A DNA stretch of 32,000 bases from Acaryochloris marina MBIC11017 (GTDB lineage: Bacteria > Cyanobacteriota > Cyanobacteriia > Thermosynechococcales > Thermosynechococcaceae). Shown here piece after piece: positions 1-32,000 of the stretch (the stretch's first letter is position 1; each line of letters starts with the position of its first letter). The notes beneath the pieces are model-generated. The model was not told the origin of the DNA. It searched no databases and saw nothing but the letters and a program-made list of their open reading frames with translations. The position numbers and the translations under genes are program-made. The stretch spans positions 570,001-602,000 of the forward strand of contig NC_009925.1 of assembly GCF_000018105.1 (NCBI RefSeq). Direction: 5' to 3'.

Positions 1-721
1 CCGATAAAGATTCGACTTGATCAAGGGCCACTTCTAATTGGAGGTTCGACCGATACAGATACCGAAAGGCTTGCTTAAGGAGGCCTCTCATCTCCCCCTG
101 CAGGAGGTCGTAGACTCCATGACGCTGCAATCCTACTTGGTTTAAGGCCCGGACATGGGCAGGATTACCCTCTACGAGCATCAAGGGAGGGACATCTCGG
201 GTAATGCGGCTCATGCCCCCAATCATGGCCAGCTGACCCACATGGACAAACTGATGAATACCGAGTACCCCACTAATGTTGGCTTGGGATTCCACCTGCA
301 CATGGCCACTTAGGGCGACGGAATTGGCTATCACCACCCGATCGGCAATATGACAGTTATGGCCAATATGCACATTGGCCATCAATAGATTATCGCTGCC
401 AATGGTGGTGAACTGTTGGTCTCCACTGGCTCGATGGATGGTGACATATTCGCGTATCTGGTTGCGATCGCAAATCTTGACACCGCTCTGTTCCCCGCGA
501 AAATTGCGATCCTGAGGTTCCATGCCAATCACCACTCCCGGAAATATATGATTGTCGGCCCCAATCTCAGTCCAGCCTTCGATTACAGCGTGATGTCCGA
601 CCTGGGTTCCGGGGCCTAGTTTGACCTGTTTTCCAATCACCGCATAGGCTCCAATTTGAACCGTTTGATGCAAGGTTGCTTGGGGATGAATCACAGCGGT
701 GGGGTGAATCAAGTCGGTCAT
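1..721 (-). CDS. lpxA: UDP-N-acetylglucosamine O-acyltransferase LpxA (partial; 3' end runs off the left edge)
   Basis: Absent from the supplied ORF track because it is open at the window edge. Manual reverse-strand translation from the ATG at 721-719 gives MTDLIHPTAVIHPQATLHQTVQIGAYAVIGKQVKLGPGTQVGHHAVIEGWTEIGADNHIFPGVVIGMEPQDRNFRGEQSGVKICDRNQIREYVTIHRAS...GNPAHVRALNQVGLQRHG... It shows hexapeptide (left-handed beta-helix) periodicity plus an LpxA-type C-terminal helical part, and lies next to fabZ and lpxC. Confidence 0.9.
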   Translation of the reverse strand, partial: MTDLIHPTAVIHPQATLHQTVQIGAYAVIGKQVKLGPGTQVGHHAVIEGWTEIGADNHIFPGVVIGMEPQDRNFRGEQSGVKICDRNQIREYVTIHRASGDQQFTTIGSDNLLMANVHIGHNCHIADRVVIANSVALSGHVQVESQANISGVLGIHQFVHVGQLAMIGGMSRITRDVPPLMLVEGNPAHVRALNQVGLQRHGVYDLLQGEMRGLLKQAFRYLYRSNLQLEVALDQVESLS

Positions 722-816
722 TCAGGGTCTGCGTTTTACAATGGCTATCTGAGGGTAGCATTTTAGATAAACGGCCAAAACTCCTCGTCTTCCGATTGTA
801 TTGAGTGTAGAAATTA

Positions 817-2355
817 ATGCGGAACAGTTTTTTTGACGATTCCTTAGACAAAGCCTCTATCAAACAACGTATCCGTGAACTCGAGAAAGCCACCGTTGGA
901 TTCTATAGTATTGGTCTTTATCCGGGTTCTCTGGCTTACAATGCCGTGATGCAAGCTGGGGGTACCCCATTAATTTTGGCGCCTCGACCGGGGCGGGACC
1001 TCATGGGAGCCTTCTCAGAAGAAGCCAAAGGCGGGATGGATCCAGACCATGTTGTCAATTTGCACCGGATGGCTCGACATAATGAAGGCCATGCCAGCGT
1101 CACCAACACCTTAGAGTATTTGATTGAGACCTGTGAATTGGTGGTTCTCAGTGCCAATAGTAATTACATCGAACAGGATTTAGAGGAAGCCTGCGCCCTA
1201 CGCCACAAACTGGGCCGTTCCAATGTCGTTTTAGCCTGCTTGGCAGGGTCTTTTAGCCATGATAAGGCCACCAATGCCGCCTATGTTTTATGTGAGAAAA
1301 ATCCCAATCTGGCCTTTTTCTCCGGATTTCACCGAGATGGCGCTTTAAGAGACCCCGTAGACAGCTTTACGGCTAATTTTTGCCATCCAAATGCCCTAAC
1401 TGCTTTGATCGGTGCCTTTATGCTGGATGGGATATCCCTGAATATCCAGGTCTCCCCCGGGATACATAATGTCGAGGCCCAATATATTAAGGCCGCCAAA
1501 AACATGGCCTCGATCTTTGCTGGGTTTGGCTATGAGTTTCACTGGGACAATACGGGCATCTTACCGACCCTGCTCACTCTCCTCTTAGATCAGTGCTTAG
1601 ATCAGGCAGCGACGGTGTCCATGTCCCGGCGCGATCGACAAAAACTCTACACTCAGCAGCCTATCGATTTGACGGAATTGGGCTATGGCGTGCCCATGAT
1701 TGAAGCGACCCTCAATCAAGGGGGCGATAAGGAAAAGGTGCGCGATCATACATTTTCCCAATTAACGGCTATGGTGGCTGATGTGCGGGGCAGTATGACT
1801 AGCCCCACCACCGGGAAACCGACCCGCAACTTCCGAGCGGGACAAGTGTTGGCAAAATCCATGAAAGAACATGGGCGATGCCCCTTGAATATCGAAGAAT
1901 TTGAACAGTGGTGTGAAGATGCGGGCCTCAAAAAAGGGGGCTTAGAGGGGGTCAAAGCCCTGCGTTATTGGCCCCAAATTACCAACAAATATAAAATTCA
2001 AGTCCATGATGCGTCGATGATTAATCTCCTGCATATGGTGATTTGTGGGGATGGCAAAGAACAGGAATTTGCCTTCCAAGTGATGACGAAAAGTCGAGAG
2101 CTGTCCAATTACTGCCAAGAATCGGTGCGGCCCCTCTACAGCCGTAAATATGCCAGCATTCTCAATAATTTGGATAAGCCGGAGTCCTTAGAGCAGCTTG
2201 CCAATGCCATCATTGCCGATAATGCCCGCAAAGCCCTGGAAGTTGAAGAGCCTGAGTTAGAAGAAACGACCCCCCAATCCGACAATCCGGCCTATTTACA
2301 GGCTATGGATAGCATTGAACAAAGCGTTGATACGGCTGAGGTTGGGGCCGATTAA
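817..2355 (+). CDS. Uncharacterised 512-aa protein, distantly GpsA-like (glycerol-3-phosphate dehydrogenase fold) with a degenerate dinucleotide loop and a long acidic C-terminal extension
   Basis: 1539-nt ORF starting at ATG 817. It resembles GpsA colinearly but weakly. [18 protein letters not shown] sits where GpsA has the GxGxxG loop (degenerate here). [11 protein letters not shown] follows. [13 protein letters not shown] sits where GpsA has ISGPx[19 protein letters not shown] matches GALKNVIAIxAG. About 200 further residues end in [15 protein letters not shown]. No competing ORF on the other strand. The resemblance was judged by eye only. Confidence 0.75.
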
Positions 2356-2822
2356 TCCACCATGGCAAACATCAGCTCTCCTGAACAGGCCAGTTTGCCG
2401 TCCACTTCAGCCTTCGTGGACATCATGGCAAACCGCTTGCGCTTCAAAGACAGGAATTCGGCGGTAATCACGAGCTGGTCTCCTGGGACAACGGAGCGGC
2501 GAATTCGGACTTTATCAATCCCTGTGAAGACAAATAACTTGCCAGAAGGGATATCGGGAAGTTGAGCCAGGACAATTCCGCCCACTTGAGCCATGGCTTC
2601 CACAATCAATACCCCTGGCATCAGCGGTCGACCGGGGAAATGGCCCTGAAAGAACTCTTCATTCATCGTCACGTTCTTGATGCCCACTGCCCGCTCAGAC
2701 TCTTTGTAGTCAATAATGCGATCTACCAGAAGAAAGGGATATCGATGGGGCAGCAGCTCTTGAATCTCCTCAATCATAAAGGTGGTTTTGGGATCGGTAG
2801 AGCCATCAGAGGGATTTGACAT
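2352..2822 (-). CDS. fabZ: 3-hydroxyacyl-ACP dehydratase FabZ
   Basis: [13 protein letters not shown]...[26 protein letters not shown] hot-dog signature. The track start at 2831 is TTG; the ATG at 2822 (MSNPSDG...) is the more likely start. Sits 32 nt downstream of lpxC. Confidence 0.93.
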
Positions 2823-2854
2823 AATAAGCAATCACGATTCAACAAAAAATGCAG

Positions 2855-3724
2855 TCAGCCGAGTAAGGCTTGCTGAAGGCGTTTGGCAAAGCGAATGTGG
2901 AGGGAGTGACTGGCTTTATATGCAACGTAATGGGCGGGGGGGAAATACCCCAATAAACTTAAATCGCCAATCAAGTCCAACAGTTTGTGGCGAACCGGCT
3001 CGTTTGCAAATCGCAACGGCGGATTCAGCCATTCGTCCTGACGACAAACCAAAGCATTGTCTAGACTACCACCTTTGATGAACCCCTTAGCTTGCAGGGA
3101 TTCGACATCCTTGGCCCGGCCAAAGGTGCGGGCGGGGGCAATATCAGAGAGAAACGCGTTAGGACTCAATCGGTACCACTGTTTACCAATGGCGGGTTCA
3201 GGAAACTCAATGCCGTAGCTAAAGGAGAGGTGGGGCTCTGGCAGGGCCATCACAAAGGCGTCTGCATCCTGCACCAAAACTGGATGATGCAGGGTCGGTC
3301 TGAGGCGAAGTTCTGACTGAACCTGATAGCCTGCCTTCAGAATGGCCTCGGTCCACCTCTGGGCAGATCCATCTAAAATCGGAACTTCGGGTCCGTCTAG
3401 ATCAATACGGGCATTATCAATGCCCATTCCTGCTAAAGCCGCCAACAGATGTTCCACCGTTGCAATAGTGGTATCTGCCTGCTTCAAGGTGGTGCAGAAC
3501 TGGGTTTGGTGTACCGATGAGAGGTGAGCAGGAATATCTGGCTGATCTTGGTAACCAAAATATCGCCCTTGATGGGGCGGCGCTGGATAAACGGTGACGG
3601 TGGCAGTAGCCCCCGTATGCAAGCCCATGCCAGTAAGGGTAAAGCTGTGGTTTAGGGTGTGTTGATAAGGAGATGCGATCGCATCTTCAAAACCCTTTAA
3701 CCCCTCGGTCTTACTGGCATCCAC
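2855..3724 (-). CDS. lpxC: UDP-3-O-acyl-N-acetylglucosamine deacetylase LpxC
   Basis: FTLTGMGLHTGATATVTVYPAP, TIATVEHLLAALAGMGIDNARIDLDGPEVPILDGSA and HKLLDLIGDLSLLG are typical LpxC blocks. Lies 27 nt downstream of bamA. Confidence 0.93.
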   Translation of the reverse strand: MDASKTEGLKGFEDAIASPYQHTLNHSFTLTGMGLHTGATATVTVYPAPPHQGRYFGYQDQPDIPAHLSSVHQTQFCTTLKQADTTIATVEHLLAALAGMGIDNARIDLDGPEVPILDGSAQRWTEAILKAGYQVQSELRLRPTLHHPVLVQDADAFVMALPEPHLSFSYGIEFPEPAIGKQWYRLSPNAFLSDIAPARTFGRAKDVESLQAKGFIKGGSLDNALVCRQDEWLNPPLRFANEPVRHKLLDLIGDLSLLGYFPPAHYVAYKASHSLHIRFAKRLQQALLG

Positions 3725-3751
3725 GCTTGCCTCAAGATAAACACTGGATCC

Positions 3752-6208
3752 TTAGAATCGTTGACCAAAGCCAAAGTGGAATTGATTGTCCCCATCGTCA
3801 TTGATGCCATAATCCAGTCGGACTGGACCAATAGGCGTTTTGACGCGTACCCCAATGCCGTAGCCAAAGCCAACCCCAGGCTTGCCGCGAACAATACCAG
3901 GTTGACCCGGAACATTACTTTGAGTTCCCAGGTTACTCCCCACATCAAAGAAGAGGACAGCACCCACACCCCCCAAGAAGTTAATCAACGGAAAACGATA
4001 TTCAGCGGTGGCCTGCATAAAGCTGCGACCACTGCCCAAATCTCCTTCTCCGTAGCCCCGGACCGAAGAGCTGCCCCCGAGGGAGAAGGCTTCATAGGGA
4101 GGTAGGTCCCCTAGGACCGTTCCAGCTTGGACATTAAAGGCCAAGGCTTGGGGACCTTCGGTAAAGTTGGTGAGTTTGATAGGGACGAAATAGCTAAAGC
4201 TCCCCCGGAGTCGCGTTAATAGGATGCTGCCAGAGCCAATGGGAGCCGATTGTTCTAGGCCAAATCGTAGGGCATATCCCTTGGTGGGGTCGGCTGGATC
4301 ATCCCGTAAATCACGGCCAATGCCGAGTTGGACGGTGAGTAGGTCATCATTGCCCGTCCCGCTAAAACTTAAGGCATTGCCCAATTCGTCCACAGGAGAA
4401 ATTGAGAAGTCACTGTCGCGAATTGAAATCCGTTGGTATCGGAAGCCAATCGATCCAGTCCAGGCTTGTCTGAGGTTATCTAGGTCTGTCGTGAAGGGGC
4501 GGTTAAACACACCACTAATCCCCAATCGGTTGACCCTGGGAGTATCCCCATTGGGCAGATCGACTTCAATCGGGCCTTCATCAAACACGAGGGGAAGGGT
4601 CAGGCGGTTGAAGATGTTGATGCTGTAGGAGGAATGGTTGGGATCTCCGGCAATCCATGGATCCGAAAATCCGGCATCAAATAAGAATTCTCGGGTTCCA
4701 GCCTGGGCTTGGACGCTCAGGGTTTGGTTGTTGCCCCCTAAATTATTCTGAGTAAAGGAGCCGGTGCCAAAGAAACCACTTCGAGAGCTAAAACCAGCAC
4801 CAGCGGAGAAGCTGGCCGTGCTTCGTTCCTGCACATTTAGATTCACCACGACTTTCCGTGGATCCTGACCCGGTTCGAGGGCCACTTTGACATCTTCAAA
4901 CAGCCCCAACCCAAACACGCGCTGTAGGTCGGTTTGCAGCTTGTTGCGGTTTAAAGGCAAACCCGGCTCGGTGCGCATTTCTCGGGTAATAATAAATTTC
5001 CGAGTCTTGCCTTTGGTGGGCTCTCCATCTTCGTTAATGTAACGAACATCGATATCTTCAACGACCCCTTCTGCCACCTGGAGGGTGACAGTGCCATCGG
5101 GATCCACTTGGGGAACGCCCACCACTTGACCGAGAACGAAACCTTCATCTTGATAATATTTATTGACCCGAGTCACCCCTGCTTGGAGATCCCGAAGGTT
5201 AAGGATTTTGCCGTATTGGGATTGGAAAATCTCATCCACTTTCTCTTGGGTGAGAACCTGATTGCCAGCCACCTGCACGGATTGGAGGGTGGGATTGGGC
5301 TGGACAAAGAAGGTGACTCTGACGCCAAGGGGTGTATCACTGGGCTCTGCCCTAACATTGCTAAAAAAGCCAGTGCCGAAAATGGCATTAATGTCGGATT
5401 GAATTTGCGATCGCGTTGTTGTTTGGCCTGGTCGGGTACTAATGGCTTCATAGGCATTAATCGCTAAATCGCCATCGACCCCTTCAACTAAGACTTCTGA
5501 GACCAAAACCTCTGGTTCAGGGGCTGCGGGTGGTTCAGCCGTTTCTGTGGGGGGTTGAGGAGGGGAACCCGGAGATTCTACCGAACTATCGGGAGACGGG
5601 GTTTGCGTGTCGCCAGGATTGCCGCTGGGAATATCGCCGCCGGGAACCGGAAGTCCAGGATTGGGGGCCGCTGGCGATTCTGTGGGGGGGACGTCATCGG
5701 CAGAGGGCGTTTCGGCTGGTACATCTCCTGGGGCACCTGTATCTGGGGCCGCTTCGTCCGTCGCTGGTACATCTCCTGGGGCCGGAGCGGCGTCATCTGC
5801 TGCGGAGGGGGCTCCGGGGGCTGGGGCGATCTCGTCTGCTGCGGGGGGATCTCCTGGTGCTCCCGTATTTGGGGTGGCCTCGTCTGGATCAGTCTTCTCT
5901 TCCGATGTGGACGGGGTTTCTACCGCTGGCGTGGAGGGTTGATCGGGTTGAGCAGGGAGGGGAAAAACCGGGGCAGTTTGACTAGGGGCGTCATCTGTCG
6001 GCAGCTGCCCAAGGTGTATTGAGGGGGCAGGGGGGGAGGATACTCTGATCTGTTCTTGGCGATTATCTCTGTCCGAAGAAGGCTGGTCTTTGGCTTGGGC
6101 GGGTGCAATGCCCAGCAGGGTCGCCGTGATCACGGTTGCACCGAGAATCGGTGGAAGACTGAGAATCTTGATCGATGGAGATTGAGTCACTTCACACACC
6201 ACATGCAA
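3752..6208 (-). CDS. bamA: Outer membrane protein assembly factor, Omp85/BamA family (cyanobacterial type with Pro-rich N-terminal region)
   Basis: 818 aa. Signal peptide (..TLLGIAPAQA/KDQ), a Pro/Ala/Asp-rich segment of about 180 aa, POTRA-like repeats, and a C-terminal beta-barrel ending NQFHFGFGQRF with a terminal Phe. The track start is TTG at 6208; the true start could be a nearby in-frame GTG. Confidence 0.9.
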   Translation of the reverse strand: MHVVCEVTQSPSIKILSLPPILGATVITATLLGIAPAQAKDQPSSDRDNRQEQIRVSSPPAPSIHLGQLPTDDAPSQTAPVFPLPAQPDQPSTPAVETPSTSEEKTDPDEATPNTGAPGDPPAADEIAPAPGAPSAADDAAPAPGDVPATDEAAPDTGAPGDVPAETPSADDVPPTESPAAPNPGLPVPGGDIPSGNPGDTQTPSPDSSVESPGSPPQPPTETAEPPAAPEPEVLVSEVLVEGVDGDLAINAYEAISTRPGQTTTRSQIQSDINAIFGTGFFSNVRAEPSDTPLGVRVTFFVQPNPTLQSVQVAGNQVLTQEKVDEIFQSQYGKILNLRDLQAGVTRVNKYYQDEGFVLGQVVGVPQVDPDGTVTLQVAEGVVEDIDVRYINEDGEPTKGKTRKFIITREMRTEPGLPLNRNKLQTDLQRVFGLGLFEDVKVALEPGQDPRKVVVNLNVQERSTASFSAGAGFSSRSGFFGTGSFTQNNLGGNNQTLSVQAQAGTREFLFDAGFSDPWIAGDPNHSSYSINIFNRLTLPLVFDEGPIEVDLPNGDTPRVNRLGISGVFNRPFTTDLDNLRQAWTGSIGFRYQRISIRDSDFSISPVDELGNALSFSGTGNDDLLTVQLGIGRDLRDDPADPTKGYALRFGLEQSAPIGSGSILLTRLRGSFSYFVPIKLTNFTEGPQALAFNVQAGTVLGDLPPYEAFSLGGSSSVRGYGEGDLGSGRSFMQATAEYRFPLINFLGGVGAVLFFDVGSNLGTQSNVPGQPGIVRGKPGVGFGYGIGVRVKTPIGPVRLDYGINDDGDNQFHFGFGQRF
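5510..6040 (-). repeat. Low-complexity Pro/Ala/Asp-rich coding repeats inside bamA
   Basis: Protein residues about 57-233 carry degenerate units (TGAPGDPPAADEIAPAPGAPSAADDAAPAPGDVPATDEAAPDTGAPGDVPAETPSADD). At DNA level a perfect 19-bp direct repeat gctggtacatctcctgggg occurs at 5715-5733 and 5763-5781, 48 bp (16 codons) apart. Confidence 0.7.
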
Positions 6209-6277
6209 CTGAACAACAATGAGTACTAAGAGAAACCTTAAAAAAATCCAAAACAGGGAGTATTTTATCGCACCAAG

Positions 6278-7015
6278 CTAGGGGACGTATATGTCCTGGG
6301 CTAGAACCCGCTCCATGACCCGAGCATAGGCCGTATCCACTTCTCCTAAATCACGACGGAACCGATCTTTATCCATGACCCGTCGCGTGGGATCTGATTC
6401 AGCATCGTCCCAGAGTCTACAGGTATCGGGGCTGATTTCGTCCGCTAACAAAAGCTGTTGGTCCGACGTCATCCCAAATTCCAATTTGAAATCTACGAGG
6501 GTAATGCCACATTGATGGAAAAAATTAATCAGGATTTGGTTGATTCGCAAGGCCAGTTGACGCAGTTGCTCTAACTGCTCTGGCGTTGTCAGCTCCAGAA
6601 GAAAAATGCGATCACGGGTGAGTAACGGATCCCCCAGGGCATCATCTTTGTAATAGAAATCAACTAAGGGTTGTGACAAGGGAACACCTAACGCTAGTCC
6701 TGTCTGTTGACATAGACTCCCAGCTGCAATGTTCCGCACGACGACTTCTAGGGGCACAATTTGTACCGCTCGCATTCGCATCTGGTCTGGGTTTGGCTGA
6801 TCGATAAAATGGGTTGCAATCCCCGCTGCCTCCAGAACCTTGAATAGGTGAGTGGCAATGGCGCAATTGATGCGGCCTTTGTTGGTGATTGTGCCGCGTT
6901 TTTGAGCATTAAAGGCAGTCGCATCATCCTTGTACTGGGCTAAAAGGATGTCTGGATCGTCCGTCCGATAAATAATTTTGGCTTTCCCTTCGTAGAGAAA
7001 CTCGCCAGTAGACAT
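6278..7015 (-). CDS. purC: Phosphoribosylaminoimidazole-succinocarboxamide (SAICAR) synthase PurC
   Basis: MSTGEFLYEGKAKIIYRTDDPDILLAQYKDDATAFNAQKRG...LADEISPDTCRLWD is the classic PurC sequence. The ATG at 7015 is preceded by AAGGAG at a 6-nt spacing; the track start at 7018 is GTG. Confidence 0.95.
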   Translation of the reverse strand: MSTGEFLYEGKAKIIYRTDDPDILLAQYKDDATAFNAQKRGTITNKGRINCAIATHLFKVLEAAGIATHFIDQPNPDQMRMRAVQIVPLEVVVRNIAAGSLCQQTGLALGVPLSQPLVDFYYKDDALGDPLLTRDRIFLLELTTPEQLEQLRQLALRINQILINFFHQCGITLVDFKLEFGMTSDQQLLLADEISPDTCRLWDDAESDPTRRVMDKDRFRRDLGEVDTAYARVMERVLAQDIYVP

Positions 7016-7130
7016 CACAGTCTCCTTAATTCAGGTATTCAGGGGGTGGGGCAGTAGAGATGAGCTGCAAAGATTCTATGGGATCCGGGTCAAAGTCAAT
7101 GCTTTGGGAGTGACACTTTCTGGAGATGGA

Positions 7131-7541
7131 TCAAGGATTAGAGAATAAATCCAGCGGGAAATGACCATAGGTCTGGTTGATAATTTCTTCTGATTCAGAT
7201 TGGAACGAGATCAGCACGCCACGATGGTTCCCCACATAGTTATCGGTATAGCAACTGCCTAAGTTGGGGTTGAACTTCAGGTAAGTGGGGCCGGTAATGG
7301 GCTGCCAATTCGTCGGCATTTCATAGCCAAACGCTTGGCTGTAGGCCGTTAAGGCAGCTATCGCTTGATCACAGGTTTCCGCCAAGATGCCGAACATTTG
7401 GTAATCCGTGGCCTGGGCCAACGCTAATAAATCGGTCTTAGCCTGTTCTCGTTCCTCAGCCGTGGTAATAGGCGGAGGATCCAGGGCTGCAAATTTGGCA
7501 AGGGCCGCTTGAGATTGTTGGACGGTGGGGGAAGGGGACAT
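7131..7541 (-). CDS. Conserved hypothetical protein (possibly the cyanobacterial/plant DUF1824-type family; not verified)
   Basis: The ORF runs 7131-7592. The internal ATG at 7541 (MSPSPTVQQSQ...) removes the overlap with the upstream gene and leaves a 25-nt gap. The protein looks globular (..GVLISFQSESEEIINQTYGHFPLDLF). The family assignment is from memory only. Confidence 0.6.
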   Translation of the reverse strand: MSPSPTVQQSQAALAKFAALDPPPITTAEEREQAKTDLLALAQATDYQMFGILAETCDQAIAALTAYSQAFGYEMPTNWQPITGPTYLKFNPNLGSCYTDNYVGNHRGVLISFQSESEEIINQTYGHFPLDLFSNP

Positions 7542-7566
7542 CGCAATTTTTATCCTAAAAAGGAGA

Positions 7567-8382
7567 CTATGACGTAGCTGGAGGTTGACCAATGGACGTC
7601 ACCAAGGGGACAAATTGTTCGACCCACTGGTCCTGACTAAGGGCTAAGGTGGGATAAGCCACCTGGCTATAATTTTGACCCACGGTTAACGGAAAGATGG
7701 GGTCAGGGGCTAAGGAGATCCATGCTCCCCCAGCGGCTTGAATAATGGGCCAAACTCCAGCAATATCCCAGATCTTAGGCGTCGCCTCTACCGCACCAAT
7801 GGTAACGCCTTGGGCCACGATGAGTAGGTTGTAACTGGCGGACCCAAGCATTCGAAGTTTGCAGGGAAAGGGGTTCTTTAACACCGAAAGACTACGGGCA
7901 CAGAGACTGAAACATTGATTTCCAGCGGGTGCATCGGGCCGGGTGTGGATAGGGGTTTGATTGCAAAAGGCCCCATCTGGTTGCTCTGGTGCAGACCAAA
8001 ACCCATGAAAAGTTTGCCCTAAGGGGGGAAAGTGAACAAACCCAAACACTGGCACCCCTTGATAGAGCAACCCTAAGGAGGTTCCCCAAATGGGAACACC
8101 GCGAGAAAAATTAGTGGTGCCATCAATCGGATCTATGACCCAACACCAGTCGGTATCGGGAAAGATATGTTCTACCTCTTCGCTCAGTACCCCATGGTCG
8201 GGGAAAGCAGTGGCAATGGCCTGACGCAGATAGTGATCGGCCCATTGGTCTGATTGAGTGACTAAGCTACCATCGGACTTAGAGGTCGCTTGAACTTTCC
8301 CAAATTCAGTGAGTAAGCGTTCCCCCACTTGTTGTGTAACGGTGTGGGCAAAAGTGACGACCGAAGTCCAGAATGTTTGCAT
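7567..8382 (-). CDS. Inositol monophosphatase family protein (SuhB/HisN-like phosphatase)
   Basis: Metal-binding motifs GVLSEE, WVIDPIDGTTNF and WDIAG..AAGG. The ATG at 8382 lies immediately after the TTG used by the track. Confidence 0.85.
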   Translation of the reverse strand: MQTFWTSVVTFAHTVTQQVGERLLTEFGKVQATSKSDGSLVTQSDQWADHYLRQAIATAFPDHGVLSEEVEHIFPDTDWCWVIDPIDGTTNFSRGVPIWGTSLGLLYQGVPVFGFVHFPPLGQTFHGFWSAPEQPDGAFCNQTPIHTRPDAPAGNQCFSLCARSLSVLKNPFPCKLRMLGSASYNLLIVAQGVTIGAVEATPKIWDIAGVWPIIQAAGGAWISLAPDPIFPLTVGQNYSQVAYPTLALSQDQWVEQFVPLVTSIGQPPATS

Positions 8383-8603
8383 CAATTTTCCATATGGGAT
8401 GTTGCCCTCTACCGTACCTTGTTTTATGAAGGATAATCGAGCAACTATTTCCCTCAGTTAGACGTCAAACGTTCTAAATACCCGGTGACTGCATAAAAAC
8501 GTGTAGATTTGCAGTTTCCAGACGTGATTGGGTTCTCTTTCTAGGACTGAATTTCAAGAATTAACTGTTCACTGCCATTATTGGGTTTCATCTCTATTTC
8601 ACT

Positions 8604-9626
8604 ATGACTTATCTTTTCCGTCGTTTGTCGATTGTGGGTTTGGGATTAGCAATCGCCAGTGGCTGCCCTTCCCTTCTGGCCCAGGGCCAACCGGCGTCTT
8701 CTCCCCAATCGTCTCAATCCGCCCAGGGCAATCCCCTATTTCAGATCCGCCAGAATGACAAGCTGGGGTTTATCAACCGTTCGGGCCAAATTGTGGTGTC
8801 GCCTCAGTATGACGATAGCCATGCTTTTTCTGAGGGGCTAGCGGTGGCTCAGCTTGGCGAAAAATACGGTTATGTCAACCCTCAGGGCCAATGGGTGATT
8901 AAGCCTCAATTTGAGTTGGCAGAAGATTTTTCTGAAGGCTTGGCTGCTGCCATGATCAACGATCAGCTGGGCTATATTAATGCTTCGGGCCAATGGGTGA
9001 TTAAACCCCAATTCTTTTTGGTGGGACCGTTTTCAGAAGGGATGGCGCGGGTCTTAATCGGTAAAAAATATGGCTTTATCAACCGTCAGGGGAAGGTGGT
9101 GATACCAGCGCAATATAATCTGGCTCACGATTTTTCCAATGGTCTTGCTAAAGTTCAACGCAATGGTCGGGTCGGGTTTATCAATAAAGCCGGGCAATCT
9201 GTTATTGCTCCCCAGTTTTATGAAGCCACTCCTTTTCGAGAGGGACTAGCAGCAGTGGAAACCAATCAAAAATGGCGTTATATCCAACCGAACGGCCAAT
9301 TTGCCCATGTAGCCCAATTTGATCGCGCCTGGGCGTTTAGCGAAGGCTTAGGGCTGGTTCGCATTGGCCTTAAATATGGCTTTGTCAATAAAGCTGGAAA
9401 AATCGTGATTGCCCCTAAGTTTGATCGAGCAGGCTCTTTCTCTGAAGGCAAGGCCTGGGTCACTGTCGCCAGCAAGCAGGGCTATATCAATAAAGCTGGG
9501 GCGTTTGTGATTTCCCCTCGATTTGATGAAGCGAGCAACTTTAAGCAGGGATTAGCTTTCGTTAAAACAGGAGGCCGAGAGGGATATGTCAATCCTTCGG
9601 GGCAAATTGTATGGCAAAGCCCTTGA
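8604..9626 (+). CDS. WG-repeat (KWG-type) protein with N-terminal signal peptide, possible lipoprotein
   Basis: MTYLFRRLSIVGLGLAIASGC resembles a lipoprotein signal peptide (imperfect lipobox ASGC). It is followed by about 8.5 tandem 34-aa units of the form K-YGFINxxGxxVIxPQFDxAxxFSEGLAxV. Confidence 0.85.
   Translation: MTYLFRRLSIVGLGLAIASGCPSLLAQGQPASSPQSSQSAQGNPLFQIRQNDKLGFINRSGQIVVSPQYDDSHAFSEGLAVAQLGEKYGYVNPQGQWVIKPQFELAEDFSEGLAAAMINDQLGYINASGQWVIKPQFFLVGPFSEGMARVLIGKKYGFINRQGKVVIPAQYNLAHDFSNGLAKVQRNGRVGFINKAGQSVIAPQFYEATPFREGLAAVETNQKWRYIQPNGQFAHVAQFDRAWAFSEGLGLVRIGLKYGFVNKAGKIVIAPKFDRAGSFSEGKAWVTVASKQGYINKAGAFVISPRFDEASNFKQGLAFVKTGGREGYVNPSGQIVWQSP
8736..9623 (+). repeat. Tandem 102-bp (34-codon) coding repeats of the WG-repeat gene
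   Basis: The periodicity is visible in the protein. At DNA level gggccaatgggtgattaa recurs exactly at 8885-8902 and 8987-9004, 102 bp apart. Confidence 0.75.
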
Positions 9627-9653
9627 ACACCAAACACGAATATACGCCTGAAC

Positions 9654-11450
9654 TCAGGAAAGAGGCTGTAAACCATAGAGCAGAATAATCAGCGGCGGAG
9701 TAATGAGCGCCATGAGCAGACTTAAGGGGCCGCCCACTCGCAGAAAATCGAGGAAGCGATACCCTCCCGTTCCGTAGACCATTGTGTTGGTTTGATAACC
9801 AATCGGGGTCATAAAGCTGTTCGAGGCTGCAAACGTGACGACAAACATAAAGGCAAAGGGGTTGTAGCCTAGCTCTTGGGCAACTTGGACTGCCACAGGC
9901 AATAGCAAAATAACCGTGGCGTTGTTGGAGAGAATCTCCGTCAGCAGTGCCGTGAGGACAAAAAACAGCGTGAGCAGCCAATAGCCGGATAATTGTCCCC
10001 CCACCGAAATTAATTGATCCGCTAACAGTTGGGTGGCGCCAGACTTTTTCATGGCAATGCCTAAGGGGAATAAGCCCGCGAGCAGGAATACCACATCCCA
10101 ACGAACCGCTCGATAGAGTTCACCTGGTTTTAGACAGCCCGTCAAGACCATTAGCATCACCCCAGCTAAGGCCGTGACGGCAATGGAAAACCGTTTGGTG
10201 CCGGCGACCCCCACGACCAGGAGACCAATTGCGATCGCAATCCACGCTTTGTCCCGGCGCAGGTTCTCAACATCCCGCTGTTCCATAACCAATAGGTCTT
10301 TGCTGGTCTGCAAACCCACTAAACTTTGCTTCGGTCCTTGCACCAATAGCAAGTCACCAAATCGGAGTCGTACCTTTCCTAACCGATCTCGGACTAACTC
10401 TTGCCCCCGTCGAATCGCCAACACCGTACAGTTGTAACGTTGGCGAAACCGCAAATCTTTAAGGGTCGAACCAATCAGGTTGGAATCCGCCAGTACCATG
10501 GCTTCAGCTGCCCCTTCTTCTGCACTTAAATCGGCTTGCCAGGATTTTTGGCCAAATTGCACATCTGGCAGAATTTCTAGACCCTGGCCATCCCGAATTT
10601 TTAACAGATCTTCCCGTCCCCCACGCACGAGCAAAATATCGCCAGCTGACAGGGTTTTGTCCGCTAGGGGCTGAGGGAAATGGTTGTCATCATGGATCAA
10701 CTCCAAAATGTCAACGTCATAAATTCGCTGGATCAAACTCGACTGAACGGTTTGCCCCACCAAACCTGACTGAGGGGTAATCACCACTTCACTGACATAG
10801 TCCTTCAGGCCATACCCTTGGCTCAGACTGGAAGAGGTCTTCCGATTAGGTAACAAACGATGGCCAATCGTGGCCATGTACACGAGCCCAGCGGTAAACG
10901 TACATAAACTCAGGGCCGTAAATTGGAAAATATCAAAAGAGCCTAAGCCTAGGTCAGACGATAAGCCACTGGCCAATACGCTGGTAGAGGTGCCCAGAAC
11001 GGTAATCATGCCCCCCAAAATTGTGATGTAAGACAGGGGAATCATCAATTTGGATACTGGAATGCGGCGTTGGCGACTCCAATCTTCGACAACGGGTAGG
11101 AAAACGGAGACAATCGCGACATTGTTAATGATGGCCGTAAATGGCCCGATGACAGCCCCCATAATCAGCATGTGTCGGGCGGGGCGTTTACCTCCCCATT
11201 TGAGCAAAAATTCGCTGGCCATTTGAATGGCTCCAGTCCGGGCAATGCCTGAACTAAGAATAAACATGGCCATTACGGTGATGGTGGCGGGATTACTGAA
11301 TCCTGATAACCCTTCTGCTGTGGTGACGAGTCCCAGCAGCATGAGGACGACCATAACGCAGATTGCTGTCAGATCTGGAGGTAACCATTCAAATACAAAA
11401 CAGAGTAATGTCAGTCCTGTCACCAAAAGGGTCTGAAAAATTGGCTCCAT
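9654..11450 (-). CDS. SLC13/DASS-type anion permease (ArsB/NhaD ion-transporter superfamily) with two central TrkA-C (RCK_C) domains
   Basis: 598 aa. Multi-TM halves flank two RCK_C-like segments (..VITPQSGLVGQTVQSS..GDILLVRGGREDL.. and ..VLADSNLIGSTLKDLRFRQRYNCTVLAIRRG..GDLLLVQGPKQSL..). The substrate cannot be inferred. Confidence 0.85.
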   Translation of the reverse strand: MEPIFQTLLVTGLTLLCFVFEWLPPDLTAICVMVVLMLLGLVTTAEGLSGFSNPATITVMAMFILSSGIARTGAIQMASEFLLKWGGKRPARHMLIMGAVIGPFTAIINNVAIVSVFLPVVEDWSRQRRIPVSKLMIPLSYITILGGMITVLGTSTSVLASGLSSDLGLGSFDIFQFTALSLCTFTAGLVYMATIGHRLLPNRKTSSSLSQGYGLKDYVSEVVITPQSGLVGQTVQSSLIQRIYDVDILELIHDDNHFPQPLADKTLSAGDILLVRGGREDLLKIRDGQGLEILPDVQFGQKSWQADLSAEEGAAEAMVLADSNLIGSTLKDLRFRQRYNCTVLAIRRGQELVRDRLGKVRLRFGDLLLVQGPKQSLVGLQTSKDLLVMEQRDVENLRRDKAWIAIAIGLLVVGVAGTKRFSIAVTALAGVMLMVLTGCLKPGELYRAVRWDVVFLLAGLFPLGIAMKKSGATQLLADQLISVGGQLSGYWLLTLFFVLTALLTEILSNNATVILLLPVAVQVAQELGYNPFAFMFVVTFAASNSFMTPIGYQTNTMVYGTGGYRFLDFLRVGGPLSLLMALITPPLIILLYGLQPLS

Positions 11451-11686
11451 AGAGGGACCGTCACTCCAAAAATCGCCGAAGTTGGGGGTTTGCCATCAAA
11501 CTTAAACCGCGAACTGGCCCATGCTTACGGTAGGTTCGCAAATGGTGAGTCAGGTGAGATTATCACAAACTTAAGGGTGATGGCTAGTAATGGGTAGAAT
11601 AGCAGCCCTAACTACAGATGACTAGATAACTATTTCTAAGTCATGACGGGTTCTAGACCATGACTAGGTCAGGATACTAATCTCAC

Positions 11687-12088
11687 CTAAGGGCTGACAG
11701 TCTCGACTAATGTTTTGACATGCTGCCTGACCTGATCGCGGATGGTGCGAAAGACTTCAATCGATTGACCCGCAGGATCGTCTAGTTGCCAATCTGCAAA
11801 TATCGGTCGAGTTACCCACGCCTCTGGTAGATTCACCCCACAACCGCATAAAGAAATGACGGCCTCAAAATCCTCTGGCTTAAATTCAGTTAAGGCGTTA
11901 GAGGTGTGATTGCTAATGTCGATGCCTTCTTCTTGCATCACTTGAATGGTAAGGGGATCGACTTGACTTCCGTCTAATCCTGCACTAGCCACTTCTAGCT
12001 TGTCTCCTGCCATTGATCGGGCATAACCCTCAGCCATGTGGGAACGGCGCGAATTATGCTTACAAACAAACATGATGCGTTTCATCAT
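11687..12088 (-). CDS. arsC: Arsenate reductase, LMW-PTPase-like (Synechocystis-type, three-Cys)
   Basis: IMFVCKHNSRRSHMAEG is a CX5R P-loop, and VISLCGCGVNLPEAW carries the Cys-x-Cys pair typical of the Synechocystis ArsC class. A GGGAG SD precedes the ATG, 19 nt after the acr3 stop. Confidence 0.85.
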   Translation of the reverse strand: MMKRIMFVCKHNSRRSHMAEGYARSMAGDKLEVASAGLDGSQVDPLTIQVMQEEGIDISNHTSNALTEFKPEDFEAVISLCGCGVNLPEAWVTRPIFADWQLDDPAGQSIEVFRTIRDQVRQHVKTLVETVSP

Positions 12089-12107
12089 TTACTCCCAGGA
12101 ATGTGAA

Positions 12108-13259
12108 TTAAGCCAAAGGACGAGAACAACGAGGATCTAAAAGCGTCGCTTTTTCAGGATCTCTGGGGAACCAAAAAGCCGTGCGCTTACAGACCTCAAC
12201 CAAAGCCAGCATAACGGGGACTTCGATCAGAACTCCAACCACTGTGGCTAGGGCTGCCCCCGAATTTAGTCCGAATAGCATCACAGCGGTGGCAATGGCG
12301 ACCTCAAAGTGATTGCTGGCTCCAATCAGCGCTGCTGGGGCTGCATCCTCATAGGTTAATCCCAACTTTTGAGCGATGACATAGGTTATGAGAAAGATAA
12401 AGTTCGTTTGTAAAAAGAGTGGAACTGCAATCAGAACAATATGTAGCGGGTTGTTCACGATTAATTCCCCTTTGAGGGCGAACAATAGCACCAAGGTCAC
12501 CAAAAGGGCGATCACGGCCATGGGACTGAGTCTTTTGAGAAAAACTTGTTCGAACCACTGTTGACCTTGGTGCTTCAGAATCCAGTGTCGAGAACTCATG
12601 CCCGCGATTAAAGGTAAGCCGACATAGATCAATACAGATAGCACGATGGTCTGCCAAGGCACGTCTAAATCATTGGCTGCTAATAGCCAACGTCCCAATG
12701 GGGCGTACAAAAAAAGCATGGCTAGAGAATTGACGGCAACCATTACTAAGGTATGTCCCTGATTGCTGTAGGACAGATATCCCCACATCAAGACCATGGC
12801 TGTGCAGGGGGCAATCCCTAATAAAATAGCGCCAGCAATGTAGGAATTGGCTAAGGTTATATCACTCCCGCGAACAAGTTCAGTCCCTTGCAGGAGTGGG
12901 GCAAAGAGCTGTCCTAGAAAGAACTGCGCAAATATAACCATGGTGAAGGGTTTGACGAGCCAATTGATGCCAAGGGTTAATAGCACTGGTTTTGGGGTGC
13001 GAGCTGCTCGGCGAGCTTGGCTAAAATCAATCTTGACCATGATGGGATACATCATAAAAAAGAGACACACCGCAATGGGGATAGAGACCTGGTGAATACT
13101 GGCAGCATTTAGGCTCACTGCAATTCCAGGGGCAATGCGTCCCAAAAGAATCCCCACACCAATGCATAGACCGACCCACAGGGTGAGGTAGCGTTCAAAG
13201 ACATTAAGCTGGCCCCCTGCCTGGACTGGTGGGGGAAATCGAGTTTTTTGAGTGGTCAT
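12108..13259 (-). CDS. acr3: Arsenite efflux permease, ACR3 family
   Basis: 383 aa, about 10 TM segments. [20 protein letters not shown] and [14 protein letters not shown] (conserved Cys in TM4) are ACR3 hallmarks. Immediately followed by arsC. Confidence 0.9.
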
Positions 13260-13319
13260 GACGGGTGAAGTGTTCTAGAAATAGCTCAACTTGGAAAATT
13301 TTTAAGAATCAAAAACGAT

Positions 13320-13736
13320 CTAACTTTTGCCTACGGATATTTCTTCTGCCAAGACGCCGCAATCCGTATGAATTTTCTGCTGGCTGAGTTGCTCTTCACA
13401 TCGATGAATCAGAGGCAGTAATTCTGCTTTCAGTTCTTGTAGCTGAGTAATTTTGATTTCGATCTGTTCAAGTTTTTTGCGTAACCGTTCGTGAATGTCA
13501 CAGCAAGTCAAGGTATTCCCGGCTTGTAATTGCAAGATCTCTTTAATTTCATCTAGGGTCAGCCCAAGGGTTTTAGCCCGCTCGATGAGGGATAAACGGG
13601 CCAAATCTTGATCATTGAAGACTCGATAGCCTGAGTCATTTCTTTCAGGGGCAGGAATGAGGCCAATCCGCTCATAGTAGTAGAGGGTCTGGGGGTTGAG
13701 ACCAAAGGTGCGAGCAACATCGCTAACACGGTTCAT
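13320..13736 (-). CDS. MerR-family transcriptional regulator, heavy-metal-responsive-like (Cys78, Cys79, Cys113, Cys126)
   Basis: The N-terminal wHTH MNRVSDVARTFGLNPQTLYYYERIGLIPAPERNDSGYRVFNDQDLARLSLI is canonical MerR. A long coiled-coil helix is flanked by TLTCCDIHERL and by IHRCEEQLSQQKIHTDCG. Confidence 0.9.
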   Translation of the reverse strand: MNRVSDVARTFGLNPQTLYYYERIGLIPAPERNDSGYRVFNDQDLARLSLIERAKTLGLTLDEIKEILQLQAGNTLTCCDIHERLRKKLEQIEIKITQLQELKAELLPLIHRCEEQLSQQKIHTDCGVLAEEISVGKS

Positions 13737-13764
13737 GATGGCGATAGGGATTTACACTGACTGC

Positions 13765-13796
13765 ATCATAAACCTTGTATCTGGGTATAAGGTCAA
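13765..13796 (-). promoter_or_regulatory. MerR-class promoter/operator upstream of the merR-like gene
   Basis: The minus strand reads cTTGACCttatacccagatacaaggttTATGATgc. The -35 is TTGACC (13796-13791) and the -10 is TATGAT (13770-13765). The spacer is 20 nt, or 19 nt if the -10 is read as TTATGA. A 22-bp imperfect dyad ACCTTATACCC/AGATACAAGGT (13793-13772) is symmetric at 8 of 11 positions. The -10 lies about 29 nt upstream of the ATG at 13736. Confidence 0.55.
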
Positions 13797-13920
13797 GGGG
13801 GAATATGCTTGTTTGAATATGAGCCAATTTAGTTGTGCTGTGGGCTGAAATTCGTTTATTAGTGGTTTATGGTATGGATGTTGCGGGGCTAGAGGCGTTT
13901 TTCTGAAGTGGATAGTTAGT

Positions 13921-14637
13921 CTAGACCCGATAGTAGGAAGCAACGCCGGGTTGTCCTGTGGCATTTGGACCAGCACGGTCGTCGGCCCCTAAGTACTCAA
14001 AGGGGGAACTGAGCATTGCAGAGCCAGCTTTCTGAAGGACTCCAGATTGACGGTCGAACTCAAATCCTGAAGTTTGGAACCAGTTGGTTAGTTTTTTCGT
14101 GAATGCAGTCCCGTCTTGATTGAGAACGTGGTTGAGATCCAAGTTGGCGAGGAAAATGCCATTGGAGTTTAACCAAGAAACGGCTTTGGTGATCAAGCCA
14201 AGTTTGTCGCCGATGTAATGCAGTCCATAAATGCAGGTGACTAAATCGTACCGTTGGGTTGTGGTCCAGGTGTGAAGAGAAGAGACCGTCAACGTAATGG
14301 CAGGATACTGTGTGGACCTTGGATCGAAATGATCAACAAGATCAACGCCGTGAAGGGTTAGGTCATTTGTGCCGAATGCGATCGCAGCATCGATAAGGGC
14401 TCTACCACGCCCACAGCAGAGGTCGAGCCATGCTGCTTCGCCCTTCTCCTTGAGTCGGTTTTCTAATACAGTTGCTGGGTTGAGATCAAATTCTTTGCCA
14501 TAGGAGTTATCGCCCATCAGTGCCCTGTTGCGGTTCATCGTGATATTGGCAACGATATCTGACTGCTCAAGCGCTTTGTGGTCTTTCAGCTTGCTTCTAG
14601 GGTGATTAAATTCAGAATCTGTATTGTTCAAAGTCAT
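13921..14637 (-). CDS. Class I SAM-dependent methyltransferase
   Basis: Motif I is AWLDLCCGRGRALIDAA. The post-II/III region is YDLVTCIYGLHYIGD...LNSNGIFL. The ORF extends to 14763, but the ATG at 14637 (MTLNNTDSEF...) leaves a sensible divergent intergenic region with glyS. The start is uncertain. Confidence 0.8.
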   Translation of the reverse strand: MTLNNTDSEFNHPRSKLKDHKALEQSDIVANITMNRNRALMGDNSYGKEFDLNPATVLENRLKEKGEAAWLDLCCGRGRALIDAAIAFGTNDLTLHGVDLVDHFDPRSTQYPAITLTVSSLHTWTTTQRYDLVTCIYGLHYIGDKLGLITKAVSWLNSNGIFLANLDLNHVLNQDGTAFTKKLTNWFQTSGFEFDRQSGVLQKAGSAMLSSPFEYLGADDRAGPNATGQPGVASYYRV

Positions 14638-14793
14638 CCTGATCTTATCGACGATGGGCAAGGTTGGAAAATGAATCCTTGCCCTGGGGCGTTCTTGCCT
14701 AAACCTCTTCCCATTTTGCTGTAGTCCCACGATAGACTGTGTAAGCAAACCTTTGGTCTGCATATATTCGGCAATATTCCAGCGGGGTCGGTG

Positions 14794-16932
14794 ATGGCGA
14801 CGTTTTTATTAGAAGTAGGGACAGAAGAGTTGCCCGCAAGTTTTGTGGAGTCGGCGATTCAGCAATGGCGATCGCACATCCCAAACAGCCTAGAGGAACA
14901 CCTGCTCACCCCCCAATCTCTGAAGGTTTACGGCACCCCTCGACGACTGGCTATTTTGGCAGAAGGCCTGCCAGACCAGCAGCCGGACCAAACGGTCGAA
15001 GTCAAAGGTCCCCCAGCAAAAGCTGCGTTTAAGGATGGCAAACCCACCAAAGCGGCTGAAGGATTTGCCCGCAAACAGGGGGTTGAGATTAAAGATTTTG
15101 AGCTGCGCGATACGGAAAAAGGCGAATTTATTTTTGTTCAGAAAACGACTCTGGGTAAACCGGCGGTTGATGTTTTAGCCGACCTAATCCCCACCTGGAT
15201 TTTTAGCCTAGAAGGCAAGCGGTTTATGCGTTGGAGCGATGGCGAGGTAAAGTTCTCCCGCCCCATTCGCTGGTTGGTCTCGTTGCTGGACGACCATCTT
15301 ATACCTATTAAATTGGAGAATTCAACAGGTACGATATCCAGCGATCGCACTTCTTCAGGCCATCGAGTTCTGCATCCAGACCCAGTAACGATTAAGCATC
15401 CCCAAGACTATGTGGCGACCTTAGAAAAGGCTTCCGTTCAGGTGGATCCAGAGCAGCGTCAAACCCTGATCAAAGAACAGGTTCACGCCTGTGCTAAGGC
15501 CGTTAAAGGTAAGGCCGTTATTTCTGAAGATCTGCTGGCGGAAGTCACCTATTTAGTGGAATGGCCGACGGCCGTGGTGGGAGGTTTTGAGTCAGAATTT
15601 TTGGAACTGCCTGCTGAGGTGATTACAACGGAGATGGTCAGCCATCAGCGCTATTTCCCGGTGGAGGCCCCCAAGGGCGCGAAGCTCTTGCCCCACTTCA
15701 TTACTATTTCCAATGGTGATCCAGCCAAATCAGACATTATTTCATCGGGCAATGAACGGGTGATTCGGGCTCGATTAGCCGATGGTCAGTTCTTCTATAA
15801 GGCTGACCAGGCCATGCCCTTAGCAGAGTATTTGCCCAAGCTAGAGACGGTTACCTTCCAAGAAGATTTGGGGTCTGTTCGGGCCAAGGTGGATCGCATC
15901 CAGGCCAATGCCCTGTGGGTTGCAAAACAACTCCAGCTCGATCAGAAGGTGACTCAGCAAGTCGAGCGGGCAGCCCAGCTTTGTAAGGCGGATCTCGTAA
16001 CCCAAATGGTGGGCGAGTTTCCAGAACTGCAGGGGGTGATGGGGGAGAAATATGCGATCGCAAGTGGTGAACCCACCGAGATTGCCACTGCCATCGTCGA
16101 GCATTACCTGCCCAAAGGGGCCAATGACCAGCTTCCACAGACCCTGGTGGGGCAAATTGTTGGTATTGCCGATCGTCTGGATACCCTGGTCAGTATTTTT
16201 GGTCTGGGGATGATACCCACAGGGTCTTCTGACCCCTTTGCCCTGCGCCGAGCAGCCAACGCCATTCTCAATATTGTCTGGGCTGCCAATCTAGATCTCA
16301 ATCTAGACCAACTCCTGACCGAAACGACTGCTGCCTTTGCTCAGACCTTTGCTAAATTTCAGCCTGAGGTCCAACAGCTTCGAGACTTCTTTGGTCAGCG
16401 TCTCCGTAGCCTCCTGCAAGATGAGCAGACTATTGACTATGACTTGGTCAATGCCGTTTTAGGAGAAAAGGGCGAGCATACTCAGCGAGTCCTAGTGGAT
16501 GTGTTAGATGGACGCGATCGCGCCCAGTATCTGCAGACGATTCGCACCAACGGCACCTTGGATACGATCTATGAAACCGTCAATCGAGCTGCTCGCCTAG
16601 CTACCAAAGGAGATCTAGCCTCAGATGTACTGGATCCGAAGGGAGTAGTTCAGCCAAAGCTGTTTGAACAGTCTTCTGAGCAGGTCTTTTATGATGGCTT
16701 ACTCACCCTTTTACCTCAAACACAAGCGGCCCAGTCTTCGCGAGACTATCAAAAGCTGGTTCAAGGCTTAACCAAAATTGCTCCATCCGTTAGCCAATTT
16801 TTTGATGGCGACGATAGTGTCTTAGTAATAGCGGAAGATGCCGATTTACGAGCGAATCGCTTAAATTTACTAGGTCTATTACGAAATCACGCCCTCGTGC
16901 TCGGGGACTTCGGTGCGATTGTCAAAAGCTAG
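14794..16932 (+). CDS. glyS: Glycine--tRNA ligase beta subunit
   Basis: [18 protein letters not shown]..., ..TPRRLAIL.., ..SHQRYFPV.., ..[13 protein letters not shown].. are typical GlyS blocks. ATG at 14794; the track uses the GTG at 14791. Confidence 0.95.
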
Positions 16933-16964
16933 AATATAGAAGAACGCACAGTGCCTTTGCCTCC

Positions 16965-18221
16965 ATGGCAACTCCCCCATTACTGCATCCCTCCTGCCAC
17001 CGTACCCCTGAAGGGTTAACGGTTATTGCCGAACATCTACCCGTGGATGCGGTCAACTTTAGTTTGTGGGTCAATGCGGGGTCGGCGGTGGAGGACGACG
17101 CCATCAATGGGATGGCCCATTTTTTAGAGCATATGGTGTTTAAGGGGACGGAGCAGCTTCCCGAAGGTGAGTTTGAGCGCCAGGTGGAAGCCCGAGGCGG
17201 CGTCACCAATGCGGTCACCAGCCAGGACTATACCTGTTTTTACGTCACCGTTGCTCCCCAAGACTTTACTACGATCGCTCCTTTGCAAATCGATCTAACC
17301 CTCAATGCTCGCCTTGATGTCGAGAGCTTCGAGCGGGAACGACTTGTTGTCTTAGAAGAAATTCGACGGTCTGATGATAATGTTCGCCGTCGGTTATTTC
17401 GCCAAGCCATGACCTTGGGATATGCCCAATTACCCTATCGGCGACCGGTTCTGGGTCCTGCTGAAGTGATCCAATCCCTGGCTCCAGAGCAAATGTACGA
17501 CCATCATCGGTCCTGGTATCATCCCGAAAATATCACTGCCGTTGTGGTGGGGAATTTACCCGTAGAGCAGATGGTTGAAACCGTAGTTCAAGAATTTGCC
17601 ACCCCTTCTCGCCCTCCTCCCCTGGCTCCAGTCCAATCCCTCGAACCGCCTTTTGTTGAAATTACTCGGCAAACGGTCGTTGACCCTAAACTGACTCAAG
17701 CTCGTTTAGTGTTGCTATGGCGAGTCCCAGGTATTCAACAGCTCTCCCAAACCTATACCTTAGATGTCCTAGCCAGGATCTTAGGGGGTGGACGAAACTC
17801 TCGCTTAGTCAAATCCTTGCGGGAAGAGAAACAGTGGGTTGAGCGTATTTCTGTGAGTAACCTGACTCAGGTGTGGCAAGGATTATTTTGGATCTCCGCC
17901 CAGGTGCCACCAGAGAACTTGGAACGGGTAGAAGCGGAAATTGTCAATCATTTGCGTCAGCTCCAAGATGAAGCTTTGCCTGGATCAGAACTGGCTCGAC
18001 GACAACGACAACTGGTCAATCAGCATTTATTTGGTACTGAAAGCCCGTCTAGTCGAGCAGGTCTTTATGGATACCACCATGCGATCGCCCATAACCTAGA
18101 GGCTGGTCTTCTGTATCCACAACATATTCAGCAGCTGACCCCAGCTGATTTGCAGCAGGCTGCCCAGACCTACCTCTCCACGACTGCTTACCGGGTGTTA
18201 AAGGTACTGCCAAAGTCTTAA
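16965..18221 (+). CDS. M16-family zinc peptidase (insulinase/processing-protease-like)
   Basis: Inverted zinc motif HFLEHMVFKGT (HxxEH) with the downstream LVVLEEIRR Glu region. 418 aa. Confidence 0.9.
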   Translation: MATPPLLHPSCHRTPEGLTVIAEHLPVDAVNFSLWVNAGSAVEDDAINGMAHFLEHMVFKGTEQLPEGEFERQVEARGGVTNAVTSQDYTCFYVTVAPQDFTTIAPLQIDLTLNARLDVESFERERLVVLEEIRRSDDNVRRRLFRQAMTLGYAQLPYRRPVLGPAEVIQSLAPEQMYDHHRSWYHPENITAVVVGNLPVEQMVETVVQEFATPSRPPPLAPVQSLEPPFVEITRQTVVDPKLTQARLVLLWRVPGIQQLSQTYTLDVLARILGGGRNSRLVKSLREEKQWVERISVSNLTQVWQGLFWISAQVPPENLERVEAEIVNHLRQLQDEALPGSELARRQRQLVNQHLFGTESPSSRAGLYGYHHAIAHNLEAGLLYPQHIQQLTPADLQQAAQTYLSTTAYRVLKVLPKS

Positions 18222-18236
18222 TCCCTAATGCCGACC

Positions 18237-19340
18237 TTAACTGACCGATAACTGTTTCAAGAGGGTATCCACTTTTTTGACCCCATCGGCTTGGCGCTGA
18301 AGCTGGTATAGCTGGCGAGCCTTGTGTAATTCAGGAATGGCTTCCCGATGGCGGTTTCGGGCAATCAGCGCTTTGGCTAATTTATAAAAGGCGCTAGGGT
18401 TACGCTTTTCTAGCTTAGTGGCTTGGCGAAAGGCAACCACAGCCCCTAATGCATCCCCTTTTTGCATCAAGACATCCCCCAGACCTTCGTGGGCTGCCCC
18501 TAAATTCTTGTCATGCCGCAAGGCCTGTTTATAGGCTGTTATAGCCCGCTCGTTGTTGCCCTGGCTCTGCAATAGCTGTCCCGTCCGCAAATGGACCTTA
18601 GGGTTTCTTGGATCTAATTTGACCGCTTTATCTAGGGCTACTAATCCTTCTTCCGTTTTACCTTGGGCGGCATAGGCCAAAGCCAGATTCATCTGAATTT
18701 CGCCATTTTTGGGAGAGAGGGTGGCGGCTTTTTCCAAATTAGTAACGGCGGGCTCTACCTGATTCCTTTTTAAGTGGATCAGGCCAATCGAGTTGTAGGC
18801 TCCACCATTCTTGGGGTTAATCTCGATGACTTTTTGAAAGTTTTGAAAGGCCTCGTCATATTTCTGTTGACGACTGTAAATGACCGCTAGGCCTTCATAG
18901 GCCCGAACATTTTTGGGTTCCAATTCAATTACTTTTTGATAAGCTGCCGCAGCTTGGTCATTTTGGCCCAAGTTACCCAAGCTATACCCCAAGGCATAGT
19001 GGAAATTGGCATTTTTGCCATCTAATGCGATCGCTTTTTTATAGGCTTCGACTGATCTCGCAAAATCCTTTCTTTGAGCCTGAATATAGCCAATCGCTGA
19101 GAATATGCGTGGGTTTTTGGTATCTAAAAGAGTGGCTTGCCGATACGCTTGCAAGGCCATATCTAAATCATTGGCCTCCACTAACTCTTTACCTTTCTTA
19201 AATAGCTGAAAGAGTTGGCGATCTTTATTGACCTGGGCGATAGGCTCAGCGTGAACCGGGCTGTTTACCTGTTCAGGAATGATGACTCCAACCCCCAGAA
19301 TCAACAAAATACTGGTGCTTAGTAAGCGCATGCTTAACAT
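18237..19340 (-). CDS. Secreted/periplasmic tetratricopeptide (TPR) repeat protein
   Basis: Signal peptide MLSMRLLSTSILLILGVGVI, then about 9 consecutive 34-aa TPR units (A..Y.KAI.LDPKNA.AY..LG pattern). Confidence 0.85.
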   Translation of the reverse strand: MLSMRLLSTSILLILGVGVIIPEQVNSPVHAEPIAQVNKDRQLFQLFKKGKELVEANDLDMALQAYRQATLLDTKNPRIFSAIGYIQAQRKDFARSVEAYKKAIALDGKNANFHYALGYSLGNLGQNDQAAAAYQKVIELEPKNVRAYEGLAVIYSRQQKYDEAFQNFQKVIEINPKNGGAYNSIGLIHLKRNQVEPAVTNLEKAATLSPKNGEIQMNLALAYAAQGKTEEGLVALDKAVKLDPRNPKVHLRTGQLLQSQGNNERAITAYKQALRHDKNLGAAHEGLGDVLMQKGDALGAVVAFRQATKLEKRNPSAFYKLAKALIARNRHREAIPELHKARQLYQLQRQADGVKKVDTLLKQLSVS

Positions 19341-19586
19341 TCATCTCTCCTGATTACAAAAACGTCAACATACTTCACTGTTGTTAACCCTGCCTTAAAA
19401 GAAATGGCATTTTTACTAAAACAGACTGAATCCTGAGTTACACCGGAGGTACGTCTCAAGTCTCTGCAGTCTACGAGCAGGAACTCCTTCATTCATGAGA
19501 CTGAGATTTACCCCTTCTAGTTTCAATTTTCTTCATTTTGCAAGCTGTGCTTGATCGCAACACTATCGTCCATCAACGAGGCAACT

Positions 19587-21605
19587 ATGAATAGTTTCCG
19601 AAATATCGCCCTGGTGGGTCCCTATTCCAGTGGCAAAACAACGCTCCTCGAAAGTTTACTTCATGTCACGGAGGTCACCACCCGAAAAGGGTCCGTAAAA
19701 GAAGGCAACACCGTGGGGGATGCAAGTGCTGAAGCCCGGGAGCGCCAAATGAGTACAGAAGTAACGGCTGCCAGTTTTGAACATGGCGGCCTTTCTTTTA
19801 CTTTTTTAGACTGCCCAGGTTCCGTCGAGTTATTGCAAGAAACCCTTAACTGTCTGGTTGGGGTTGATGCTGCGGTGGTGGTTTGTGAACCGGAACCCCA
19901 GAAGGTTCTCACTCTGGCCCCCTTGTTTCAAACCCTAGATGAATGGGAGATTCCCCATCTGGTGTTTATCAATAAAATGGATCGCGCCAATTCCCCCTTT
20001 AGCGAAGTCTTGGATGCCCTCAAGCAGGTCTCCAGCCGTCCACTGGTCCTCCATCAATATCCCATTGGCCAAAATGAAGACCTTCAGGGATTCATCGATC
20101 TCGTTTCGGAACAAGCGTTCCATTACCATCCCGACTCTCCAGCAGATCCGATGCCTCTACCCGCAGAGTTGGCAGACCAGGAAAAGGCGGCCCATACAGA
20201 AATGTTGGAAGCGCTCGCCGATTTTGATGATCACCTTTTAGAAGAATTACTAGAAGATATCGAGCCCCCTCAATCTGAAGTCCTACAAGATCTGAAAACA
20301 GAACTCGGGGCTGATTTAATTGTACCCGTCTTTGTGGGAGTGGCCGAGGCTGGGTATGGTGTACGCCCTCTCCTGGATGCCCTAGAGAAGGAAGCACCTG
20401 AGGCGAATGACACGGCTAAATCTCGTGAACTAGAGCCCAGCTCAGATCGTCTGGTTGCCCAGGTCCTGAAAAACTATTTCTCTCCCCAGGGCGGCAAACT
20501 ATCCCTAGTGCGAGTGTGGCAAGGCACCCTGACCGATGGCATGATCTTAAATCAAGTTCGAGTGGGAGGCATCTATCGTTTATTGGGGCAACAGCAAAAA
20601 ACGCTTACCCAAGCAGAGGCTGGGGACATTGTGGCTTTAAGCCGTTTAGATGGCGTCAAAACGGGGGATACGCTGGTTGTTGTCGATGGATCTGCCGTGC
20701 CGGATTTACCCACGGCTCAACAGCTAGAACCGGTTTACTCCCTGGCGATTGCTCCCAGAGACCGCAAAGACGAAGTTAAGCTCAGTAGTGCCGTTAGTAA
20801 ACTTCTGGAAGAAGATCCCAGCTTAAGTTGGGAGCATCGAGAGACGACCCATGAGATCATTCTGTGGGGACAAGGCGATATCCACTTAAAAATTGCCATC
20901 GATCGGCTAGGACGAAAGCATAAGTTACCGATTAAAACCCATACCCCCCATGTCCCCTATAAGGAAAGTATTCGGAAGTCTGCCTCTAGTCATGGTCGCT
21001 ATAAGCACCAAACGGGTGGCCATGGTCAATTTGGGGATGTGCGGTTAGATATCAAACCCAAAGCTAGAGGAGAAGGCTTTACGTTTAAGGAAACCATTGT
21101 AGGAGGGGTAGTCCCTCGTCAATATATTCCAGGTGTAGAGATGGGAGTTCGTGAATTTCTCCAGCATGGCGTCTTGGGTTTCCCCATCGTGGATATTGAT
21201 GTCACCCTGACGGATGGGTCCTACCACTCTGTGGATAGCTCAGAACAGGCGTTTAAGCAGGCTGCTCGGATTGCCATGCAGTCTGGACTTCCCAACTGTC
21301 AGCCTGTGCTTTTGGAACCCATTGAGCGGGTGATCTTGTCAACGCCCACGAAGTTCACGTCTCAGGTCCTGCGCTTGATTAGCAATCATCGAGGCCAGGT
21401 TCTAGGCTATGAAGGCAAAAGCGGTTGGGATAGCTGGGATGAAATCTCGGCCTACTTACCGATGGCAGAGATGCAAAGTCTGATTATTGAGTTGAGATCC
21501 CTCACTCAAGGGGTGGGCTTCTTTATTTGGCGAGACGACCACTTAGAAGAAGTACCCGACAAAGTGGCTGAACGTGTTTTGGCAAGAGTCGAAACAGAAT
21601 TCTAA
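19587..21605 (+). CDS. Elongation factor G paralog (EF-G-like GTPase with divergent G domain)
   Basis: G1 is GPYSSGKTT, G3 is DCPGSVEL and G4 is NKMD. EF-G domains II-V are recognisable (..GKLSLVRVWQGTL.., ..EPVYSLAIAP.., ..HGRYKHQTGGHGQFG.., ..LLEPIERV..). The ATG at 19587 has GAGG 6 nt upstream; the track start at 19551 is TTG. Confidence 0.85.
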   Translation: MNSFRNIALVGPYSSGKTTLLESLLHVTEVTTRKGSVKEGNTVGDASAEARERQMSTEVTAASFEHGGLSFTFLDCPGSVELLQETLNCLVGVDAAVVVCEPEPQKVLTLAPLFQTLDEWEIPHLVFINKMDRANSPFSEVLDALKQVSSRPLVLHQYPIGQNEDLQGFIDLVSEQAFHYHPDSPADPMPLPAELADQEKAAHTEMLEALADFDDHLLEELLEDIEPPQSEVLQDLKTELGADLIVPVFVGVAEAGYGVRPLLDALEKEAPEANDTAKSRELEPSSDRLVAQVLKNYFSPQGGKLSLVRVWQGTLTDGMILNQVRVGGIYRLLGQQQKTLTQAEAGDIVALSRLDGVKTGDTLVVVDGSAVPDLPTAQQLEPVYSLAIAPRDRKDEVKLSSAVSKLLEEDPSLSWEHRETTHEIILWGQGDIHLKIAIDRLGRKHKLPIKTHTPHVPYKESIRKSASSHGRYKHQTGGHGQFGDVRLDIKPKARGEGFTFKETIVGGVVPRQYIPGVEMGVREFLQHGVLGFPIVDIDVTLTDGSYHSVDSSEQAFKQAARIAMQSGLPNCQPVLLEPIERVILSTPTKFTSQVLRLISNHRGQVLGYEGKSGWDSWDEISAYLPMAEMQSLIIELRSLTQGVGFFIWRDDHLEEVPDKVAERVLARVETEF

Positions 21606-21633
21606 GGTTTTCCTCGTCTTTCTCCGAATTATT

Positions 21634-21672
21634 GTGATGCGGTCTGTTGGTATCAACCGCATCACTTTTTTT
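21634..21672 (+). terminator. Rho-independent terminator after the EF-G paralog
   Basis: Perfect 10-bp stem GTGATGCGGT (21634-21643) / ACCGCATCAC (21656-21665), a 12-nt loop, then TTTTTTT (21666-21672). Begins 29 nt after the stop codon. Confidence 0.8.
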
Positions 21673-21962
21673 GGGAATTCCTGTAGATTTACAAACCAAT
21701 TTCTCCCAAATATTGATAAATTATGAAGTTCTTTTGCCTATCCTTAGTTAGGCTGCATATTTTCTATACAAAGCGGGAATGTTAATCCTGCTATCAGTGT
21801 TAAGCGCTTGGATCACAGCCTCTAACTGTTTAAGGTCACAGCCATTACTAATGAGCAAAGATTATATTTTCTTGTAAAGGGAATAAAAATACTCTAGCTC
21901 AAGGTATATTGTCAGGTGCCTCTAGGCAAAAATGCATATTCTAAGCAATAATGCGTAGTCAA

Positions 21963-21988
21963 GTGTGTGTGTGTTGTTTGTGTTTGTG
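21963..21988 (+). repeat. G/T-only tract including a (GT)6 microsatellite, abutting the murI Shine-Dalgarno
   Basis: gtgtgtgtgtgttgtttgtgtttgtg is 26 nt of only G and T. (GT)6 spans 21963-21974. It is followed directly by the SD GAGGAG (21988-21993) and the GTG start at 22005. Confidence 0.8.
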
Positions 21989-22004
21989 AGGAGTTACAGT
22001 CGTT

Positions 22005-22907
22005 GTGCGGAAAAGAAGCGAAGGCGATCTCGATGGTATCCCCAGCTACGTTCGAAGAAATACAAGTGCTTATTCCCCTCAGCAATTACCCATAGGCGTT
22101 TTTGATAGTGGTGTGGGGGGATTAACGGTTCTAAAGGAATTGCAGCAGCAGCTTCCTAATGAGTCTTTTCTTTATTTTGGGGATACGGCTAATGTTCCCT
22201 ATGGAACGCGCTCCCAGGCCGAAATTCTCGGGTTCGTTCGCCAAATTCTGTGCTGGATGACTTCTCAGCCCATCAAAATGGCGATTATGGCCTGCAATAC
22301 AAGTTCGGCATTGGCCTTAGATGAAGTACGCGCTGAGTTTGATATTCCAATCTTAGGGATTATTTTGCCAGGGGCACGAGCAGCCGTTAAACAAGGGAAA
22401 CGGATTGGTGTGATCGCAACACCTGCCACTGTGGCGAGTGAAAGTTATCCGCAAGCGATTCAAGAGGTCAATACCACTGCCAAGGTTTTCCAAGAGGCCT
22501 GCCCAGAATTTGTTCCTCTCATTGAACATAACCGTATTCGCGAACCTGAAACGCTTCAAATTGTCCACCAACACTTGCACCCCCTCTTGCAACAAGGAAT
22601 TGACACTCTTGTATATGGATGCACCCATTACCCTCACTTGTCTGGTGTAATTCGACAGGTTTTACCTTCTCATGTGAAAACCGTTGACCCAGCTGTGTAT
22701 ATCACGACAGCCGCCAAACAAGAGCTAAAGCTTCTCCAATTGCAGAACGGACACGCTGCTCAAACGACTCGGTTCTTTGTCAGTGGTTGTCCCGAACAGT
22801 TTGCTGAGTTATCCTACCAATGGCTAGGGTTTCTGCCAGTCGTTGAGAAGGTTATCTTGCCTGAACTCGCCTCACCACAATCTATTGAGGCTGTTGAGCA
22901 GATTTAA
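22005..22907 (+). CDS. murI: Glutamate racemase
   Basis: IGVFDSGVGGLTVLKEL, MACNTSSALAL and VYGCTHYP contain the two catalytic Cys motifs. GTG start at 22005; no in-frame ATG before the conserved N-terminus. Confidence 0.9.
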   Translation: MRKRSEGDLDGIPSYVRRNTSAYSPQQLPIGVFDSGVGGLTVLKELQQQLPNESFLYFGDTANVPYGTRSQAEILGFVRQILCWMTSQPIKMAIMACNTSSALALDEVRAEFDIPILGIILPGARAAVKQGKRIGVIATPATVASESYPQAIQEVNTTAKVFQEACPEFVPLIEHNRIREPETLQIVHQHLHPLLQQGIDTLVYGCTHYPHLSGVIRQVLPSHVKTVDPAVYITTAAKQELKLLQLQNGHAAQTTRFFVSGCPEQFAELSYQWLGFLPVVEKVILPELASPQSIEAVEQI

Positions 22908-23105
22908 ATCTACCAGATCAAGATTGCTGTCCTTAATGTAAGGCAGAGGCTCGCAAACACGTCATGATCGCTATTGTTGATTCGTTTCAACTTTAGCTGA
23001 TTGGTTTGACTAGGTTTATGGATTGTTGATATAGAACAACAACTCTAGCCTCGTGGGGTGGCTCACGATCGAGCTGGCTTGATTTAAGTTGCAATTTTAG
23101 GATCT

Positions 23106-24200
23106 ATGTATAGTCTTCATTCTTGGTTGAAAAGAACAGCCCTGCTGCTGCTCACCCTCGTATTCTCTCTTGGTCTGTCTGGCCCAGCCTGGTCTGCACC
23201 GTTTCTGCCCCTATCGGTTTTGCCAACGGCAAATGCTGTGAAAGATGGCAGCAGTATTCTGCGCTTTGCTTTACCCATTGATGAGCCCTATATCCGGGAA
23301 ATTCAAAATGCCGTAGAGGGAACGACACCCCAAATTCGAGGTAAGCGATGGCCTGAAATTCGCAAGGGATTGGGGAAAGCTAAACGAACCCTTGAGCGTC
23401 ACCGTTCTGATATTTTGGCTGCGGTTGCTCCAGACCAGCAGGCGGTTGCATCAGAGCAGTTGGATTTCATTGCTCAAGCATTGTTGGATTTAGAAGATGC
23501 TGTAGCGGCCAAAGATATTGACCAATTCAATACGATTCGTAAGCCTCTAGCTGATCGAGTCGGCATTATTGAAGAGGCGATGCTTACAGAGTTTCCTTTT
23601 GAGGTGCCTGAAGAATACCAAGATCTGCCTCAATTAAAAGGTAGAGCCACGATTGCCATCACGACCAATAAAGGTGACATGACTGTGGTGGTAGATGGCT
23701 ATAGTGCTCCTGTGACCGCAGGCAACTTTGTTGATCTAGTACAGCGCAAATTTTACGATGGCCTGAAGTTTACGCGGGCTGAAGAATCCTATGTGGTTCA
23801 AACTGGCGATCCAGATGGCCCTGATGCTGGCTTTATTGATCCTGACACTGGAGAATACCGAGCTATCCCCCTAGAAATCATGGTTAAGGGGGATTCTGAG
23901 CCAATTTATGGATCTACTTTGGAGGATTTAGGAATTTACTTGGATGAGCCAGTATTGACCTTCTCTTCCTACGGCACGATGGCTATGGCTCGTCCAGGGG
24001 ATGATGCTAACGGCGGTTCCTCCCAGTTCTTTTTCTTGCTCTTTGAGCCTGAACTAACCCCTGCTGGATCCAATCTATTGGATGGTCGTTATGCGGTCTT
24101 TGGTTATGTGGTGGATGGTCAAGATGTTCTCGGTACGATTAAGCCTGGCGATGTGATTGAGTCTGCTCGGGTGATTAAAGGGGCTGAGAATCTCGTCTAA
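23106..24200 (+). CDS. Cyclophilin-type peptidyl-prolyl cis-trans isomerase with N-terminal helical domain and signal peptide (CYP38/TLP40-like, probably lumenal)
   Basis: Signal peptide ..LSGPAWSAPF, a helical region of about 170 aa, then a cyclophilin core ITTNKGDMTVVVDGYSAPVTAGNFVDLVQRKFYDGLKFTR...GTMAMARPGDDANGGSSQFFF...LDGRYAVFGYVVDG. Confidence 0.9.
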   Translation: MYSLHSWLKRTALLLLTLVFSLGLSGPAWSAPFLPLSVLPTANAVKDGSSILRFALPIDEPYIREIQNAVEGTTPQIRGKRWPEIRKGLGKAKRTLERHRSDILAAVAPDQQAVASEQLDFIAQALLDLEDAVAAKDIDQFNTIRKPLADRVGIIEEAMLTEFPFEVPEEYQDLPQLKGRATIAITTNKGDMTVVVDGYSAPVTAGNFVDLVQRKFYDGLKFTRAEESYVVQTGDPDGPDAGFIDPDTGEYRAIPLEIMVKGDSEPIYGSTLEDLGIYLDEPVLTFSSYGTMAMARPGDDANGGSSQFFFLLFEPELTPAGSNLLDGRYAVFGYVVDGQDVLGTIKPGDVIESARVIKGAENLV

Positions 24201-24222
24201 ATTCACAAGCATCAACCACAAT

Positions 24223-24253
24223 AGGCTTGGGAGCTGCTTCCAAGCCTTTTTTT
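24223..24253 (+). terminator. Rho-independent terminator after the cyclophilin gene
   Basis: Stem AGGCTTGG (24223-24230) / CCAAGCCT (24240-24247), extendable by G-U and A-U pairs, followed by a T run through 24253. It lies inside the longest thiL ORF (TTG 24227), which argues for the thiL start at 24266. Confidence 0.75.
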
Positions 24254-24265
24254 GATCAGGGACAG

Positions 24266-25276
24266 ATGGAAAAGAACAACTTAGGTGTCACTGTTGCCGA
24301 GTTGGGTGAGCAACAGGTATTACAACGGCTGTATCAGTTCTGTGAAACCCGTATGGTGGGTGATGATGCTGCAGTACTCACACCGCGTGCAGGACATCTC
24401 CTAGTGGTGACGACGGATATGTTGGTGGATGGGATTCATTTTTGCGATCGCACCACATCTCCCGCTGATGTAGGCTGGCGTTCTGCTGCTGCCAATTTAT
24501 CTGATATTGCGGCTATGGGAGCGAGTCCTTTGGGGCTGACCATTAGTCTGGGCTTACCTGAAACGTTACCAGTTAGCTGGCTTGATCAGTTTTATCAGGG
24601 GGTAGCTGATTGCTTAAACACTTATGGAACAGCCATTATTGGTGGAGATTTAAGTCGATCACCAGTGATTACCGTGAGTATGACGGCGTTAGGGGAGGTC
24701 TCGCCCCATCAGCAAATTTTGCGTTCTACGGCTCAACCGGGAGATGCAATTGTGGTCACGGGGGTTCATGGTTCTGCTCGGGCGGGATTGGAGCTTTTAC
24801 TCCACCCAGATTGGGGACAGGTATTGAGTTCGGCAGAGTACTTAGCATTAAAACAGGCTCATCAGCGTCCTCAACCCCGATTAGATGTGATTCAAGCGCT
24901 CCAACAACTCACACCTGTTCCTAGAGTGACAGGAATGGATAGTAGTGACGGGTTGGCGGATGCCGTTTTGCAAATTTGTAGAGCGAGCGGAGTGGGGGCT
25001 GAGATCCTGCAAACTCAAATTCCGATACCAATGAGCTTTAATAACACCCAAGTTTTAACCTCAGAGCAAGCGATAGAATGGGCGCTTTATGGAGGGGAAG
25101 ATTTTGAGTTAGTGCTATGTTTACCTTTACCTTCTGCTCAGGAATTGCTGAAGAGAATTAATCCAACCGCAATGATCATTGGTCAAATAGTTGCTGAAGG
25201 TGATGTTACTTTACTCAAGCCAAATGGGGAGGGGTTTTTGTTAGAAATGCAAAAAGGCTACCAACATTTCCAATAA
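24266..25276 (+). CDS. thiL: Thiamine-monophosphate kinase
   Basis: VGDDAAVL, VVTTDMLVDGIHF, AANLSDIAAMGA and GGDLS are AIR-synthase-related ThiL motifs. The ATG at 24266 has an AGGGA SD-like element 4 nt upstream. Confidence 0.9.
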   Translation: MEKNNLGVTVAELGEQQVLQRLYQFCETRMVGDDAAVLTPRAGHLLVVTTDMLVDGIHFCDRTTSPADVGWRSAAANLSDIAAMGASPLGLTISLGLPETLPVSWLDQFYQGVADCLNTYGTAIIGGDLSRSPVITVSMTALGEVSPHQQILRSTAQPGDAIVVTGVHGSARAGLELLLHPDWGQVLSSAEYLALKQAHQRPQPRLDVIQALQQLTPVPRVTGMDSSDGLADAVLQICRASGVGAEILQTQIPIPMSFNNTQVLTSEQAIEWALYGGEDFELVLCLPLPSAQELLKRINPTAMIIGQIVAEGDVTLLKPNGEGFLLEMQKGYQHFQ

Positions 25277-25304
25277 TTTTGTGCATTAGATCAAATTTGT
25301 ACGG

Positions 25305-25697
25305 ATGTTCATTTTTTTCGTTGCATCAAGTCAAATTCTTATGGCCAATTTTCCAATCCCAGATTCAATTCAGTATGCAGACATTATTCGCGATGGTGGA
25401 TCATACTGGATGGCTTATACTACTGCCAATGACGGAATTTGTGAACTGGAATTACAGGTTAGAAAGAACCATAACTACGATCGAATAGGTTACTGGCCCC
25501 CCACTCTATGGATAGGTAAATCGCAAAAAAAGCTTCAACTGAATTGGGGGGATGCAGAATATCTTGCAGCTAGGTTCTCAATGTTGTTGCATCCTGATAT
25601 TGGTTGGGGAGGGACTAAACGAGCAAAGGAAATGATTGCTTATCTAGAAGCAAAAGGTACTCTCGATACAACACAGTGCAAGTGTGATGATGGCTGA
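25305..25697 (+). CDS. Hypothetical protein (orphan-like, AT-rich)
   Basis: 130-aa ORF with an alternative ATG at 25341 (MANFPIPD...). I recognise no motif. It is visibly more AT-rich than its neighbours. The coding call rests on ORF length only. Confidence 0.5.
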   Translation: MFIFFVASSQILMANFPIPDSIQYADIIRDGGSYWMAYTTANDGICELELQVRKNHNYDRIGYWPPTLWIGKSQKKLQLNWGDAEYLAARFSMLLHPDIGWGGTKRAKEMIAYLEAKGTLDTTQCKCDDG

Positions 25698-25917
25698 TTA
25701 AAAAGTAAAATGCCTGGCAGGTATGCCCGCGAGGATGGGACGATTCTTAACATCCACTGTTTCTAATTCTGCAACTAATCAAGCAGATGCACCAAAACCA
25801 GAACCTTAGTTTTTCCCTTAAGTTTCTCCCTAAGATTCTGATCTTCCCTAGCTATATATTAGGTCTGCCATGAGAGTGGAATCAAGGTTAGCCTATTGTT
25901 AGCTTGGAGGACAAACC

Positions 25918-27291
25918 ATGACTGCTACAGCACCTACCCTAGCCCCTACTCCCTCTGCACCCATTCCTCGTATTCCAGTACCGACGTGGCTGCAAACGAT
26001 ACGAGCTATAGCCGATCCCATTCCATATCTAGAGAACGCCTATGCTCAGTATGGCGACATCTTTGAAGGGCGATCCTTTGGCTTCCCCCCCTTTGTGATC
26101 CTTAGTCACCCAGATGCCATTGAGCAGGTTTTTACCACTGACCCCAGCCTTTTTGATAGTGTCAGTGGCAATCAGATCATCTCTCCCATTACAGGTGATC
26201 AAGGACTTCTGCTGTTAGAAGGAGAAGCCCATAAAAAACGGCGGAAATTGGTAATGCCTCCCTTTCACGGTGAGCGAATGCGGGCCTATGGCGATGCCAT
26301 GTGTGCGATCGCAACTCAAGTCTCCCAAGAATGGCCCCAAAATCAGCCCTTTGTGATGCGCTCAGCCACCCAAGAAATTACCCTTCGGGTCATTCTCCGG
26401 ACCATCTTTGGGATTGACAACAATGAGCGATTTCAGCAGCTCAGTCAGCTTCTGGACGAGATGCTCCATACCTTCGATACTCCTTTGGGGTCGAGCCATC
26501 TCTTTCTCACCGGGTTGCAAAAAGACTTAGGCCCTTGGAGCTTATGGGGGAAATTCTTGCGACGCCGACAAGCCATCAATGAGCTGCTATTGGCTGAGAT
26601 TCAGGAACGGCGGCAACAGCCATTGGGACAAGATATTCTCAGCCTGCTCCTTGCTGCCCAAGATGAGCAGGGAGAACCCATGAGTGATGCCGAGCTTCGG
26701 GACGAGTTGATGACGCTTCTTTTTGCTGGCCATGAAACCACGGCGTCTGCGTTGGCTTGGGCCTTCTACTGGATCCATAAGGTTCCAGAAGTGCGGACGA
26801 AATTATTAGCAGAGTTAAGGGATATCACCCCAGATACAGACCCGAGTGAGATTGCCAAGCTCCCCTATCTCAGCGCAGTTTGCTCAGAAACACTGCGCAT
26901 TTATCCCCTGGTGTTGTTTACCTTTAGCCGTACTCTCAAACAGCCTCTACGAGTTATGGGCTACGATCTGCCTCCAGGAGCAATGCTGACCCCCTGTATT
27001 TATCTGGTGCACCACCGCGAAGATCTCTACCCCAATCCCAATGCCTTCCGACCGGAGCGCTTTTTAGAGCGCCAGTTTTCACCCTATGAGTATTTCCCCT
27101 TTGGCGGGAGTAATCGGCGCTGTTTAGGATATGCATTTGCCCTATTTGAGATGAAATTAGTGCTGGCCACCATTCTCAGGCAAACCAGCCTACAATTGGT
27201 CAGCTCAAAACCTATTCAACCCGTTCGGCGGGGAATTACCTTTACGCCAGCAGGGGGTGTGCCTATGCTAGCTACCCGCCTAGGTGGCTAA
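25918..27291 (+). CDS. Cytochrome P450 (CYP110/CYP120-like cyanobacterial type)
   Basis: I-helix LLFAGHETTASALAW, an ETLR (ExxR) motif, and the heme loop FPFGGSNRRCLGYAFALFEMKLVLA. A GGAGG SD lies 7 nt upstream of the ATG. Confidence 0.92.
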   Translation: MTATAPTLAPTPSAPIPRIPVPTWLQTIRAIADPIPYLENAYAQYGDIFEGRSFGFPPFVILSHPDAIEQVFTTDPSLFDSVSGNQIISPITGDQGLLLLEGEAHKKRRKLVMPPFHGERMRAYGDAMCAIATQVSQEWPQNQPFVMRSATQEITLRVILRTIFGIDNNERFQQLSQLLDEMLHTFDTPLGSSHLFLTGLQKDLGPWSLWGKFLRRRQAINELLLAEIQERRQQPLGQDILSLLLAAQDEQGEPMSDAELRDELMTLLFAGHETTASALAWAFYWIHKVPEVRTKLLAELRDITPDTDPSEIAKLPYLSAVCSETLRIYPLVLFTFSRTLKQPLRVMGYDLPPGAMLTPCIYLVHHREDLYPNPNAFRPERFLERQFSPYEYFPFGGSNRRCLGYAFALFEMKLVLATILRQTSLQLVSSKPIQPVRRGITFTPAGGVPMLATRLGG

Positions 27292-27314
27292 ATTTTGGAT
27301 TAAATTGTTGTCTC

Positions 27315-28058
27315 CTAGAGTTCCTTCTCTAGGCTCTGGAGCATTCGGTCTGCTTTATTAGCGATATGGCGGTGCTGTCTGTAATAGAACTCAGGGCAAG
27401 CTTTCAGTTTTGACAGCATTGTTTTTAAGATTTCGTAGGCATCCTGTTTCTCACCATCTTCAGCTTGGAGCGTAGCCAATATTAATGCTGCCTCAGGATG
27501 ACTCCAGGCTTTAATATCTTGAATGAGGTGGGGTTTTGCTAGTTCTCTCTGTTCACTGGCGACGAGAACCTTACCCAGCAGCAAGGAAGCATCGCCCCGT
27601 TTATATTCAGAATCAAGAGATAGAATCTGCTGTAGATAAGCTTGAGCTTCCTCCCATCGTTTGGCAGCTGTTGCCACTGACGCGAGTCCCCATAAGGCAT
27701 CGAGATAGTTGGGCTCTTTGGAAATGGCTTCTTGAAAGGCTTCCTCCGCTTGAGTTACTTTACTCATCTCCAGCAAGACGTTACCCAATTGAACATACTG
27801 GTGTGATTTACCAATATTAACGACTGCAGCTTCGGCCGCTCGTAACTCTCGTCCTTTAGTCCAGCGTTTAAAGTAGCTGGGAGCTGAAGATGTATTCATT
27901 CGCGGTAGCATTCTCGTCGCGAAATAAATGACAGCACCCAGATAGTTAAAGAATAGCAACAGCCAGATCCAAACATTTCGATCTGGATCGTTTCGGATGC
28001 AATCGAAGATCGCATACATCCAAAAACCCGTTGTGGCAAATACAACAATATGAAACAT
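27315..28058 (-). CDS. Membrane protein with a PLDc_N-type N-terminal two-TM domain fused to TPR repeats
   Basis: MFHIVVFATTGFWMYAIFDCIRNDPDRNVWIWLLLFFNYLGAVIYFATR matches the PLD-nuclease N-terminal (PLDc_N) pattern. TPR-like helices follow (..AEEAFQEAISKEPNYLDALWGLA..). ATG at 28058; the track uses the TTG at 28061. Confidence 0.75.
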   Translation of the reverse strand: MFHIVVFATTGFWMYAIFDCIRNDPDRNVWIWLLLFFNYLGAVIYFATRMLPRMNTSSAPSYFKRWTKGRELRAAEAAVVNIGKSHQYVQLGNVLLEMSKVTQAEEAFQEAISKEPNYLDALWGLASVATAAKRWEEAQAYLQQILSLDSEYKRGDASLLLGKVLVASEQRELAKPHLIQDIKAWSHPEAALILATLQAEDGEKQDAYEILKTMLSKLKACPEFYYRQHRHIANKADRMLQSLEKEL

Positions 28059-28329
28059 CAAAGGTAGTCTTATGAATTACCCTTAGGTTTCCCATTTCCA
28101 ACCTTTAGGTGATCGAATTTCAAGTTTTTGAATAAAAATCACGATTTTCTAGGTCAAAAAACGAATGGCTATAATGATTTTGACTATCGTCTAGCAGCCT
28201 GATTTCCTATAAATACCTACAGAATCTAAGTTCAGGTTAAGACCATTTTTTAGATTCTTCCACGCAAGAATGAAGGTTTAAGATTATCCTGAACTCAGGT
28301 TATATAGGTATGTTCCTATATAGAAATAG

Positions 28330-30012
28330 CTATTCGCTTAGGTCAACGCTATAGATTGTTTGTGTTTCTAAATCATGACATAAGGGTAAAGGTAATTGAT
28401 CTGCCTTAATGCTTTTTCGGTCTAATTTGACTTGGAGATTTTTGAGCGGATCGGTGCCAGAAGAAATCAAAAATTCAACACTAGCAACATTAGAATCCTG
28501 CTTTAAATCTCCAAAGATACGAGTAACCGCTTCCCGGTAAGGGTGTCCTTTTTGTTGATACCAATCTGCCGAGGCAACATCTGGCTGGTCTAAACCTAAA
28601 TGACAAATCAAGGAGGGGCCTTCGAATAGCGCTATTGCTACAGGACGGGCCTCTTCTTGCAGTAAAAGATGCTGGTTGTCTGCCAAATGACGAAGTTTTT
28701 CGAGACGGTCGTAGCGCTGAGTCACATCTAAGGGTTCATCCTGCCATCGAATAGCAATCGTCATCAGGTAGGTTTGCAACAGCATATGACCTAGCTTTTC
28801 TGCCTTAGTGTTTAAGTAGGTCGTATTGTAGGTGTTGGCCTCGATTAGCAAGGGGACTCGATCAGCAACTTCCAACCCATAGCCTTTGAGCCCTGCTATC
28901 TTACGGGGGTTATTGGTAATCAGGCGAATTTTTTGAATTCCCAGATCATTAAGGATTTGAGCCCCTACACCGTAGTTTCGTAAATCGGCTGGAAATCCTA
29001 ACTTTTCATTTGCTTCTACGGTATCGAGACCCATATCTTGCAAGGAATAGGCCTTCAGTTTATTGACTAGACCAATCCCGCGGCCTTCTTGTCTTAAATA
29101 CACGACGACGCCCTGCCCCACATTCTCAATCATTTTGAGAGCGGCCTGGAGCTGCATACGACAGTCACACCGAAGGGAGCCGATGGCATCTCCGGTGAGG
29201 CATTCGGAGTGCATCCGCACCATCACGGGCTGTTGACCAAACTGCTTTGGATCGCCTTTAACAATGGCGACATGTTCTTTGTGATCGAGCTGATTGCGGT
29301 AAGCATAAATCTGAAACTGGCCAAACTCAGTGGGCATATCAGCAACAGTTTCTCGATGAACAAACCGCTCATGTTGAAGCCGATAGCTAATTAAATCGGC
29401 AATGCTGATGATTTTAAGCTGATGTTCATGGGCATAGTCTTTGAGTTGCGGTAGGCGAGCCATGGATCCATCGGGATTTTGGATTTCACAAATTACGCCA
29501 GCTGGATATAACCCTGCTAAGCGAGTCATATCAATCGCCGATTCAGTATGACCTGCTCGCTGTAACACTCCACCAGAGCGGGCTCTCAAAGGGAAAATGT
29601 GCCCAGGACGTCGCAAATCTGTGGGTAAGGAATCTGGATTGACGGCGACTTGAATCGTACGGGCTCGGTCTTCCGCTGAAATGCCGGTTGTTACGCCTAG
29701 ATGAGGAGAGGCATCGATACTGACGGTAAAGGCCGTTTGGTTCATGTCGGTGTTATTGGTAACCATCAGTGGCAGCTCTAATGCGTCTAATCGCTCCCCA
29801 GTCATGGCTAGGCAAATCAACCCCCGCGCTTCCACGGCCATAAAGTTAATCATGTCAGGGGTGGCGAATTGAGCTGCACAAATTAGATCGCCTTCGTTTT
29901 CCCGGTTCTCATCATCCACTACGACAATGGCATGTCCCGCTTTAAACTCCGCAAGGGCATCTTCAATGGAGTCAAATTCAAAAGAGTCTGTTGGCGTAGC
30001 GTGGGGATTCAA
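28330..30012 (-). CDS. ribBA: Bifunctional 3,4-dihydroxy-2-butanone-4-phosphate synthase / GTP cyclohydrolase II with a ~148-aa C-terminal extension
   Basis: RibB part: [20 protein letters not shown], ..HTESAIDM.. RibA part: [24 protein letters not shown], ..[11 protein letters not shown].., ..[12 protein letters not shown].. The only canonical start upstream of the conserved N-terminus is TTG at 30012. Confidence 0.93.
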
Positions 30013-30274
30013 AGTGACGGTACCGTAACGTTTTTTAACATCTTCCCCTTAATTCTAAGGGGTGGGGACGCCAGTTCGCACAGAATCCTTTGATTATCCA
30101 AAACCAGTCGAAATGGGTATTTGGTACTACAATGCAGCTCATGTGAGCTAATGCAGTCGTTGCTATTCAATGCAGTGATCGATATCAATAAAAGTGGTGA
30201 TCGATATCATCATCGTTATTTTTGGGAAGCCTGAACTACATTAACTGTTTGTATGACTGACCTCTGAGGAAAAA

Positions 30275-31339
30275 ATGAATATGGGTTCTCAGGAAGATAT
30301 TCCTGTTGGCATTATTGGAGCGTCTGGATATGGCGGGGTCCAACTGACTCGCCTACTGTTGGAACATCCCCATGTCCATCTGGCCTATTTAGGGGGCGAT
30401 AGCAGTGCGGGGCGTCCATTTGCAGACTTGTATCCCCACTTGGGGTTTAAACAAGACTTAAAAGTAGAAGCCATCGATTTAGACAAAGTTGTTGAGCGGA
30501 CCCAGGTGGTCTTTTTGGCTCTTCCCAATGGTTTGGCCGCAGAGATGGCACCGACTTTGGTGGAATGCGGTTGCAAAGTCTTGGATCTCTCTGCCGATTA
30601 TCGATTTACAAACCTGGACACCTATGAAGATTGGTACGGGACGAAACGACAAGATCGTGATTTGGCCTCTACAGCAGTCTATGGTTTGCCCGAACTCTAT
30701 CGACAGGGAATTTCAACGGCTAGCTTAGTGGGCTGTCCAGGGTGCTTCCCCACCGCTAGTTTGTTGGCTTTAGCCCCCTTGCTCAAACAAGGTTTAATTG
30801 ACCCGAACAGTGCCATTATTGATGCCAAAACCGGCACCTCTGGCGGAGGACGCCAAGCTAAAACCCATCTGCTCCTTGCTGAGGCTAATGGCAGTATTGG
30901 TCCTTATGGCGTCGCCCACCATCGTCATACCCCTGAAATTGAACAGGTAAGTAGTGATTTGGCAGGGCGAGAGGTGGTTGTCCAGTTTACGCCTCATTTA
31001 GCACCCATGACCCGTGGGATTTTGGCCACGGTTTATGCCACGATGCGAGACCCTGGGCTAGTGAGAGAAGATTTGATTACGATCTTTAGCGCCTTTTATC
31101 GGAACTCACCTTGGGTCAAGGTCTTACCGGGCAGTACCTATCCCTTTACGAAATGGGCCTATGGCACAAACCTTTGCTACCTCGGCATAGAAGTGGATCA
31201 GCGGACCGGTCGCGTTATCGTGATTTCTGCCATTGATAATTTGATGAAGGGTCAGGCGGGGCAAGCAGTCCAATGCTTGAACTTGATGATGGGTTGGCCA
31301 GAAACCATGGGATTGCCGGAACTAACCTTTTACCCCTAA
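30275..31339 (+). CDS. argC: N-acetyl-gamma-glutamyl-phosphate reductase
   Basis: [18 protein letters not shown] Rossmann loop, active-site [17 protein letters not shown], and ..[15 protein letters not shown].. Confidence 0.95.
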
Positions 31340-31387
31340 GGGAACCGTATTGGGGGAAAATAAAAGAGTTACAAATTCTCTAAGTAG

Positions 31388-31822
31388 ATGGCTACAAATC
31401 ATAAAAATAGGCTGGTGTGGGCGGTGTGGACCATCGTCACCATTGGCATGGGTTCTGCGGTTGGGGCTTTGGTGGGTTCAACCAAGGCGTCTGCAGGAAC
31501 GACGATGGCAGTGGTCACAGGAATGGGATGTGTGATTGGAATTGGTGCTTTGGTGAAAGCAATCGCTAGCCGTGCCAATCAAGATGCGACTGCTGGATGG
31601 GAAGCCCTCTCCGTCAAAGCCAGTTTTTTGCTCGGTGCCATTAACTTATCAGTAGGCTTGGTCCTGGCTCCCATTGCTATCTGTAGTATTGTCTGGCCGT
31701 TTGCTGTAATCAATTGGACTCAAGTGGGAATGATCATTGGCATCATTGCCTCTGGTATGGGGGGACTGCTGGCAGCTATGGTCGAAATTCGCGCTTTGGA
31801 AAATCCGGTGGTGGTGGATTGA
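31388..31822 (+). CDS. Hypothetical small membrane protein (about 4 TM, Gly/Ala-rich)
   Basis: 144-aa ORF with hydrophobic glycine-zipper-like segments (VWAVWTIVTIGMGSAVGALVG, AVVTGMGCVIGIGALV, LLGAINLSVGLVLAPIAICSIV, VGMIIGIIASGMGGLLAAMV). No recognised family. Confidence 0.6.
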   Translation: MATNHKNRLVWAVWTIVTIGMGSAVGALVGSTKASAGTTMAVVTGMGCVIGIGALVKAIASRANQDATAGWEALSVKASFLLGAINLSVGLVLAPIAICSIVWPFAVINWTQVGMIIGIIASGMGGLLAAMVEIRALENPVVVD

Positions 31823-31825
31823 TGA

Positions 31826-31999
31826 CTAGCTGGATGCACTGGTGTAGAAACGAAGTGCGAATTGCCAAAACCGATTGGACAGTATAAATAGGGCGATTGC
31901 GAGTATACCTGCCCCTAGGCTCCAATTCCAGGTGGCTCGATTAAGCATGGCTTGAGCGGGCACTGTAGTTAGGAATGTTACGGGTATCACAAAGGTAAA
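31826..31999 (-). CDS. C-terminal fragment of a membrane protein (5' part beyond the right edge; possibly an ABC-2-type permease)
   Basis: Not in the ORF track (open at the edge, 57 codons plus stop). Manual translation: FTFVIPVTFLTTVPAQAMLNRATWNWSLGAGILAIALFILSNRFWQFALRFYTSASS*. It is hydrophobic and open to the window edge. The family guess is weak. Confidence 0.4.
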   Translation of the reverse strand, partial: FTFVIPVTFLTTVPAQAMLNRATWNWSLGAGILAIALFILSNRFWQFALRFYTSASS

Positions 32000-32000
32000 A

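Follow-up and report, generated by a model that had tools for sequence, protein, structure and literature searches.

Arsenic competes with phosphate in cyanobacteria, and As(III) favors three-thiolate sites; in the arsenic sensor CgArsR, the As(III) S3 site spans both subunits. MerR-type promoters generally combine a low background with a steep response. In Gram-positive bacteria, the mer operon that MerR activates begins with merR itself, and an over-long spacer holds the dyad. CueR, ZntR, CadR, and PbrR regulate P-type ATPases, and their genes do not stand at the head of the operon that encodes this cargo. The spacer of PzntA is 20 bp long, and the operator arms of PcopA overlap the -35 hexamer TTGACC, as they do at the locus described below. 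Among MerR-family sensors, a cysteine at the opening of the dimerization helix, where CueR has a serine, marks sites of higher coordination number.

The arsenic sensors of ars operons that were characterized in the literature searched comprised ArsR/SmtB repressors and one MarR-type repressor. In Achromobacter sp. As-55, ars genes are regulated in response to As(III)/Sb(III) by MarR_ars, a precedent from outside the ArsR family (bioRxiv 10.1101/2021.08.12.456183). In Synechocystis PCC 6803, the MerR-like regulator Slr0701 recognizes an inverted repeat located 5' of the slr0701 gene and controls its own expression; its effector is Hg(II), and its target merA is encoded at a separate locus (PMC6741143). 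No MerR-type arsenic sensor was found in the literature searched, in line with the original prediction, which knew of no characterization of the MerR-ars arrangement in this role, and a review of the distribution of arsenic resistance genes did not mention MerR. Here, we analyzed such an arrangement in Acaryochloris marina MBIC11017. The window, that is, the whole stretch of DNA that was analyzed, covered 32,000 nt (NC_009925.1, 570,001-602,000), and all positions were counted within it.

The Cassette and Its Genes

Three same-strand ORFs separated by gaps of 60 and 19 nt had been predicted from the sequence, and their coordinates were exactly reproduced (table 1). The acr3 product scored 422 bits against its NCBIfam model (cut-off 283) and the arsC product 200 bits against its own (cut-off 158), so that an arsenite permease and an ArsC of the glutathione/glutaredoxin type, both constituents of an ars operon, were identified. 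The CX5R motif and a C-x-C pair were seen in the translation of arsC, and the gap between acr3 and arsC contained GGGAG. Among the syntenic cassettes of relatives, the Acr3 protein was 84-93% identical. The genes located 3' of the regulator were thus acr3 and arsC, and not the merT, merP, merF, or merA cargo of a mer operon.

Table 1.— Features of the merR-acr3-arsC locus of A. marina MBIC11017 (positions within the window).
Feature	Position	Strand	Description
-35 hexamer TTGACC	13791..13796	(-)	its three final bases fall in the left operator arm
Dyad operator ACCTTATACCCAGATACAAGGT, 22 bp	13772..13793	.	family consensus ACCTTATAC-N4-GTATAAGGT
-10 hexamer TATGAT	13765..13770	(-)	20 nt downstream of the -35; predicted TSS near 13758
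merR-like, 138 aa	13320..13736	(-)	MerR-family, heavy-metal-sensing type; Cys78, Cys113, Cys126
merR-acr3 spacer, 60 nt	13260..13319	(-)	no promoter, terminator, or operator recognized
acr3, 383 aa	12108..13259	(-)	ACR3-family arsenite efflux permease (TIGR00832)
arsC, 133 aa	11687..12088	(-)	Synechocystis glutathione/glutaredoxin (LMWP) type arsenate reductase (TIGR02689)

The start of arsC reads ATGATG, and translation may actually begin at the second of these ATG codons (12085), since homologues align from residue 2. Upstream of the regulator, a 280-aa methyltransferase (13921-14763) was considered as an ArsM, and this was rejected because its NCBIfam matches were weak and generic only (BioC, trans-aconitate methyltransferase). 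It was also rejected as a part of the module, as it was missing from the syntenic locus L006 and matched no arsenic-related NCBIfam family. An Rfam scan of 11400-14900 matched no RNA family.

The Regulator and Its Cysteines

The regulator possesses a winged helix-turn-helix domain at residues 3-69 (Pfam MerR_1, E=2e-18; MerR, E=4e-15), and PF09278 (MerR-DNA-bind) covers residues 45-107. In the AF2 monomer model (pLDDT 81), helices at 4-10 and 15-23 and a wing were followed by a long helix (78-118), a loop (119-126), and a final helix (127-133), which is the arrangement of a dimerization helix and an effector loop. Cys78 stands at the start of the long helix and Cys113 close to its end, while Cys126 comes before the final helix. 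Foldseek searches with this model retrieved CadR, CueR, and PbrR as the best matches (TM 0.65-0.72), with MerR further down. HMM, sequence, and fold searches agreed in assigning the protein to the heavy-metal MerR group, as had been predicted. Considering that its scores were below the NCBIfam equivalog cut-offs for CueR (TIGR02044, 99.4 vs. 147.4 bits), ZntR (TIGR02043, 91.1 vs. 168.0 bits), MerR (TIGR02051, 91.6 vs. 150.9 bits), and CadR/PbrR (TIGR02047, 90.0 vs. 151.5 bits), the regulator falls outside all of these named sensor groups. Slr0701 was absent among the named matches to it.

The best solved relative by sequence was MerR of Bacillus megaterium (PDB 4ua1, E=4e-22). The cysteine layout of the regulator had been proposed to parallel that of MerR. 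This was true of Cys78 and Cys113, each of which occupies the alignment position of an Hg-binding residue (Cys79 and Cys114, respectively) in the B. megaterium protein, but the spacing of the third cysteine differs: Cys126 lies 13 residues after Cys113, giving a loop of 12 residues against 8 in MerR. Among 71 relatives, Cys78 and Cys126 were invariant and Cys113 was present in at least 90%; heavy-metal MerR sensors likewise carry one ligand cysteine at the start of the dimerization helix and two in the C-terminal loop. All four cysteines to which attention had been drawn (Cys78, Cys79, Cys113, and Cys126) exist in the protein; the Cys78-Cys79 doublet, however, was rejected as a family feature and is incidental, because Cys79 was found among the aligned relatives only in the window protein and in P0002.

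The Promoter and Its Operator

The predicted promoter, TTGACC and TATGAT separated by 20 nt with a dyad in the spacer, was recovered in place, and phylogenetic footprinting demonstrated its conservation. The dyad ACCTTATACCC/AGATACAAGGT shows symmetry at 8 of its 11 positions and fills the 20-nt spacer, so that the locus has the 19-20-bp spacer and the dyad between the -35 and -10 hexamers that are typical of heavy-metal MerR regulation. In almost all family members, the -35/operator/-10 layout preceded merR by 30-57 nt. Nearly all promoters had TTGACC in the same register, or a close variant that mostly deviated from it by a single base, and the 20-nt spacing of the hexamers was identical in the relatives. 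A consensus scan of the same strand upstream of merR, a method that captures cyanobacterial promoters poorly, revealed no promoter with a 16-18-nt spacer.

The operator consensus derived from the relatives, ACCTTATACNNNNGTATAAGGT, matched the 32-kb window only once, at the dyad listed in table 1, while none of 100 shuffled sequences matched. With two mismatches and incomplete symmetry, the window operator is a slightly degenerate copy. The single site also led us to reject a regulon acting through a second operator copy within the window. Both operator and promoter were conserved across the wider cyanobacterial family, beyond the regulators that are linked to arsenic genes.

Gene Neighborhoods and Regulator Clades

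All relatives with at least 64% identity whose downstream DNA was read carried acr3, and they carried arsC too wherever the contig extended that far. The order merR-acr3-arsC was found at 64-92% regulator identity (L001-L003, L006-L012, and L102); within the same range, L100 showed merR-acr3 before its contig ended. At 51% identity, the regulator of L030 again headed acr3-arsC, whereby the three-gene order was present in at least 11 loci over a regulator identity of 51-92%. At 61% identity, the regulator of L099 headed an ArsJ-associated GAPDH and ArsJ, both above the NCBIfam cut-offs. The upstream flanks varied among the loci (glyS, Tmemb_14, acetyltransferase, and Lactamase_B), representing at least four genomic contexts, and no cad, znt, or cop P-type ATPase was found beside the regulator in any Pfam-annotated neighborhood. 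The adjacency of regulator and ars genes, on which the original prediction depended, was therefore conserved over at least four unrelated contexts and was not accidental. Indeed, those of its checks that were run computationally all came out in its favor. The plasmid collection added one family member, on a plasmid of Aulosira laxa, with Trx3-ArsP_1 cargo.

Neighbor-joining trees with bootstrap were constructed, and only clade-level statements were used, since the deep nodes were weakly supported. The reference proteins CueR, ZntR, CadR, and MerR were separated from the cyanobacterial family with bootstrap values of 94-96%. The regulators linked to acr3/arsC and to arsJ formed one clade, whose core had a bootstrap of 95%; the deeper nodes joining L099, L102, and L030 to this core were weak (36%, 60%, and 21%, respectively). 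The signature C78...R-C113-x10-[T/A]-D-C126 was invariant across the regulators of this clade, and the motif R/K-C-x10-TD-C-G-[VI]-F was shared without exception by the 25 protein clusters with ≥60% identity. Every member of the clade with the TDCG signature whose context was known headed acr3, arsC, arsJ, or the ArsJ-type GAPDH, and mer, cad, znt, or cop cargo was never found among them.

MerF or MerT cargo was confined to a different subclade (L013, L017, L021, and others). One other subclade headed MerF, which scored above its equivalog cut-off, together with a CopZ-N-type protein, and another headed an ArsE-type thioredoxin and an ArsP_1 permease. The loop signatures of the MerF-linked and Trx3/ArsP-linked subclades differed from that of the arsenic clade, whereas the three cysteines and the operator were common to the arsenic clade and the MerF-heading subclades. 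Thus, the three cysteines alone do not specify arsenic. Since one of its sister subclades is linked to MerF-type mercury cargo, the arsenic clade represents a derived branch of a wider family of thiophilic sensors.

Alternative Explanations

The regulator might respond to another thiophilic signal, such as Hg(II), Cd(II), Zn(II), Cu(I), or general thiol/electrophile stress, with acr3-arsC being co-induced in a broader soft-metal response; arsenic would then not itself be the ligand. That the MerF and CopZ-N-type subclades possess the same cysteines and operator, that the closest solved relative by sequence is an Hg(II) sensor, and that annotations of the family do not go beyond "heavy metal-responsive" or "mercuric resistance regulator" would all fit such a signal. 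We nevertheless regard this as unlikely, because the cargo tracks the regulator subclade, with arsenic-specific genes in the TDCG clade; because the subclades have different loop signatures, as would be expected if the effector had changed; and because regulator and arsenic cargo have been kept together across unrelated contexts. It would be far more improbable still, to the point that we give it almost no weight, that an ordinary metal-sensing MerR merely happens to sit upstream of an ars pair. MerR-family genes are numerous and often lie beside unrelated genes, which is an a priori argument only, and the same order recurs in the loci and flanks described above, with merR-acr3 of L100 and the second arsenic cargo, gapdh-arsJ, of the same clade in addition. 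One recently transferred island is also an unlikely source of this recurrence in view of the 51-92% divergence of the regulators.

Another scenario concerns the 60-nt gap: the MerR-type promoter would drive merR alone, perhaps with weak read-through, while acr3-arsC would be transcribed mainly from a promoter in the gap under an ArsR encoded elsewhere. An unlinked ArsR could exist elsewhere in the genome, as in Synechocystis, where the acr3-type arsBHC operon is under an unlinked arsR (PMC4284471), and the window represents only 32 kb of the genome. Moreover, at L020 a classical arsR-acr3-arsC operon adjoins a family member heading other cargo, so ArsR- and MerR-type sensors can coexist. All tblastn matches of three ArsR/SmtB queries to the window had E>0.4, and Pfam scans detected no HTH_5 domain in the small ORFs; both bear out the prediction that no ArsR/SmtB-like ORF is encoded in cis. 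Consensus scans, by which cyanobacterial promoters are poorly captured, recognized no promoter or terminator on the coding strand of the gap, and its RNA fold z-score was 0.68. When the gaps of seven loci were aligned, their sequence was unconserved, without a conserved box, promoter-like site, or terminator; the spacers were 0-89 nt long in relatives, and the merR and acr3 ORFs overlapped in L003. A separate promoter or terminator between merR and acr3 was rejected on these grounds. The strict co-inheritance of merR and its cargo in different contexts is also difficult to account for unless merR controls the cargo. Hence, we judge separate control of acr3-arsC to be somewhat less likely even than a different effector, and we infer that merR, acr3, and arsC are carried on one transcript.

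A Model for Arsenic-Responsive Activation

Based on these comparative data, which support the original prediction, we consider it probable that an MerR-type activator responsive to As(III)/Sb(III) autoregulates merR-acr3-arsC. A dimeric MerR-type metalloregulator would bind the dyad ACCTTATAC-N4-GTATAAGGT between hexamers that, 20 bp apart, would be too distant for efficient transcription, and the promoter would be repressed or have little activity without effector. Three thiolates, namely Cys78 from one subunit together with Cys113 and Cys126 from its partner, would bind As(III), and probably Sb(III), in a putative inter-subunit S3 site sitting where the Hg(II) site of MerR is, with a loop that is 4 residues longer. 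Upon effector binding, the protein would under-twist the spacer and activate transcription by DNA distortion, with a transcript running from near 13758 through merR, acr3, and arsC. Because this transcript would include merR, the regulator would boost its own production at the same time as it induces the efflux of arsenite and the reduction of arsenate.

The recurrence of MerR regulators with three cysteines and ars cargo in related genomes points to an undescribed class of arsenic sensors. More tentatively, and with slightly less than even confidence, we hypothesize that the cyanobacterial MerR subfamily defined by Cys78...R-C-x10-[T/A]-D-C and its shared operator consists of independently evolved As(III)-dependent activators with an inter-subunit tri-thiolate, whose sisters are tuned to other thiophilic species. 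If so, the subclade heading ArsE-type thioredoxin and ArsP_1 may sense organoarsenicals and the MerF subclade mercury, and the family would form a natural series in which a change of the loop at constant DNA specificity re-targets the sensor from Hg to As. The arsenic-linked and MerF-linked relatives share operator and cysteines and differ mainly in the 12-residue loop; this pair therefore provides a manageable system in which to study how a three-cysteine site comes to prefer As(III) over Hg(II).

If the model is true, control by derepression would be joined by a second mode, activation through a MerR-type sensor, which would also provide another independent tri-thiolate As(III) site. An arsenic-specific MerR promoter would in that case be a useful biosensor part. 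The names "heavy metal-responsive" and "mercuric resistance" in cyanobacterial genomes would, moreover, hide the regulation of arsenic resistance.

Comparison with Known Systems

The ArsR/SmtB repressors (R773 ArsR, AfArsR, CgArsR, and Synechocystis ArsR) have the same role, namely the control of acr3/arsB-arsC, are usually encoded by the first gene, and sense As(III) by three cysteine thiolates, as proposed for the window regulator. In contrast, their fold is unrelated, the window regulator being without an HTH_5 or HTH_20 domain, and they act by derepression and release from DNA, whereas MerR proteins allosterically activate promoters whose spacer is over-long. MarR_ars is a MarR-family repressor of arsV, and its fold and mechanism are likewise unrelated to those of the window MerR.

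Common to CueR, ZntR, CadR, PbrR, and the window are the 19-20-bp spacer and operator arms of the ACCTT...AAGGT type, and in ZntR, CadR, and PbrR a cysteine opens the dimerization helix as in the window protein. The Gram-positive Hg(II) MerR (B. megaterium MB1/RC607, 4ua1) is similar in its winged helix-turn-helix, coiled-coil helix, and C-terminal loop with a third cysteine. It differs in its operator sequence, in its cargo of merT, merP, and merA, which is replaced here by acr3-arsC, and in its effector, Hg(II), the presumed effector here being As(III) derived from a metalloid oxyanion. The merR-acr3-arsC layout thus matches that of the Gram-positive mer operons, with the mercury cargo swapped for an arsenic cargo.

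Operon and promoter

Three co-directional ORFs (merR, acr3 and arsC) were read on the minus strand of the window, and their coordinates were exactly those of the original prediction. They are separated by 60 nt (merR-acr3) and 19 nt (acr3-arsC). TIGR02689 stands for ArsC of the glutathione/glutaredoxin type, which was described first in Synechocystis. An SD-like GGGAG precedes the first ATG of arsC by 3 nt and the second by 6 nt; because the alignment with homologues starts at residue 2, the second ATG (12085) is more likely to be the true start. The predicted absence of ArsR was also borne out: no ArsR/SmtB-like gene was found in the 32 kb, either by tblastn with three ArsR/SmtB queries (only E>0.4) or by Pfam scans of the window's small ORFs.

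Coordinates of features in the window and in the loci of relatives
Feature	Sequence	Coordinates	Strand	Particulars
merR-like, 138 aa	Window	13736-13320	-	Pfam MerR_1, MerR and MerR-DNA-bind matches
acr3, 383 aa	Window	13259-12108	-	TIGR00832, 422 bits (cut-off 283)
arsC, 133 aa	Window	12088-11687	-	TIGR02689, 200 bits (cut-off 158)
arsC start, ATGATG	Window	12085-12090	-	
TTGACC hexamer	Window	13796-13791		
TATGAT hexamer	Window	13770-13765		
22-bp dyad	Window	13793-13772		Upstream of merR
SAM-dependent methyltransferase, 280 aa	Window	13921-14763	-	Methyltransf_23/12/25; between glyS and merR promoter
Transporter, 598 aa	Window	9654-11450	-	CitMHS, Na_sulph_symp, two TrkA_C domains; 236 nt after arsC, same strand
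merR ORF, 164 aa	L003	5001-5492		Thermosynechococcaceae MAG, JBHJNL010000013.1
MerR::MerF fusion, 199 aa	L013	6001-6600		Gloeomargaritales cyanobacterium VI4D9, CP088016.1
Pseudanabaena-like subclade regulator	L016	5001-5474		
MerR::thioredoxin ORF	L020	3986-4705		
Region with genes after merR-Trx3-ArsP_1	L101	5001-10402		Anabaena sp. UHCC 0187
Region with genes after merR-Trx3-ArsP_1	L103	4501-8825		Aulosira laxa NIES-50 plasmid2

Upstream of merR, cTTGACCTTATACCCAGATACAAGGTTTATGATgc carries the predicted TTGACC and TATGAT hexamers, a 20-nt spacer and the dyad. When the merR upstream DNA of relatives was aligned, TTGACC overlapped the left arm of ACCTTATAC-N4-GTATAAGGT in every case and the -10 hexamer started one base past the operator right arm, so that the spacer was always 20 nt in the aligned relatives. 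When all loci were scanned, nearly every cyanobacterial family member, irrespective of its cargo, had this layout 30-57 nt ahead of its merR start. The operator consensus had a single match in the window, at the dyad, with 2 mismatches (shuffles, 0/100), and scanning detected no ordinary promoter with a 16-18-nt spacer on the minus strand upstream of merR. Judged by this geometry, the merR promoter is a conserved MerR-type promoter.

The methyltransferase gave only weak matches to generic methyltransferase families in NCBIfam, and none to an arsenic-related family. It is missing from the otherwise syntenic locus of Acaryochloris marina NIES-2412 (L006), where glyS and merR are 415 nt apart, which makes it an insertion specific to this strain. 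The stretch from it to the merR promoter showed no terminator. The 598-aa transporter is syntenic in NIES-2412 and lies outside the cassette in other genomes.

Family and cysteines of the regulator

Against the CueR, ZntR, MerR and CadR/PbrR models, the window regulator scored 90-99 bits and missed every equivalog cut-off (147-168). By these scores, it is a member of the heavy-metal branch of the MerR family, outside every named sensor group. Among solved structures, the one closest in sequence was Bacillus megaterium MerR, a sensor of Hg(II) (4ua1, E=4e-22), and in their ungapped alignment Cys78 and Cys113 fell on the Hg ligands Cys79 and Cys114. The AlphaFold2 model of the monomer (71 relatives as input, pLDDT 81) contained a winged HTH, a long helix (78-118) starting at Cys78, a loop (119-126) closing at Cys126, and a short final helix; Foldseek placed CadR, CueR and PbrR at TM 0.65-0.72, with MerR further down the list. 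Three of the four cysteines named in the original prediction are supported by conservation, Cys78 and Cys126 being invariant and Cys113 almost invariant among relatives. The fourth, Cys79, which had been stressed, is not conserved and was present among aligned relatives solely in the window protein and one other (P0002).

Linkage with arsenic cargo

Loci were gathered from gene-context look-ups, one GTDB genome scan, one metagenome scan and tblastn classification. The nearest relative, in NIES-2412 (92% identity), showed the same synteny, glyS...merR-acr3-arsC-CitMHS. All relatives of at least 64% identity with downstream DNA read (L001-L003, L006-L012, L100 and L102) head acr3, followed by arsC where the contig was long enough (L100 stops inside acr3). 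Their immediate upstream genes vary (glyS, Tmemb_14, acetyltransferase, Lactamase_B), and the merR-acr3-arsC cassette therefore moves as a unit. That merR should stand next to acr3-arsC by accident is hardly credible, as regulator and cargo co-occur in these relatives despite the differing upstream genes; on the neighbourhoods read, the linkage is by descent. No heavy-metal P-type ATPase adjoined the regulator in any Pfam-annotated neighbourhood.

A regulator of 51% identity (L030) was again followed by acr3-arsC, and a 61% relative in another Acaryochloris (L099) heads ArsJ-associated GAPDH (567 bits vs 450) and ArsJ (586 vs 400), which is an arsenate-resistance pair. NJ trees (~138 columns, deep nodes weak) united all arsenic-cargo regulators in one clade with a core bootstrap of 95%; the nodes adding L099, L102 and L030 were weak (36%, 60% and 21%). 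The motif [R/K]-C-x10-T-D-C-G-[V/I]-F, with its loop fixed at 12 residues, was common to 25/25 protein clusters of at least 60% identity. The merR-acr3 spacers were short (0-89 nt, the ORFs overlapping in L003), not conserved in sequence and devoid of detectable terminator-like or promoter-like sites, which fits a single merR-acr3-arsC transcript. The merR ORF of L003 has a Cys-containing tail, which could be a real extension or an assembly frameshift, and shares 4 nt with the start of acr3.

The wider cyanobacterial family

At E<=1e-15, the family had at least 1,408 members across many cyanobacterial genera, annotated solely as 'heavy metal-responsive transcriptional regulator'. Of the 66 distinct regulators whose context was read, 30 stand ahead of an MTH895/ArsE-family thioredoxin-like protein, in most cases with an ArsP_1 (PF03773) permease next in line; 3 of the 30 are MerR::thioredoxin fusions. 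Another 11 lead into acr3, arsC or arsJ cargo, and 8 into MerF, which may or may not be accompanied by a CopZ-N-type protein; one of these 8 is a MerR::MerF fusion with MerT-HMA after it. A further 7 precede a fatty-acid desaturase and carry two extra cysteines. The subclades have the operator and three cysteines in common and differ in loop sequence, which is what divergence of effector specificity at unchanged DNA specificity would be expected to produce.

Single ORFs joining a complete MerR regulator of this family to an MTH895/ArsE-type thioredoxin domain (L020, L019, L055, L059, P0064-P0068 and P0133) encode 220-247 aa with Pfam MerR, MerR-DNA-bind and Thioredoxin_3, precede an ArsP_1 permease, and are named solely as thioredoxin-like proteins at NCBI; such a regulator-redox protein fusion seems unusual. 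MerF is a two-helix membrane mercury transporter. In L013, MerT-HMA and a CopZ-N-type protein come after the MerR::MerF fusion. Its relatives (L017, L021 and others) have merR and merF as two genes that overlap or have 2-25 nt between them, and the fusion may thus be genuine or a lost stop codon. The Pseudanabaena-like subclade (L016, L053, L058, L063-L066 and L070; bootstrap 100%) keeps the same operator, is always followed by a DesA-type fatty-acid desaturase, and has five sensor-region cysteines (TC...HDC...HC-x5-C-x2-C-x6-C), which suggests a different sensor, perhaps binding an Fe-S cluster or responding to redox. Downstream of merR-Trx3-ArsP_1, L101 has rubrerythrin, a Rieske protein and a P-type ATPase, and L103 a Rieske/PetC-like protein, an FAD-dependent disulfide oxidoreductase and an aquaglyceroporin-like major intrinsic protein; these may belong to a larger module conserved in Nostocales.

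Regulation of the operon

In the full-text literature searched, with most subscription journals outside its coverage, there was no MerR-family regulator for which arsenic sensing or control of ars genes had been demonstrated or suggested. Nor was a MerR-type arsenic regulator mentioned in relevant passages of reviews covering metal homeostasis in cyanobacteria, metallostasis in bacteria and the distribution of ars genes. A MerR2 site predicted upstream of arsR in Pseudomonas would be indirect cross-talk, and MarR_ars is a non-ArsR repressor of arsV (bioRxiv 10.1101/2021.08.12.456183). Characterised cyanobacterial MerR-type proteins include Slr0701, which senses Hg (PMC6741143), and CoaR, which senses Co. 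Each element is already known, from the MerR scaffold and the promoter logic to the cargo genes; their combination, like the effector that it implies, appears to be new.

We consider it probable that the regulator is an As(III)/Sb(III)-responsive MerR-type activator autoregulating merR-acr3-arsC. The regulator dimer would sit on the dyad, with As(III), probably also Sb(III), held by Cys78', Cys113 and Cys126 where MerR has its Hg site. Once liganded, the dimer would under-twist the 20-bp spacer and activate a transcript from ~13758. Because merR lies inside that transcript, autoregulation would be positive. The shared cysteines and MerF-type cargo elsewhere in the family would also suit sensing of another thiophilic effector, which we regard as unlikely given the arsenic cargo of the closest relatives. 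Somewhat less likely still is that acr3-arsC are controlled separately, by an ArsR encoded elsewhere, since the merR-acr3 spacers fit one transcript. Members of the family do occur inside ars islands and can stand alongside ArsR, as in L020, which has a classical arsR-acr3-arsC operon directly upstream of the MerR::Trx3 fusion and ArsP_1 permease. The arsenic-responsive, autoregulated operon that we favour has the layout of Gram-positive mer operons, with arsenic genes in place of the mercury cargo.
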